Origin: a virus | Taxonomy: Duplodnaviria; Caudoviricetes | Direction: 5' to 3' (one strand) | Virus record (IMG/VR): IMGVR_UViG_3300021371_000016 | Location: 1-57,337 of that record | DNA: 57,337 bases | Part shown: positions 1 through 57,337 of the stretch, piece by piece | Position numbering within the stretch: position 1 is the stretch's first letter | Layout of the letters: every line of letters begins with the position of its first letter | The notes under the pieces: model-generated | What the model was told of the DNA's origin: nothing | The model's database searches: none | What the model saw: the letters and a program-made list of their open reading frames with translations, nothing else | Made by a program: the position numbers and the translations under genes

Positions 1-17
1 AGTCTGTTAGTAATCCA

Positions 18-407
18 ATGAATCCTTTTGCTAAATCTTCAGTAAGTAAATCTAAAACAGTTACTAAAGGAAGTGGACCTACAAAAGAGGTTGTTAAGAC
101 TTCAGGATCAAATAAAATAGTATCTCAAAAGAGAGGAGAGAGAATGCAAAGTAGAATGCAAAACCGTAAAGGTGCAACTACTACAACAGGAGGAGGAAGA
201 AGAAAATACACTGAGAAACCAAGATTTACAAAACCAACAACACCAGAAGCAGGCCCGCCAAGACGAAAAATGGGAATGGGCGGAAAAGCTCCTATGGCTA
301 AAGACTATGTAGGCAATCCTATGAAATACTTTAATGATAAAGCTGCATTCGGTAAAGAGATGGCAAGGAAAAAAATGATGGATAAAGATACACAAACATA
401 TCCATAA
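18..407 (+). CDS. Small, very basic (K/R-rich) hypothetical protein, possible internal virion protein
   Basis: 129-aa ORF, K/R/T-rich, contains RRKMGMGG; stop overlaps holin start (TAATG). Confidence 0.6.
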   Translation: MNPFAKSSVSKSKTVTKGSGPTKEVVKTSGSNKIVSQKRGERMQSRMQNRKGATTTTGGGRRKYTEKPRFTKPTTPEAGPPRRKMGMGGKAPMAKDYVGNPMKYFNDKAAFGKEMARKKMMDKDTQTYP

Positions 408-838
408 TGCCAGCAGCTTGGGTAACTAAACTATTTGGAGGCCTTCTTGGTAAAGCTGACAATATTATAGATGAAGTAGTCACTTCTAAAGAAGAACGAA
501 TGACTCTTAAAAATGCTATGCAGAAAATGCTTCTTGATAGTGAAGCTGTTATCCAAGAAAATGTTACGGAACGCTGGAAGTCTGATATGAATTCAGACTC
601 CTGGCTTTCTAAGAATGTTAGACCTATAGTTTTAATATTCTTAGTAGTTTGTACAATGATTCTTGTATTTATTGACGCAGGTGTCATTAAGTTTGCAGTT
701 TCAGAAAGATGGATTAACCTCTTAGAGATAACATTATTAACTGTTATAGGTGCATACTTTGGTGGTAGATCAATTGAAAAAGTAAGAAATACAAATGAAA
801 AGAAGCGGGACAGGCGTAATAGAAAAGAAGAAAATTAA
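407..838 (+). CDS. Holin (3TM / GTA-type holin family)
   Basis: N-terminal amphipathic segment, RWxSDMxSDSWLSKNVRP motif, two hydrophobic helices, YFGGRSIEK end typical of this holin family. Confidence 0.8.
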   Translation: MPAAWVTKLFGGLLGKADNIIDEVVTSKEERMTLKNAMQKMLLDSEAVIQENVTERWKSDMNSDSWLSKNVRPIVLIFLVVCTMILVFIDAGVIKFAVSERWINLLEITLLTVIGAYFGGRSIEKVRNTNEKKRDRRNRKEEN

Positions 839-926
839 AAGAAAGGGTGTTCATGCTAAAAGTAAAACATCTTTTAGCAAGGGTAGCAAGAACTACGTTA
901 AAAAATATAACAAACAAGGACGATGA
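795..926 (+). CDS. 43-aa basic peptide (MKRSGTGVIEKKKIKRKGVHAKSKTSFSKGSKNYVKKYNKQGR)
   Basis: Read manually, below the track cut-off; GVHAKSKTS..KNY.K.Y..QG pattern recalled from aquatic phage late modules; ATGA overlap with the next ORF. Confidence 0.55.
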   Translation: MKRSGTGVIEKKKIKRKGVHAKSKTSFSKGSKNYVKKYNKQGR

Positions 927-1072
927 ATGATGAACCTTTTTTAGAACTTTGCATTCATTGGCCTCATGATAGATTTGCTTTAGGATGGGAATTTATTTCA
1001 AGCGATGATGAACATAATTACTCAACTTTAAGATTATATCTTTTAGTTGTTACTTTAACATTTAATAAATAA
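923..1072 (+). CDS. 49-aa hypothetical protein (MNDEPFLELCIHWPHDRFALGWEF...)
   Basis: Read manually; ATGA-coupled to the upstream ORF, fills the gap without overlap conflict. Confidence 0.55.
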   Translation: MNDEPFLELCIHWPHDRFALGWEFISSDDEHNYSTLRLYLLVVTLTFNK

Positions 1073-1075
1073 GAT

Positions 1076-1249
1076 ATGGCAAGAGTTAAAAAAACAAATG
1101 GAGGATCCCTGCTAACTAGATTAGAGGGTCGTCTTGATATGAGCATGCCTGGAGCATCAAAAAGTGTAAAAGGTGACTGTGGTTGCAATAAAAAAATGAA
1201 TTTAGGTGGTACGGTACCATCTGCAAATACTTATTCAGGTAAAAGATGA
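1076..1249 (+). CDS. 57-aa basic hypothetical protein
   Basis: Read manually; MARVKK...KKMNLGG...; stop overlaps ATG of the 1246 ORF. Confidence 0.55.
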   Translation: MARVKKTNGGSLLTRLEGRLDMSMPGASKSVKGDCGCNKKMNLGGTVPSANTYSGKR

Positions 1250-2163
1250 ATATCTTAACTGATATATTAAGTCTTTTTAAAAGGAAGAAATTTGTATCTA
1301 AAGCAGATCCACGAGATGTTGTAGTGCTTGGTATTAATGAAGAACCTGAGATAGAAGGCATAGCTTCTCCAGTTCCATATAAAAACGCTAAGCTTATTAA
1401 AGTTAAAGATCTTATTTCTGGATCCGATTCTACATTTGAAAATTTACCAATTGGTGATTTAAACGCAGGATGCTTTAAAGATAAAACCACGGATCCTATT
1501 ACAGGAAATCCTGTTGTAAATTTTAGAAGACTTAAAAGTCTTTCTTTAGATTTAACCATAGAAGAGAACGGTGATTTTATTGAATTTGATTTGCTTTCCA
1601 ATAAATCTACAATTTTACTTACTCAAAATTTTTCTTCTTTACTAAATAAGTTTTCTACAGGTACTGATATTTTTAGTATTGGTAGACAAGCCGGGATACC
1701 TGGTGCTGATGTATCATCTCCATTTATAGGATATAGTAGTAATGATCATGCAAAAGTTGACACATTTGTTATTGATACAAGAAAACTTGTGGGTATATCA
1801 TATGCATCACCTGTAGATGTATTAAGTGGTGAAGGCTTATCAATACAAATAGTAGCCCAATCAAACATAACAGGTGTTGTTTTAAACTGGAAACTATATA
1901 AACTGGATCCTGATGATCTTGGTAATGGTGGTATTTCAGGTACTACTTTAACTCAAATAACCGGAGCAAGTAATCTTAATTTAAATACTGATCTTACAAG
2001 TGGTGGAATAAGCACATATGGTAAAGAAATAATATATGATGTTACATTAGGAGGTTCCAGCATTATTAATAAAGGAGATCTTTTATTTTTAGGATGGAGC
2101 TATGACTCAATATCTATAGATCCTTCAGACTTTCTAAATATATCAGCAACAATTAGATCGTAA
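1246..2163 (+). CDS. Virion fibre/decoration-like protein
   Basis: 305 aa, beta-rich G/S/T C-terminus; N-terminus resembles that of the collagen-fibre ORF 48650-49471. Confidence 0.55.
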   Translation: MNILTDILSLFKRKKFVSKADPRDVVVLGINEEPEIEGIASPVPYKNAKLIKVKDLISGSDSTFENLPIGDLNAGCFKDKTTDPITGNPVVNFRRLKSLSLDLTIEENGDFIEFDLLSNKSTILLTQNFSSLLNKFSTGTDIFSIGRQAGIPGADVSSPFIGYSSNDHAKVDTFVIDTRKLVGISYASPVDVLSGEGLSIQIVAQSNITGVVLNWKLYKLDPDDLGNGGISGTTLTQITGASNLNLNTDLTSGGISTYGKEIIYDVTLGGSSIINKGDLLFLGWSYDSISIDPSDFLNISATIRS

Positions 2164-2332
2164 GAACCCATTAGAAAAATATACAAAAACTAATGGGTGT
2201 TGGTTTCTCACTTATTTCATAATTCGCGGGTACTCCTACCCTGTATATTTTATTAATATCTATCTTTCTTAGTAGCTACAAGATAAATTAATAATATGGC
2301 TATTAAAGCCTTTAATATGAGCCCTAGTACAA

Positions 2333-3280
2333 TCAAATTTCAAAATCAAAATCTTCATCAAGCTCTTCTTCAAAATGCTCTTCAATTGAATTATTAGGTC
2401 CATTTGCAGCTGCTTCTCTAGCATCTTGCTGATCTATTGCCATTTGACCTGCAATATATTCTTGAGCTTCTTCATATGTAACTTCTTGATCATGATTTAC
2501 ATCTTCCATTTCTACACTAGCTTGTGTATTTATAGTATCATAGCTAACTGATCCTGCTCCTTTTAAAACATTTGCCATCATAAAATCATGAAACTTCTTT
2601 GAGTCTGATAGCCATGATCTTGGATGCACGGATTTATATGAATGTGTTACATGATTATAAAAAGCCCATGCATTTTCCATGTCAGCATTATAATCAAAAG
2701 ATGGATTTTTCATTTCATCTTTAACTACAGACATTTGTCTTGGACTAATTAGATCTTCATTGAAATACATTATTCCCAATAGCTCTGCTTGCTTTTTTAC
2801 ATCTAAAGGAGTTCCTCTCAAAGAATCTTTATCATTTTTGATTGTATTAAATGCTTTCTGAGCATTCTTTATTTGATTAGATATTTGAGATCTTATTTCT
2901 TGATCTGCGGATCCTGTATGCTTTCTAGCATAGTTAAGTTCTCCGCATACCATTCCATTAGAACAAGCCATTACATATGCTCCAATAGCACATTGAAATC
3001 TTATTGATTTATCATATGAGTTTGTCCAAGCAAACATCATCCCTAAATCTGGATCTGTAGATTCAACATTCATTGGTCTTATATGATATATGCCTTGAGC
3101 TACTTGACCTTTATTATTTGCTCTATAGTATTCTTTTGTTACTATAAATCCGCTAGATGCTAGCATTTGTTTTGTTGTATCTATCACATATTTATGTGAT
3201 ATAACTGTATAAGAATCACCGTGATTTGGTAATTCTGCATTAAGTACATAACTTTTTTCTACGTTAATTTGACTTTTCAT
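2333..3280 (-). CDS. DUF932-like protein with acidic C-terminal tail
   Basis: NSYDKS..F..AIGAYVMACSNGMV.G..RKHTG motif of the DUF932/LGT_TIGR03299 family; ends EEELDEDFDFEI. Confidence 0.7.
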   Translation of the reverse strand: MKSQINVEKSYVLNAELPNHGDSYTVISHKYVIDTTKQMLASSGFIVTKEYYRANNKGQVAQGIYHIRPMNVESTDPDLGMMFAWTNSYDKSIRFQCAIGAYVMACSNGMVCGELNYARKHTGSADQEIRSQISNQIKNAQKAFNTIKNDKDSLRGTPLDVKKQAELLGIMYFNEDLISPRQMSVVKDEMKNPSFDYNADMENAWAFYNHVTHSYKSVHPRSWLSDSKKFHDFMMANVLKGAGSVSYDTINTQASVEMEDVNHDQEVTYEEAQEYIAGQMAIDQQDAREAAANGPNNSIEEHFEEELDEDFDFEI

Positions 3281-3298
3281 GTTTAAACTTTATAAGTG

Positions 3299-3306
3299 TA
3301 AAGATA
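3299..3306 (-). promoter_or_regulatory. Bacteroidota-type -7 promoter element (TATCTTTA)
   Basis: One mismatch to TAnnTTTG, about 20 nt upstream of the DUF932 start. Confidence 0.4.
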
Positions 3307-3410
3307 GTAAATTTAATTTAATTAAAACATAATTAACCATAATAATATGGAAAGGATTGTCAGTCCTACTAAAAATTTCGTTACTTGAAATCTTAATTTT
3401 TGCCAATTCA

Positions 3411-5411
3411 TCAAAATAGTTCTAATTGATTAATATTTGTTGATAGAATATCATTTATCTGAGATTCAATGGCTTTGCTATAATATCTTAAATCAAGATT
3501 ATAGTCTTCCCATTTTGGCTGCAGTTCTATCTTATTATAAATAGATTGCAACCATTGTCCGGATTCGCATTGTATTTCTCTACCGTCTTGTTTATTAATC
3601 TTTATTATCTTTGAACTATTCTTTCCGGGCTTAGATATATAATATCTATTGATCTTCTGCAGATCTTCTTCTTTATAAACACCATTTGGTGTAGACCTTG
3701 ATACCTGTTTCCAAGCTCCTTTGGACTTCATACCAATACAATAATCTAAGATATTCTTATTTTTTTGTAAGTAATCTTCAGGCAATATATCTTTAACAAA
3801 GTAATTGTATATTGCTTTTGGTACAACGAGCTTAGATTTATTCTTATGCAGTGCAAGCGAATGAAAATTAAATCTACCCTTGAGCTTAACAGGGGCATAC
3901 ATAAAATCAGGACCTTTCACTTTAAATAAATAGTGAGGATTTTCCTCTTTAACCTTTCTCCAGGTTGTTAAGTCAACAGATTTAAAATCATTTACAGCAA
4001 TGTAATTATTTACATCACCTAAAATGAGCTTTTGATATGTGTCATGTTCTAGATTTAGTTGAGTTATATTTTCCCATTCTTCACAGACTTTAAGATAAAG
4101 ATCTTTTTTGTCTCTTGGAATTCTAATCTCAACACCATCTGTATTCTGTAACAAACCAAATGCTTCAGGTATTGCATCAAGTATCATATCATACAACATC
4201 ATTAGGCTTAGTTGGCCATTAAGAGTTATACGCATACATAGCTCCGGATCATAAAAGAAACTATTCTCCTCATTGCTTAAACCAAACGTTGAATTAAGTA
4301 TAATTTTATACACGTAATTCATTGGATTAGACTTTGGGATTTTAACTCTTTCATCAAAGAACCATTCATACTGATCACAAAACTCTTCTTTTGGGAAGTG
4401 TGCCGGTGACCATTGATTACGGATACATAGATTAGGATAGAAAGATGTAACATCAGAAGACATAATAATATGTTGATCATCTGATTTATAAACACCACTC
4501 TTTCTAGCACCATGTATACCACCTAAAGCAAAAGTTGTATGCACACCATTGTGTTCAAGCTTATACTTAAACTGACCCTTAAGCTGCATAGCATCTAGCT
4601 CTAAAGTATTAAACTTATTTAGCGCCTGTTGAAACACGGGGGACTTAAACTTTATATAAGGAAGGACCAAGTCTTTAACCTTGATTATATTCCTATAAGT
4701 TTTCATACCTTTTATTTCTCTAGGAGTTAGGTTTAACTTTTTACCTAAGTAATAAGCAAACAACTCTTTGGCAATCCGCGGTTCAGATGCACTGTATAAG
4801 TTAATCTGATACTTATCTGTCAACTCTTTACGGAGCTTTATCTGAGATTTTGATTTATCAAATATAGCTTTAGTAGATGCAACATCATTAATGCAGTATC
4901 CAACTATAGTATCAAGTTGTTCTTGTGTCTCAATCTTTACGGTATGATCAATAGGCATGTCCTGCAAGTTTTCCCAATCCATACTGAATTGTATCCACTT
5001 AAGGCTAGAACGTTTTGCGGGATTGTCCCAGTGATGCATTTTAAACAAATCAATCTGACCTATCTGTATATGCCACGGTGCAAATATACCCCACTCTTTT
5101 CTATTTTGTCTTGCTATTGTTTCTTGAGCAAATGCATAAATAACTTCTGCTATTGCACATCCCGACATGTTAGACCACAACTCATAGTTGTTTAGTATAT
5201 ACTGAGTAACTTGAGCATCAAAGGCTAATCCATTATAAGATATATGCCATTGCTTCTCATCTCTATTTTCAATTAAAAATTCTATGAACTCATCAAAATC
5301 ATTTTGTAAGTCATGTACTATAAATATTTTCTCTTCGGAAGTTTTATAGTGTTGAAACACGGCTACAAAACAATTAGATAAAGTTTCATAATCCATTACC
5401 CAATGCTTCAT
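3411..5411 (-). CDS. polB: DNA polymerase, family B (crAss-like)
   Basis: Exo I DYET, Exo II YNGLAFD, Exo III YCINDV; motif A SSDVTSFYPN, motif B KIILNSTFG, motif C QNTDG; C-terminal QLELF. Confidence 0.95.
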   Translation of the reverse strand: MKHWVMDYETLSNCFVAVFQHYKTSEEKIFIVHDLQNDFDEFIEFLIENRDEKQWHISYNGLAFDAQVTQYILNNYELWSNMSGCAIAEVIYAFAQETIARQNRKEWGIFAPWHIQIGQIDLFKMHHWDNPAKRSSLKWIQFSMDWENLQDMPIDHTVKIETQEQLDTIVGYCINDVASTKAIFDKSKSQIKLRKELTDKYQINLYSASEPRIAKELFAYYLGKKLNLTPREIKGMKTYRNIIKVKDLVLPYIKFKSPVFQQALNKFNTLELDAMQLKGQFKYKLEHNGVHTTFALGGIHGARKSGVYKSDDQHIIMSSDVTSFYPNLCIRNQWSPAHFPKEEFCDQYEWFFDERVKIPKSNPMNYVYKIILNSTFGLSNEENSFFYDPELCMRITLNGQLSLMMLYDMILDAIPEAFGLLQNTDGVEIRIPRDKKDLYLKVCEEWENITQLNLEHDTYQKLILGDVNNYIAVNDFKSVDLTTWRKVKEENPHYLFKVKGPDFMYAPVKLKGRFNFHSLALHKNKSKLVVPKAIYNYFVKDILPEDYLQKNKNILDYCIGMKSKGAWKQVSRSTPNGVYKEEDLQKINRYYISKPGKNSSKIIKINKQDGREIQCESGQWLQSIYNKIELQPKWEDYNLDLRYYSKAIESQINDILSTNINQLELF

Positions 5412-5430
5412 ATTTTAAATTTTAGCTCAT

Positions 5431-5456
5431 AAAAAAAGCCCCAATTAAGAGGCTTT
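5431..5456 (-). terminator. Intrinsic terminator-like hairpin just upstream of polB
   Basis: Minus strand AAAGCCTC-TTAATT-GGGGCTTTTTTT (stem plus U7). Confidence 0.65.
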
Positions 5457-5509
5457 ATTAAATAGTGTGGTTGAGCTGAGGGCACACTATTTTAATTATA
5501 CTTAGTAGT

Positions 5510-5929
5510 TTAGCCAGGCATAATAATATTTGAAGTTTTAGTTTCAGCAACATCTACAAAGGATTCTTTATATGGGAATGTAGCAGCGTTTATAGCAAAC
5601 ATTCCTATAAAGTTTTCTATTTCACTTTTTTCTGTAATATAAACTTCAGAAAAAGTTTCAATAGTTGTTCTTTGTTCCTTATGAACTTTACCTGTTTCTT
5701 TATTAGGGACTTTTAACCTTTGAGGTTGGCCATTGTCATCTAATCTTGGCATCATATGAAAAGATTGTTTTCTGATTTTTGTTATAACAGCAAGTATTCC
5801 AGAACTTGGATCATACATTGCTTCAACATATGGGCAGTCATTATTGACTGGCATTAAACTAAATGATTTAACATTTCTAAAAGATGATGATATTAACATC
5901 ATATTTTGACCGATTAGGGTTTTGCTCAT
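5510..5929 (-). CDS. Hypothetical protein of the replication module
   Basis: 139-aa ORF in a tightly packed operon; CPYVEAMYDP...FHMMPRLDDNG. Confidence 0.7.
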   Translation of the reverse strand: MSKTLIGQNMMLISSSFRNVKSFSLMPVNNDCPYVEAMYDPSSGILAVITKIRKQSFHMMPRLDDNGQPQRLKVPNKETGKVHKEQRTTIETFSEVYITEKSEIENFIGMFAINAATFPYKESFVDVAETKTSNIIMPG

Positions 5930-5932
5930 ATT

Positions 5933-6514
5933 CTAATTTTGATCTAAAGGTAAAGAATTATTTTTGAAAACTGCAAACTCATGCGGGATTTTTTCCTTTA
6001 GAGTTTCTTTATCAATGTCCGGAATGCTACATACTTCATATACAGATCTTATATCTTGTATATCAACCATAAGCGCTTCCGCATATATTTCATGATATTC
6101 TTCTGGATTTAAAAAACTTTTAATGTAATCGCTAATTTTACCAACTTTACCAAAATATTTTAGAATTTTATTTTTAGTTGCTAATGAAAACTTTGAATAC
6201 TTTCCATTAATAAACATTTCAAAGTCATGTTTATAACTAGAATAATCAAATACATATAAGTGTTTTTTATTTGATAGGCTTACACTGCATTCTAAAAGTC
6301 TATGATTCTTTAAAACTCTATCTTCAAATAATTTATATTCCATAGTTTTTTCTGTCCTATAAATACATATATATTTGAATTTATTTTCATCATAAAGACC
6401 TTCCCATAAGATATAAGTTTCTACTGGGACAAAATCTTCACCTTTTTTTATTTGAAGTAAAGGATATAAAAATACTTTACTCTTTTGAAAATACTGCGTG
6501 TATGTGCCTATCAT
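5933..6514 (-). CDS. Hypothetical protein of the replication module
   Basis: 193-aa ORF, KSKVFLYPLL...F.NGKYSKFS pattern; abuts its neighbours. Confidence 0.7.
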   Translation of the reverse strand: MIGTYTQYFQKSKVFLYPLLQIKKGEDFVPVETYILWEGLYDENKFKYICIYRTEKTMEYKLFEDRVLKNHRLLECSVSLSNKKHLYVFDYSSYKHDFEMFINGKYSKFSLATKNKILKYFGKVGKISDYIKSFLNPEEYHEIYAEALMVDIQDIRSVYEVCSIPDIDKETLKEKIPHEFAVFKNNSLPLDQN

Positions 6515-7513
6515 TTATAATTTTGGTTTATTTATTACAAATTCATATGGTAGGCTGTAATCTCTTTCTGAATAATGATAGTTAGCTTGTTCTAATATAT
6601 GACTTAATCCTTGAGCCCATTTCCCCATTGTACCCTCAAGTACATCGAAAACATACACTTGATTATACTTATCTATCACAACAAATTTAAAAAAAATTTT
6701 GTAATTATCAGCATCTTCAGCATCAAGTTTCTTATACACCAGGTAATTATATATTGCAGCTTGAATCCAATAGTTATAAAAATCAACGGTTTCAGCAAAA
6801 TCAGATATAGTTTTACCGGTTGTTTTTAAGTCACATATTATAATCTCTTTTTTATCAGGATCAACTTTGTAATAATCTATATAACCGTGTAGACCAAATT
6901 TATAATTTTTAAGATCGCATTTAAGATATTTTTCTACATGTGTTTTAGTCCCATCTAACTCAAAATCTGTACCTGTATGTACTTTACCATCACCGAATAA
7001 GTTCATCACATCTTTATTAGATCTAATTATATCAACTTGTTTTTGACAACGGAGATAAGTATCTTGGTCAATTACATCCTTAGACTCATTGAATAAGAAC
7101 TTCCAATAAGGATCATAGTCATCAACCTTAACCTTTGCAATTCTAGACTCATCTGTTTTAAGAGATTGATATAGATTCATCTTCTTTAATGCATCTAGTA
7201 TAACATGATCACGAACATTCTTTAATTCTTGCTCATGTGTAAAATCAATCATACTCTTCATTACCTTTCTGATATTATCACTTGGTGTTTTACCGGGTAC
7301 CAGGGCAAACTTGTTTTCAAACTCTTCTTGCTCAAGTAGTAGACAGTGTATTAACTTACCTTCTACAAGATGCTTATCTGTTTTGATCTCCCTATCTTGG
7401 AGAATATAGTCCTTATAAAATAAGGATGGGGAAAATAATAGTTTATTTAGAGAAGAATAACTAAAGTTAAAATCTTTAGTATAAAACTCCTCTTCTTTTT
7501 GTTTATCAATCAT
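6515..7513 (-). CDS. PD-(D/E)XK exonuclease (RecE/ExoVIII/DUF3799-like)
   Basis: FSYSSL, G.LIH.LLLE, GYIDY, ICDLKTTG, YWIQAAIY motifs. Confidence 0.85.
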   Translation of the reverse strand: MIDKQKEEEFYTKDFNFSYSSLNKLLFSPSLFYKDYILQDREIKTDKHLVEGKLIHCLLLEQEEFENKFALVPGKTPSDNIRKVMKSMIDFTHEQELKNVRDHVILDALKKMNLYQSLKTDESRIAKVKVDDYDPYWKFLFNESKDVIDQDTYLRCQKQVDIIRSNKDVMNLFGDGKVHTGTDFELDGTKTHVEKYLKCDLKNYKFGLHGYIDYYKVDPDKKEIIICDLKTTGKTISDFAETVDFYNYWIQAAIYNYLVYKKLDAEDADNYKIFFKFVVIDKYNQVYVFDVLEGTMGKWAQGLSHILEQANYHYSERDYSLPYEFVINKPKL

Positions 7514-7713
7514 CTCATCATTGCGTTAAAGCAGCTACGGCTGCATACATCATTCATATTATCTACTGGTGCTCCACATTCAGAGCATTCCCATCCGCCT
7601 TCAGGCATTTCAGGCTCATCCTCTTTTTCCTTCTCCTCAATAATCTCTTCAGTTTTCATTTCTTGCATCTCAGCATCAGCCTTGAAGTCATCTTTATTCA
7701 TCTCTTTTACCAT
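7510..7713 (-). CDS. Small zinc-finger protein
   Basis: CSECG...CSRSC after an acidic stretch. Confidence 0.6.
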   Translation of the reverse strand: MVKEMNKDDFKADAEMQEMKTEEIIEEKEKEDEPEMPEGGWECSECGAPVDNMNDVCSRSCFNAMMR

Positions 7714-7981
7714 CTTTAATTGTTTCTATAAACTCTTTAAATGCCTCACCCATATCAACAACTTGTTGTGCAAAATCATTATTATCTACTTTAGGATTAT
7801 CACTTATTGTTTTGTATACTTTATCACCAAGCTTTTCTACCTCAGCGATAAACTCATTACCGGCTTTTTTAATCTGCCTTTTGTATAAAGAAGGATGCTC
7901 ATACTTAACATCCTCCATAAAATCCATAAGAATAGGTAGTATACCTAATAAACATGCTACTTTTTGATTACTTGTTGCCAT
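7694..7981 (-). CDS. Hypothetical protein
   Basis: 95-aa ORF overlapping neighbours in the operon. Confidence 0.6.
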   Translation of the reverse strand: MATSNQKVACLLGILPILMDFMEDVKYEHPSLYKRQIKKAGNEFIAEVEKLGDKVYKTISDNPKVDNNDFAQQVVDMGEAFKEFIETIKDGKRDE

Positions 7982-8348
7982 AAGCTTTTACTTGTTTCAT
8001 TACTTCATTTTCTATATCTTCTTCTGATACATCTAGTTTAACTGTAATACCTACAGAATTTAGCTTATCTAATAGCTGATCTTTTTCCATAGTAGATTTA
8101 ACATAACTATAGTGAAGATCCAAAGACTTAGCAATGACATCATTGGTAAAATCTCTTATTACTACATATAACTTCTTTTTATATGCTTCAATCTTACGCT
8201 CATGTATGTAGGCCATATCTTCTTCTGTTATTCCTTCCAAAAATCCTTGGATCATCTGATCTATTATAGGCGCATATTTTTTGCCGTGATTTGCATCAGA
8301 CTTTTCAGGCTTCCAGGTTTCTTTATTGTATTTTTCTTTTTCACTCAT
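7968..8348 (-). CDS. Hypothetical protein
   Basis: 126-aa ORF in the operon. Confidence 0.6.
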   Translation of the reverse strand: MSEKEKYNKETWKPEKSDANHGKKYAPIIDQMIQGFLEGITEEDMAYIHERKIEAYKKKLYVVIRDFTNDVIAKSLDLHYSYVKSTMEKDQLLDKLNSVGITVKLDVSEEDIENEVMKQVKAYGNK

Positions 8349-8351
8349 AAT

Positions 8352-9185
8352 TTAAAATATATATCTAATTGTATTAATATCAAAATAAGCAGAATATAAA
8401 AACTTCCAATGCTCTAAATATACATGCTTATCTTTAATTGGGTATCTCATTACGCCAGATTTATTTTTAACTTCAGATGAAGCAGCCATTATGTTTTGAG
8501 CCTCTTCAGATGCCTTGGCCATTTGATTAGGATGATTCGTTAATGCAATAACTTCACATTTATTTTCACCTGCTATTGCTCTAACATTCTTAAATAATTC
8601 ATCATAATGTTCTGACCATTTATAACTAAATATAACAGGACTATAATTGATATGAACTTCCCACCCAAGATTTTTTAGTCTATTGATTTCATGTATTCTA
8701 TCAATAGTTTTTTGCATCTTAGGTTCTAGTATATCCGCATATACTTGCGGCATTAAACTTACTCTTACTCTAGGTTTCTTGTCAAAATGACTAACATCTA
8801 GATTTAATAGACTAGGATACTTAGTTGCCATAGTTGTATTTAATCTTGGATGATTATCATATCTTTTAAGATAATCTATCAGCGGTTCTGGTAAATGTTT
8901 CTGCATTAGAACTAAATCAGTATTACAAGCTATATCTACCATAGTATACACGGGATCCTGTTGATCAGGGACCTTGGTAAAACCTTCTTCCCACTTAACA
9001 ACAGATTCAAATATGTCATCTACGTTTTTATTTACAAATACTCTCTTACCATTGTACCGTGACATGTAACAATAAGTGTCTACACAGCCACCAAAACAAC
9101 CATATACTAGGTTTGGTGCTATACAGTTTGCACTATTGTTGTTATCCTTTGTTACTAGAGTCTTGGTCTTCTGCTCTTTGATCAT
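8352..9185 (-). CDS. splB: Spore photoproduct lyase-family radical SAM protein
   Basis: GCFGGCVDTYCY cluster motif, DIACNTD, ATKY, RVRVSLMP, GWEVHINYSPVI and MRY match SPL-family motifs. Confidence 0.8.
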   Translation of the reverse strand: MIKEQKTKTLVTKDNNNSANCIAPNLVYGCFGGCVDTYCYMSRYNGKRVFVNKNVDDIFESVVKWEEGFTKVPDQQDPVYTMVDIACNTDLVLMQKHLPEPLIDYLKRYDNHPRLNTTMATKYPSLLNLDVSHFDKKPRVRVSLMPQVYADILEPKMQKTIDRIHEINRLKNLGWEVHINYSPVIFSYKWSEHYDELFKNVRAIAGENKCEVIALTNHPNQMAKASEEAQNIMAASSEVKNKSGVMRYPIKDKHVYLEHWKFLYSAYFDINTIRYIF

Positions 9186-9324
9186 ATATTCTTTTTAATC
9201 TTTCTGGTAGTACAACTTCATAGTTACACTTAGTGCAACATCTACCATTATTTATAGGTTGAGCATTATGCCCAATAGGTTCAAATTCTTTATTGCAAAT
9301 ACTGCAAATATATTCTTTACTCAT
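9142..9324 (-). CDS. Small cysteine-rich (Zn-binding) protein
   Basis: CSIC...GHNAQP..GRCCTKCN..VVLPERL. Confidence 0.65.
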   Translation of the reverse strand: MSKEYICSICNKEFEPIGHNAQPINNGRCCTKCNYEVVLPERLKRIYDQRAEDQDSSNKG

Positions 9325-9367
9325 ATTAAAACAATTGTGTGCAAAACGATTGCACAGTAATTAAAAG

Positions 9368-9393
9368 GGGTGGGTGTGCTTTTACACACACCC
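9368..9393 (-). terminator. Hairpin / possible terminator after the MoxR module
   Basis: gggtgtg-cttta-cacacaccc inverted repeat next to an A-run on + (U-run on -). Confidence 0.45.
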
Positions 9394-9418
9394 AATAACA
9401 ATCAATTATGGCTTACCC

Positions 9419-10558
9419 CTAAAACTCAACTTCTTCTAATTTTTTTATTTTTAAATCCTCTAACTTAAAATCAAATATAGAAGCCTCTCGCGTTAACCCT
9501 ATTCTGGTTAATGTTGTATCATATATTTTTTTTAATATGACCCTTTGCGCAAAACTTGTTAAAGCATTATTTTTATATAAATTTTTCAGAAGTTTCTCAA
9601 AACCATATGTATAATGAAAGGAAATCTCATCAACACCACTAAATCTTTTACGCATTGATTTTACATTAACACTATTCCAATTACTACATTCTTTCATATA
9701 ATTAGGATAAAATGCAAACATTAAAGCTATTTTGTCATAAGACTTTTCAATATTGCAGTTAGCCATTATTTCTAATGCCATTGTTCCACTTTCTTTATCT
9801 CCTGACTTTAACATTTGAGATATATTTTTTAAATCTAAAGCACTTAGAATTACAGAATCTTCATTGCATTTTGCTAACATATAATCATCTGATGCAAGTT
9901 TAGTATGAGAATTAAGAATATCAATCATACCTTCATCTTTCATATAGCAAATTTCTTTAAGTTGGAGACCATCTCCATTAGCCATAGATTTTAAAGATGG
10001 ATCCAGATTTTGTCTAATATCCCAAATACATTTAAGCTTTATAGATATATATACATTATTAAGATCTTCATTATCTTCTTCTATATTGTCAAAGAAATCT
10101 TCCATAACTTTATAATCCTTAAAGAATTGCTTATTTTTATCAAAGTGTTCTTTAACATTATGATATACTGAATAACTATCCCATTGCTGATGAAATAAAG
10201 ATTTAAAATAAATATCAGAAGTGATTATATAATTTGCTTTATCCATATCTCTTTTAACTGATATCTTATATTTATCTTTTAACAAAGCCATTTTATTTTG
10301 AGGCAATGTTATATTAGGCGTTCTATAAAAAGACTCCTTTTCTAAATTAAAATCCTTTTGAAAATTAAGTTTTGGAACTTCATCATACACTACACCTCTA
10401 ATATAAGGATAATCATCTTCAGGATTATGTAGTTTTACGGTTTTATCATTCCAGTTAAGTTCAGGATCAAAATATATATGTTCATCTCTAAGTACCTTGG
10501 GTGCATTATTTTTATCTGGTATCCTAAATACTATATTGTATGCTTTTATTTTTCTCAT
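9419..10558 (-). CDS. MoxR-module accessory protein A (BRCT-like segment plus helical motif)
   Basis: KYKISVKRDMDKANYII and LKNISQMLKSGDKESGTMALEIM; paralogous to the next ORF. Confidence 0.6.
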   Translation of the reverse strand: MRKIKAYNIVFRIPDKNNAPKVLRDEHIYFDPELNWNDKTVKLHNPEDDYPYIRGVVYDEVPKLNFQKDFNLEKESFYRTPNITLPQNKMALLKDKYKISVKRDMDKANYIITSDIYFKSLFHQQWDSYSVYHNVKEHFDKNKQFFKDYKVMEDFFDNIEEDNEDLNNVYISIKLKCIWDIRQNLDPSLKSMANGDGLQLKEICYMKDEGMIDILNSHTKLASDDYMLAKCNEDSVILSALDLKNISQMLKSGDKESGTMALEIMANCNIEKSYDKIALMFAFYPNYMKECSNWNSVNVKSMRKRFSGVDEISFHYTYGFEKLLKNLYKNNALTSFAQRVILKKIYDTTLTRIGLTREASIFDFKLEDLKIKKLEEVEF

Positions 10559-11580
10559 TTTAAATATTTTTTATATTCTGATTTTACACTAACTTTAAAT
10601 ACATAAAGATCTCTATTGTGTATAGATATTTCTTTGCGTACTATTTTTTCAAGATATTTGAATGCCTCAGAATTTAGTTTATCTTTCGCTTGTAAATGCA
10701 AAATCATATCTTGAGCACTAAGATGATAATATTCATTTAGCCCTGAAGCTTCTAACCAATATTGCACATCTTTATCTCTATTATAGTTATATGTATAAGC
10801 ACCTATTTCTTGAGCTAATTTCCAAACTAAATGATGCTTTTTAGTATAATCTACAGTTGGTAATATTTTTGCTGCTATTGATTTATTATCATCATCATAA
10901 GATCGAACCCAGTTTGATAACTCTTCAACCATTGTTTCACATAAAGGTGTTATATTAGCTGATGCATGCAATAGGTTATCTACTGATAAAACTTTGATTT
11001 CTCCTATATCAATTAAGTAAGCTAAATTTAAAGCCATTGGCGTTATGACCCACTCTTCCATTAAAGAATCTCCATTACAGGCCTGATAAGTTTGAAACAT
11101 TGGTAATAATTTATTATCATATATTACCTTTTTACCATAATTTTCAACAAAGTTACATCTTCCATTAGTATCATCAAAAGCTTCATAATTCCATAACTTA
11201 TACATAAGTTGTGTATTATTTATTTTTTCAGAATTATCAAACCCACAATAAATATTGTCATGAGTTATCAAAAAATCAGCTTTATCATAATCATTTGTTA
11301 TTGTTACCTTATGTTCTTTAGCTGAAGATTTAATTCTATCTAATGTTACTGGACATTTTGATAAAACAAATCCTCTTTTATAATCCTTAATTTTATTATC
11401 AGCTATTGTATTATCAGATAACAAATCACGAATTTTATCAAATACTGATGTATTTTGTGTTATAAGCACATCTGCTATTTCTGTACCTGAAGTGACGAGA
11501 CCATAATAGGTCTCGTCCTCTAGGCCAAAATGCTTCAATGCCTCATTATTATAATTTTCATATAAATTTTTTGATGCCAT
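10555..11580 (-). CDS. MoxR-module accessory protein B (paralog of A)
   Basis: EHKVTITNDYDKADFLI and VEELSNWVRSYDDDNKSIAAKIL. Confidence 0.6.
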   Translation of the reverse strand: MASKNLYENYNNEALKHFGLEDETYYGLVTSGTEIADVLITQNTSVFDKIRDLLSDNTIADNKIKDYKRGFVLSKCPVTLDRIKSSAKEHKVTITNDYDKADFLITHDNIYCGFDNSEKINNTQLMYKLWNYEAFDDTNGRCNFVENYGKKVIYDNKLLPMFQTYQACNGDSLMEEWVITPMALNLAYLIDIGEIKVLSVDNLLHASANITPLCETMVEELSNWVRSYDDDNKSIAAKILPTVDYTKKHHLVWKLAQEIGAYTYNYNRDKDVQYWLEASGLNEYYHLSAQDMILHLQAKDKLNSEAFKYLEKIVRKEISIHNRDLYVFKVSVKSEYKKYLK

Positions 11581-12854
11581 TATTTTACAGTCATTTTAAT
11601 TATTTCAGGCTTCATCATAAGTTTATTAAACTTTTGCTTATTCCCGTTAAAAATAGTTCTTACAATTAGATACTTTAAATCATTGGTAAAATGCTCCTTT
11701 GTACAAAGAGATTCTAATCTATCTGTGATTTTTTGATTAATTGTATTTTCTTTTGAATATACTACAGCGTAATTAGCAAGTCTTGTTGCTAGAGTTGATG
11801 CAATATCTGCACGATAGCTATCATCTTTTCCAACACAACCGGTTAACTCACCAAGAATATATTGCTCATTATCATGGGTCAATAAATCTTTTGGTGTAAC
11901 TAGTTTATCTAACTTGTTATTAATAAAAGTTGTAAACATAGATGCAAATTCATCTCCAACACTACCTTCTCCAATCATTTGAATATAACTAAGGCTATCA
12001 TCAAAGTTTTCAAAACTTGATATTGCATTAAAGAATGTAGTAATTGCACGGGCATTTGTTTCCTGCGTTACTAATTCAGGATGTAACAGCAAGAAGTTAA
12101 TACATCTTGTGTCAATACCAGCTTCTTCTGCCCAACGAGCCCAACAGTTTACATCAAACTGTAAGTTTGCAGTTATATAACGTGTTTTTTGTGCTGCATC
12201 AACAGAGTTTACCATATAATCTCCGTTATCAGGATTTGCTGTTAAGACAATATGCCAATCTTCTGGTAATGACCAAGAGATATATGTCTGACGATCTATC
12301 AATTCCATAACAGCTTGAATAAATCTTTGGTCAGCACGGTTCCAGTCATCAAGTAGTAAAATACCACCTTTCTTTTTTCCTGAGATCCACTCTGGTGCAC
12401 AATAAGACATGCGATTTTTACCTGTCATTTTGTAACCATTATTTAGATAGTCACTAACCGCCATTTCACTAACCCATTGACCAACTTTCTTAGTCACTGT
12501 ATTACTAGACATTTTTACCATATCTTCTGTAGCAGCTTGTTTACCTGCTCCATATTGTAAATTTTTATCTTGAGCTGGTATTGTTACAACTTTCTCTTTA
12601 TACATTTGAAACTCTCTTACTGGGAAACCAACAAGATCACCCAACTCCTCAATTTGAGCTAAATTCAATTTAACAAAATCAAGACTGTGATCTTCAGCAA
12701 TCTGTTTTACTGTAGATGTTTTACCAATACCAGATTCACCTAGAACTTCTATTGCTACAGGTAGTTTACCTTGCTTTTGTAAAAACCTGTTATTATTAAT
12801 AATGTGATCCATAAAACCATTTAGATCATCAATGTTTAAATTTACTTGTGCCAT
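11580..12854 (-). CDS. MoxR-like AAA+ ATPase
   Basis: Walker A GESGIGKT, ELGDLVGFP, Walker B ILLLDDWNRA, sensor TANP, D.AQKTR arginine-finger region. Confidence 0.88.
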   Translation of the reverse strand: MAQVNLNIDDLNGFMDHIINNNRFLQKQGKLPVAIEVLGESGIGKTSTVKQIAEDHSLDFVKLNLAQIEELGDLVGFPVREFQMYKEKVVTIPAQDKNLQYGAGKQAATEDMVKMSSNTVTKKVGQWVSEMAVSDYLNNGYKMTGKNRMSYCAPEWISGKKKGGILLLDDWNRADQRFIQAVMELIDRQTYISWSLPEDWHIVLTANPDNGDYMVNSVDAAQKTRYITANLQFDVNCWARWAEEAGIDTRCINFLLLHPELVTQETNARAITTFFNAISSFENFDDSLSYIQMIGEGSVGDEFASMFTTFINNKLDKLVTPKDLLTHDNEQYILGELTGCVGKDDSYRADIASTLATRLANYAVVYSKENTINQKITDRLESLCTKEHFTNDLKYLIVRTIFNGNKQKFNKLMMKPEIIKMTVK

Positions 12855-12859
12855 AATTT

Positions 12860-14017
12860 TTAATTTAATTTAATTTTTAATCCTGGTAACGCTTCATTTA
12901 TATCAGATATACTACTATGAACCCATAAAGTGTTCTTAGGACAGTTATCTGGAGAATATGCTTCACCATCTGTTAGATATATAAGCGCTGTATAACGCCC
13001 GTTTTCATTATAATGATTTATTACAGGTTGAAATGATGTACCACCTCTACCATGAACTTCTAAATCCTTTTTAGGATTAAATTCTTCTATAGTTCTTATT
13101 CTTGTATCACATTGTACAATTGTAATCTTATGACCAGTTTTATGCATATGGCATAATTCATTGGCAAACTCTTTAAGTTCATCATTGTTTACTGAACCTG
13201 ATGTATCTATTCCAACACATACATGATTCTTAAATTTAATCTTAAGACCCGGATTACCAGAATATCTTTTATTATACTTTCTTCTTAACTTTTTTGTATA
13301 AGCAACTGAAGAATTACCAATAAATCTTCTAAGATATCCTTTCCAATCAAACTTAGTCGGTTCAATATAGCGTAACCGTTTAATAAGATCAGCTAATTCA
13401 CCAGGTATATTTCCAGATCTTTTTTCTGTAACATCCGCATTCTCTTTAACCTGATGTTCAATCTGTTTTTGAATTAACTTTCTTTCTGCTTCAGGTATAT
13501 CTTCAAACTCTTCCCATGTAGAATGAGACCATGGAGTATTTTCATCCATTTGATTAAGCAAATTATCCAATGATGGAGATGTTCCATCTTTTTTTGCTTG
13601 TTGTAATAGATCATAGTACTCTTTAGTTCCCGCTCTCCTTGGAAGATTAAGTTCTGGAAAAGTATCTAAAGTCAATCCACCGTCAGGTAAACATAATGGA
13701 TCAATATATTGATTAATCTCAATATCTGCAGCTATATTAAATAGCTTTTTATCATTATATCTATCTCGTACTGTAAGATGACCAAATGATATATGGAGCA
13801 ACTCATGTTTTAACAATCCTTTTCTATGATCTTCTGATAAATCTGTAAAAAAATCACTGTTAATTGTAAGTTGAACTCCAATTCCATTTTTACTTACACC
13901 TGCCGTAGGTATATCATCCCTATAAACCTTATTAAGGCCAACTAAAAAAAGCCCATAAAAGGGCTCATCAAATATTAAATTTTTGCTAGTCTTTGATACT
14001 AGATCTGCTATTTTCAT
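12860..14017 (-). CDS. Metallopeptidase (HExxH) plus vWA domain protein (DUF2201-like)
   Basis: HELLH, NIAADIEIN, MIDAS DTSGS, GRGGTSF, LTDG. Confidence 0.88.
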   Translation of the reverse strand: MKIADLVSKTSKNLIFDEPFYGLFLVGLNKVYRDDIPTAGVSKNGIGVQLTINSDFFTDLSEDHRKGLLKHELLHISFGHLTVRDRYNDKKLFNIAADIEINQYIDPLCLPDGGLTLDTFPELNLPRRAGTKEYYDLLQQAKKDGTSPSLDNLLNQMDENTPWSHSTWEEFEDIPEAERKLIQKQIEHQVKENADVTEKRSGNIPGELADLIKRLRYIEPTKFDWKGYLRRFIGNSSVAYTKKLRRKYNKRYSGNPGLKIKFKNHVCVGIDTSGSVNNDELKEFANELCHMHKTGHKITIVQCDTRIRTIEEFNPKKDLEVHGRGGTSFQPVINHYNENGRYTALIYLTDGEAYSPDNCPKNTLWVHSSISDINEALPGLKIKLN

Positions 14018-14352
14018 AAATTTTTATTTTTCAAATATTTATCTTTTAAATAATAAAATATATCCTTTTCAGCTTGAACTGAGGATTTATATACATTTTT
14101 TTCTATCTCATCTAATGTAAGATCTGTCCAATTATAGATTGTAAACTTACCTTTTACGGTACTACGGCTATAAAGTATTTTAGCTCTAGAATTTATATTT
14201 ACAGGTTTACATAATAGTTTTATCATTAAACTTGATAACTCTATATTTTCTATACATTTTATAGCTAACTCCCTATCATCACTTCCTGATGTTAACATGG
14301 TAATTATATTCTTGTATGTTTCTAAGTCTATTTTTACAATTTCATCATTCAT
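14014..14352 (-). CDS. Small protein sharing a helical motif with MoxR accessory proteins A and B
   Basis: ETYKNIITMLTSGSDDRELAIKCI. Confidence 0.6.
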   Translation of the reverse strand: MNDEIVKIDLETYKNIITMLTSGSDDRELAIKCIENIELSSLMIKLLCKPVNINSRAKILYSRSTVKGKFTIYNWTDLTLDEIEKNVYKSSVQAEKDIFYYLKDKYLKNKNL

Positions 14353-14713
14353 TAATTATTTCAATTATTACTCCTGGTTTTTCTTTATCATATTCATACT
14401 TATTAAATGAAGGGATTATAAAATTCATATTATCATCCTCAATCCATCCATTTTTAACCATATCATCTTGCACAGTTTGCGCAGGGTTTATATAATCAAA
14501 CTTATGTCTAGTGCCTCTTATAAAAGTAAAAGCTATTTTGACCGGTAGTTTATGCTTCTTTAATTCCTTTTGAAATTGAGATGCATACTTCTTATAGTAG
14601 GATAAGGTATCCTTTCTATATTTCATAACTGTTTTACTAGATATGAAGTACTTGCCTGTCCAACGTCTTCCATTTTTACTTGATGGTACATTACCTGGTA
14701 TAAACCATTTCAT
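14345..14713 (-). CDS. rusA: RusA-like Holliday junction resolvase
   Basis: IPGNVPSSKN, FDYIN...QDDMVKNGWIEDDN catalytic Asp pattern. Confidence 0.8.
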   Translation of the reverse strand: MKWFIPGNVPSSKNGRRWTGKYFISSKTVMKYRKDTLSYYKKYASQFQKELKKHKLPVKIAFTFIRGTRHKFDYINPAQTVQDDMVKNGWIEDDNMNFIIPSFNKYEYDKEKPGVIIEIINE

Positions 14714-14714
14714 A

Positions 14715-15680
14715 TTATTTATGTATAATCTTTTTTAATAGAGGTGAAAGAATAGAACGAATATATTCAATACCGTGATTCTTAACAGAGTCAGATATAT
14801 CTTTGTCTTTGTCTAAACATAAGCCATCTAAATCATACATTGACTTATACGTGGCTATTGCTTTCTTTCCTGCCTCATCATTATCAAAGAGGGTTATTAC
14901 TTTTTTGTATTTAACTTTTAAGTTTTCAATTATGTGTGGTTTTATTAATGTATTTTCACTATCTGGAGCTATTACTTCTATATTATAACCAAATGATTTT
15001 AGACACATTGCATCTTTTAATGATGAACATATAACTAAATACGGTTGGTCATACTTTAACTGATCAAGTCCTTGTACATGTGGCATTACTTTATGAAACT
15101 TATGTTTTTTATTATAAGGTTGATATACCTTATATACTTCGTTATTATTATTATAATAACCATACATATACTTAGAATCAATTTTTATTTTTTCAGACCC
15201 TCTGGTCATAGTATAATAATCAATAGGCTTTACATTATATTTCTCTAACATACTGCTACCTATATTATATTGCAACCAATATTCTGCATCTGTTTTATAC
15301 CAATCTCTTGGAACAACTAGTCCCATTTTCCATTTTGTTACTGGTTTAATAGATTTTCTATTAATTGGATTTTCTTTAACATATGCATTATAGTCCTTTA
15401 TCATTCTTTCTAAAGCATGCGAATAACTAACATTAAATAATTCTTGAATAAGGTTAATTTTATTACCACCTTTTCCTGTAGAAAAATCCTTAAACATATA
15501 ACACATTTTTGTTTTATCTACATATATACACAGACTAGGTGTACGTTCTCCTGGATTCCAAGCAGATTTTATTTTAAGATCTTGCCCAGTCAACTCCTCA
15601 TTTATATTGAGATAATATCTAAATACCCAGTAACTAGGTATGTCTTTCTCACTTGTAACTAAGTTTTTTGTATTGAGCAT
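14715..15680 (-). CDS. DNA primase (TOPRIM)
   Basis: ERTPS..FKDFSTG N-terminal region, ICSSLKDAM, LFDNDEAG (DxD), KDISD. Confidence 0.88.
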   Translation of the reverse strand: MLNTKNLVTSEKDIPSYWVFRYYLNINEELTGQDLKIKSAWNPGERTPSLCIYVDKTKMCYMFKDFSTGKGGNKINLIQELFNVSYSHALERMIKDYNAYVKENPINRKSIKPVTKWKMGLVVPRDWYKTDAEYWLQYNIGSSMLEKYNVKPIDYYTMTRGSEKIKIDSKYMYGYYNNNNEVYKVYQPYNKKHKFHKVMPHVQGLDQLKYDQPYLVICSSLKDAMCLKSFGYNIEVIAPDSENTLIKPHIIENLKVKYKKVITLFDNDEAGKKAIATYKSMYDLDGLCLDKDKDISDSVKNHGIEYIRSILSPLLKKIIHK

Positions 15681-15693
15681 ATTGTAAATTTAT

Positions 15694-15780
15694 AAAAAAA
15701 AGGCAGAGGTGTGCTCCTTTGCTTTCGGTTGATGCCGGTCTTAACCATACTCACGTCCACATTTTCACATGCCTTATTTT
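15694..15780 (-). promoter_or_regulatory. Structured intergenic element / attenuator-like leader of primase
   Basis: AAGGCA...TGCCTT closing stem around a ~64-nt GC-richer interior, followed by a U-run on the minus strand. Confidence 0.45.
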
Positions 15781-15793
15781 TTATATTTTATTT

Positions 15794-16471
15794 TTACAGA
15801 TCAAAATCTGATCCTGCATTATTAGCAGGTTCAAAACTTTTAGTTTCAGAAGAAGTCTTTTTCGCAACTTCTCTTACATGGTCAGCTTTAGAAAACTTAT
15901 ACAGCCTAGAGTTTTCTACATCTAATGCTTCCAATGGAACACCGTCTTTTGACATACGTGGCAAATAAAGATCATTATTTATATAACCTTCTTTATTTTC
16001 CCACTCTCTTGCGCCAATGCAAGCATTAATATATGTATCACCTGATAATACTTGATTAGCTGAATCCATAAATTCAGTAATTGTATTAGCTTCAATTGAA
16101 TCAAGATCATCTCTTTTATCTAGAACTTCAGCTAAATATATCATGGCTCTCATAACATCGCTTTCAAGCTTAACTTCTCTACCACTTGGTAAAGTAGCAT
16201 CTTTATATGCGTATGGGCTCATTCTTACTCTCCCTACTTGACCTTTATAACGCGGTCCATCTTGATCATTAGGATCAACTAAGAATCCATCAAATTCACC
16301 TTTAACAGGCTCAGATTCTACATGTAATACAACATTATATGCATCCTTATCATAAGGAGTTTGGTCAAATGTAATCTTATTAATCTTGATTACTTGATTG
16401 CCTGGACTAATCACAGGTCTTGCTTTGCCGCTACCGGCACTCATGTCTTTTGTACTTAACATACTTTTCAA
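15794..16471 (-). CDS. Putative single-stranded DNA-binding protein
   Basis: Beta-rich, acidic-aromatic C-terminus (SDFDL), directly downstream of the Sak4-like ATPase. Confidence 0.6.
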   Translation of the reverse strand: MKSMLSTKDMSAGSGKARPVISPGNQVIKINKITFDQTPYDKDAYNVVLHVESEPVKGEFDGFLVDPNDQDGPRYKGQVGRVRMSPYAYKDATLPSGREVKLESDVMRAMIYLAEVLDKRDDLDSIEANTITEFMDSANQVLSGDTYINACIGAREWENKEGYINNDLYLPRMSKDGVPLEALDVENSRLYKFSKADHVREVAKKTSSETKSFEPANNAGSDFDL

Positions 16472-16479
16472 TTAATTAA

Positions 16480-17163
16480 TTATTGTTCATACTTGATAAT
16501 ACAGTCTTTAACAAACTGTAGATCGTTTTCTATAAAGGTTTCTTCAAACATATCCATAGGAGACTTGGCTGTAGTCTCACCATTAGTTTGTGTTTCAAAA
16601 CCATACTGCATTTTACCATCTTCTTCTCTAACAACTTTGCCAAAGAGGACGATTGAAAAAAGACCTTCCAAAGTTAATGCATTATCTATCATTTTACCAA
16701 CAGTTTTTGCTTTAACTTTATTACGGCCATTGATGTCTGTTGTAGACTCCGAATGAGTAAGAAAGAAACAATACAAATCATCTCTCAAATCTTTGGGCAT
16801 TTTTGCAACCTGAGCTAGGTTAGAAGCGATTGAGGTGAATTTATCATAGCCTTTCTCATTTGCTCTATCAAAGTATTCAAATGCAGACATATACTGCCAA
16901 TCATCAATAACTAGGTTAGTGATGTGCGGCATCTTATCATTGACATGTTGTATAGCTTTTATAATCCCTGCGGCAGATGATGCATTAGTCATATTACCTT
17001 TAGGATTATCCTTGCTTATCAATGTATAATTCTTTTTCCAACCTTTAAAAGGTAATGGTTTGTTTGCTATATTAATCCAAAAAGTTGTCTTTGGATCTAA
17101 ATTTCTGCCAGACGTTGATTTACCGGAGCCTGAGTCCGCGATTACTAATACACTTTGTGCCAT
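16480..17163 (-). CDS. AAA_24 / Sak4-like P-loop ATPase (recombination)
   Basis: Walker A ADSGSGKST, KPLPFKG, LVIDD, KGYDKF, KTVGKMID, AKSPMDMF. Confidence 0.85.
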   Translation of the reverse strand: MAQSVLVIADSGSGKSTSGRNLDPKTTFWINIANKPLPFKGWKKNYTLISKDNPKGNMTNASSAAGIIKAIQHVNDKMPHITNLVIDDWQYMSAFEYFDRANEKGYDKFTSIASNLAQVAKMPKDLRDDLYCFFLTHSESTTDINGRNKVKAKTVGKMIDNALTLEGLFSIVLFGKVVREEDGKMQYGFETQTNGETTAKSPMDMFEETFIENDLQFVKDCIIKYEQ

Positions 17164-17166
17164 TTA

Positions 17167-17676
17167 TTATTTATTTATTGATTTTGCTATTGATTCTAAC
17201 GCTGTTGCTATTCTTTGTAGCACCTTAGTTATATCATCTGTATCATCCGGATTAGGAAGAAAGAAAGGATTCTCTTTCTCAGTTTCTTTTGATGATTTTG
17301 TATTAAGATCTTTAACTATTGTTAACTCACTTACAGGTATAAGATGTCTTTCAAAACCTGAGTTGCTTGTAACTAATTCATACTCTTCCTTCCAATGAGG
17401 ATTATGTTTATGAAAATATAAAGTTCTTAGTGGATCCTCAGAATCATATTCTATACTGACGAACTCTGTATAGATATCACCATTCTTTTGTAACTCACTT
17501 GGAAAAAAACTAACATATAATTCATCTTTTCCACTTGGCCTATATGCCATCTTAGGTATATATACTGCATCAGAATCTCCAATTTTTTGGAAATAAGACT
17601 CATGCTCTTCTCTTAATTTTGCAATCTTTGCTTTTCTCTCTGTTGGGGTCATTACTTTTTTTTTTGTACTTATCAT
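17167..17676 (-). CDS. Hypothetical protein
   Basis: 169-aa ORF between the helicase and the ATPase. Confidence 0.7.
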   Translation of the reverse strand: MISTKKKVMTPTERKAKIAKLREEHESYFQKIGDSDAVYIPKMAYRPSGKDELYVSFFPSELQKNGDIYTEFVSIEYDSEDPLRTLYFHKHNPHWKEEYELVTSNSGFERHLIPVSELTIVKDLNTKSSKETEKENPFFLPNPDDTDDITKVLQRIATALESIAKSINK

Positions 17677-18629
17677 CTTCTTTCTTGTTGTGGCGGAGTT
17701 GCCATTTCTGATACTTGCATCCTTTCAAACTCAGCTTTGAAAAAACTCATGCGAGCATCTCCATTTCTTGCTTTCAAAAAATGTAACACAAGAGTTCTAT
17801 CATCTTGTATTATATATCTATCTGGACCGTAAAATCTAATCTTTTGTTTAGCAGGTCTATTAATACCAAGTAGCGTATCAGCATGTTGCAACATAGCATC
17901 TGAACCAAATATATCTGATTCAAGAATATAGTTACCATATTTACCATCTACTGCACGATCCGGATTATCAATATTTCTATTAAGCTGAGACAGTGCAATA
18001 AATAAACAAGGATAATCTCTCTTACATTGGGTAAAGAACTCACCTAATTCAAATAACATATCTAATCTATTATTTTGATATGGTGCTCTTTTTACAAGTA
18101 TTGTATGATCCAGAGTTATAATGGTCTTCTGACCTTTATGCTCATTCATATACATATCAACCTGCTCTCTCATTTGATTAACAGTCATTGGAGTACTTAT
18201 AATATCAACAGGATTTGTAACTCTAGTCTTAGCATACTCATAGCATTGATTAATTACATCTGTAGTTAAAGTACTACCAGCTGAACATAACTCCTTATAA
18301 GTTTTACCCGTTAATGAACTAAATTCTCTAATTGCTGACGTTCTACCAACCATTTCAAATTGAAACTCTAATACTCTAAAGTTATCATTAGGATTTAAAT
18401 CAAAAGATTCTCTTATTATTTGATCTTTAATTAATGTTTTACCCGATCCCGGTCTACCACCTATTACAGTTAATGTATTCCATTCTAATCCATCTGTAGT
18501 AGCGTCATTGAACTTTGGCCAAGGTGTATATATAGACTTCTCCTCACCGGATTGTCTTTTGCTCATATAGTTTAGAGCTTCTTTAAATGCTTTATACTGC
18601 CCTCCCCAGGCCGATATTGGTTTACTCAT
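17673..18629 (-). CDS. dnaB: DnaB-like replicative helicase (C-terminal ATPase domain only)
   Basis: GGRPGSGKT, FEM, LDH, LSQLNR, SD.FGSD...QHAD, LKARNG. Confidence 0.92.
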   Translation of the reverse strand: MSKPISAWGGQYKAFKEALNYMSKRQSGEEKSIYTPWPKFNDATTDGLEWNTLTVIGGRPGSGKTLIKDQIIRESFDLNPNDNFRVLEFQFEMVGRTSAIREFSSLTGKTYKELCSAGSTLTTDVINQCYEYAKTRVTNPVDIISTPMTVNQMREQVDMYMNEHKGQKTIITLDHTILVKRAPYQNNRLDMLFELGEFFTQCKRDYPCLFIALSQLNRNIDNPDRAVDGKYGNYILESDIFGSDAMLQHADTLLGINRPAKQKIRFYGPDRYIIQDDRTLVLHFLKARNGDARMSFFKAEFERMQVSEMATPPQQERR

Positions 18630-18852
18630 TCAATTCCATTAAATATTGTGTTACTTCATAATAAAACTTTTTTGCTGTTTCTTTAGCTAATCTTTTTGAC
18701 GCTATTGATGCAGCATGTATAGCTTGTTTTCTATTCATTACAGTACCAATAGTTGTTTCTTTATAGTCTTTCATTTCTTTGATTAGATTTTCAGAGTATT
18801 CTCTGACTAAATCTTGATCATTTTCTTCTTGGTGTTGTTCATCGTATATCAT
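18622..18852 (-). CDS. Hypothetical protein
   Basis: 76-aa ORF coupled to neighbours. Confidence 0.55.
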   Translation of the reverse strand: MIYDEQHQEENDQDLVREYSENLIKEMKDYKETTIGTVMNRKQAIHAASIASKRLAKETAKKFYYEVTQYLMELNE

Positions 18853-19430
18853 ACTACTTTTTCTTTGAAGTGATCATCCTCAGTGCTTATACCATCACGA
18901 ATCATATCACAATAGTCAGCAAGCTTTGAGGTTTTTACTTTATGTTTATCTTGTTTTGATATAAAATACTGACTATTCTGCATGTAAAGGTAATTATTCT
19001 TTTGATACTCATTTACATACATCTTAGCAGCTTTTATGACTTCTTCCCAAGTATAATCATACTCTGCAAAAAACCATCTAAAATTTTCAGTAAGTATTTT
19101 AGCATTATTTCTTGCAGGTACACCCGAAGGTAATTTACCTTTAGGAAATATATTCCTATATTGATCTATATTTAATGCACCAGATTTACCTAGTAACTGC
19201 TTAGTTGTTTTCTTTTTATTTACAGTAAAATAGTTATTTAATGTTACAATAACTTTTCTCCCTTCCGGAGTTATTTCATTTTTATTATTTATATATCCTT
19301 CATTATATAGAGCTACTGTATCTGTAAGATCACAATCTGAAGGTGTAACTCCTTCATCAAATGCAAATAATATCATGCATTGATTAGGTGTTATACTATA
19401 TTTTTGAATTTTTCGGAATAATTCCCACAT
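18849..19430 (-). CDS. Putative replication initiator / helicase-loader-like protein
   Basis: N-terminal wHTH-like region, C-terminal WEEVIKAAKMYV..YMQNSQYFI; position upstream of dnaB. Confidence 0.5.
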   Translation of the reverse strand: MWELFRKIQKYSITPNQCMILFAFDEGVTPSDCDLTDTVALYNEGYINNKNEITPEGRKVIVTLNNYFTVNKKKTTKQLLGKSGALNIDQYRNIFPKGKLPSGVPARNNAKILTENFRWFFAEYDYTWEEVIKAAKMYVNEYQKNNYLYMQNSQYFISKQDKHKVKTSKLADYCDMIRDGISTEDDHFKEKVV

Positions 19431-19845
19431 ATTGTGCTATTCTTTTAGAGACCTTTACATATGTTTCCATAAATACCGGGTCCGCTGTTATTAATCTATG
19501 CTTTGCAGTTTGATATTGATGCATTACACTACAATGTTTTCTATTTATATAGTTGCCAATCTTATCAAATGTATAACCAGCTCCTCTAGCAAAGAATGAA
19601 AAGATTGTACAATAAGTTACAAAGTCCGGAACCCTAGTTCTTAAAGTTGTAGATCTCCAGTAAGACAACCATTCAGGATGTTCTTCTTCCATTACCGCTA
19701 TAATACATTCTTCTAGTGTTTTTAAATCTAAAGTCTTATCTTTAGCATCTGATATTACATATGCTCTTATTCCATATTTATCTAATACTTTTTGCTTAAA
19801 TTCATCTACTTCGGAATGAAATGCAGACAGTTCATTTTGTTTCAT
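19396..19845 (-). CDS. DnaA C-terminal (domain IV)-like HTH protein
   Basis: RTR....V...IFSFFAR..GYTFDKIGNYINRKHCSVMH resembles the DnaA_C IG..F.RDHTTV.H helix. Confidence 0.6.
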   Translation of the reverse strand: MKQNELSAFHSEVDEFKQKVLDKYGIRAYVISDAKDKTLDLKTLEECIIAVMEEEHPEWLSYWRSTTLRTRVPDFVTYCTIFSFFARGAGYTFDKIGNYINRKHCSVMHQYQTAKHRLITADPVFMETYVKVSKRIAQYVGIIPKNSKI

Positions 19846-19866
19846 AAAATGTTGGTTTATAGTTAA

Positions 19867-19874
19867 TAAAGATA
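19867..19874 (-). promoter_or_regulatory. Bacteroidota-type promoter (-7 TATCTTTA with upstream TTTG)
   Basis: Minus strand TTTG-(about 20 nt)-TATCTTTA upstream of the 19845 start. Confidence 0.5.
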
Positions 19875-19890
19875 CGAAAATTACAAGGTT

Positions 19891-20604
19891 TTACCAAATA
19901 ATTCTATCTTGATGATCAAGAGAATCATTGATTTTTCTAAATACATCTTGAGAGTCCCATTTACCTCCTTTGTAAGCTGCACTAGCCGGATGAGCAACCT
20001 TATGAATAATTTGTTTATCTAATCTCAATTGCCATTCCTCAGCTTTTTTACCAAGTAATACAACCTGTAAATCTTTAAACTCACGGTTTATAGATTGAAG
20101 TATATGATGTGTAAATGGTTTCCACAAATCATAATGACTACCTATCTTACCAATCTGTACAGTAAATGCTGTATTTAACATTAGTACACCTTGATTACTC
20201 CATCTTTTTAAATCTAATGGATCATATAATAAATCATTAGTTCTAAATGCCGGGTATTGTCTTTCTAATTCACTGAATATATATCTTAAAGAAGGTTGAG
20301 GCTTGTCGTTATTAGAACAACTAAATGAAATACCATCGGCTACACCTAATTGAGGATATGGATCCTGTCCTATAAATATAACCTTAAGTTTATCATAAGG
20401 ACACTCTTCAAAAGCTCTAAACAAGTCTTTAAGCTTTGGTGTGAATCTGCGATCTTCTTCAGCTTCAGTTTTTAGTTTATATATTAGTTCATGAAAGCCT
20501 TTTGAGTTTATCATTGATGAAAATACATCACCCCAGCCTGCTTCAATTAGTTTTACAAGCATTTTTTCTTGTATATCCGTTATGTTAATATTTATTTTAT
20601 TCAT
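19891..20604 (-). CDS. ung: Uracil-DNA glycosylase, family 1
   Basis: GQDPY, ADGISFS, PSLR.IF.EL, W..QGVLMLN, HPAS. Confidence 0.93.
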   Translation of the reverse strand: MNKININITDIQEKMLVKLIEAGWGDVFSSMINSKGFHELIYKLKTEAEEDRRFTPKLKDLFRAFEECPYDKLKVIFIGQDPYPQLGVADGISFSCSNNDKPQPSLRYIFSELERQYPAFRTNDLLYDPLDLKRWSNQGVLMLNTAFTVQIGKIGSHYDLWKPFTHHILQSINREFKDLQVVLLGKKAEEWQLRLDKQIIHKVAHPASAAYKGGKWDSQDVFRKINDSLDHQDRIIW

Positions 20605-20611
20605 ATATTTG
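20604..20611 (+). promoter_or_regulatory. Bacteroidota -7 promoter element TATATTTG
   Basis: Perfect TAnnTTTG 17 nt upstream of ATG 20629. Confidence 0.55.
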
Positions 20612-20628
20612 TTATTAAAATTAATATT

Positions 20629-21039
20629 ATGTCAGAAGATAAAATTGATATTAGTGATGGAATTGACTTCACAAAAACAATCACCGACATTTCAATAAGT
20701 ACATCTTACATTTTTGGTTTGGAACAATTAATGGTTCACTATATTACTAATATGGATAATCCTGGTATTATAAAACCAATGTTTGAAAAATTTGATTCCA
20801 TAATAAAAGGAGAATTTGATGTAGAATCTAATCCTCTTAATGAACAAGAACTTCATCTATATACTTTATTTTCTTTACAGCAACTTTTTAGAGCTAAAGC
20901 CTATGAACAAGGTCACGATATAAAGATTAATAAAACAGTAAGTAAAAATCTTGTTGATAAATTACTAAAAGCTACTTTAGAAGGTGATCTTGAGGAGATA
21001 AAAAAACTCAATGAAGAAATACAGAAAGATCTATCTTAA
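20629..21039 (+). CDS. Counter-oriented hypothetical protein
   Basis: Start refined to MSEDKI at 20629; fills the gap between ung and the NinB-like gene. Confidence 0.7.
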   Translation: MSEDKIDISDGIDFTKTITDISISTSYIFGLEQLMVHYITNMDNPGIIKPMFEKFDSIIKGEFDVESNPLNEQELHLYTLFSLQQLFRAKAYEQGHDIKINKTVSKNLVDKLLKATLEGDLEEIKKLNEEIQKDLS

Positions 21040-21414
21040 CTGTATTCCTTGTTCATCACCAATTCTTAAACATTCTTGAATACAAAGATTTAATTCATCT
21101 TTATCACAATCTGCAAAAGATTTACAATACTCTTTTTTATCTCTCATAAAACAAAGGCCGGTTTGTCTTTTTATAAGGAGCTTCATCTCCATAAAAGTAT
21201 AGCCTATGTCATTTGCTAGTTCTCTAATCATAGCATGCAATCTTGCAAGCTGGGCATTGCTGCCTTTCTTAGTACTAACGCTTATAAACACTTCCATTTG
21301 AGTACCATCAGGTACATCTTTGAGAAATGCATTTAATCTTGTCTTTTGAACTTTTGAAGGAAAATCAAGCTCTCCATCTTTGACAGAGAGCTTTCCAAAA
21401 AAATTATTTTTCAT
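21031..21414 (-). CDS. NinB/YbcN-like recombination protein
   Basis: SNAQLARLHAMIRELA..IGYTF.EMK...KSFADC.KDEL pattern. Confidence 0.6.
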   Translation of the reverse strand: MKNNFFGKLSVKDGELDFPSKVQKTRLNAFLKDVPDGTQMEVFISVSTKKGSNAQLARLHAMIRELANDIGYTFMEMKLLIKRQTGLCFMRDKKEYCKSFADCDKDELNLCIQECLRIGDEQGIQLR

Positions 21415-21985
21415 ATAAATCTGTTATAGCATCACTGGTTAATGTATATACAACACATTTCAGCTTTGCTGATTTTAAAACTCTATTTGCCCAAGTATTA
21501 CATGTATTAGTTCCACTATAATTTCCATGTGCTAAATAAAATTTAGTATTAGGATAATTAAACTTACACTTATACTCATGCATTCCTGATTTAAACGTTC
21601 TTTTTATGTATCCTCTTACTGCATTATATTGCTCTTCTGAACATTTAACTTTATACCATTTAGAGTTTATTGAATTGTATTTAACAACTCTAATTAAACT
21701 TTCAGGCTCTGTAAATAATGCTTTAAAGGCAATACCATATGTCAAATCATCCCAAGTCCCAACTTCTGTAAAAAATATTTTAGAACCCCATCCGTATGCT
21801 TTATAGCATTGATCTTCATAAAAGACAAAATCAATATGATCACCGTTATTTGATAAATAAAAAGTTTTATCATTTGATGTACTATGTTCATTCATAGGCA
21901 TATAATGTAGTGTAATTACTGAAATTGTATATACACTACAGACAATAAAAAAACATATTAAGAATTTTATAATCTTTTTTATCAT
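21404..21985 (-). CDS. DUF2459-like protein with N-terminal signal anchor
   Basis: H.DFVF, YGWG..FF, W.DLT..A.KALF, FY.A.G.YS..NTCNTW. Confidence 0.8.
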   Translation of the reverse strand: MIKKIIKFLICFFIVCSVYTISVITLHYMPMNEHSTSNDKTFYLSNNGDHIDFVFYEDQCYKAYGWGSKIFFTEVGTWDDLTYGIAFKALFTEPESLIRVVKYNSINSKWYKVKCSEEQYNAVRGYIKRTFKSGMHEYKCKFNYPNTKFYLAHGNYSGTNTCNTWANRVLKSAKLKCVVYTLTSDAITDLYEK

Positions 21986-22209
21986 TTAAATCTCAATGCT
22001 TTACCAACGCGTATAAAATCATAACCACATTCAACACATACTAGCTCATTATTTTCTTCAGATACTAAATTATCTGTAAAACAATTTGGACATAGTTCCT
22101 CTCTCTCCTGGAGCTCTAGTTGCCTAGCTCTCATTTTAAGATATTCATTTGGTTCACCGTCCCAACCGGCATTCATCATGTCAATGTGTAACTCACTCAT
22201 CTTACCCAT
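21982..22209 (-). CDS. Small zinc-ribbon protein
   Basis: CPNC...CVECG. Confidence 0.65.
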   Translation of the reverse strand: MGKMSELHIDMMNAGWDGEPNEYLKMRARQLELQEREELCPNCFTDNLVSEENNELVCVECGYDFIRVGKALRFK

Positions 22210-22334
22210 TGTTAGGTACGTGCTTAGTCTGTGAAATAATACGCGTTTGGCCTTTACGGTTTTTACCGTTACCTTCAGTGTGAATTATAACCTGCTTCAT
22301 CTTTCCATTCTTTGATACTGATACTGTTTTTTCT

Positions 22335-22583
22335 TTACTCATTTTCTTTAATTTTATTAAAAACGTCTATTAATTCTTTTACAAGATTTATATCTCTTAT
22401 TACCAATCCAAGATCATCTATGTTAACACGTAGCTCTTTTTCTTTATTAAGGTTATCACCAGCTAAATACAGGCTACTACCAACTTGTTTACGAAAGTAA
22501 TAATAATCATAACCATTATCACTTTCTTCATCATATACCATAACTTTCTCAAAGTTTAGATTCATTAGTTCTTCTTCAGTCAT
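22335..22583 (-). CDS. Hypothetical protein
   Basis: 82-aa ORF, MTEEELMNLNFEK...YDYYYF. Confidence 0.65.
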   Translation of the reverse strand: MTEEELMNLNFEKVMVYDEESDNGYDYYYFRKQVGSSLYLAGDNLNKEKELRVNIDDLGLVIRDINLVKELIDVFNKIKENE

Positions 22584-22905
22584 TTTTTTCTAAATTTTTC
22601 CATGATAATATTGCTTCTCTAACATGCTTACCAAACTCAGCATCATTTGGATACTTTTTCATCAAATGTATTACTAAAGCAGTAATATTTGGCATAGCAA
22701 TTAGTTCATTGTCTACACTGTATATATCTGTATTAGTATTACTATCTACGCTTTTTACCTGTCTGTATTCATTTAAATCTTTACTCATAAGTTTATATTT
22801 TTTTAGTTTTGATTGTAAAGACTTGCATCCTTTATAATCTCCATATGATCCTCCGCAAGCAACTCTTGCAAATTCAAGCATGTTTTTATCGGTCCATTGC
22901 TTCAT
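22576..22905 (-). CDS. Hypothetical protein
   Basis: 109 aa, C-terminal KKYPNDAEFGKHVR small phage motif. Confidence 0.65.
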   Translation of the reverse strand: MKQWTDKNMLEFARVACGGSYGDYKGCKSLQSKLKKYKLMSKDLNEYRQVKSVDSNTNTDIYSVDNELIAMPNITALVIHLMKKYPNDAEFGKHVREAILSWKNLEKND

Positions 22906-23062
22906 CTTCTTTGTTTTTTAAGCGTATAATAGTATCATTTTCAATACTGCTGAAATAGCCCATAGTATTAATGTAATAAACTTTAGTATACATAGACCTA
23001 TAAAAAGCCAAGCCCATATACCACGGAGACTTACTTTATTTCTACTTATATAAATTTCGTGT

Positions 23063-23386
23063 CTACTCATAAGCTGCTTCTATTTCTTCGTTTTCTTTCA
23101 TATCTTCAATGAAGCTTGCTAGTTCACCCCATACCATAAATCTATTAACTCCGTATTCAAATATCATCCAATCATATGTACCTTCCTCTATTTGCTCTTC
23201 ATATTGTTCATACAACTTTTCAGCAATTGGCATTAAATATTCCCAACCTGGGATATCTTCCATGTCATCTAATTCTTCTCCACTGTAGTCAACTAATCTC
23301 TGATTCTTTTTAACTATAGCATGCATTCCATCATGTTTTCTAGTTGCTTTTAATAACTCTTTTATATGCTCATCTGATCTACTCAT
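23063..23386 (-). CDS. Acidic hypothetical protein
   Basis: 107-aa ORF. Confidence 0.65.
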   Translation of the reverse strand: MSRSDEHIKELLKATRKHDGMHAIVKKNQRLVDYSGEELDDMEDIPGWEYLMPIAEKLYEQYEEQIEEGTYDWMIFEYGVNRFMVWGELASFIEDMKENEEIEAAYE

Positions 23387-23515
23387 AATTTACTTTTTTT
23401 CTTTTTACTTTTGCTATCTAATGTCTCTAGACATTCTTTACATACCCACACTCCAAGATCCTCCATTTCAGATCTTTCTTTTTCTTCTCTACATTTATAA
23501 CAAGGTATAGCCATA

Positions 23516-23836
23516 TTATTTATTATTTAAAGGTACTGCTACCATAGCACTACCACGGTGATTAAAAAATATTACAAACTTATATCCATCCATTTCAAAA
23601 GTTTTTAAAAATCTAGGATCACCTGGATGCTTATAATATTTAACATCAATCATCTCAGCTTTACTCCATTCTTCATCTGCAACCTCCGTTCTTGTTTTTT
23701 CTTGTTCTATAGCATTACACCCTACTAAATGGTATAGTAAGCCAAGAGTACATATTGTTAATAAAACAATAAATCTAACTCTTGCGCCTTTATTAGTTCC
23801 TAACCATTTATCAAATTTTTCAAATTTATTCATCAT
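23516..23836 (-). CDS. Membrane-anchored / possible lipoprotein
   Basis: Hydrophobic helix ending LVGC; AAACCAAAACAAAG leader. Confidence 0.6.
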   Translation of the reverse strand: MMNKFEKFDKWLGTNKGARVRFIVLLTICTLGLLYHLVGCNAIEQEKTRTEVADEEWSKAEMIDVKYYKHPGDPRFLKTFEMDGYKFVIFFNHRGSAMVAVPLNNK

Positions 23837-23848
23837 CTTTGTTTTGGT

Positions 23849-24040
23849 TTAATCATTAAGATATTCTGTTGGAACTTCAGAAAACACTAGATGTTTCTCA
23901 TCTTCTGTTAAATCTTCAATGTCCCCACAAACTAGAGTATAAACACCTTGTTGTGCGATATATGACTTTTCCATTTCTCTAGCTAAAATTTTAGCGTCCA
24001 CTTCTGTTTTAACTACTATGCTAATTGTTACTTTTTTCAT
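23849..24040 (-). CDS. Hypothetical protein
   Basis: 63 aa with the same 18-nt leader as the 23836 ORF. Confidence 0.6.
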   Translation of the reverse strand: MKKVTISIVVKTEVDAKILAREMEKSYIAQQGVYTLVCGDIEDLTEDEKHLVFSEVPTEYLND

Positions 24041-24052
24041 CTTTGTTTTGGT

Positions 24053-24202
24053 TTAGTTTCCTATAATTTTAAAGGCTTCTTCTAAAGCCTTTTCAAATTT
24101 TTTATAATTTTTGAAACCTATTCTTTTAGATAGTTTCACCACATTAATGTTTTCATCTGCTAACATTAGCATTAATCCTTTAATAATTTCTTCTTCACTC
24201 AT
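24053..24202 (-). CDS. 49-aa hypothetical protein (MSEEEIIKGLMLMLAD...)
   Basis: Read manually; TAAAACAAAGATG leader; fills the gap after clpS. Confidence 0.55.
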   Translation of the reverse strand: MSEEEIIKGLMLMLADENINVVKLSKRIGFKNYKKFEKALEEAFKIIGN

Positions 24203-24209
24203 CTTTGTT

Positions 24210-24482
24210 TTATTCTATTTCTACTGTTAATTCATGTTGAGTTAAAGCATCATATATAGGTTTTAGATCGTCAAAGGTTCCGCATTTAATTTTACATTTA
24301 CCTTTATTATGCACAATCAAACTACATTGCTCAGCCTGATTCAATTCATGCTCACAATATTTCATTAAGCAAAATATTACTAATTCAAATGTGTTTACAT
24401 TATCATTATATAGAACTAAGTTCCTTGAGTTAACTTCTTTAATCAACTCATCTATCTCTTTTTCTGTTATCGTTTCACTCAT
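24210..24482 (-). CDS. clpS: ATP-dependent Clp protease adaptor ClpS
   Basis: LVLYNDNVNTFELVI.CL......QAEQCSLIVH.KGKC..K.G, Bacteroidota-type ClpS. Confidence 0.9.
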   Translation of the reverse strand: MSETITEKEIDELIKEVNSRNLVLYNDNVNTFELVIFCLMKYCEHELNQAEQCSLIVHNKGKCKIKCGTFDDLKPIYDALTQHELTVEIE

Positions 24483-24491
24483 AATAATTTA

Positions 24492-24567
24492 GAATACGCG
24501 GGGGAAAACTCGCCTTACAGTCTTCCCTATTCATTCAGTGATTTGGCCTACTGAAACCCGCTTATTC
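24492..24567 (-). ncRNA. Three-way-junction RNA element in the clpS leader
   Basis: P1 GCGG/CCGC extended by GAATA/TATTC, P2 TCAGT/ACTGA, P3 GGGAAGACT/AGTTTTCCC. Confidence 0.5.
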
Positions 24568-24570
24568 AAC

Positions 24571-25716
24571 TTAAGTATTTAAAGGATTATAATATTCTAT
24601 TTTATTTTGATCAAAATCTTTTAGGGCATTACTTACCCACTTTTCATCTTGTGTATCTTTATAACACAATATATGACATGTTGCTGTTTGATCTGGAGAA
24701 AGTCTTAATAATCTACCTATTCTTTGTGCCGATTTCCTATTATTACCATAAGCATGCATAATAATACCTTGACGCAAATTAGGAATAGATATACCCTCAC
24801 TGAGCTGTAATACAGAAGATAATTTATCAATTCTTCCATCACTAAATAATTCTAAATTTTCTTCAGATTTTGGATTACCTGAATGATAACTATGCTTACA
24901 AACTCTATCTGCTTGTTTATGCGTATTAGCAAATATAATACACTTAGATGAAATATTCTTAAGAATGCCTTTTAGATATTCTTCTTTTGTAGTATATTCC
25001 ATCAATCCTCGCATTCTCATAATTGCAGCCATTTGTTGTTGTTTTCCACTCATAGCTTCTTGGCAACGCCTGTTTAAATAACCATAGTCTTTAAATTCTG
25101 ATGTATACCATACTCCACCACTCTTATTTTTCTTTTGAAGAGTTGGTAACTTAGATAATTCTAATTGATGTATAACTATTTTATAATCATTTAGTATTTT
25201 ACTATCTGTTGCATCATCTACTGAAAACTTATATACTATTGGACAGTATTTATGGACCATACTATACTTTTCTGATCCTTTATTAACAGGTGGTGTACCA
25301 GTTAGCCCCAAAATCTTCCCATTATAGTTTTTAAGAAATTCTTCATGTGAAAATAATAAGTTATGACACTCATCTAAATAAATTAGATTATAATGACTTG
25401 GATCAAGTTTGTTTATAGATCTATAATTAACAAATACAATTTGTTGTTTGATAACTTCTAAATCTATCTCATAATACTCATCTGATAAATCTTTAAACTG
25501 ATCTGCCATCTTCTCCATTTCATCATTCCATGAATCTATTACAGCATTCTTTGGTACTACAACCAAATATTTGCATACAGGATGATAATTCTTTATAAGA
25601 TGTTGTAATGCTATTCTAGTCTTACCTACACCCATAGAAATCCCTAAGCCACAACGTTTGTGACCTAGGGTTATTTCTAAAGCTATTTCTTGTATACCTT
25701 CCCTACTAATTTCCAT
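24571..25716 (-). CDS. Superfamily 2 (DExH) helicase
   Basis: MGVGKT, LDECH, LTGTP, EGISIP, QRIGRLLR; start refined to MEISREG. Confidence 0.9.
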   Translation of the reverse strand: MEISREGIQEIALEITLGHKRCGLGISMGVGKTRIALQHLIKNYHPVCKYLVVVPKNAVIDSWNDEMEKMADQFKDLSDEYYEIDLEVIKQQIVFVNYRSINKLDPSHYNLIYLDECHNLLFSHEEFLKNYNGKILGLTGTPPVNKGSEKYSMVHKYCPIVYKFSVDDATDSKILNDYKIVIHQLELSKLPTLQKKNKSGGVWYTSEFKDYGYLNRRCQEAMSGKQQQMAAIMRMRGLMEYTTKEEYLKGILKNISSKCIIFANTHKQADRVCKHSYHSGNPKSEENLELFSDGRIDKLSSVLQLSEGISIPNLRQGIIMHAYGNNRKSAQRIGRLLRLSPDQTATCHILCYKDTQDEKWVSNALKDFDQNKIEYYNPLNT

Positions 25717-26452
25717 AGTACATAAAATCTTTATCAATATCATATTCAAAAGTGCAATCTAGTTGCATCTTCTTAATCATTGCAGGGGTTAATCTATAAA
25801 CTTCATCAGGTGGCCAAGAATTTAGCATATCCTCATACTGAGCACCGCCTCCTATATTATGCACAACTAAATGTGAATCACCCTCCCAATTAACTTTGTC
25901 AACTACAATTCCTGTGTGACCAGCGGCAATATCCCAAAATAAAATATCACCAACATCATATTGATAACCATATTGAGGAACCTTTATATTAGCGCCTATT
26001 CTAGTCAAGTATGTTTGTATATTTTGAGTTCTTCTATGATCAATATTTTTATCAACAACTGTAGTTCTATAACGTTTGTTATATATATCTAAGTTTGCTT
26101 TCATATCATTATGAATTAATTCTTGCAAATCAATATTTATAGATCTCAAAGCTCTAATCACAACATCTGTACAAACACCTATGCGATAACCAACATCTCC
26201 ACCTGGATATCCTATTGCTTTATAACTTCCATCATATGTTGTATTCATCTCAGTTTGATATTCAGCATGCAGTGCAGCTTTTTCCAAGCAACAAGAATTA
26301 TCTATTTTTTCTTTGCTTACTTTTTCAGGTAAAGGTTCTTTTACATAGAGAATATCCATTATTGCATCTGACGTTATACATTTATTTAGGGACATGCAAA
26401 TTCCTCCAATTAAAATAAATGATATCATTAATATTATTCTTGATTTTTTCAT
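25706..26452 (-). CDS. DUF1287 (YijF-like) exported protein
   Basis: Signal peptide; YDGSY..IGYPGGDV...GVCTDVVIRA, NIDHRR, GHTGIV, VHNIG. Confidence 0.88.
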   Translation of the reverse strand: MKKSRIILMISFILIGGICMSLNKCITSDAIMDILYVKEPLPEKVSKEKIDNSCCLEKAALHAEYQTEMNTTYDGSYKAIGYPGGDVGYRIGVCTDVVIRALRSINIDLQELIHNDMKANLDIYNKRYRTTVVDKNIDHRRTQNIQTYLTRIGANIKVPQYGYQYDVGDILFWDIAAGHTGIVVDKVNWEGDSHLVVHNIGGGAQYEDMLNSWPPDEVYRLTPAMIKKMQLDCTFEYDIDKDFMYYGN

Positions 26453-26456
26453 AAGT

Positions 26457-26732
26457 TTATTTTATAGTTTCTAAAATTAAGTTTGCTCTTTCAACTATGA
26501 TATTTATATCAGCTGAATCTAAAGGTCTGTGTGTTTCTATAACATCAATTATTTCTTGAGCATCAGACTCAATATAATACATGTCTTCTAATGTTAAATC
26601 ACATGGACTTTTTTCTTTTATTTTTTGTTTTGTATTTTGTATCATTGCACCACATGAAATTATAAATAAAGCAAATATTGCTATTAATTTTGGTGGCCCC
26701 AGGTACTTTCTAATTATATTCATCTTTTTCAT
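26457..26732 (-). CDS. Putative lipoprotein
   Basis: Basic N-terminus, hydrophobic stretch, IISC lipobox-like. Confidence 0.55.
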   Translation of the reverse strand: MKKMNIIRKYLGPPKLIAIFALFIISCGAMIQNTKQKIKEKSPCDLTLEDMYYIESDAQEIIDVIETHRPLDSADINIIVERANLILETIK

Positions 26733-26991
26733 TTTTTGATATACTAAACCCTAATTCTTTTGCATCTTCAGGGTGAGTTTCTATCCAATTATGACAACTT
26801 CTACATACTGATAGCCAGGTATTTATATCTAATAAATACTTTCCTCTACCTTTTTTATGATGTACATCTGTAGATTTTAATGAACATCTATGAATTTTAG
26901 CTTGGCACATTGGGCGATCAGCAAGCCATTCTTTACGAAGCTTGCTGTATTCCCTCTGTAAACCCGCAAGTTTTTTACTAACTTTTTTCAT
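26710..26991 (-). CDS. HNH endonuclease
   Basis: C..C...DVHHKKGRG...LSVCRSCHNWI. Confidence 0.8.
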   Translation of the reverse strand: MKKVSKKLAGLQREYSKLRKEWLADRPMCQAKIHRCSLKSTDVHHKKGRGKYLLDINTWLSVCRSCHNWIETHPEDAKELGFSISKNEKDEYN

Positions 26992-27503
26992 TTTACAGTT
27001 AAAAAGTTTTTAGGTAGTAGACCTACACTTATAAACCTAAGTATTAAATCTTCATAAGTTAAACCTAAATCTTTTAACCTAGTTCTATTAATATATTTAG
27101 TATCTACCTCTGTAACAGGTACATCTAAAATATTATTGATGAGAGGACTTTTATTTCCAAAAGTTAGCCTTAAAATATCATTAGATCTCTGGTTTACAAT
27201 CACTTGCTTCCATTCATTAATAGTATTTTGACCTCTTTTCCAAACCTTTCTAATTCTACGTTTTTTATCCCAGTGCATTTTAGACACTTCTTCTTTGGAA
27301 TAAACATTTAATCCGTGAAGAACACGTTTAAACATAAAATGTTGTTTTGGATTTAACTTTGTATATTCTAAACTTTGAATATTTAACTTGTTAGCACAAT
27401 ACGCTTCATATATACCATAGTACATATATCTTTCTTCTCTTTTTTTTAGGTCTTCAATTGCGTTCTGCTGATTTAAAATTTTTTTTTGTTCTGGTGATAA
27501 CAT
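26988..27503 (-). CDS. Hypothetical protein
   Basis: 171-aa basic ORF. Confidence 0.7.
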   Translation of the reverse strand: MLSPEQKKILNQQNAIEDLKKREERYMYYGIYEAYCANKLNIQSLEYTKLNPKQHFMFKRVLHGLNVYSKEEVSKMHWDKKRRIRKVWKRGQNTINEWKQVIVNQRSNDILRLTFGNKSPLINNILDVPVTEVDTKYINRTRLKDLGLTYEDLILRFISVGLLPKNFLTVK

Positions 27504-27568
27504 AATATATAAGTTTTAGTTAAAAAATATGTGCCTTATGGTTATTTCAGCACTAGCCCACCTTTTTT

Positions 27569-27790
27569 TTAGGATTTTGTCAAGATGTCTTGTCTTTTTT
27601 TCCATTCGGCTTTAGCAATCTTTAACTTGGCCTTCTCTTCTGGAGTTTTAACAAAAACTTTTCTATTAATAGATACTTTATACCTATTAATCTGTTTTTG
27701 CAACTCTTTTCTAAGATGCTCTGCTAAAGTATTACTTGCGCCTCTTGGAGTTCTTTTGACAAAGACTCTAGTTGCGAAGGAATTCTTCAT
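27569..27790 (-). CDS. Small basic hypothetical protein
   Basis: 73-aa K/R-rich ORF. Confidence 0.45.
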   Translation of the reverse strand: MKNSFATRVFVKRTPRGASNTLAEHLRKELQKQINRYKVSINRKVFVKTPEEKAKLKIAKAEWKKRQDILTKS

Positions 27791-27842
27791 AATTGTGTGT
27801 TCAATGTTAACTTTCTTGACTATCTCATAATTAAAAATTTAA

Positions 27843-28020
27843 GGTGGTGAATAAAATAAACAAGGTGCGCTAGGTGTCTTAGTAGGAATTTTTACGTACT
27901 GCCGCATCTTATGTGCGTTGACTTACATACCACCATACCTTGTTAGTTTGCTTAATATCACTGACTTTACAGTGCCCAATTCGTGGATACAATGCCATAA
28001 AGGACTTATATAATCACCGG
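27843..28020 (-). ncRNA. Structured intergenic RNA candidate (~180 nt)
   Basis: Nested inverted repeats: GGTGA/TCACC outer, AACAAGGT/ACCTTGTT, GGTG/CACC, CGCA/TGCG, CACTG/CAGTG. Confidence 0.45.
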
Positions 28021-28030
28021 AAATTGGATT

Positions 28031-28573
28031 TTATAATTCAAATGTTTCTTCTTCAGTTTCAACATCATTTGTTACTTCATCATTTTCCTCTATCTCAGCT
28101 TCTTCAGCTTTAGGTTCTGATTTAACTGGCTCAGCTTTTGGAGCATTTCCATTTGCTTCTCTTATAGCATCACCATTTGCGTGAGGAATTAGAGAATCTT
28201 GCTGAAGACCAGATGCATCATAGAAAGATGTTCTATAAATAGGTTCTCCATCTGCAGTACAACAAATAATACCTGTTGAACCTGCAATTTTAAGATCTCT
28301 ATCTGGATCTGTTGCACTAAAAGGTTCTGTAGACTCTTTAACTACAATTTTACCAGGAAGAGTAGCCATTTTATCTAGACCGATATCAACTAAATCTTCC
28401 ATCTTACCAAGAATTAATGCACTTCTTGATTTTTTATTTACCCATCCATTTGGACCGAATGTTACGGCATCTTGGGTTACTCTTACAAATCCATAATCTG
28501 GATTGTTTTTTGACTGACGTATAACATTACCGTTATCATCAGCAACAATTGTTACTTGATTTTCTTGTGACAT
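28031..28573 (-). CDS. Putative ssDNA-binding protein
   Basis: Beta-rich core (LPGKIVVKES, PIYR) with a long acidic tail ending ETFEL. Confidence 0.55.
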   Translation of the reverse strand: MSQENQVTIVADDNGNVIRQSKNNPDYGFVRVTQDAVTFGPNGWVNKKSRSALILGKMEDLVDIGLDKMATLPGKIVVKESTEPFSATDPDRDLKIAGSTGIICCTADGEPIYRTSFYDASGLQQDSLIPHANGDAIREANGNAPKAEPVKSEPKAEEAEIEENDEVTNDVETEEETFEL

Positions 28574-28606
28574 TTTAAAAAAATTAATAATTAATAAAAG
28601 ATGTAT

Positions 28607-28873
28607 TTAAACATCATCTGATTTAAAGTCAGGATCAATAAGTTTATCAAAATCATCTATTTCATCTAGACCAGGTTCATAATCTTGGTCTTCTTCTGCT
28701 GCTTTTCTAGCTTCAGATGATTTTTCATTAAATGGTTGATAAAACGGATTGATGCACTCTTTTGTATAGTGTATTCCTAAGCCATTTAGCTCATTAATTT
28801 CCTCATCAGTCAAATCTAAATATAGTTCAACTGATAATTCAACAACTCGGCCATTTGGTAACTGTACAATCAT
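28607..28873 (-). CDS. Small acidic protein
   Basis: MIVQLPNGRVVELSVE.YL.LTDEEI; very D/E-rich. Confidence 0.7.
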   Translation of the reverse strand: MIVQLPNGRVVELSVELYLDLTDEEINELNGLGIHYTKECINPFYQPFNEKSSEARKAAEEDQDYEPGLDEIDDFDKLIDPDFKSDDV

Positions 28874-28897
28874 GCTTAAATTTAATCAAGTGTTATT

Positions 28898-28905
28898 CAA
28901 AAATA
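28898..28905 (-). promoter_or_regulatory. Bacteroidota-type promoter (-7 TATTTTTG)
   Basis: Perfect TAnnTTTG with TTG about 20 nt upstream, before the 28873 start. Confidence 0.55.
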
Positions 28906-28985
28906 ACAATTAAACGAGTTAATCCAAGCTTATATGTACTAATAAAGGAATCTTATTTAAAAATAATTTGTAATAATATAGCTAA

Positions 28986-29225
28986 CTACATTAAAATAAT
29001 AAAACGGCCATTTCTTTTAATGTACTTTTTATCTTTTAATTCTCTAATATATGTTGATATTTGAGTTGTACTTTTATTTGATATATCAGCTAAAGTATTT
29101 ATTGATGGGTAGCAGGATCTAGATTTATTAGCATAACAACAGAGTATTCCATATAAACCTTTTGATTGAATTGAAATATCTGGATCTGTCATTATATCAT
29201 AATTAACTATACCGAATCTTTTCAT
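28986..29225 (-). CDS. Helix-turn-helix protein (HTH_36-like)
   Basis: DPDISIQSKGLY..L..YA....CYPS..TLA......I..YIRELK. Confidence 0.75.
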   Translation of the reverse strand: MKRFGIVNYDIMTDPDISIQSKGLYGILCCYANKSRSCYPSINTLADISNKSTTQISTYIRELKDKKYIKRNGRFIILM

Positions 29226-29437
29226 GTTTTTTTAATATCATCTATCCTTCTTGTATATTTTCCTTTTATTAACTTATATGCATCCCAATCATCCATGCTT
29301 TTAAGTGATTCATCTTTAAATCTATATTTTGAGTTCATTTCTTCTCCAAAGGATAACTTTTTATCTTTTAAGAAATTTTTTAAACCATTATAAGTTATCC
29401 ATTCATTTTCTAATAATTCATTTGATATTTCAGCCAT
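29222..29437 (-). CDS. Hypothetical protein
   Basis: 71-aa coupled ORF. Confidence 0.55.
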   Translation of the reverse strand: MAEISNELLENEWITYNGLKNFLKDKKLSFGEEMNSKYRFKDESLKSMDDWDAYKLIKGKYTRRIDDIKKT

Positions 29438-29879
29438 TTTTAAGAAATTTAATTTTGGATTTATCTACTTTAATCAATTTATATGTATCTAAGTCATAAT
29501 CTAACTCAACAAATTCAGAATCATGACAAAAATAAATTCTAGTTTTCATTTTCCAGTAATAAGGTTTATGAACACTTCTACTATATGAGTCAGACATAAC
29601 TATTTTACCATAAACATAGCCATCATCAATTAAACCAAGATCTATTAGGTTATCATATTCTACCTCATCTATGTTTTTACTAAGTTCATCAAAACTTACT
29701 TTAAAATAATCACCTGGATACATTTCTTCCCAAGAAGGATTATCAATTATTTCAGCCAACATATTTAATGTTTGGCTAGTTATAACTTCTTCTCTAAAAT
29801 ATTTTTTAATTCGTTGTATACCAGGATGATTTTCATTAAAAACTTCTTTTAAAAGAATATCTACTATTTTTTTATTCAT
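29430..29879 (-). CDS. Hypothetical protein
   Basis: 149-aa ORF. Confidence 0.65.
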   Translation of the reverse strand: MNKKIVDILLKEVFNENHPGIQRIKKYFREEVITSQTLNMLAEIIDNPSWEEMYPGDYFKVSFDELSKNIDEVEYDNLIDLGLIDDGYVYGKIVMSDSYSRSVHKPYYWKMKTRIYFCHDSEFVELDYDLDTYKLIKVDKSKIKFLKNG

Positions 29880-29994
29880 TCTAATTATCTTTTTATTTAG
29901 TAGATAGGGGCAGTGGTTTTACCACAAACTCCAATGCCCCATCTACAGGTTACCACTCATCAACCTAAAGTTATATAATACTGGTACTGTTTGT

Positions 29995-30540
29995 TTACGA
30001 TATACCGGAATATTTTACCATAAAATCATTATTCATCTCATAAGTTTCAAAATTAAGCGGGTTAACTTTGTGTTTAAGAGTAATATTGTTCTTAATATCA
30101 TTTATAGTAGTATTCTTTAAAGTTTTTATAAATAATGATAGATCTTTTTTACATTTTTTTAATTCTCTAATGTTATCATAATGATTACTAAATGATATTC
30201 CTTCATCTACATAACGGCTTTGTAACTCAATATAATCCAAACTTATGTGAATAAAATAGTATCCAGAATCATAAGTAATACCATTATATAAAGCTAATTG
30301 TAAAGATTTAAGTTTATCACAAAGCCATTTTGGATTATTATGTCTAATATTAGCACACGACTCAGTAACTCCTTTTTCTACAGTATATTTATTTGTTACA
30401 TTTCCTGAATAATAGTTATTTGAAAGAATTATCTCTTTATTGCCATAAGAATATAGTTCTCCGCAATGTCCTTTAAACAATTTATTTCTATCAAACTTTA
30501 TAATTCTATCACTTAATTTGCGTTTTGGGAAGTTTTCCAT
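29995..30540 (-). CDS. Hypothetical protein
   Basis: 181-aa ORF. Confidence 0.6.
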   Translation of the reverse strand: MENFPKRKLSDRIIKFDRNKLFKGHCGELYSYGNKEIILSNNYYSGNVTNKYTVEKGVTESCANIRHNNPKWLCDKLKSLQLALYNGITYDSGYYFIHISLDYIELQSRYVDEGISFSNHYDNIRELKKCKKDLSLFIKTLKNTTINDIKNNITLKHKVNPLNFETYEMNNDFMVKYSGIS

Positions 30541-30597
30541 ATCACGGCTTTATATAATGAGCTTAGCATATACCAAGCTCATTAAAAATTAATAATT

Positions 30598-30816
30598 TTA
30601 CTTGTTGTTAGCTAAAAATTCTTCTTTAGCGTCCTTAGTAATTTTAAATTTATATTTAGACTTCAAATCTAAATGCTGTTTCTTGTTATTTGAACCATAT
30701 GCATCACATTGCACATAGTGTACTCCACAAGAAGATAATAATGCTGCTATAATAGTAATTGCAGCAAACCAGCTCATAACTATTAATGCTGGATTTTTTG
30801 ATAATATTTTTTTCAT
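30598..30816 (-). CDS. Small putative lipoprotein
   Basis: Hydrophobic stretch then LLSSC lipobox and CDAY. Confidence 0.65.
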   Translation of the reverse strand: MKKILSKNPALIVMSWFAAITIIAALLSSCGVHYVQCDAYGSNNKKQHLDLKSKYKFKITKDAKEEFLANNK

Positions 30817-30985
30817 AATTATTGTTTATTAATATTTAACCATGGTTTTTTCACCATTACTTATTTGATATATAGGATCCCCATCTATTGATGATCCCAA
30901 ATTTGCTATTTCCCAACTAGGAGTTATATACTCTATTCCAAATTTTGTGTATATGTAGTCAACCTGTGGTTCATTTGAATTATAA

Positions 30986-31222
30986 CTAGCCATAACTTTT
31001 GCAATATTTTAAATAATCTAAATCTGATTTATATTTATCTCTTATAAATATATAATTATACTCTATAGCTAATTCTCTTAACTTATTGCTGCGTGTTAAT
31101 GCATCTATGATTACATCATCAGATAATAACTCAATTGGCTTACTTCTATCTATAGGAGGCAAGACTTCAATCTTACCTCCTTTTTTTACAAAACGATCTG
31201 AATCTAATATTTGTATATTCAT
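30986..31222 (-). CDS. Hypothetical protein
   Basis: 78-aa ORF. Confidence 0.55.
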   Translation of the reverse strand: MNIQILDSDRFVKKGGKIEVLPPIDRSKPIELLSDDVIIDALTRSNKLRELAIEYNYIFIRDKYKSDLDYLKYCKSYG

Positions 31223-31345
31223 TAGTTCTTGTATATTTCTAATACCATAAATGGTAAAATTATTATCCCATGAAGTTTTTTTCTTGAACCTCTTCTTTCA
31301 ATTCCGATTCCTAATCCTATTATCCATCCAAATTCTACGTCTATT

Positions 31346-31534
31346 CTAATACCCATTTCTTTGTTTTTTATTTTCTTGATGTAATATTATACCCATTGAT
31401 ACACAAGCAATAACAAACATTGCTTGATATGTGGCTAATACACCAAATACGTTAATACTTAATTCATATAATCCTGCTCCGGCTACTGATATAACTATAA
31501 GCATTAGCCAGAAATTTTTCATACTTCTTTTCAT
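31346..31534 (-). CDS. Small 2-TM membrane protein
   Basis: Two hydrophobic helices. Confidence 0.6.
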   Translation of the reverse strand: MKRSMKNFWLMLIVISVAGAGLYELSINVFGVLATYQAMFVIACVSMGIILHQENKKQRNGY

Positions 31535-31776
31535 TTTTTACTTTTTACTTTAACTTCTTCAAATTGTATTCTATCAGTATACTTATGCATAACCATACAT
31601 GTTAATGCTATAAATCCACAACCAATAAATGGCCATGGCATTGTGTTGATGAGTTCTGGTCCTCCAAATATTTGAATGTAAAATGGACTTACAAATGCAC
31701 ATGTAAATAATAGCGCTCCATATAATAAAACTCTTGAAGCATCAAAGCTTTTTAAATAATTAGTTCTCTTTTTCAT
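31531..31776 (-). CDS. Small 2-TM membrane protein
   Basis: Two hydrophobic helices; ATGA overlap. Confidence 0.6.
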   Translation of the reverse strand: MKKRTNYLKSFDASRVLLYGALLFTCAFVSPFYIQIFGGPELINTMPWPFIGCGFIALTCMVMHKYTDRIQFEEVKVKSKK

Positions 31777-32022
31777 TTTTGTGTTTTTTTTTACGATAAT
31801 ACTTCTTTTTATTCCTATAGACTTGTTTTTTACAAGCCTCTTGAATTTCCTGCTGTGTTACTACAATTTTTTTCATAATTAAAGGTTCTATTTGTATAGA
31901 AATTAAAATGGTGATATCAATGGATTCCTTTTGATACCATTATCCATCCCAGTTCATGTTGTGTGATTGCCCCTATACGAGCTTCGAATTTACCATGTTT
32001 TCTAAGTTTTAATTAAATTTAA

Positions 32023-32154
32023 TTAGTGGTTAATAAAATAAATTATGTTCTTTATGCATATCACAATACATGCTATAAAATATGAACCCAATACTACTTT
32101 ATGTATTAATTTAAGTTCCAATTCTTCAATTAGTTCTTTTATAATTTTTAGCAT
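32023..32154 (-). CDS. 43-aa single-TM peptide (MLKIIKELIEELELKLIHKVVLGSYFIACIVICIKNIIYFINH)
   Basis: Read manually; same AAAACCACAAAATCATG leader as the 32378 ORF. Confidence 0.5.
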   Translation of the reverse strand: MLKIIKELIEELELKLIHKVVLGSYFIACIVICIKNIIYFINH

Positions 32155-32177
32155 GATTTTGTGGTTTTGATTTATAA

Positions 32178-32378
32178 TTAATTTAATGTGGTTATTCTAT
32201 GATGTACGATATATATATCATTACCATATTTATCTTTAGCTTCTTTAAGACATTCTTCTTTAATATCTTTAGCATTATCAAAATAAGAACAGTTTCCTTT
32301 AAGATGTACTCCATTACTAAATTCAAAGTAATAAGATCCATTAGGAACATCAAATATTAAGTCATTAGGATTTGGCAT
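32178..32378 (-). CDS. Hypothetical protein
   Basis: 66 aa with AAAACCACAAAATCATG leader. Confidence 0.6.
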   Translation of the reverse strand: MPNPNDLIFDVPNGSYYFEFSNGVHLKGNCSYFDNAKDIKEECLKEAKDKYGNDIYIVHHRITTLN

Positions 32379-32403
32379 GATTTTGTGGTTTTAGTTTATA
32401 AAT

Positions 32404-32431
32404 AAAATGGAGTGCCAATAGCTGACACTCC
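32404..32431 (-). terminator. Hairpin / terminator
   Basis: Minus strand GGAGTGTCA-GCTAT-TGGCACTCC followed by ATTTTATTT. Confidence 0.55.
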
Positions 32432-32453
32432 TGTGTACATTTTTGTCAAAGTA

Positions 32454-32783
32454 TTATACTGATTTGACAGTCAGTTCTTGATTGTATACTATGTCTATGT
32501 AATTCTTTGGATTTTCATTAAACCACTTTAGAGTTTCAAAGAAATAATTGCTATCCATATGGTTACCACTCATTTCATCTCTCTCTAATAAGTCTCCATC
32601 TTTAATGATATACGTCAACAATCTAATTCCACAAGGATGCTTTATAAAAAGCTCATCATACGGATATTCTAATGTTGGTAAAACATGTAACTCATAGCTT
32701 GGATCAGCTATACTCTTAAAAATAGTTGGTTGATCTAATTTCATATCAAACAAATACATTGCATCTTCAAATAAATTTCTCAT
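32454..32783 (-). CDS. Hypothetical protein
   Basis: Start refined to MRNLFEDAMY after an AAAACCAAAC leader; the upstream extension overlaps the tRNA-like element. Confidence 0.65.
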   Translation of the reverse strand: MRNLFEDAMYLFDMKLDQPTIFKSIADPSYELHVLPTLEYPYDELFIKHPCGIRLLTYIIKDGDLLERDEMSGNHMDSNYFFETLKWFNENPKNYIDIVYNQELTVKSV

Positions 32784-32806
32784 GATGTTTGGTTTTGGAG
32801 TGAATA

Positions 32807-32881
32807 TGGTGGCAGTAATAGGATTCGAACCTATACATTCCAGGGCCATCATAAGAGCTATCATTCCTATGTGGTACTGCC
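32807..32881 (-). tRNA. 75-nt tRNA-like element with degenerate D and anticodon arms
   Basis: Perfect 7-bp acceptor GGCAGTA/TACTGCC, T-arm ATAGG-TTCGAAT-CCTAT, 3' ACCA; no canonical U8, D-arm or anticodon stem. Confidence 0.7.
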
Positions 32882-32884
32882 ATA

Positions 32885-33825
32885 TAAATTAAAAGGCTGA
32901 GTGATTGACCTTTTATATGCAGATTGATAAGTGTTTCCACTATTATCACACACAACTATTTCTAATTGTACTACACATGTTCACGGTTTGATATGTCCGC
33001 GCATAACTACTGTTGTGGATATAAATTCACGTTCATACCAACTTCCCTGCGACAGGATTAACAGGCTGCGACCTGCTAGTTAGATATTAATAGCTTCATT
33101 CACGATCTAGCTTGCGGCTATCACATGTCCCCATATTACAGAGGAATAAGAACATTGTTATACCAATGGGATCGTTAGGTCACCCACCAATAATACACAA
33201 CAGTCTCCAAACTAATTTTGCTTATAAATCTTTCTTGTTTAAGTTATATATAGCACAGGTAATAACGGAAGACGCTCGGAGTTATCATAACCATGGTTCC
33301 TTTTGAGAACTTTAGATTACAACTCCCGTCTGCTTTTGCTTGTCAAGGCTACTCGCTAACATCATACTTACACACAGGATTTCTCCTAGCACATAGTGTA
33401 TTCAGTCTAATAACAGCTTCAAGTGCGACAACACTATACTACCATTATCCAATACAATTCTTATTGACTTTTCAGTCTCAAGAGCAATGCCTGTCATGCT
33501 CTCTGTATTACTCACAAACCCGTGGGATTTATTGCTGCCGTAATACAGATATTATATTGCCATTCTATAAAATGCATAGCGAACTATACATCACAGGAAG
33601 GTTAACTACAAGCCCTTCCCATTTTATCCCATTACTGGTTTATCTTAACGTCATGATGGCTGACGAACATTTCTTTAGACACTAATGCTACCTCAAGGAT
33701 AGACATAAGTCACGGTAATGTTAAACGTTCCAAGGATTCTCACCTTAGTTCTAGTATGCTTTTCAGGTCTCACTTAACTAGAATAAAGACACGGGAAGGC
33801 AGTTAGCCTTCTTCTGTTTTGCTAC
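32885..33825 (-). ncRNA. Large structured ncRNA, GOLLD-like candidate (boundaries approximate)
   Basis: No credible ORF, GC visibly above the flanks, many stems (e.g. 33502-33511/33540-33549, 33749-33755/33777-33783); motifs recalled from GOLLD-like RNAs (GTTGTA...CTCAAAAGG, TAGCCGCAAG, GGTCGCA, terminal CTCAGCC hairpin); flanked by tRNA-like elements. Confidence 0.55.
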
Positions 33826-33828
33826 GTA

Positions 33829-33964
33829 TGTAGTGTGGTGGGTCACGATCCCACAAAAAGTTTGGTTTTCATATACTGCATGTTAAAATATCTAACTTAC
33901 TATTAAGGTTTATATTTTCTATAGGTAAGCAGTTGCCCCATTAATTATAATTCATCCAGACTAC
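33829..33964 (-). ncRNA. Second tRNA-like element (acceptor plus T-arm mimic with ~100-nt insert)
   Basis: GTAGTCTG/CACACTAC acceptor-like stem (one mismatch) stacked on GTGGG-ATCGTGA-CCCAC; no encoded CCA. Confidence 0.35.
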
Positions 33965-33969
33965 ACTCC

Positions 33970-34318
33970 TACCCCCATAAATGAGACAACCTCCTATTTC
34001 TAGTGATTGCTTGTAGTTCGAACGTGTTTTTGGCCTGTCCAGATATACGTTGATGGGTTTACCATTCCCTTTCCTTCATCCTCATTGCAGGACTAGCCTT
34101 GGCAAGGCACTTCGTTGTTAATTAATAACAATTGCATTAAGACACGAATGTCAACGATGCTACCTGGCAGTCATTTGATAAATCAAATAGTTGTACCTGC
34201 GTTACAGAGAGGCGTTTTAAAGCAGATTTTCCAGTCATGCTGGCTCCTCGTTGCAATTGTTAATTGGATAAGCACAGAAGGGATGAGGTGATCAAATCTC
34301 AAGGCTTCTGCGCCCGTT
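33970..34318 (-). ncRNA. Structured RNA candidate (~350 nt)
   Basis: 11-bp stem 34126-34136/34252-34262, GCGCAGAAG/CTTCTGTGC (G-U on minus), GACA-TTCG-TGTC hairpin. Confidence 0.5.
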
Positions 34319-34324
34319 CTTTTG

Positions 34325-34579
34325 TTAATCATATGGATGCATATCACTGTCATCAAACATATCATTAATCATATCTTCTTGGAAGTTATTTCCAATGTCA
34401 TATTTAACTAACTCAGGTTTAAATTCTGAGTTGTTAGGAGCATAAAATTTCTGTGACCATATTCTAAATTCCAATTTGATATCAGGGAAAGGATAGTTAT
34501 GGTTAGACTCTTCTATACACCGAGTTCTGATATGATCAGCAAATGCTAACATATCTTTTAACGAATATTCTTTATTCAT
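34325..34579 (-). CDS. Hypothetical protein
   Basis: Start refined to MNKEYSLKDMLAFA. Confidence 0.55.
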   Translation of the reverse strand: MNKEYSLKDMLAFADHIRTRCIEESNHNYPFPDIKLEFRIWSQKFYAPNNSEFKPELVKYDIGNNFQEDMINDMFDDSDMHPYD

Positions 34580-34698
34580 AAGCGTTAGTTTAGTGTGGTT
34601 AAAAAAGTGAGCATCCATCTCTGAGGAAGCTTGTGCTAATTGGCACTTGCTTCCCCATTACGGTCAACTCACTCATTGGAATATGGTTATTCCCTTGG

Positions 34699-35043
34699 TT
34701 AGATACAATCATGCCAAGGGCTGTGGTGCGTTATCTGCCCTGTACCAGGACGATGTCTTTCAATAGAACAATCACTATTGAAATTGTAAGTGTTCAGGTT
34801 GAACCTTTTGTGAAGAAAGTTAGAAACCTTACGAGAAGGGTAGAACATATCTTTTAATGCAGAGTAACCTCTACGGTGCAACTGAATTCTCAAAAACAAC
34901 TTACAGAAAGCTTTTTGAGTAGTAATCCACTCATGTGAATTATAAGTAGAGACAATATAACTTCTCTTGAATCTTCTAAGAAGATCTTTCTTTGGCTTTA
35001 GGTCTCCTCCAAAGAGAGCTTTTATTTCATCATAATCTTCCAT
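34699..35043 (-). CDS. Hypothetical protein
   Basis: 114 aa with TAAACCACTTACTATG leader. Confidence 0.5.
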   Translation of the reverse strand: MEDYDEIKALFGGDLKPKKDLLRRFKRSYIVSTYNSHEWITTQKAFCKLFLRIQLHRRGYSALKDMFYPSRKVSNFLHKRFNLNTYNFNSDCSIERHRPGTGQITHHSPWHDCI

Positions 35044-35196
35044 AGTAAGTGGTTTAAGGTTAATTAATGGTGTCCAAGAGTCAGTTTAGCTAGATTCTCC
35101 CAGCATAGGACTGTCCCCTAACTCTTGGCAATTTTGTCTTTAGATTTTTTCTATTCCCAGGTACTAAGACATTTAACCTATAGGTAAGTACTCTTC

Positions 35197-35289
35197 TTAG
35201 ATAGATAATACTACATGTAAGCCATAAGCAAACATAGTAGAGACTCCCATCATAAGAATTGCAATTGATAAGTGTGCAATGTTCTTCAT
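35197..35289 (-). CDS. 30-aa hydrophobic peptide (MKNIAHLSIAILMMGVSTMFAYGLHVVLSI)
   Basis: Read manually; TAATACCACAAC leader. Confidence 0.45.
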   Translation of the reverse strand: MKNIAHLSIAILMMGVSTMFAYGLHVVLSI

Positions 35290-35299
35290 TGTTGTGGTA

Positions 35300-35895
35300 T
35301 TAGAGTGGATTGTAGCCATATATATAATTAGACAGCAACAATTGATTATGATTCATACTACCCATGAATCTAGGGTTTATTTGGGTCACCCATAAAACAA
35401 TAAACGCACGTACAAATAGTTAGTAGCGGTCTAGTATTTTAAAAGTTTAAGGGCTTAAGTGCTAAAGTAAGCACCAATATGGGTATTTATCCGCTCTTAT
35501 GAACGGATAACCCAATAGTTGAGAACTTTAGGCGTTCTCATTGCGAACCCATTCCAATGGAGTTACACAGCCGTTAGATCCTATATACATAGTTCTTGTG
35601 GTATTAAGTTAGAAACTATAATCCGTACTGCAACGTATAAGCGCTATCACCTGCTTATAGGTTGCAATGAGTGGATTTAATGATTAGCATGTGTTGACGG
35701 TATCTTTCTCTACCAGATGTTTAACGTCACTCTCTGAACCCTGTCAATATAGTTTACAACTACATGCTATTAGTCAGTAATGTGGTGCACTACACCGCTA
35801 TTTTACGTGGGCTCCTCGTCCCCGTAACTATAGTCAGTGTAGTGTAGCAAAGTCCAATACTTCCGCCTACTTCCTTCAGCGCAGTATTGGTTGGC
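35300..35895 (-). ncRNA. Structured RNA candidate / long structured intercistronic leader
   Basis: Series of long stems: 35854-35861/35883-35890, 35685-35692/35762-35769, TTATCCG/CGGATAA, GAGAAC/GTTCTC, TGCAAC/GTTGCA. Confidence 0.5.
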
Positions 35896-35907
35896 CTCTA
35901 AGCCTGA

Positions 35908-36180
35908 TTACAACACTAGCTCACCGAGCACGTTGTTATCAGATGGCTTAGAAACAAGTAAAAACGTTTCACCGTTTTCGCTTGTGACCTCTGAGACTGT
36001 AAGCTCCAGAGATAAGGCCTCAACCTTATCACTGATAGCGCCAGTCACGGACGTGCCTGGGACAGCAAAGAAGCGTTTACCGGTCTTTGGGGAACGGATG
36101 ATTTGCATCTTTGATGCGCCCTGATCACGTAAGAAGTCGGCAATTGGCATTGTGGTTCCCCACGTCAATTTCCTTTCCAT
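35908..36180 (-). CDS. First gene of the leftward unit, hypothetical (SPKTGKRFF motif)
   Basis: 90 aa, visibly higher GC than the other CDSs; xPKTGKxF pattern recalled from crAss-like early genes. Confidence 0.65.
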   Translation of the reverse strand: MERKLTWGTTMPIADFLRDQGASKMQIIRSPKTGKRFFAVPGTSVTGAISDKVEALSLELTVSEVTSENGETFLLVSKPSDNNVLGELVL

Positions 36181-36376
36181 ATGAGTCTTGCGAATTAGTT
36201 ATTGAGTTATTTAACGGGGATCCCCCCAACTCAAAAATTAGGCGGGGAGCAGAATGCTAGGACCCTATGCACATGCAACACACACATTTTTTAAATTAGG
36301 GAGGGGGTATATTTTTGAAAGGAAACGTTGGGGGGCTGGACAGAAATACGTATATTACTATATAAAGAAGATACTC
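36181..36376. other. Divergent transcription switch region with hairpin and G-runs
   Basis: TTGAGTT...GGGG-AT-CCCC...AACTCAA (36202-36234) and four G4-G7 runs in an AT-rich genome. Confidence 0.55.
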
Positions 36377-36694
36377 ATGGAAGAAAGAGAAGAACCAGAA
36401 GATTACATTGAAGGTCTATCTGATGCGGAGAGAATGGCTTTAGAACGTAGACTGCTTAAGACTGCATATGATAATTCATTTGAGGTTTTGATGAAGAACA
36501 TAACATTTGAGGAACTATTGGAAGATGGGGGTGGTTCTGCATTTAGTACTCTACTTGCATATGACCCGCAAAGAGGAATTAGGAAAGATGAATTAAAATC
36601 AATTATTGATTATTACGTGAGCCTGGATGAGTCTGAGTATTATCTAAGGTGTGCAAGATTACAAAAGTTAATGGAAGAAAAATATCCAGAATAA
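36377..36694 (+). CDS. Hypothetical protein with C-terminal UVR-like motif
   Basis: Start refined to MEEREE; EYYLRCARLQKL. Confidence 0.65.
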   Translation: MEEREEPEDYIEGLSDAERMALERRLLKTAYDNSFEVLMKNITFEELLEDGGGSAFSTLLAYDPQRGIRKDELKSIIDYYVSLDESEYYLRCARLQKLMEEKYPE

Positions 36695-37554
36695 TGAGAT
36701 GGTTAATTGTATTATTTTTAATTTCGTTTTTAAGTTATGGACAAGTTGATGACTCCTTTGATAGTTTTGATGGTATTGGTGAGTGGACTAGTCCCGGAGG
36801 TAATACTGGTTCCCATGCTGGTGATCTTTGCTTTAATATTACAGGAAACTATTTGGCGGGTGAGTTCTATGTATTCCAAAGTCCAATGTATGATTTCAGC
36901 ACATGGTCTACAGTTGAGTTACTCTGGAGCCAAGAGAGTGATGTCCGTAATGGTGATGTTTTTGGATTGTATTTTTATGACAACGGTTGGTTTTTCTATG
37001 ACATATCTAATCTTAATGGGTTTTATGGAGTTACTTTACCCACTACAACGATTGCTCTTGCGTTTGTTTTAAATACAACCGGGGGATCTGGTAATATAAA
37101 CGGTAAGTACTCCCATGTAGAATTCCTAAGCATATATGATCCCACACCTTTACCAGTAGAACAGTTAGACTTTACAGCAAAGTTATTAGATGACGGTGTT
37201 CAGTTAGATTGGTCTACAGCATCTGAGTATAATAGTAACTACTTTAGTTTATTTAGATCTATTGATGGAGAAAGCTGGGATTTAATTGATGAGATACCTG
37301 CAGCAGGATTTTCTACAAGCTTGCAAGAGTATCAATACATAGATTATTCTGTAATATATAATCATGTGTATTATAGGTTGAAACAAACTGACATAGATGG
37401 GTACATGCAATCGTGGTATCCTATATCTATTTATCGCAAAAGAGGAATAGATTCAAAATCGTACAACATACTGGGACAGGAAGTAGATAAATACTACAAG
37501 GGTTTAATTATAAACAAATCCGAAAATGGTACTACAAAAATAATTAGACCTTAA
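36694..37554 (+). CDS. Secreted protein with Bacteroidota PLPVE domain and T9SS CTD-like tail
   Basis: Start refined (TAATG); signal peptide ending SYGQ; PLPVE.LDF..W.TASE.N..YF...RS.DG..W...YYRLKQTD.DG; YNILGQEV...KGLII.....G..KII. Confidence 0.8.
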   Translation: MRWLIVLFLISFLSYGQVDDSFDSFDGIGEWTSPGGNTGSHAGDLCFNITGNYLAGEFYVFQSPMYDFSTWSTVELLWSQESDVRNGDVFGLYFYDNGWFFYDISNLNGFYGVTLPTTTIALAFVLNTTGGSGNINGKYSHVEFLSIYDPTPLPVEQLDFTAKLLDDGVQLDWSTASEYNSNYFSLFRSIDGESWDLIDEIPAAGFSTSLQEYQYIDYSVIYNHVYYRLKQTDIDGYMQSWYPISIYRKRGIDSKSYNILGQEVDKYYKGLIINKSENGTTKIIRP

Positions 37555-37579
37555 ACTTCTATTAGTTAAACTTTTTTTA

Positions 37580-37587
37580 TATATTTG
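37580..37587 (+). promoter_or_regulatory. Bacteroidota -7 promoter element TATATTTG
   Basis: Perfect TAnnTTTG upstream of 37611. Confidence 0.5.
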
Positions 37588-37610
37588 GTTTAAATTTAAA
37601 AACCAATATT

Positions 37611-37901
37611 ATGGCGGAAGATGCGCAAAAAACACTAACTACAGAAGAAGCTGCTAAACGAAGAGCGGATATTACAAAGTTCTACAAAGCTCAAATACCT
37701 CATTTAAAGGTTCAAGCACAATATGAGGAACTAATGACTCAGATTGAAGAATCTAGAGCTAAAAGATTACAAGCTCAGGCATTTTTAGCAAATGCTTATG
37801 AGACCATGGAATCAGAAGAACCGGAGCCAGAAAAAGAGGAAACCATTGAAAAAGATTTTAATAAAAGTGCAGAATCTGCCAAAAAATTAAAAAGAATGTA
37901 A
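37611..37901 (+). CDS. Coiled-coil hypothetical protein
   Basis: 96 aa, AAAACC leader. Confidence 0.7.
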   Translation: MAEDAQKTLTTEEAAKRRADITKFYKAQIPHLKVQAQYEELMTQIEESRAKRLQAQAFLANAYETMESEEPEPEKEETIEKDFNKSAESAKKLKRM

Positions 37902-38824
37902 TGAATAAACTTTTAAAAAAAGGTGATTCTGGATTTGATGTTATAAAGTTGCAAAATAAATTAAACATTGTTCCTGATGGTAAGTTTGGACCCCAGACAG
38001 AAAAGGCTGTCATGAAACTTCAGCTTTCAAAAAATTTACACGTTGATGGAATTGTTGGATCTAAAACATGGGCTGCATTATTATTGACTAAATATGTTAA
38101 AGAAGATATTGATGAAGATACAGATGTAGAGGGTCAGTATTTTAAGACTAATTATAATCAAACTATACACAAATATTATTTAAGTTCTAAAGAGTATCTT
38201 AATAAATTTGGAAAGAATGAGTATATGTTTTTACATCATACAGCGGGAGGGTGTAATCCTTATGCATGTATAGATCATTGGGGTAGAGATAATCGGGGAC
38301 GCGTAGCTACTGAATTTGTTCTAGGGGGTCAAAACTATAGAACAGGTGATGATGAGTATGATGGGATTATGGTACAAGCTTTTCCAGAAGATGGATATGG
38401 TTGGCATTTAGGTAAAACCGGATCTGGATATATGAATAGGCACTCTATTGGGCTAGAGATATGTTCTATAGGTTATTTAGATGATGAGCATAAAAGTTAC
38501 GTTAATAAAAAAGCGCATCCTGATCAAGTTATTGAATTGGGAAAAGCTTTTAGACGTAGAAAATTTTGGCACAAGTACTCGTCTAGTCAAGTTGAAGAAA
38601 CTGAAATGCTTCTTAAATACATACAGGAAAGAGATGGGATAGACATGAGAATAGGACTACAACAACTTATAAAGAAGCATGGTCCAGTAAAAGCATTTGA
38701 ATTTCAAGAGGATGCTTATTATGGAAAAATAAAAGGTTTACTATCTCATACGAATGTTAGAAAAGGTAAGATGGATATTTATCCAGATCCTGATATGATT
38801 GATATGATATTAAGTTTAAAGTAA
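37901..38824 (+). CDS. N-acetylmuramoyl-L-alanine amidase with N-terminal peptidoglycan-binding domain (endolysin)
   Basis: LKKGD.G.DV..LQ..L...DGKFGP.TE.AV..Q..L.VDGIVG..TW; HHTAG, SIGLEIC, HTNVR.GK.D. Confidence 0.9.
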   Translation: MNKLLKKGDSGFDVIKLQNKLNIVPDGKFGPQTEKAVMKLQLSKNLHVDGIVGSKTWAALLLTKYVKEDIDEDTDVEGQYFKTNYNQTIHKYYLSSKEYLNKFGKNEYMFLHHTAGGCNPYACIDHWGRDNRGRVATEFVLGGQNYRTGDDEYDGIMVQAFPEDGYGWHLGKTGSGYMNRHSIGLEICSIGYLDDEHKSYVNKKAHPDQVIELGKAFRRRKFWHKYSSSQVEETEMLLKYIQERDGIDMRIGLQQLIKKHGPVKAFEFQEDAYYGKIKGLLSHTNVRKGKMDIYPDPDMIDMILSLK

Positions 38825-39180
38825 TGATTGTAAATAAAGTTGAAAAAAAAGTAAGGACTACTACTAAAGAAGTTATAAGATATCAAATATTAACGCACTG
38901 TTTTTTTAGTAATATACAAATAAGCAATGCAGATTTAAATTGTTTATCAGAACTTGCTTTATTAGGTGAACATGAGCTTACGGATTTTTGTAAAATTGCT
39001 GTAACAAATAATATATTTAAAAGTCCACAATCAGCTAGAAATGCTATAACAAAAGCTGAAAAGAAAGGTCTTGTAAATAAAAATGGTACAAATAAAAAAA
39101 CTGTAAGTATATCTAAAGATATCAAACTTCAAACTGAAGGGGCGGTATATTTAGACTATAAGGTATTAGGTGTAGAATGA
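38824..39180 (+). CDS. Winged-helix-like DNA-binding protein
   Basis: FKSPQSARNAITKAEKKGLV helix-wing pattern. Confidence 0.6.
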   Translation: MIVNKVEKKVRTTTKEVIRYQILTHCFFSNIQISNADLNCLSELALLGEHELTDFCKIAVTNNIFKSPQSARNAITKAEKKGLVNKNGTNKKTVSISKDIKLQTEGAVYLDYKVLGVE

Positions 39181-39536
39181 ATCCAAAACAACATAAAAAT
39201 TTTAGAAAGGGGATTGCAGAAAAAGTTGAAGTTCATGAATCTGTTGTTGATGATTTTATAGACTTCTATTATGATAAAGTTAGACAGGCGCTATCATCAC
39301 TAGAAAGTAATAGAATATTTATTGATGGTCTTGGGACATTTGCACTACGTAAAGTCAGAGTGGAGAAAGCAATAAAAAAGAATAAAAGTTATCTAGGTAA
39401 TCTAGAAAAGACTACATATAAAGGGTATGATAAAACAATAATTACGCAAAATAAAATCAAAGAACTAGAAAGCGCATTATCTAAAATAGAGAAATCAATC
39501 ATAGATAGAAAAAATTTTAAAAATGAAAAAAAGTAA
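39177..39536 (+). CDS. HU/IHF-like DNA-binding protein
   Basis: IAEK.....V..FI....V...L.....I.IDGLGTF. Confidence 0.65.
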   Translation: MNPKQHKNFRKGIAEKVEVHESVVDDFIDFYYDKVRQALSSLESNRIFIDGLGTFALRKVRVEKAIKKNKSYLGNLEKTTYKGYDKTIITQNKIKELESALSKIEKSIIDRKNFKNEKK

Positions 39537-39837
39537 AAGCATATTTAGGACGGGTCTAGAAATACTTGAAGGCATAAAGAACAATATATTTAAAAAAGAA
39601 CATATAGAAGAAGAAGCCGCATTAAGATGGAAGGAATGTTCTAAATGTGAATACTTAGATGTAGAAGGAAATGACTGTGCTATTCCAGGTACTCAACCTT
39701 GTTGTGGTAATTGCGGGTGTTCTTTAGGATTAAAATTAAGATCATTATCTACTGAATGTCCTATTGGAAAATGGGATGCGGTTATGAGTGAAAAAGAAGA
39801 AGATGCTTTAAATAATAAACTAGAAAAAGAAAATTAA
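39523..39837 (+). CDS. Cysteine-rich metal-binding protein
   Basis: R..ECSKC...C...CCGNCGCSL..K......CPIGKW. Confidence 0.7.
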   Translation: MKKSKSIFRTGLEILEGIKNNIFKKEHIEEEAALRWKECSKCEYLDVEGNDCAIPGTQPCCGNCGCSLGLKLRSLSTECPIGKWDAVMSEKEEDALNNKLEKEN

Positions 39838-40650
39838 ATGGCAATAATATTTAAAGAAGAAGGTCATATATATGAAAGTAACGATAATGATCAAATAGAT
39901 TGGATTAGCGTTACATCATTAGTTAATATGTTTAAAGAACCTTTTGATGGTGAAACACAAGCAAAAAAATCATCTAGAAATAAAAGATCTAAATGGTACG
40001 GTATGACACCAAAAGAAATTTTAGATGCTTGGGAAGGGGAAAAGAATAGAGCAATTAAACTTGGTAATTGGTATCATAATCAGAGAGAAGCTGATATGCT
40101 AGATTTTAAGACTATTCAAAGAGACGGTGTAGAAGTACCAATAGTAAAGCCAATTGTAGATGCTGAAGGTATTAAGACAGCACCTAATCAGAAACTTCCA
40201 GATGGTGTATATCCAGAACATTTAGTTTATTTAAAGTCTGCAAAACTATGCGGACAAGCAGACTTAGTTGAAATTGTAAACGGCACAATTAATATTACAG
40301 ATTATAAGACAAATAAAGAAATAAAAGAAAAAGGATTTACAAACTGGGAGGGTATAACTAAAAAGTTATATAACCCAGTATCTCACTTAGATGACTGTAA
40401 TTTGAGCCATTATAACTTACAACTCAGCATTTATGCGTATATTATTAAAAAGCATAACCCCAAACTTAAAATAGGTAAACTTATAATTCAACATGTAAAA
40501 TTTAAACAAGTAGGAGAAGATAAAAACGGATACCCTATTAATGAGCATGTAAATGGAGAACCTGTATTAGAGGAAATAAAAATGTATGAATTACCATATC
40601 TTAAATCTGAGGTTATTGCATTAATAAACTTTATAAAAAATAAACAATAA
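39838..40650 (+). CDS. PD-(D/E)XK nuclease (Cas4/lambda-exo-like)
   Basis: H.Y..ISVT, PEHLVY, GQADL, TDYKTN, YNLQLSIY. Confidence 0.85.
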   Translation: MAIIFKEEGHIYESNDNDQIDWISVTSLVNMFKEPFDGETQAKKSSRNKRSKWYGMTPKEILDAWEGEKNRAIKLGNWYHNQREADMLDFKTIQRDGVEVPIVKPIVDAEGIKTAPNQKLPDGVYPEHLVYLKSAKLCGQADLVEIVNGTINITDYKTNKEIKEKGFTNWEGITKKLYNPVSHLDDCNLSHYNLQLSIYAYIIKKHNPKLKIGKLIIQHVKFKQVGEDKNGYPINEHVNGEPVLEEIKMYELPYLKSEVIALINFIKNKQ

Positions 40651-42428
40651 TGATAGTAGAGTTAGATGGATTTCAATTAATTGCTTTAGTACCACAGCCT
40701 CAAAAAAGCACAGCATCTACAATGCCTCTTGTACCAACAAGCGCAATAACACAACTTAAAAGAAAAAAGTTATATATAGATTTAGATTTAGTATCATCCT
40801 ATTCAGAATTTTTTTTACACAATGTTAGTACAACAGATATAGTATTATCAAATGTTATAACTCAAGTATGGCTTGGAAGTCAAGAAGAATTTGTTTTAGT
40901 AGATTTAACACCAGCTGATTTTGGAGCACTATTACCTATAGGTCCGGGAGTTGATCCCTCAAAAGTAAAAGTATCTTCTGCAGATACTACAGCAGATTTT
41001 TTAGAGAACAAACTTGTTGCTGGTACGGGTATTTCAATTGCAAAATTAAATCCTGGAGCAGATGAGGATTTAGAAATAAGAAGTTCATTTGAAAATATTT
41101 ATCTTAATGATGGTACTGTAGCAGATGGTAGAGTTGCAACATTAGGTGGTGCACTTACTTGGGATGGAGGTAAAGAAATTAGGACTGTAAATAGTAGAAT
41201 AATTAAAGAGGTTACAGAATCTTCTGATTTACCCTCAACGCTAGTAGCAAATACTACATATATAATCAGAGGTGAGATAAACATATCTTCTGCTATAACT
41301 TGCAATGTAGAAGGTGTTGAGATTATAGGTCTAGATAGAAACTTAGATCATTTAATATGGGAAGCTCCGGGACCTATGATTACTATAACTGATGTTAACT
41401 TTGGTATGTCTGGTATAAGAGTTTCCGGTACTAGAGGAACAGGATCAATTATATCAGCAACTAATATTAATGCTGGAGCATACAATGCGGGTAGATTAAA
41501 GGTTCTTACATTTTTAAACTGTCAATTTAGAGGTACATATGATGTTATGGATATCAAAGGCTTTGATCTTGTAGATATAAATAACTGTTTGTTCTTTTAT
41601 ATCAAAGCTTTAAACTTTGGTTTAAGGTTTGAAGATACATCTAAAATAGAAATAACATCTTGTGAGTTAATCAGATGGTTTGATGAATCTACTATACCAA
41701 CACCATCAGGATGGGCTACTTGTTCTATGATAGAGTTATTACCCAATAACATAGCATCATTTGGAGCAGTAAATATTAATGGTTGTGTAGTACATCCTCA
41801 ACAAACTCAAAATGGTATTGAAATAGCGGCAGGATCTACTACAGGATTTGGAACAATTTCTTCTAACGCTTTTGTAAATGTAGGATTGACCACAGGAAAA
41901 GTATTCTTACCAGAAGTACCTGTAGTTCTTTTACCTGATTATTCTCAACCACAAACTACTGGATATGATATATTTGCTAATCAGGGACTATTAAATTCTA
42001 CTTCAGGTACAGTAACTACTGTAAATAATAATACTACAAATACTGCTTTAAGTGCAGGTACACCTACAATAGTTTTGATAACAAGCACAAGTGCTGTTCA
42101 ACAAGCAGGAGTTAGATTTACTGTAGATAGTGCTACAGGAAGATCAACATACACTGGAACTAAACAAGTTTATGTATCAATACACATTTCAGCATCATTC
42201 TTAAAGCAAGATAAAGGAACAGATGATTATACTTTTTATGTTGCTCAAAATGGATCAGTTATTACAGCAAGTGGTTTAGAGCTACCTGATGTAGATGATA
42301 TTGGTGGTGCTGTTACTTTAGTATATGGTACATTAGTAAATCAAAATGATTATTTTGAACTGTGGGTGGAGTCTGCTGGTGGAGATGATATATTAGTTAC
42401 TAATTATACAATACTTATAAGAGAATAA
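40650..42428 (+). CDS. Tail fibre / spike-like protein with beta-helix region
   Basis: KVKVSSADTTADFLENKL fibre motif, beta-solenoid-like middle, C1q-like C-terminus (NDYFELWVE). Confidence 0.65.
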   Translation: MIVELDGFQLIALVPQPQKSTASTMPLVPTSAITQLKRKKLYIDLDLVSSYSEFFLHNVSTTDIVLSNVITQVWLGSQEEFVLVDLTPADFGALLPIGPGVDPSKVKVSSADTTADFLENKLVAGTGISIAKLNPGADEDLEIRSSFENIYLNDGTVADGRVATLGGALTWDGGKEIRTVNSRIIKEVTESSDLPSTLVANTTYIIRGEINISSAITCNVEGVEIIGLDRNLDHLIWEAPGPMITITDVNFGMSGIRVSGTRGTGSIISATNINAGAYNAGRLKVLTFLNCQFRGTYDVMDIKGFDLVDINNCLFFYIKALNFGLRFEDTSKIEITSCELIRWFDESTIPTPSGWATCSMIELLPNNIASFGAVNINGCVVHPQQTQNGIEIAAGSTTGFGTISSNAFVNVGLTTGKVFLPEVPVVLLPDYSQPQTTGYDIFANQGLLNSTSGTVTTVNNNTTNTALSAGTPTIVLITSTSAVQQAGVRFTVDSATGRSTYTGTKQVYVSIHISASFLKQDKGTDDYTFYVAQNGSVITASGLELPDVDDIGGAVTLVYGTLVNQNDYFELWVESAGGDDILVTNYTILIRE

Positions 42429-42429
42429 A

Positions 42430-42921
42430 ATGAGCGAAGATTTTCCAGGCAGTGTTTATGGTGAAATAACTAATAAGGGTACAGATAAACTTATTGATAT
42501 ATTTAAATCTAATTTAACAGAATCAGATATATTTTATGACTTAGGATCTGGAAAAGGAAAATTAGCTATTGACATAGCTAGTAAAACCAGTGTAAAAAAG
42601 GTTTTTGGTATTGAATTGCATAAAGAAAGATTTAATGAATCTATAAATAGTTTAAAAGATTTAAATATAGATAATGTATCTTTTATAAATAAAGACTTTC
42701 TTGATGTTGATTTATCTAAAGCTACTATAGTTTATTATGCTAATGAAGGTATACCAAAACCTACAAATGATAAAGTTTGGGATAAACTTCCAAAAGGTTG
42801 TTTATTAATATGTGGTAGAAGAGTCAAAGCACTAGAAAACCAAAAAAAATATAACTTAACAGAACCAATAGAAAAAACTTATACTTCTAAAAGAGGTAAT
42901 TGGTATATAATAAAAGAATAA
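42430..42921 (+). CDS. DOT1-like class I SAM-dependent methyltransferase
   Basis: VYGEI, FYDLGSGKGK, GIEL...R, DFL..DLS.ATIVY. Confidence 0.8.
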   Translation: MSEDFPGSVYGEITNKGTDKLIDIFKSNLTESDIFYDLGSGKGKLAIDIASKTSVKKVFGIELHKERFNESINSLKDLNIDNVSFINKDFLDVDLSKATIVYYANEGIPKPTNDKVWDKLPKGCLLICGRRVKALENQKKYNLTEPIEKTYTSKRGNWYIIKE

Positions 42922-42922
42922 T

Positions 42923-43441
42923 ATGTTAATAAAACTTTTTGAAATAGATAATGGAGCACTTGTTTTAACAGATCACTGTTACACATTGAACTTTTTAAAG
43001 GATATAATGGATGAGTATCCAGATAGTCATTTAAGTATATTCAAATACTTGTTCTATATGAGCTGCCCTAATCCGGATATGAATCCTTTCTTTCATTTGC
43101 CAGAGCATGAAAAAGAGGATATTATTATAGAAGAAGTAAAGCTTGAAGAATCCCCGGAAGATAGTAAGATAAGATTAGCTTTAGACATGTGCTATAAGTT
43201 ATATGAAACACCTACAATGCGTGCATATATGGGTATTAAGAAAGCTTTAGACAACATGGCAACATATATGGCCAATACGCAAATAACAGATGGTAGAGAC
43301 GGCAATATTAGCCAAATAAGAGCTGTTGCTAAAGACTTTGATAGCATTAGGCAATCATTTAAAGGAGCATATAAAGATTTAAAAGATGAACAACAATCAT
43401 CAGTAAGGGGAGGTCAAGGGTTGGCCTACGATCAAATCTAA
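42923..43441 (+). CDS. Packaging-module protein (possible small terminase)
   Basis: Helical, ends S.VRGGQ.LAYDQ; lies two genes upstream of terL. Confidence 0.5.
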   Translation: MLIKLFEIDNGALVLTDHCYTLNFLKDIMDEYPDSHLSIFKYLFYMSCPNPDMNPFFHLPEHEKEDIIIEEVKLEESPEDSKIRLALDMCYKLYETPTMRAYMGIKKALDNMATYMANTQITDGRDGNISQIRAVAKDFDSIRQSFKGAYKDLKDEQQSSVRGGQGLAYDQI

Positions 43442-43451
43442 AATAAAACCA

Positions 43452-43715
43452 ATGAAAGTAACACCAATAGGTAGAAGAGTATTAATTAAAGATAGACAAC
43501 CGCAGCAGTTTTTTCCAGGAACTGACATTATAAATCCAAATACAGCTAAGGATTATATGGCGGATGTAATTGCTGTAGGTCAAGATGTAACATCGGTAAA
43601 AGCTGGAGATATTATTAAGTATGCTGAATATGCAGAAGGAGTAAGCATGAAGCATGAAGGTAAAAACCACCAGCTTATTAATGTTGATACTATACTGGCA
43701 ATAGTAGAAATGTGA
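43452..43715 (+). CDS. groES: Co-chaperonin GroES (Cpn10)
   Basis: P.G.RVLIK, VIAVG..V..VKAGD.I.Y.EY.G......G....LI...ILAIV. Confidence 0.88.
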   Translation: MKVTPIGRRVLIKDRQPQQFFPGTDIINPNTAKDYMADVIAVGQDVTSVKAGDIIKYAEYAEGVSMKHEGKNHQLINVDTILAIVEM

Positions 43716-45886
43716 GAGTAGTTCCAACATATTTAAATGGAGATTGGACAACAACCACTTTTGAGACTGATCAAGAGTGGTTAGGTTTTTTATTGCCTTT
43801 ATTTAAGGAACCTGGTAAATATGAATTTGATGAAACATCTAAAATATTTAATCAGGAAGCTAGAAAATTTAATAAGGAGGGTATATACCTAAATGCTCCC
43901 AATGGAGGCAAAGATTTTAGAAAATATTGGGATTCTGAAAAAGCAAAGTGCAGACTTGGTGTAATATATCAGAATAATGATAAGACTTGGTATTTAACTA
44001 GAGATTATTATATGTGGTTAAACTTTTTACCTATATATGATAAAGAAGAAAAGGCATATGGATTTGCCAAAGTGAGGGATGCTCAATATCATATGGCTTT
44101 ATATGAGCTAATAGCAGAATTAAGTAATAAACATGCTGCCATATTTAAGAAACGTCAGATAGCATCTTCTTATTTTCATATGGGTAAGCTTATAAATACA
44201 TATTGGTTTGAAGAAGGATCTGTTTGTAAGATTGGCGCAAGTTTAAAAGATTATATAAATGATAAAGGATCCTGGAAGTTTTTAGAAGAATATAAAGACT
44301 TTCTTAATGAGCATACGGCTTGGTATAGACCAAGTAACCCGGAAAAAGTTTTACTTTGGCAACAGCAAATAGAAGTTAGAGTCGGAAATAGAAAAACAAG
44401 TAAAGGGTTAAAATCTAAGATACAAGGTGCATCATTTGAAAAGAATGCAACAACTGGAGTAGGGGGACCTACAACTTACTTCTTTCATGAGGAGGCTGGT
44501 ATTGCTCCAAAAATGGGAGATACATATGAGTACCTGCGTCCTGCAATGTCTTCTGGTATGATAACTACAGGTCAGTTTATTGCTGCTGGATCTGTAGGTG
44601 ATTTAGATCAATGTAACCCACTTAAGGATATGATCCTTAATCCTACAAATAATGATATATATGCGGTTGAAACAAACCTTTTAGACAAGGATGGTGCTAT
44701 AGGTTTATCCGGACTATTTATTCCCGAACAATGGTCAATGCCACCATACATAGATCAGTTTGGTAATTCTAAAGTAAAGGAAGCTTTAGAAGCTATAATG
44801 ATAGAAAGAGAAGATTGGAAAAATAAACTAAATCCTGAACAATACCAATTAAGAATATCTCAGAAACCAACTAATATTGCAGAAGGATTTGCTTATAGAA
44901 AAGAATCAATATTTCCTCAAGGTATTATATCTAAGCAACTTAAAAAAATTGAAGATAAAGATTATTTTTATGAGCATATAGAACTTAGTAGAGATCAAAG
45001 TGGAATTGTTGCAAAAAGATCTACAAAAATACCTATATCAACATTTCCGGTAGATAAAAAGATGTCAGACAAAAGGGGTGTTCCGGTAGTATACGAAAGA
45101 CCAATAAAAAATCCTCCTTTTGGTGCATATTATGCTTCTATTGACCCTGTATCAGAAGGTAAAACTACAACATCTGATTCCTTGTGTTCTATATTTGTAA
45201 TGAAAAATGCAATTGAAGTTACAAGAGAAACTCCAGATGGACCTGAAACATTTACAGAAAGAGATAAGATTGTATGTGCTTGGTCTGGAAGATATGATGA
45301 TATAAACAAAACGCATGAGCAACTTCTTTTAATAATCGAATGGTATAATGCATGGACGGTGGTTGAAAATAATATTAGTCACTTTATAAATTATATGGTT
45401 TCTAAAAAGAAACAGAAATACCTAGTTCCCAAAAGTCAAATGGTTTTTTTAAAAGACTTAGGATCTAATAAGAATGTGTATCAGGAATATGGTTGGAAAA
45501 ATACAGGTACATTATTTAAATCACATCTTATATCTTATGCTATTGAATATTTAAGAGAGGAAATAAATAATGAAACTGATGATGATGGTAATATAATAAG
45601 TTCAACTTTAGGGATTGAAAGAATACCTGATCCCATGCTTTTAACGGAGATGAAGCAATATCAGCCTGGATTAAATGTTGATAGGCTTGTAGCTTTTTCC
45701 GCTTTAGTTGCATTTGCTAAAGTGCAAGAGGCAAACAGAGGATACTTAAAGGTAAAAGAAGAATCTTCTTCTTTGGATAAGTCAAAAAAAATGTATAAAT
45801 TAAAGTACAGTCCCTTTAGAAATATGGGGAGTAAAAAATCTATGTCTGGTAGAAAACGAAGATCTGGATTTAAAAATTTAAAATAA
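43712..45886 (+). CDS. terL: Terminase large subunit
   Basis: GTG start; KKRQIASSY Walker A variant, FFHEEAG Walker B, nuclease IDPV, VVENN, NVDRLVA. Confidence 0.92.
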   Translation: MRVVPTYLNGDWTTTTFETDQEWLGFLLPLFKEPGKYEFDETSKIFNQEARKFNKEGIYLNAPNGGKDFRKYWDSEKAKCRLGVIYQNNDKTWYLTRDYYMWLNFLPIYDKEEKAYGFAKVRDAQYHMALYELIAELSNKHAAIFKKRQIASSYFHMGKLINTYWFEEGSVCKIGASLKDYINDKGSWKFLEEYKDFLNEHTAWYRPSNPEKVLLWQQQIEVRVGNRKTSKGLKSKIQGASFEKNATTGVGGPTTYFFHEEAGIAPKMGDTYEYLRPAMSSGMITTGQFIAAGSVGDLDQCNPLKDMILNPTNNDIYAVETNLLDKDGAIGLSGLFIPEQWSMPPYIDQFGNSKVKEALEAIMIEREDWKNKLNPEQYQLRISQKPTNIAEGFAYRKESIFPQGIISKQLKKIEDKDYFYEHIELSRDQSGIVAKRSTKIPISTFPVDKKMSDKRGVPVVYERPIKNPPFGAYYASIDPVSEGKTTTSDSLCSIFVMKNAIEVTRETPDGPETFTERDKIVCAWSGRYDDINKTHEQLLLIIEWYNAWTVVENNISHFINYMVSKKKQKYLVPKSQMVFLKDLGSNKNVYQEYGWKNTGTLFKSHLISYAIEYLREEINNETDDDGNIISSTLGIERIPDPMLLTEMKQYQPGLNVDRLVAFSALVAFAKVQEANRGYLKVKEESSSLDKSKKMYKLKYSPFRNMGSKKSMSGRKRRSGFKNLK

Positions 45887-45887
45887 C

Positions 45888-48647
45888 ATGAAGGTATTTA
45901 ATGCATTACAACTAAAAAATGGAGCTAAAGGAGAGGGCTATCCAACTTCATCTAGTCTTACTCAACCCATACAATTTCTACCTGCGAAAAAGAAAAATGA
46001 TGACTGGTATGCTTGGAATATTGATTGGCTTGAGTTACAAGGTATTGAATTCTTAAGGCACAATGCTAGAAAATTACTAAAGAATTATAAACTAGCAAAA
46101 GGTATTATTGATAAAACAGACTACATTATTGAAGAAGATAATGATTATAAGGATCTAATGGATGTATTAACTAAAGAAGATAATTCGGCATTAGAACTAA
46201 AGTTTTACCCAATAATTCCTAATGTAGTTAATGTATTAACAGGAGAGTTTTCAAAAAGATATTCCAAAGTTCAATATAGAGCAGTAGACAACACATCTTA
46301 TAATGAGATGCTTGAGCAGAAAAGGGCTATGGTTGAAGAAAATCTTCTTGCTGATGCTGAGGCTAAGCTATTAGCTAAAATGATTGAAATGGGTATGGAT
46401 CCTCAATCAGAAGAAGCGCAGCAACAAATGTCTCCTGAAAATCTTAAAACTCTTCCTGAGATAGAAGACTTCTTTTCTATGGATTATAGAAGTATGATTG
46501 AAGAGTGGGCAACCCACCAGGGAAATGTTGATGAAGAAAGATTCAAAATGCAAGAGCTTGAAGAAAGAGCTTTTCGTGATTCACTTGTTTGTGATAGAGA
46601 ATTCTGGCATTTTAAAATGATGGAAGATGATTATGATATTGAGGTTTGGAATCCAGTACTTACATTTTATCAGAAGTCTCCAGATGTAAGATATATTTCA
46701 GATGCAAACTATGGCGGAAAAATTGATCTTATGACTGTTTCAGATGTTATTGATAAATATGGTTATTTAATGACTGAAAAGCAACTTCATTCACTTCAGG
46801 AAATTTATCCTGCAAGATCTGCGTTATATCAGGTAAATGGTATGCAGAATGATGGATCTTACTATGATCCTTCTAGATCTCATGAATGGAATACTCAAAT
46901 GCCAGGTTTAGCATACAGACAGTATGTGAGTAACTGGTCAGATGATCCGGCTAAAGGCGGAGATATCATAAGTCAAATATTAAATGAAGGTGATGATGTT
47001 TCGATATGGGGTGAAGCTGAATTAATGAGAGTTACCACAACATATTGGAAGACACAGCGTAAACTTGGACACCTGACTAGAATTAAAAAAGATGGTGAAA
47101 TAATTCAAGAAATTATAGATGAAAACTATAAGGTTACTGAAAACCCTATTTATGATACTACAATCTTTAAACAAAAAAGTAAAGAAAATCTATTAGAGGG
47201 TGAGCATATAGATTGGATTTGGATTAACGAGGTATGTGGTGGTGTAAAAATTGGACCTAATTTACCAGCATTTTGGAGATCTAATATGGGAGACAATATT
47301 AATCCTATATATCTTGGAATAAATAGACCTAAGCCTGGAAGAATACCATTTCAATTTAAAGGTGACAATAATTTATATGGATGCAAATTGCCTATGGAAG
47401 GTAGGGTATTTTCAGATAGAAATACAAAATCTACATCATTAGTAGATTTAATGAAAGCATATCAAGTTGGCTATAACATGGTAAATAACCAGATAGCTGA
47501 TATACTTGTAGATGAGCTAGGTACTGTAATTATGTTTGATCAAAATGCACTGCCTAGACATTCAATGGGAGAAGATTGGGGTAAACATAATTATGCAAAA
47601 GCATATACGGCAATGAAGGATTTTAGCATGCTTCCTTTAGATACTTCTATTACAAATACTGAGAATGCTACTAATTTTAATCATTATCAAACTCTTAATC
47701 TAGAACAGACAAATAGATTAATGTCTAGAATACAATTAGCAAATTACTTTAAGCAACAAGCATTTGATGCTATTGGTGTAAATCCTCAAAGAATGGGTTC
47801 ACCTATGGGCAATGAAACAGCAACAGGGGTTGTTAATGCAATGAATCAGTCATATGCTCAAACAGAGATATATTTTAATCAGCATTCTGATCAGTTAATG
47901 CCAAGAGTTCATCAAATGAGAACTGACTTAGCTCAATTCTATCATAGTACTAATCCTAGTGTTAGACTTAGTTATATTACAACAGAATCTGAAAAGGTGA
48001 ATTTTGTAATAAATGGTACAGATTTATTACTTAGAGAATTTAATGTATTTGCAACAACCAAAACAAATCATAGGCAAATATTAGAACAACTGAAGCAAAT
48101 GGCTATTCAAAATAATACTACTGGTGCTAGTATTTATGATTTAGGTAACATACTTAAAGCAGAATCAATAGCTGAAGTTTCAGATATACTTAAGGATACT
48201 GAAGCAAAGTCACAACAGCAAAGACAGCAAGAAATGCAACAACAGCAGCAAATGCAAGAGCAACAGATTCAAGCTCAACAACAACAAGAACAAATGAGAT
48301 TGCAGGCTCAGGCTGAAGAAGCAGAAAAGAATAGACAAAAAGATATCACCGTTGCAGAAATAAGATCTGCTGGATACGGGGCTGGTCAAGATATTAATCA
48401 AAATGAAGTATCTGATTTTAAAGATGCTATGGATGATATAAAAGAAACTAGCAGATATAGAGAGCAAATGGATATGAAAAGAGAAGAGAACGTGATGAAG
48501 CAGGAAACAGGTAGACAGAAATTAAATTTAGATAGAGATAAACTAGCTACACAGAGACAAGTTGCTCAAACTAATTTGGAAATAGCAAGGGAGAATAAAA
48601 ATAAATATGACGTTGAATCCAAAAAAGAAAAAAAGAAAAATAAATAA
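45888..48647 (+). CDS. Portal protein
   Basis: 919 aa directly after terL; FYPIIPNVVNVL.GE, G..PQRMG, ETATGV, Gln-rich C-terminal coiled coil. Confidence 0.88.
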   Translation: MKVFNALQLKNGAKGEGYPTSSSLTQPIQFLPAKKKNDDWYAWNIDWLELQGIEFLRHNARKLLKNYKLAKGIIDKTDYIIEEDNDYKDLMDVLTKEDNSALELKFYPIIPNVVNVLTGEFSKRYSKVQYRAVDNTSYNEMLEQKRAMVEENLLADAEAKLLAKMIEMGMDPQSEEAQQQMSPENLKTLPEIEDFFSMDYRSMIEEWATHQGNVDEERFKMQELEERAFRDSLVCDREFWHFKMMEDDYDIEVWNPVLTFYQKSPDVRYISDANYGGKIDLMTVSDVIDKYGYLMTEKQLHSLQEIYPARSALYQVNGMQNDGSYYDPSRSHEWNTQMPGLAYRQYVSNWSDDPAKGGDIISQILNEGDDVSIWGEAELMRVTTTYWKTQRKLGHLTRIKKDGEIIQEIIDENYKVTENPIYDTTIFKQKSKENLLEGEHIDWIWINEVCGGVKIGPNLPAFWRSNMGDNINPIYLGINRPKPGRIPFQFKGDNNLYGCKLPMEGRVFSDRNTKSTSLVDLMKAYQVGYNMVNNQIADILVDELGTVIMFDQNALPRHSMGEDWGKHNYAKAYTAMKDFSMLPLDTSITNTENATNFNHYQTLNLEQTNRLMSRIQLANYFKQQAFDAIGVNPQRMGSPMGNETATGVVNAMNQSYAQTEIYFNQHSDQLMPRVHQMRTDLAQFYHSTNPSVRLSYITTESEKVNFVINGTDLLLREFNVFATTKTNHRQILEQLKQMAIQNNTTGASIYDLGNILKAESIAEVSDILKDTEAKSQQQRQQEMQQQQQMQEQQIQAQQQQEQMRLQAQAEEAEKNRQKDITVAEIRSAGYGAGQDINQNEVSDFKDAMDDIKETSRYREQMDMKREENVMKQETGRQKLNLDRDKLATQRQVAQTNLEIARENKNKYDVESKKEKKKNK

Positions 48648-48649
48648 TA

Positions 48650-49471
48650 ATGCAGATATTACAAGAAATACTAGGTTTAGTACAGAGACGTTTATTTTTA
48701 AAGAAAACGGCTATAAAAGAGGATGATGTTATCTACATAGCAAAAGATATAAGTAAAAATAATGTTCCAGATCTTGAGTCAAAAGCAGTTAGAATAAAAG
48801 AACTTTCTGAATATATTGGTTCTAATGGTGGACAGGTAGGTCCGCAAGGTCCCGTTGGACCTCCAGGAGCAGATGGTGCTCCAGGAGCAACAGGTCCAAC
48901 AGGCCCTATAGGACCAGCAGGTCCAGTAGGTGCAGCAAGTTTAAACTTTGTTGGCACATTTGATAATACAATAGGTTACTCAGAAGGAGATGTTGTATTT
49001 TTTGATGGTTCTAGTTATGTAGCAAAATTTGCTATACCAATTCCTACACCTCCAGCAGTTTTACCAGATCCTCCTAATACAGATTGGGATTTTTTATCAG
49101 TAGAAGGAGATGTTGGCCCACAAGGTCCTATTGGTCCAATTGGTCCAGCAGGAGCTAGTTTATGGACAAATACCGTATCTCAAAATATACCGTCAACTTC
49201 AACAATCTTAGACTTATCTGCAGGTAATACATTTATTATAACAATAGATGGCCCTGCTACAATATCAATGATCAACTTAGGTGTAGGTGATTATATCTTT
49301 ATTATAGATAATACAGCTCAAGAAATTGTAACATTACAAGCTGGTAGCAACATGTACACTAACAATTCATTGCAACCTGTAATAAACAATATAACATTAA
49401 TGAAAGGTACTTCAGATGGTACTAAAATTTATATTACTTCATTGGAGAATATGGAAAATGTTACAGTATGA
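48650..49471 (+). CDS. Collagen-like fibre protein
   Basis: Two (Gly-X-Y)n blocks flanking a Y..GDVV.F.GSSY carbohydrate-binding-like module. Confidence 0.8.
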   Translation: MQILQEILGLVQRRLFLKKTAIKEDDVIYIAKDISKNNVPDLESKAVRIKELSEYIGSNGGQVGPQGPVGPPGADGAPGATGPTGPIGPAGPVGAASLNFVGTFDNTIGYSEGDVVFFDGSSYVAKFAIPIPTPPAVLPDPPNTDWDFLSVEGDVGPQGPIGPIGPAGASLWTNTVSQNIPSTSTILDLSAGNTFIITIDGPATISMINLGVGDYIFIIDNTAQEIVTLQAGSNMYTNNSLQPVINNITLMKGTSDGTKIYITSLENMENVTV

Positions 49472-50937
49472 TTCCTGTTAGAAGAAATATAGATACAGAT
49501 AAGTTAGTTTTCTGGATAGATCCTGATGCTCCTATAACTAGATCTCCTGGATTAAATGCATATTCTACTGCACAGGGTGGTAAAAATTTACTTGCAGGAA
49601 CAAGAACTTTTTCAAATGTTTGTCCTCCAGTAACTGATTTTTCATATGGCCCTAGTTCACAAACACCTACTAATTTAACTTTAGCAGCTTCGGGTACTCC
49701 TGCACCTGATGGTAGTGGAAATCCAACAACTCTTATAACAGAATCTTTAGATACTTTTGATAGAACTCATAAGATGAGATTTGACTTTCCAATAACACCA
49801 ATTATTGAAGGGGGTCCATATGAAATGTATACTCATTCTATACATGTAAAAGTTTCTTCTGGATCTAGAACTTTATTAATTAATAATGCTAATAATCCAA
49901 GTAGTGGTTCTATAACGGTTGACCCCGCTACGGGAACAATTATTGCTAGTGATGCTGATAATTATGATCAAGGTGTAGAATCATTAGGTGGTGGTTGGTA
50001 TAGGTTTTGGTATACTATTATTTTTGATGAGAGTACTCAAACTACTGAAGTAAGAACTGAGCTGGGTATTTTTATGGCTGATGTAACAGGAGATACAACA
50101 TATCAAGGTGATGGAACTTCAGGTTTAATTATATACGGCCATCAGTGGGAAAGAGGAGTTCTATCAAATTATGTTGAAACCGCTGAAGGAGTTGATTTTG
50201 ATGTTTATAAAAACAGAAAATGCAGTGATGCTAACTATAATGAAAATCCTCAATATTATACAAATACTAATGATGGTGTAAATCTTAGATTTAATGGCAT
50301 TGATTCTGGATTAACAAGCGGATTTGTTACACCAATTAGAAGACCACCTAGACCAGGTGTTCATCCAGATGGTGATGAGCCTAAATTTTCTCTTCTATCT
50401 CATAGTCTTTTTGCTTGGATAAATTTAGATACAGATGTTGATCCTGATCAAGGAAACGGTAATTGGGGATTATGTGCAACTGCTATAGGAAATGTTGGTG
50501 GAAGAAACAATAATGGAGTATTTGGTATAACACCAGACGGTACTCAAATTATATATAAAACTAGACTTCAGAGAATTTCTGGGGGAAGTGGAGTTTCAGC
50601 CACAAATAGATCTAGCAATTTTTCAAGTGTCGGTAATAAATGGGCTTTGATATCTTGTTCTTTTAATATGGCTTATAATACAGCTCCAGCTACTGTAGAT
50701 TTTTATTTAAATGGTCAATTTGTAAGTACTGCAAACGCTAATCCTAGTGGTCAAGATTTAATTGGAATAGGAGGAAGTGATGGATCTCTTAGTATTGGAT
50801 ACTTTAATACTCAAGGTTTGGGTCCAGCTGGACAATTTAGAGGATTGTTAAACATTTGCGGTATTTATCACAAGGCTTTAAATGCAGCAGGACACGAATC
50901 ATTATATAATGCTACTAAATATAAATTTCATAATTAG
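49468..50937 (+). CDS. Head-spike/fibre protein with LamG-like C-terminal domain
   Basis: APDG, LGGGWYR, GDGTSGL.I.G.Q.E; W......FYLNG...IG...F.G......Y.KAL. Confidence 0.7.
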   Translation: MIPVRRNIDTDKLVFWIDPDAPITRSPGLNAYSTAQGGKNLLAGTRTFSNVCPPVTDFSYGPSSQTPTNLTLAASGTPAPDGSGNPTTLITESLDTFDRTHKMRFDFPITPIIEGGPYEMYTHSIHVKVSSGSRTLLINNANNPSSGSITVDPATGTIIASDADNYDQGVESLGGGWYRFWYTIIFDESTQTTEVRTELGIFMADVTGDTTYQGDGTSGLIIYGHQWERGVLSNYVETAEGVDFDVYKNRKCSDANYNENPQYYTNTNDGVNLRFNGIDSGLTSGFVTPIRRPPRPGVHPDGDEPKFSLLSHSLFAWINLDTDVDPDQGNGNWGLCATAIGNVGGRNNNGVFGITPDGTQIIYKTRLQRISGGSGVSATNRSSNFSSVGNKWALISCSFNMAYNTAPATVDFYLNGQFVSTANANPSGQDLIGIGGSDGSLSIGYFNTQGLGPAGQFRGLLNICGIYHKALNAAGHESLYNATKYKFHN

Positions 50938-51024
50938 CAAATAAAAATTATTGCGTTAGCTATATAACTGATAAAAACTTTTTATAAACCTCAAATAATT
51001 TAAGTTTATCTAAAAAGAATATCT

Positions 51025-51037
51025 TATATTATATATG
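51025..51037 (+). promoter_or_regulatory. Candidate late promoter motif TATATTATATATG
   Basis: Identical 13-mer at 57271-57283, variant at 36351; all upstream of + strand late genes. Confidence 0.45.
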
Positions 51038-51068
51038 ATAGTATACTATTAACACTAAAACCAACAAA

Positions 51069-52358
51069 ATGAGTGAAGAAAATAAAACAGTGGAAACTAA
51101 AGTAACAACAGAAAATATCAATATAGAGGATGTATTTCCAATGGGTCCTGATGCGGATAGTGTAACTCTTCCTGAAGAGGCTAAACCTAACATCATGGAT
51201 CCTATTAATCCTAAACCTGATATGAGCTTTACTGAACCAGTTGAAAAAGAAGACTGGATGGATGAAGAGGATGTTGTTGCACCAGAAGAAGTTACCAAAA
51301 AAACTGAAGAAGGAGTTAAAGCAGAAGGTGCTGAAATCCTTTCTGATATAGCCGATGATACAGATGATGATTCTGAAGGAGTTGACGAAGACAGAGTAGA
51401 AACTAGAGGTAGAAAGCCTATAAACGGAGTTCAAGATGTTTTTGATAAACTTATAAAAGATGAAAAGTTTTTTGCATTTGAAGATGATAAACCAATATCA
51501 GAATACTCACCAAAAGATCTTCAAGATCTAATTGAGGCTAATCTAGAAGAAAGAGCAAATCAAGTTAGGAGAGAAACACCTAAGCAATTTTTTGAGGCTT
51601 TGCCAAATGAATTAAAAGTTGCTGCACAGTATGTAGCAGATGGTGGGACTGATTTAAAAAGTTTATTTAAAACTTTAGCTCAAGCTGAAGAAACTTTTGA
51701 CTTAGATTCTTCAACTGAATCTGGGCAAGAAAATATTATAATGCAATATTTATCTACTACTGGATATGGAACCCAAGAAGAGATAAATGAAGAAATTGAA
51801 ATTTGGAAAGACTTAGGTAAACTTGAACAACAAGCTATGAAGTTTAAGCCAAAACTAGATAAGATGCAAGAAAAAGTTGTTGCTCAAAAATTGCAAGAAC
51901 AGCAATTAAAACAAAAGCAGCAAGAACAAGCATCAAAACAATATATGCATAATGTTTATGAAACATTAAAAGAAGGTAAAGTAAATGATTTAAAGATTGA
52001 TAAAAGAACTCAATCTTTATTATATAACGGTCTAGTCCAGCCAGCATATCCTTCTGTAAATGGAAAAAATACAAACTTATTAGGTCACTTGTTAGAGAAA
52101 TACCAATTCCAGGAGCCAAACTATGGTTTAATTACAGAGGCTCTTTGGTTATTAGCTGATCCAGATGGATATAAGTCTAAGATCATGGAAAAGGGAGCTC
52201 AAAAAAGTGTAGAAAAAACTGTTAGAAAACTTAAAACAGAACAAGCTAATAGAAATGCTAATTCAATGGGAGTTCAGCAAACAGCCGAAGACTCTAAGAA
52301 AACAAAACCAAATAGAAAGAAAATTAGCAGACCTAATAACTTTTTTAAACGGATGTAA
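51069..52358 (+). CDS. Capsid scaffolding-like protein
   Basis: Acidic disordered N-terminus, coiled coil, directly upstream of the major capsid gene. Confidence 0.7.
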   Translation: MSEENKTVETKVTTENINIEDVFPMGPDADSVTLPEEAKPNIMDPINPKPDMSFTEPVEKEDWMDEEDVVAPEEVTKKTEEGVKAEGAEILSDIADDTDDDSEGVDEDRVETRGRKPINGVQDVFDKLIKDEKFFAFEDDKPISEYSPKDLQDLIEANLEERANQVRRETPKQFFEALPNELKVAAQYVADGGTDLKSLFKTLAQAEETFDLDSSTESGQENIIMQYLSTTGYGTQEEINEEIEIWKDLGKLEQQAMKFKPKLDKMQEKVVAQKLQEQQLKQKQQEQASKQYMHNVYETLKEGKVNDLKIDKRTQSLLYNGLVQPAYPSVNGKNTNLLGHLLEKYQFQEPNYGLITEALWLLADPDGYKSKIMEKGAQKSVEKTVRKLKTEQANRNANSMGVQQTAEDSKKTKPNRKKISRPNNFFKRM

Positions 52359-52403
52359 CAATCAAATATATAATTAATAACAAATAACAAAAAACAATCA
52401 ATT

Positions 52404-54023
52404 ATGGCAACTCCAGTATTAAACAATGGAATTTTCCTTAGAGACACAAGCTACAAGGCTAGCTCTCATATTGATTCTTATCACTTATCTAATATGCTTG
52501 GTTCTTCTGAGCCTATGGATATGGGACCTGTTGATCTTTGGGCTATGACCCAAAAGGTAGAAATGCCTTTATATCAAATGGCTTCCTTTGGTGGAAAGAA
52601 TACAATTATGGTAGACAATGCGCGTGGTGAGTACAAATGGCAAACACCAATTGCCCAAGATTTACCTTTTATCGTTCAAAACATTGAAGCAGATACCGAG
52701 CTTGGTGCAGATGGTACAACTTTTAGAATTAAACTTTCTAAAAGATCTTTTGGACATGGTGACATTATTACTTATGATAAGTATAATGGACTTGAAATGT
52801 ACATTACAGCAGAAGATATTATACCTGCAGGTGATGGTTTTATTTACACTGTTCAATTAGTAAACAATAACAATGCAGCATCGTTAAATGCTGATCTTTA
52901 CTTAGAAGCTGGAACTAAATACTTTAGAAAAGGTTCTGCTAGAGGTGAGTATGGTGAAAGATTCTCTGATATGGAGATGGGTTCTGGTTTCCGTGAATTC
53001 TACAACTTTGTAGGAGGAGCAGAAGCACATGTTCACTATTCTATTTCTTCTAGAGCTGATCTTATGATCAAAGGAGGAATGAATGCAGATGGTACAGTTC
53101 CTGTAACTGAGATCTGGAGAAACTTTAACCAAGATCCTAATAATCCTTCTGTTTCTTCTATTGAAGAATTAGTAAGCAGCATGGGTAAAGCAGGTGCTAG
53201 AGATGCATTTGAAAGTGGTCAACTATCTAGAACTTTCGTAACTAATATGGAAGCAGCGCATCTTTCTAAGATTGCAAATGATATTGAAACTTACCTTATG
53301 TGGGGTAAAGGTGGTAGAATCAGACAAGACGGTCCAGATGATATTAGATTATCAGTTGGTCTTTGGTCACAGTTGGATAACTCATTTAAGAGAGTATACA
53401 ATAAGTCTGCATTTACACTTGACATGTTTAAATCTGAACTTTACAACTTCTATCAAGGAAAAGTTGAGTTCAAAGGGCCAGACCCACAGCGTCAGCTTAT
53501 TGTACAAACAGGTATTGGAGGAATGCAATTAATCAACAAAGCTATTGCTGATGAAGTATATGGTTCTGGATTAGTTCAAAATGCTTCTGATATTGGTGCA
53601 GTAACTGGATCAGGAATGGACTTAGACTTTGGTTTTGCTTACACAAGCTTTACTATTCCTTTCCTTGCTAATGTTAAGTTTGTACTTAACCCAGCATTTG
53701 ATAACTTACACACTAATGATATTGAGAACCCATTAATTGATGGTCGTCCTCTTAGCTCATTTAGCTTTATCATTTTTGATGTAACAGACAATGGAAATGA
53801 CAACATTCACTTGTTGAAATTATCATGGGATAATCAACTTAAGTGGTTCTACCAAAATGGTACAATGGACTACATGGGACGAACTCAAGGGTTTGCTTCT
53901 ACTGGACAGTTCAATGGATATAGAGTTTATATGACTCAATGTATGCCAGCTATTTGGGTTAAAGATCCAACTAAAGTGTTAAAGATTGTAATGAGAAACC
54001 CAGTAACGGGAGGTTCATTCTAA
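52404..54023 (+). CDS. Major capsid protein (crAss-like)
   Basis: 539 aa, position after portal and scaffold, biased codons, strong terminator after; C-terminal IWVKDPTK. Confidence 0.88.
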   Translation: MATPVLNNGIFLRDTSYKASSHIDSYHLSNMLGSSEPMDMGPVDLWAMTQKVEMPLYQMASFGGKNTIMVDNARGEYKWQTPIAQDLPFIVQNIEADTELGADGTTFRIKLSKRSFGHGDIITYDKYNGLEMYITAEDIIPAGDGFIYTVQLVNNNNAASLNADLYLEAGTKYFRKGSARGEYGERFSDMEMGSGFREFYNFVGGAEAHVHYSISSRADLMIKGGMNADGTVPVTEIWRNFNQDPNNPSVSSIEELVSSMGKAGARDAFESGQLSRTFVTNMEAAHLSKIANDIETYLMWGKGGRIRQDGPDDIRLSVGLWSQLDNSFKRVYNKSAFTLDMFKSELYNFYQGKVEFKGPDPQRQLIVQTGIGGMQLINKAIADEVYGSGLVQNASDIGAVTGSGMDLDFGFAYTSFTIPFLANVKFVLNPAFDNLHTNDIENPLIDGRPLSSFSFIIFDVTDNGNDNIHLLKLSWDNQLKWFYQNGTMDYMGRTQGFASTGQFNGYRVYMTQCMPAIWVKDPTKVLKIVMRNPVTGGSF

Positions 54024-54037
54024 GAATGGCAATTATT

Positions 54038-54063
54038 AAGGGGAGTTCATTCTCCCCTTTTTT
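54038..54063 (+). terminator. Intrinsic terminator after the major capsid gene
   Basis: AAGGGGAG-TTCATT-CTCCCCTT followed by a U-run. Confidence 0.85.
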
Positions 54064-54088
54064 GTTTAATATTTAAAACTTTAAAAAA

Positions 54089-54733
54089 ATGGCATCATTT
54101 ATAGAAAGAATAAGAGCCCTCTTCCCGGATAAATATATCCAAAAAGATATACGAGCTGGAAAGAAAGGAGATAGCACAATTCAATTGGCTAAGCTATCTC
54201 ATGTTAACGCTTTAGGAAAAGCTGCAGAAAAAGGATTACAATTAGTTTCTGATAGATTTGAATCATCTTCAGCAGGGCTTCCATCTAGTGTTTTGCAAAA
54301 AACAGCAACTAGAATTGAATTTAGTAATGGAACTGTACAGGAAGGTTGGAAATTAACTATTATAGGAGCACTTGAGGGAACCTCAAATGAACTTACTGAA
54401 TTAGTTAGTGTTAGTATTCCAAGTGCAGGAGGAAGCGCTGAAGGTTATTACTTACCTTGGGAATTAAAAGGAATAGTAACATGTACTGATAATAGTTTAA
54501 GCTCTCAAGTAATTAATGTATTGCAAAATGGAGCTGAACTTCAAGATAGTCTTACTAATAATGGACAACCAACTGATTCAATAGCAATACTCGAAAGTTC
54601 ATCAGGTTCTACTGTAGACTTTACTTTATCGGTAGTTGCAAATCCAAGTGGACCTGGGGCACTTGCTACAGGAACAGTAATAGCAAATTTTGAATTCCTT
54701 TGTTATGAAGGAGTAGTACCAACAATTATTTAA
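54089..54733 (+). CDS. Capsid decoration / auxiliary protein
   Basis: Follows the major capsid gene; beta-rich C-terminal domain. Confidence 0.55.
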   Translation: MASFIERIRALFPDKYIQKDIRAGKKGDSTIQLAKLSHVNALGKAAEKGLQLVSDRFESSSAGLPSSVLQKTATRIEFSNGTVQEGWKLTIIGALEGTSNELTELVSVSIPSAGGSAEGYYLPWELKGIVTCTDNSLSSQVINVLQNGAELQDSLTNNGQPTDSIAILESSSGSTVDFTLSVVANPSGPGALATGTVIANFEFLCYEGVVPTII

Positions 54734-54744
54734 AAATAGAAATC

Positions 54745-55401
54745 ATGGCAGAAGTATATGCAAAAGAAGCAGCCCTCAGAGATGATAGAGTCCAAGAAAT
54801 GTCTTTTAATAAAACAGCTGGAGTAACGTTTGATAAAGCAGCTTATGTAGAGTCACCTTATAAAGCTCCGCAAGAAGCTGGTGTTACAATAGCTGGTCAA
54901 AGAGTTGACTTAGAGTTAGCAAGAGATCTTAAATATGTAGCGGATGTTACAGCACAAAGTTCCTTAGCTAACTTAAAAGAGTTTGATTGCACTGACTATA
55001 AAGTTAGAGAAGAAGAAGCAAAGTCTGTAAAAGAAGATGTATCTAAATCAGACGATATAAGAGCGGCAGCTGAAATTAATGAAGATGTAGCAAAGAAAAG
55101 ATGTGAAGATAAAAAAGAAGATAAGGAAATTAAAACACCTAAATTTTTCTCCAATTATGTAGAATTATTTGTATTTTCTTTTAGTATCAGATTTTTTAAG
55201 GTTGACGAGACAGCAGATAAAAAAGTTCAAGCAGAGTTAGATAGAAGAATAATTAAAGAAAAAGGGCTTAAAACAGCTCTTCAAACTAAATTCTCTAAAA
55301 TTTTCTCATATGGAGATACTCTTTTAAAGGCTAGAGCGGGGGCACTTAAAGAAATGGCAGCACCTGTTCAAAACACAGATAAGAAGTACGCAGATTTATA
55401 A
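54745..55401 (+). CDS. Hypothetical virion-module protein
   Basis: 218-aa ORF. Confidence 0.6.
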   Translation: MAEVYAKEAALRDDRVQEMSFNKTAGVTFDKAAYVESPYKAPQEAGVTIAGQRVDLELARDLKYVADVTAQSSLANLKEFDCTDYKVREEEAKSVKEDVSKSDDIRAAAEINEDVAKKRCEDKKEDKEIKTPKFFSNYVELFVFSFSIRFFKVDETADKKVQAELDRRIIKEKGLKTALQTKFSKIFSYGDTLLKARAGALKEMAAPVQNTDKKYADL

Positions 55402-55417
55402 TTGCTCAAATAACTAT

Positions 55418-55435
55418 TGCCGGTGAAAGCCGGCA
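55418..55435 (+). other. GNRA-capped GC hairpin
   Basis: TGCCGGT-GAAA-GCCGGCA; no clear U-run. Confidence 0.55.
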
Positions 55436-55512
55436 TTAGAAATATTAATTTATAACGTACATAATTATGTACATTTGAGTGATGATTAATAATTTATAAA
55501 AACCAAACAAAA

Positions 55513-56529
55513 ATGGAAAATTACACAATTGTAGAAAAGTATCAGCAACGGAAAAATCAAACTGTAGCTGTACGCCCTTATTTTAATCCTGATAAAGAAA
55601 ATATGGGATTAGAATCATATGGAATGTCACTCCATGATGGGGTATGGCATGAAGAGTCTTTAGCTTGTTTAGAAATGAATGGAGTTAAAAGATATGTTAC
55701 AGGACTTAATGAATTTGCACCAGAAGTTAAAATGCTACCTCCGGGGGAAAAGGAAATTAAAATTAAAGAAATTAGAAAAGCTGTTTCTCAACTTGAAGCA
55801 GAATTAGCAGCAAATGTTATAGATCCAGAAGATAAAGATTTTTGGAATAAATTAACTTTACTAAAACCAGATAATGATTCATTTTGGTCTAGAATAAGCA
55901 TGAGATGTGGTAATGAACCTGTATTTTTAGATCCTGTAAAAGATCCTTATGATTTAATAAAGTTGCATGCGATTAATGCAGGAGGATTTTCAATGATAGC
56001 AAAATCATTAAAAGACGCAAAGAAAAAAGCAAATCCTACTAAATTTTATTTAGATCAATTAGAAGAAACAGTATCAACTAGGACTGAGTATAAAAAGCTG
56101 AAGAATAGAGCACTATCTAAATTAGAAGATTTATATGATAAAAATAAATCAAAATTAATGTATGTGGCTAAAGTAGTTGATTCAGACAGTGTTCAATATA
56201 CCAAATCTACATCTATTGATATCATGTATGAAAATATGGATGGATTTATTTCAGGAGATGGAAGTGAGTCAAATAAAAAACGCGCTGCTGAAAGTTTCAT
56301 TGATGCTGCAAAAAGCAATATGAAAGATCTTAAAATTAGAGCTTTAGTAAAAGATGCTATGTTTTATAGATTTATTCTTGTAAAATCCACAGGATGGATT
56401 GAAACTTTAGATAGTGGGATAAGATTAGGAAAAGTCCCTAGCGAAGTTCTGACATTTCTAAAGAATCCTGAAAATGAAGAAGTTTTAAAATCACTGTTAG
56501 ATAAGGTTGAGCCTTATTGGCAAGCTTAA
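55513..56529 (+). CDS. Structural-module protein
   Basis: 338 aa between capsid and neck genes; AAAACCAAAC leader. Confidence 0.7.
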   Translation: MENYTIVEKYQQRKNQTVAVRPYFNPDKENMGLESYGMSLHDGVWHEESLACLEMNGVKRYVTGLNEFAPEVKMLPPGEKEIKIKEIRKAVSQLEAELAANVIDPEDKDFWNKLTLLKPDNDSFWSRISMRCGNEPVFLDPVKDPYDLIKLHAINAGGFSMIAKSLKDAKKKANPTKFYLDQLEETVSTRTEYKKLKNRALSKLEDLYDKNKSKLMYVAKVVDSDSVQYTKSTSIDIMYENMDGFISGDGSESNKKRAAESFIDAAKSNMKDLKIRALVKDAMFYRFILVKSTGWIETLDSGIRLGKVPSEVLTFLKNPENEEVLKSLLDKVEPYWQA

Positions 56530-56538
56530 ATATAAATC

Positions 56539-57246
56539 ATGGATAATATAACTGTACAAATAAAGTTAAAGCAAAGACTTAATAAATTATCAAGCAATGA
56601 TTATGATAATATAGAATTATGGCAAATGTCGGAGGCTTTTAATAAAGCTGCAGTTGAATGGTCTAGAAGACAACTCCACGGTGGTAATATGTATAAAGAA
56701 GGAGATGAGTTCTCTAAACGTAGGATTGATGACATGCAAGTCTTACTTAGAGAACTTCCTCTAACTGGAATAACCACAGATGATTATTTTGAAACTACAA
56801 ATTTTCCAATTGATGATTATTTAGAATACAAAAGAGTAACAGCTTCTGCCAAAGATGAATGTTGTCCAGATCTTAGAGTAATGCAAGTTTATTTAGCTGA
56901 AGAAGCAAATGTAAATTTAATACAAAGAGATCCATTAAAAAGACCAGATTTTAATTGGGCAGAAACATTTTGTACAATACTAGACAATAAAATTAGAATT
57001 TATAAAAATAAGGATTTTGATATTGTTCAGCCAATATTGACTTATTATAAAAGACCTACATACATACAATTTATAGGTGCTGTAGATCCTTATACTGGCG
57101 ATACATCCACGGTTGATGTAGAGTCAGATTTTAAAGATGATATTGTTGAATTGATATTAGATGAAGCTGCTGCAATTATAGCAGGAGATATTGATAACTT
57201 CAATCAGGCAAATAGAGAGCAACAAGCTGCAGAAAGATCTAATTAA
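56539..57246 (+). CDS. Head-tail adaptor / neck ring protein
   Basis: K..LNKL.S.....FNKA, E...RRIDD.Q.LL, Y.KRP, I.D.A..IIAGDI pattern of crAss-like ring proteins. Confidence 0.65.
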   Translation: MDNITVQIKLKQRLNKLSSNDYDNIELWQMSEAFNKAAVEWSRRQLHGGNMYKEGDEFSKRRIDDMQVLLRELPLTGITTDDYFETTNFPIDDYLEYKRVTASAKDECCPDLRVMQVYLAEEANVNLIQRDPLKRPDFNWAETFCTILDNKIRIYKNKDFDIVQPILTYYKRPTYIQFIGAVDPYTGDTSTVDVESDFKDDIVELILDEAAAIIAGDIDNFNQANREQQAAERSN

Positions 57247-57270
57247 TTTTGATTTAATTAAATCTTTTTG

Positions 57271-57283
57271 TATATTATATATG
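57271..57283 (+). promoter_or_regulatory. Candidate late promoter motif TATATTATATATG
   Basis: Identical to 51025-51037. Confidence 0.45.
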
Positions 57284-57337
57284 TCCATAAGGACAATTAT
57301 TTATTTATAACAAAAAAAACAAAAAAAAATAGCTTAT

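What the first reader, a model, noticed from the sequence alone, without database searches (positions are those of the whole stretch)
32807..33964. Giant structured RNA (GOLLD-like) bracketed by two anticodon-less tRNA mimics: candidate tRNA-punctuated ncRNA cassette
Seen: ~940 nt (32885-33825) with no credible ORF in an otherwise wall-to-wall coding genome, packed with stems (10-bp 33502-33511/33540-33549; GGAAGG/CCTTCC; CGTCA/TGACG; TTCTAGT/ACTAGAA; GAAGGC/GCCTTC; terminal AAAAGG/CCTTTT). On the minus strand a tRNA-shaped element (32807-32881) follows it within a few nt, and another acceptor/T-arm mimic (33829-33964) precedes it. Established: GOLLD RNAs are ~800-nt phage-associated ncRNAs often adjacent to tRNAs, and RNase P recognises mainly the acceptor stem and T-arm. 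From memory only: GTTGTA...CTCAAAAGG, TAGCCGCAAG, GGTCGCA and terminal CTCAGCC resemble GOLLD. Inference: the tRNA mimics kept only the processing determinants and act as cut marks that release the large RNA with defined ends.
Basis: partly seen in the sequence, partly recalled or inferred. Interest (0 to 1): 0.9.

Follow-up and report, generated by a model that had tools for sequence, protein, structure and literature searches.

The report
Divergent GOLLD RNA in marine phage
The ORF-free stretch is a real, about 860-base structured RNA gene of a marine crAss-like phage, a distant relative of the known GOLLD giant RNAs, followed by one degenerate tRNA-like element rather than bracketed by two.

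Summary
Window 32,887-33,750 (minus strand) encodes a conserved, about 864-nt structured non-coding RNA. Homologs lie in 17 further viral and marine metagenome loci, in three clades 68-76% identical to each other. RNAalifold predicts 185 pairs in 32 helices. 98.6% of cells pair, against 34-47% when partners are slid. 71 pairs show compensatory double changes, against 5-10 in the slid controls.

Its 3' half (32,894-33,327) aligns end to end with Rfam's GOLLD model at 45.7 bits (E about 1e-10). That is far below the 150-bit gathering score. Relatives score 66, 71 and 103 bits and bridge the gap. The GOLLD motifs and its long-range pseudoknot are present. So "GOLLD-like" is right: it is a divergent GOLLD member that the default Rfam scans missed.

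The 75-nt element at 32,807-32,881 is a degenerate tRNA-like RNA with a good acceptor stem, T-arm and encoded CCA, but no proper D or anticodon arm. It follows the RNA in only 5 of 17 loci, and a 94%-identical relative lacks it. The second "mimic" (33,829-33,964) is not supported.

Contigs from four marine RNA libraries cover only the RNA, a weak hint of a discrete transcript. The tRNA-punctuation idea is at best optional and applies only to the 3' side.

The parts
32887..33750 (-). Conserved large structured ncRNA (about 864 nt), a divergent GOLLD-class RNA
   Evidence: nhmmer profile hit over HMM positions 3-857. Conservation starts and stops sharply in alignments A2 and A3. 185 pairs in 32 helices, 71 with compensatory changes.
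32894..33327 (-). 3' domain matching the Rfam GOLLD model (RF02032) over model positions 1-416
   Evidence: 45.7 bits, E 1.7e-12 and E 1.2e-10 with alignment. This is below the 150-bit gathering score.
33328..33750 (-). 5' domain. It is conserved among the three clades and includes the GAUAA-hairpin(GUAA loop)-GAUAAA motif, which the distant homologs L033 and L022 share.
   Evidence: Alignment A3 and helices 2-16. The motif was found in all three lineages.
33196..33204 (-). 5' strand of the long-range (pseudoknot) helix, ACUGUUGUG
   Evidence: Fully complementary to 33,009-33,017. L033 and L022 carry different but complementary strands at the same relative places. Infernal puts the L033 strands in the GOLLD pseudoknot columns.
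33009..33017 (-). 3' strand of the long-range (pseudoknot) helix, CACAACAGU
32891..32914 (-). Terminal hairpin (AAAAGG, a 12-nt loop holding CUCAG, CCUUUU) followed by a U/A-rich tail. It corresponds to the last hairpin of the GOLLD model.
   Evidence: Helix 32 has 2 pairs with double changes. Aligned to GOLLD positions 400-416 at high posterior probability.
32807..32881 (-). Degenerate tRNA-like element: 7-bp acceptor stem, T-arm with GGUUCGAAUCC, discriminator A and encoded CCA. One long hairpin replaces the D and anticodon arms.
   Evidence: ARAGORN 'tRNA-His (atg)'. Rfam tRNA 23.1 bits, below 29. Fold. 100% identical over 79 nt in G001. 80% identical in L011, where it scores 30.4 bits.
33764..33866 (-). 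It is not part of the conserved RNA.
   Evidence: BLAST finds no counterpart of it in L036: the matches stop at 33,763 and resume at 33,867. L030 shares this flank, and the other clades have unrelated flanks. No tRNA-model match. z = +0.18.

Best explanation
Window 32,887-33,750 (minus strand) is the gene of an about 864-nt structured non-coding RNA of an uncultivated marine crAss-like phage. It is a divergent member of the GOLLD class: a lineage-specific 5' domain, an A/U-rich linker, and a 3' domain homologous to the conserved GOLLD 3' domain, including its long-range pseudoknot and terminal hairpin.

Shown here: conservation, covariation, homology to the GOLLD model, and presence in marine RNA libraries.

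Inferred from homology with GOLLD, which forms a 14-mer RNA-only cage in cryo-EM (Kretsch et al.): the transcript folds without protein and probably self-assembles into a multimer that acts during infection. The role of GOLLD itself is unknown.

Inferred from anatomy: the RNA is made as a discrete molecule. Its 3' end is set by the terminal hairpin and U-rich tail. In the phages that carry the adjacent tRNA-like element (window, L023), any read-through could additionally be trimmed by RNase P cutting at the 5' side of that element.

The tRNA-like element is an optional neighbour, most likely descended from a phage tRNA gene. It is not a defining part of the RNA.
For: Homologs:
- 17 further loci hold full-length or nearly full-length homologs, and two more (L024, L040) hold only the 3' two-thirds. 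Three clades are 68-76% identical to each other.
- Conservation begins and ends sharply, with unrelated flanks.

Structure:
- 185 pairs; 98.6% of cells paired against 34-47% when partners are slid.
- 71 pairs with double changes against 5-10 in slid controls.
- Covariation score 0.373 against about 0.05; 0 of 500 shuffles reach it.

Homology to GOLLD:
- Full-length GOLLD model alignment at 45.7 bits, E about 1e-10 to 1e-12.
- Relatives score 66.4 and 71 bits and 103.4 bits.
- Helices that RNAalifold predicted de novo coincide with GOLLD model helices: the hairpin with the CGCAA loop, the GAAA-loop hairpin inside a long-range helix, and the terminal hairpin.
- The pseudoknot strands are complementary in three lineages with different sequences.

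Strand and coding:
- Minus-strand fold z = -3.0 against plus-strand -0.2.
- No coding signal.

Expression:
- In 4 of 4 marine RNA-library runs from 4 studies, contigs lie only within 32,902-33,735, plus one short piece at 33,983-34,098.
- None lies on 31,500-32,786 or 34,100-35,000.

Context:
- The distant homolog L033 sits inside a tRNA array, with a tRNA starting 7 nt after its end.
- This matches the published GOLLD context of phages and tRNA islands (passages read in 10.1101/2024.12.08.627333, and PMC6582537).
Against: - All scores are below Rfam's curated GOLLD cut-off of 150 bits. The window's alignment has a mean posterior of only 0.60 and several non-canonical pairs in the first helix and the pseudoknot columns.
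- The default Rfam scans of the whole window and of a 2.7-kb stretch returned nothing.
- The RNA-library evidence rests on assembled contigs. These cannot show strand, ends or level and may hold DNA, and the runs were chosen because they hold this stretch. No DNA run was laid as a control.
- Multimer formation and any function are inferred, not tested.
- No promoter was recognised upstream, and the flanks differ between clades.
- The covariation rests on three main clades, so many counted cells are inherited rather than independent events.
Confidence: 0.85

Rival explanations
1. One reading: the large RNA is a cassette bracketed by two anticodon-less tRNA mimics. Both act as RNase P/Z cut marks that release it with defined ends.
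For: The 3' element is real and starts 5 nt after the conserved RNA end. The same arrangement, with an 8-nt gap, occurs in L023, which belongs to another clade. L033 has genuine tRNAs about 80 nt upstream and 7 nt downstream. The RNA-library contigs do not extend into the tRNA-like element.
Against: The 5' 'mimic' has no tRNA-model match, no fold signal and no conservation. The 3' element is found in only 5 of 17 loci. In G001, L031 and L035 an intervening small ORF separates it from the RNA. It is absent from L036 and L030, whose RNAs are 94-96% identical to the window's.
Confidence: 0.05
2. The tRNA-like element is a decaying phage tRNA gene, or a shuffled remnant of one. It plays no part in making the large RNA, and the adjacency only reflects the usual GOLLD neighbourhood of tRNA genes.
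For: The D and anticodon arms are degenerate, and the Rfam score of 23.1 is below the cut-off. The L011 copy is more tRNA-like (30.4 bits) and sits without any GOLLD match in its record. Presence and absence vary among close relatives. The window's 32,178-32,881 is an indel bounded by a repeated gene-start motif. A pseudo-tRNA inside a GOLLD gene with no detectable expression was reported in Mycobacterium (PMC6582537, passages).
Against: The element is 100% identical over 79 nt between the window and G001, although their large RNAs are only 68-69% identical. That points to selection or recent transfer. The acceptor stem, T-arm and CCA are intact. Against L011, the T-stem and the long hairpin keep pairing through changes on both sides; this is my own reading of two sequences.
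Confidence: 0.45
3. The RNA is an independent family that only resembles GOLLD by convergence or by a chance sub-threshold match.
For: 45.7 bits is less than a third of the curated cut-off. Parts of the alignment have low posterior probability. The 5' domain has no Rfam counterpart.
Against: The match spans the whole model in four separate sequences, with scores rising to 103 bits. E-values run from 1e-10 to 6e-28. Motif order, helices and the pseudoknot coincide. Size, phage origin and tRNA context also agree.
Confidence: 0.05
4. The stretch is protein-coding under an unusual code, a decayed gene, or a self-splicing intron.
For: A 130-aa ORF exists on the plus strand. Some crAss-like phages recode stop codons (recalled, not from a call here).
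Against: No long ORF under TAG=Q or TGA=W. No codon-position bias. Indels between clades are hairpin-sized, not codon-sized. No group I or II intron or ribozyme family matched. The flanks are unrelated between homologs, so there are no conserved exons.
Confidence: 0.02

Closest known systems
[quoted passage not shown]
   Same: Over 800 nt and phage-encoded, with a variable 5' part and a conserved 3' domain. Full-length alignment to the 416-position model. Shared elements are the UCAAAAG-loop hairpin, the AAGCAAAA motif, the CGCAA-loop hairpin, the long-range pseudoknot, the GAAA-loop hairpin inside a closing helix, and the terminal hairpin with CUCAGCC. tRNA genes or tRNA-like elements lie next to it. 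Marine GOLLD examples next to a tRNA are in print.
   Different: Scores of 45.7-103 bits are below the 150-bit gathering score, so standard annotation misses it. The host is a marine crAss-like phage lineage. No paper in the searched library holds both 'GOLLD RNA' and 'crAss'. The neighbour is a degenerate tRNA-like element rather than a normal tRNA. Multimer formation is untested.
ROOL RNA (RF03087)
   Same: A large ornate phage RNA near tRNA islands that forms RNA-only cages.
   Different: No match at E <= 10 (the control genomes gave no signal either, so that test is weak). The full-library Rfam scans also gave no ROOL match.
Pseudo-tRNA associated with GOLLD in Mycobacterium tRNA clusters (PMC6582537)
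   Same: A degenerate tRNA-like gene physically associated with a GOLLD gene inside horizontally moved, phage-derived DNA (passages).
   Different: There it lies inside the GOLLD gene. Here it lies 5 nt after the 3' end and keeps a perfect acceptor stem, T-arm and CCA.
MALAT1-mascRNA type 3'-end formation (recalled from the literature, not read here)
   Same: A tRNA-like structure directly 3' of a long ncRNA would let RNase P define the long RNA's 3' end.
   Different: That system is eukaryotic. Here it is untested, and the element is absent from most relatives.

Membership tests
GOLLD (RF02032) | Score at or above Rfam's gathering threshold (150 bits) | tested here: not met
   Window 45.7 bits. 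L019 66.4 and L020 71 bits. L033 103.4 bits. None of 12 homolog loci reached the threshold.
GOLLD (RF02032) | Statistically significant alignment over the whole conserved 3'-domain model | tested here: met
   Model positions 1-416 matched in the window, L019, L020 and L033, with E from 1.2e-10 to 6.2e-28.
GOLLD (RF02032) | Consensus helices and loop motifs of the 3' domain | tested here: met
   The Infernal alignments show the UCAAAAG, CGCAA and GAAA loops and the terminal CUCAGCC hairpin. RNAalifold predicted the same hairpins independently, and they covary (helices 23-25 and 29-32). The first helix and some inner helices align poorly in the window.
GOLLD (RF02032) | Long-range pseudoknot between the strand after the AAGCAAAAG motif and a strand about 150-190 nt downstream | tested here: met
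   9-10 bp of perfect or G-U pairing at equivalent places in the window, L033 and L022, with different sequences. The L033 strands fall in the model's pseudoknot columns. Within the 14 close sequences both strands are invariant apart from one A-to-G change in L041 and L032 (alignment A3), so they carry no information on this helix.
GOLLD (RF02032) | Over 800 nt with a less conserved 5' region, phage-borne, often near tRNAs (as described in 10.1101/2024.12.08.627333) | tested here: met
   864 nt. The phage record carries terminase, portal and DNA polymerase genes. A tRNA-like element starts 5 nt downstream. L033 lies in a tRNA array.
GOLLD (RF02032) | Protein-free homo-oligomeric cage (14-mer) | not testable with these tools
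   Needs in vitro transcription with SEC, DLS or cryo-EM.
tRNA (RF00005) | Score at or above the gathering threshold (29 bits) | tested here: not met
   23.1 bits at 32,810-32,881(-). The L011 homolog scores 30.4 bits.
tRNA (RF00005) | 7-bp acceptor stem, T-arm with a GGUUCGAAUCC-type loop, discriminator base and CCA | tested here: met
   Infernal alignment and fold. The sequence ends in ...UACUGCC-A-CCA.
tRNA (RF00005) | D-arm, and an anticodon arm with a 7-nt loop holding a usable anticodon | tested here: not met
   The Infernal alignment leaves these arms unaligned or non-canonical. The minimum-energy fold is one 10-bp hairpin instead. ARAGORN's 'His (atg)' call puts the anticodon at an irregular position 30.
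ROOL (RF03087) | Match to the family model | tested here: not met
   No match at E <= 10 (its control gave no signal anywhere). No match in the full-library scans.
Group II intron | Match to the domain models; conserved exon flanks | tested here: not met
   RF01998 (group-II-D1D4-1) gave no match. No intron family appeared in the Rfam scans. Flanks are unrelated between homologs.

The most novel reading that the evidence does not exclude
The 75-nt element, made of acceptor stem, T-arm and CCA, is not a dead tRNA. It is a selected, mobile 'minihelix' module made on the same transcript as the GOLLD-class RNA. It would serve as an RNase P handle. After release it would act as a tRNA-shaped decoy or cargo linked to the presumed RNA cage, for example against host tRNA-targeting defences. 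That would tie the unknown function of GOLLD to tRNA biology.

Two observations leave this open. The element is 100% identical between phages whose large RNAs differ by about 31%. It also recurs directly after the RNA in two clades.
Probability: 0.12. Interest if true: 0.75.

Novelty: new member of a known kind. Interest (0 to 1): 0.42.

Why it matters
GOLLD is one of the largest bacterial and phage non-coding RNAs. It has a solved cage-like structure but no known function.

This finding adds a divergent clade that curated Rfam thresholds and the default speed filters miss. It places GOLLD-class RNAs in marine crAss-like phages. It supplies about 20 natural sequences in three clades, plus two distant bridging forms, which sharpen what the conserved core is. 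One example is an invariant 25-nt stretch containing CCUCUGUAAUAUGGGG; another is the covarying pseudoknot.

The presence or absence of an adjacent tRNA-like element among near-identical phages is a ready-made natural experiment. It can test whether tRNA-shaped neighbours matter for making these RNAs.

The RNA turns up in seawater RNA libraries from several studies, which suggests it is made in nature.

Tried and rejected
- Rfam at gathering thresholds on the whole window and a permissive scan of 2.7 kb gave no GOLLD hit. The hit appeared only in a direct family search and a 0.9-kb scan, so the earlier blanks were filter losses. For the same reason the blanks for other stretches are weak.
- I first recalled the wrong accession for GOLLD. 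RF01998 turned out to be group-II-D1D4-1 (no match).
- blastn of 32,800-36,300 against GenBank phages: no match.
- Loci fetched through the flanking 301-aa protein hold no RNA homolog (L001-L009 were in the profile search and gave no hit); by blastn only L001 shares the upstream DNA, and L003/L004 carry long ORFs upstream instead.
- An 18-mer scan of 185,579 prokaryote genomes gave 28 hits. None showed RNA homology beyond the seeded motif in a profile search. About half share one conserved flank that I read as an aminoacyl-tRNA synthetase motif from my own translation, and L042 looked coding by eye. So no prokaryote or prophage copy was found by this motif.
- The extra 16-mer viral hits L070-L072 gave only the seed match in the profile search. 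L070 and L072 look like a terminator hairpin.
- Alternative genetic codes and Hatchet in the window: nothing.
- A hairpin motif seen upstream of the RNA in clade C is absent from the window.
- MAFFT alignment of the distant 3' domains (A4) misplaced the pseudoknot strands, so I checked them directly instead.
- No promoter was recognised by eye upstream of 33,750. I did not run the promoter scanner.
- The first sliding-fold script timed out; I repeated it smaller.
- Supplementary tables of PMC10690425 (over 10,000 candidate viral RNAs from IMG/VR) could not be seen. Parts of this RNA may already be listed there.
- RNA-library parts without cover (31,500-32,786; 34,100-35,000) come from contigs only and prove nothing on their own.
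Full report
WHAT THE WINDOW IS. The window is a 57,337-nt viral record, estimated about 50% complete. Genes left of about 32.8 kb run on the minus strand, including a DNA polymerase and a helicase. Genes right of about 36.25 kb run on the plus strand, including an endolysin-like protein, large terminase and portal. The portal is 22-32% identical to portals of crAss-like phages, Cellulophaga phages and a Leptolyngbya phage. I therefore call it a marine crAss-like phage. Relatives come from seawater and marine data.

Between the two gene blocks lies an ORF-poor stretch with raised G+C: 0.37-0.40 per kb, up to 0.49 locally, against 0.26-0.31 in the flanks. The finding covers its left end.

THE OBSERVATION. 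No credible ORF exists in 32,882-33,830 under table 11, TAG=Q or table 4. The 130-aa plus-strand ORF at 33,293-33,685 shows substitutions of 6/3/6 by codon position against L036. Real genes nearby show a third-position excess, for example 12/6/37 for 36,254-36,694 and 5/3/13 for 34,699-35,043. The minus strand of 32,882-33,828 folds to -250.9 kcal/mol (z = -3.0), and the plus strand to -197.1 (z = -0.2). ARAGORN finds one tRNA-like gene, at 32,807-32,881 on the minus strand.

HOMOLOGS. A record reached through the tRNA-like motif (G001) carries a 69%-identical copy of 32,884-33,747. I then scanned with an invariant motif of that alignment.
- The scan found 3 more viral loci and 20 metagenome loci.
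- Of the 20 metagenome loci, 14 hold the profile over more than two-thirds of its length (12 of them nearly or wholly full length, 2 with only the 3' two-thirds), 2 (L033, L037) match it only over the core, and 4 gave no hit at E <= 1e-3.
- One of those four, L022, proved to be a distant homolog at relaxed settings.

The full-length copies form three clades, 84-100% identical within a clade and 68-76% between clades. Conservation starts abruptly at CUAAGGUGAG (33,750) and stops just after CUCAGCC-UUUU (32,887). The flanks are unrelated between clades.

The same motif scanned over 185,579 prokaryote genomes gave 28 hits. None showed RNA homology beyond the seeded motif in a profile search. About half share one conserved flank that I read as a tRNA-synthetase motif from my own translation. 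No GenBank phage matched by blastn.

STRUCTURE. On 14 sequences (A3) RNAalifold predicts 185 pairs in 32 helices, 71 of them with compensatory double changes. Counting with controls gives:
- 98.6% of cells paired, against 34-47% when partners are slid by 1-3 columns.
- 71 pairs with double changes, against 5-10 in slid controls.
- Covariation score 0.373 against about 0.05; 0 of 500 shuffles reach the observed values.

Long-range helices covary too (columns 286-293/541-549, 586-593/685-692 and 742-747/919-924). Differences between clades are hairpin-sized insertions and stem replacements, often capped by UUCG or GNRA loops. This is a genuine large structured RNA. One caveat: the diversity is essentially three clades, so many counted cells are inherited.

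IDENTITY. Rfam at gathering thresholds, and a permissive 2.7-kb scan, showed nothing but the weak tRNA match. A direct search with the GOLLD model (RF02032, 416 positions, cut-off 150 bits) found 32,894-33,327(-) at 45.7 bits, E 1.7e-12, over model positions 1-416. A 0.9-kb scan then reproduced it at E 1.2e-10 with the alignment, so the earlier blanks were filter losses.

Clade C members score 66.4 and 71 bits. The distant homolog L033 scores 103.4 bits, E 6e-28. L033 lies in a tRNA array beside a phage tmRNA.

The alignments share these elements:
- the hairpin with a UCAAAAG loop;
- the AAGCAAAA motif;
- the hairpin with a CGCAA loop;
- a GAAA-loop hairpin within a closing helix;
- the terminal hairpin with CUCAGCC.

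The GOLLD pseudoknot is matched by ACUGUUGUG (33,196-33,204) pairing with CACAACAGU (33,009-33,017). L033 and L022 carry different but fully complementary strands at the same relative positions.

Published descriptions fit (passages read): more than 800 nt, a conserved 3' region with a less conserved 5' region, phage or prophage origin, tRNA islands, and a marine example downstream of a tRNA. I therefore file it as a divergent GOLLD-class RNA that fails Rfam's curated score. ROOL and a group II intron domain gave no match.

THE tRNA-LIKE ELEMENTS. The element at 32,807-32,881(-) has a 7-bp acceptor stem, a perfect T-arm, discriminator A and an encoded CCA. Its middle folds as one long hairpin instead of D and anticodon arms. 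It scores 23.1 bits, below the cut-off of 29.

It is 100% identical over 79 nt in G001, although the large RNAs there are only 68-69% identical. An 80%-identical copy in L011 scores 30.4 bits and has no GOLLD match in its record.

By an exact 22-nt pattern it follows the RNA in 5 of 17 loci that hold the RNA's 3' end and 100 nt or more of downstream flank:
- at 5-8 nt in the window and L023;
- at about 250-290 nt, beyond a small ORF, in G001, L031 and L035.

Divergent copies could escape this pattern. L036 and L030, whose RNAs are 94-96% identical to the window's, have a protein gene there instead. Against L036 the window's 32,178-32,881 is an indel bounded by a repeated gene-start motif. True tRNAs lie 0.7-0.9 kb downstream in L019 and L034, and directly on both sides in L033.

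The claimed second mimic (33,829-33,964) has no tRNA-model match, z = +0.18 and no conservation. BLAST finds no counterpart of part of it (33,764-33,866) in L036.

EXPRESSION. 24 runs hold 20-31% of the sampled words of 32,700-33,950, 18 of them on record as RNA. I laid four RNA runs from four studies on 31,500-35,000. Their contigs lie only within 32,902-33,735. Among them are an 803-nt contig that maps entirely to 32,902-33,705 and a 657-nt contig that maps to 33,075-33,731. One further short piece maps to 33,983-34,098. Nothing lies on the flanking genes or on the tRNA-like element.

Contigs cannot show strand, ends or level. The runs were picked for holding this stretch, and no DNA control was laid. 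This is therefore a weak hint of a discrete RNA of about the predicted extent, not proof.

HOW IT LIKELY WORKS. Shown: it is a conserved, covarying, GOLLD-homologous RNA gene on the minus strand that is present in marine RNA libraries. Inferred: like GOLLD, it folds without protein and probably assembles into a multimer during infection (about 0.6 given the homology). Its 3' end is set by the terminal hairpin and U-rich tail. Where the tRNA-like element follows directly, RNase P may trim read-through transcripts (about 0.35). Equally likely (about 0.45), the element is a decaying, shuffled tRNA gene with no role. The two-sided 'punctuation' model is unlikely (about 0.05).

NOVELTY. This is a new, divergent member of a known kind. 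No paper in the searched library holds both 'GOLLD RNA' and 'crAss'. The supplementary lists of candidate viral RNAs in PMC10690425 could not be checked.

Noticed in passing
window 33,751-36,250: The ORF-poor, G+C-rich stretch continues 2.5 kb beyond the RNA, at the divergent strand switch and the minimum of cumulative GC skew. ORF 34,699-35,043(-) looks coding (substitutions 5/3/13 and 2/2/6 by codon position). ORF 34,325-34,618(-) is frameshifted in both close relatives. 35,300-36,100 reaches 0.45-0.49 G+C with strong local folds (z from -3 to -6) and no Rfam match. It could hold the origin, promoters or a further RNA.
   Followed up: partly
window 34,590-34,675 (-): A very long hairpin followed by UUUUUU, just after the stop of ORF 34,699-35,043 (z = -6.3). 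It is probably that gene's intrinsic terminator, and it explains the strongest fold signal in the region.
   Followed up: partly
window 32,178-32,881 against L036:1,531: Two small genes plus the tRNA-like element form a 700-nt indel relative to a phage that is 87-94% identical. The indel is bounded by a repeated gene-start motif (...AAAACCACAAAATCATG) at about 32,150-32,177 and 32,371-32,402. Recombination between such repeats may shuffle modules.
   Followed up: partly
L020:12,676-12,809 (+): A Hatchet self-cleaving ribozyme (82.1 bits, above the cut-off of 51) lies about 670 nt upstream of the GOLLD-like RNA, on the same strand, in a clade C phage. The window has none.
   Followed up: partly
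L033:90-4,498: The distant homolog sits in a tRNA array of 7 Rfam tRNA matches, together with a tmRNA gene (98.7 bits).
   Followed up: no
L011:1-1,140: Another stretch free of ORFs of 55 aa or more, with raised G+C (0.34-0.41 against 0.29-0.30), lies directly upstream of an 80%-identical tRNA-like element. Its record has no GOLLD match, and it shares only short motifs with the other loci. It may be a different large RNA in the same genomic position.
   Followed up: partly
window 31,760-31,876 (-): A small Lys-rich 38-aa ORF. Its DNA is 69-79% conserved near the GOLLD-like RNA in G001, L019 and L034.
   Followed up: no
L021:1,025-1,042, L041:889-906, L011:1,425-1,442: A conserved hairpin motif (AAGGAnnGCnACCTTGTG) lies about 10-20 nt upstream of the RNA in L021 and L041 (clade C; similar variants by eye in L032 and L027), and upstream of a protein gene in L011. 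It is absent from the window. It may be a phage promoter or regulatory site.
   Followed up: partly
L018:4,986-5,230 (G001): A 62-aa ORF ending in a Cys/His-rich tail is inserted between the RNA and the tRNA-like element in G001. L035 also has an ORF there, with a different start.
   Followed up: no
method note, window 32,894-33,327: The GOLLD match (45.7 bits) was invisible in the Rfam scans of 57 kb and 2.7 kb and appeared only when 0.9 kb was scanned or the family was searched directly. Blanks from larger scans of other windows may hide similar divergent members.
   Followed up: yes
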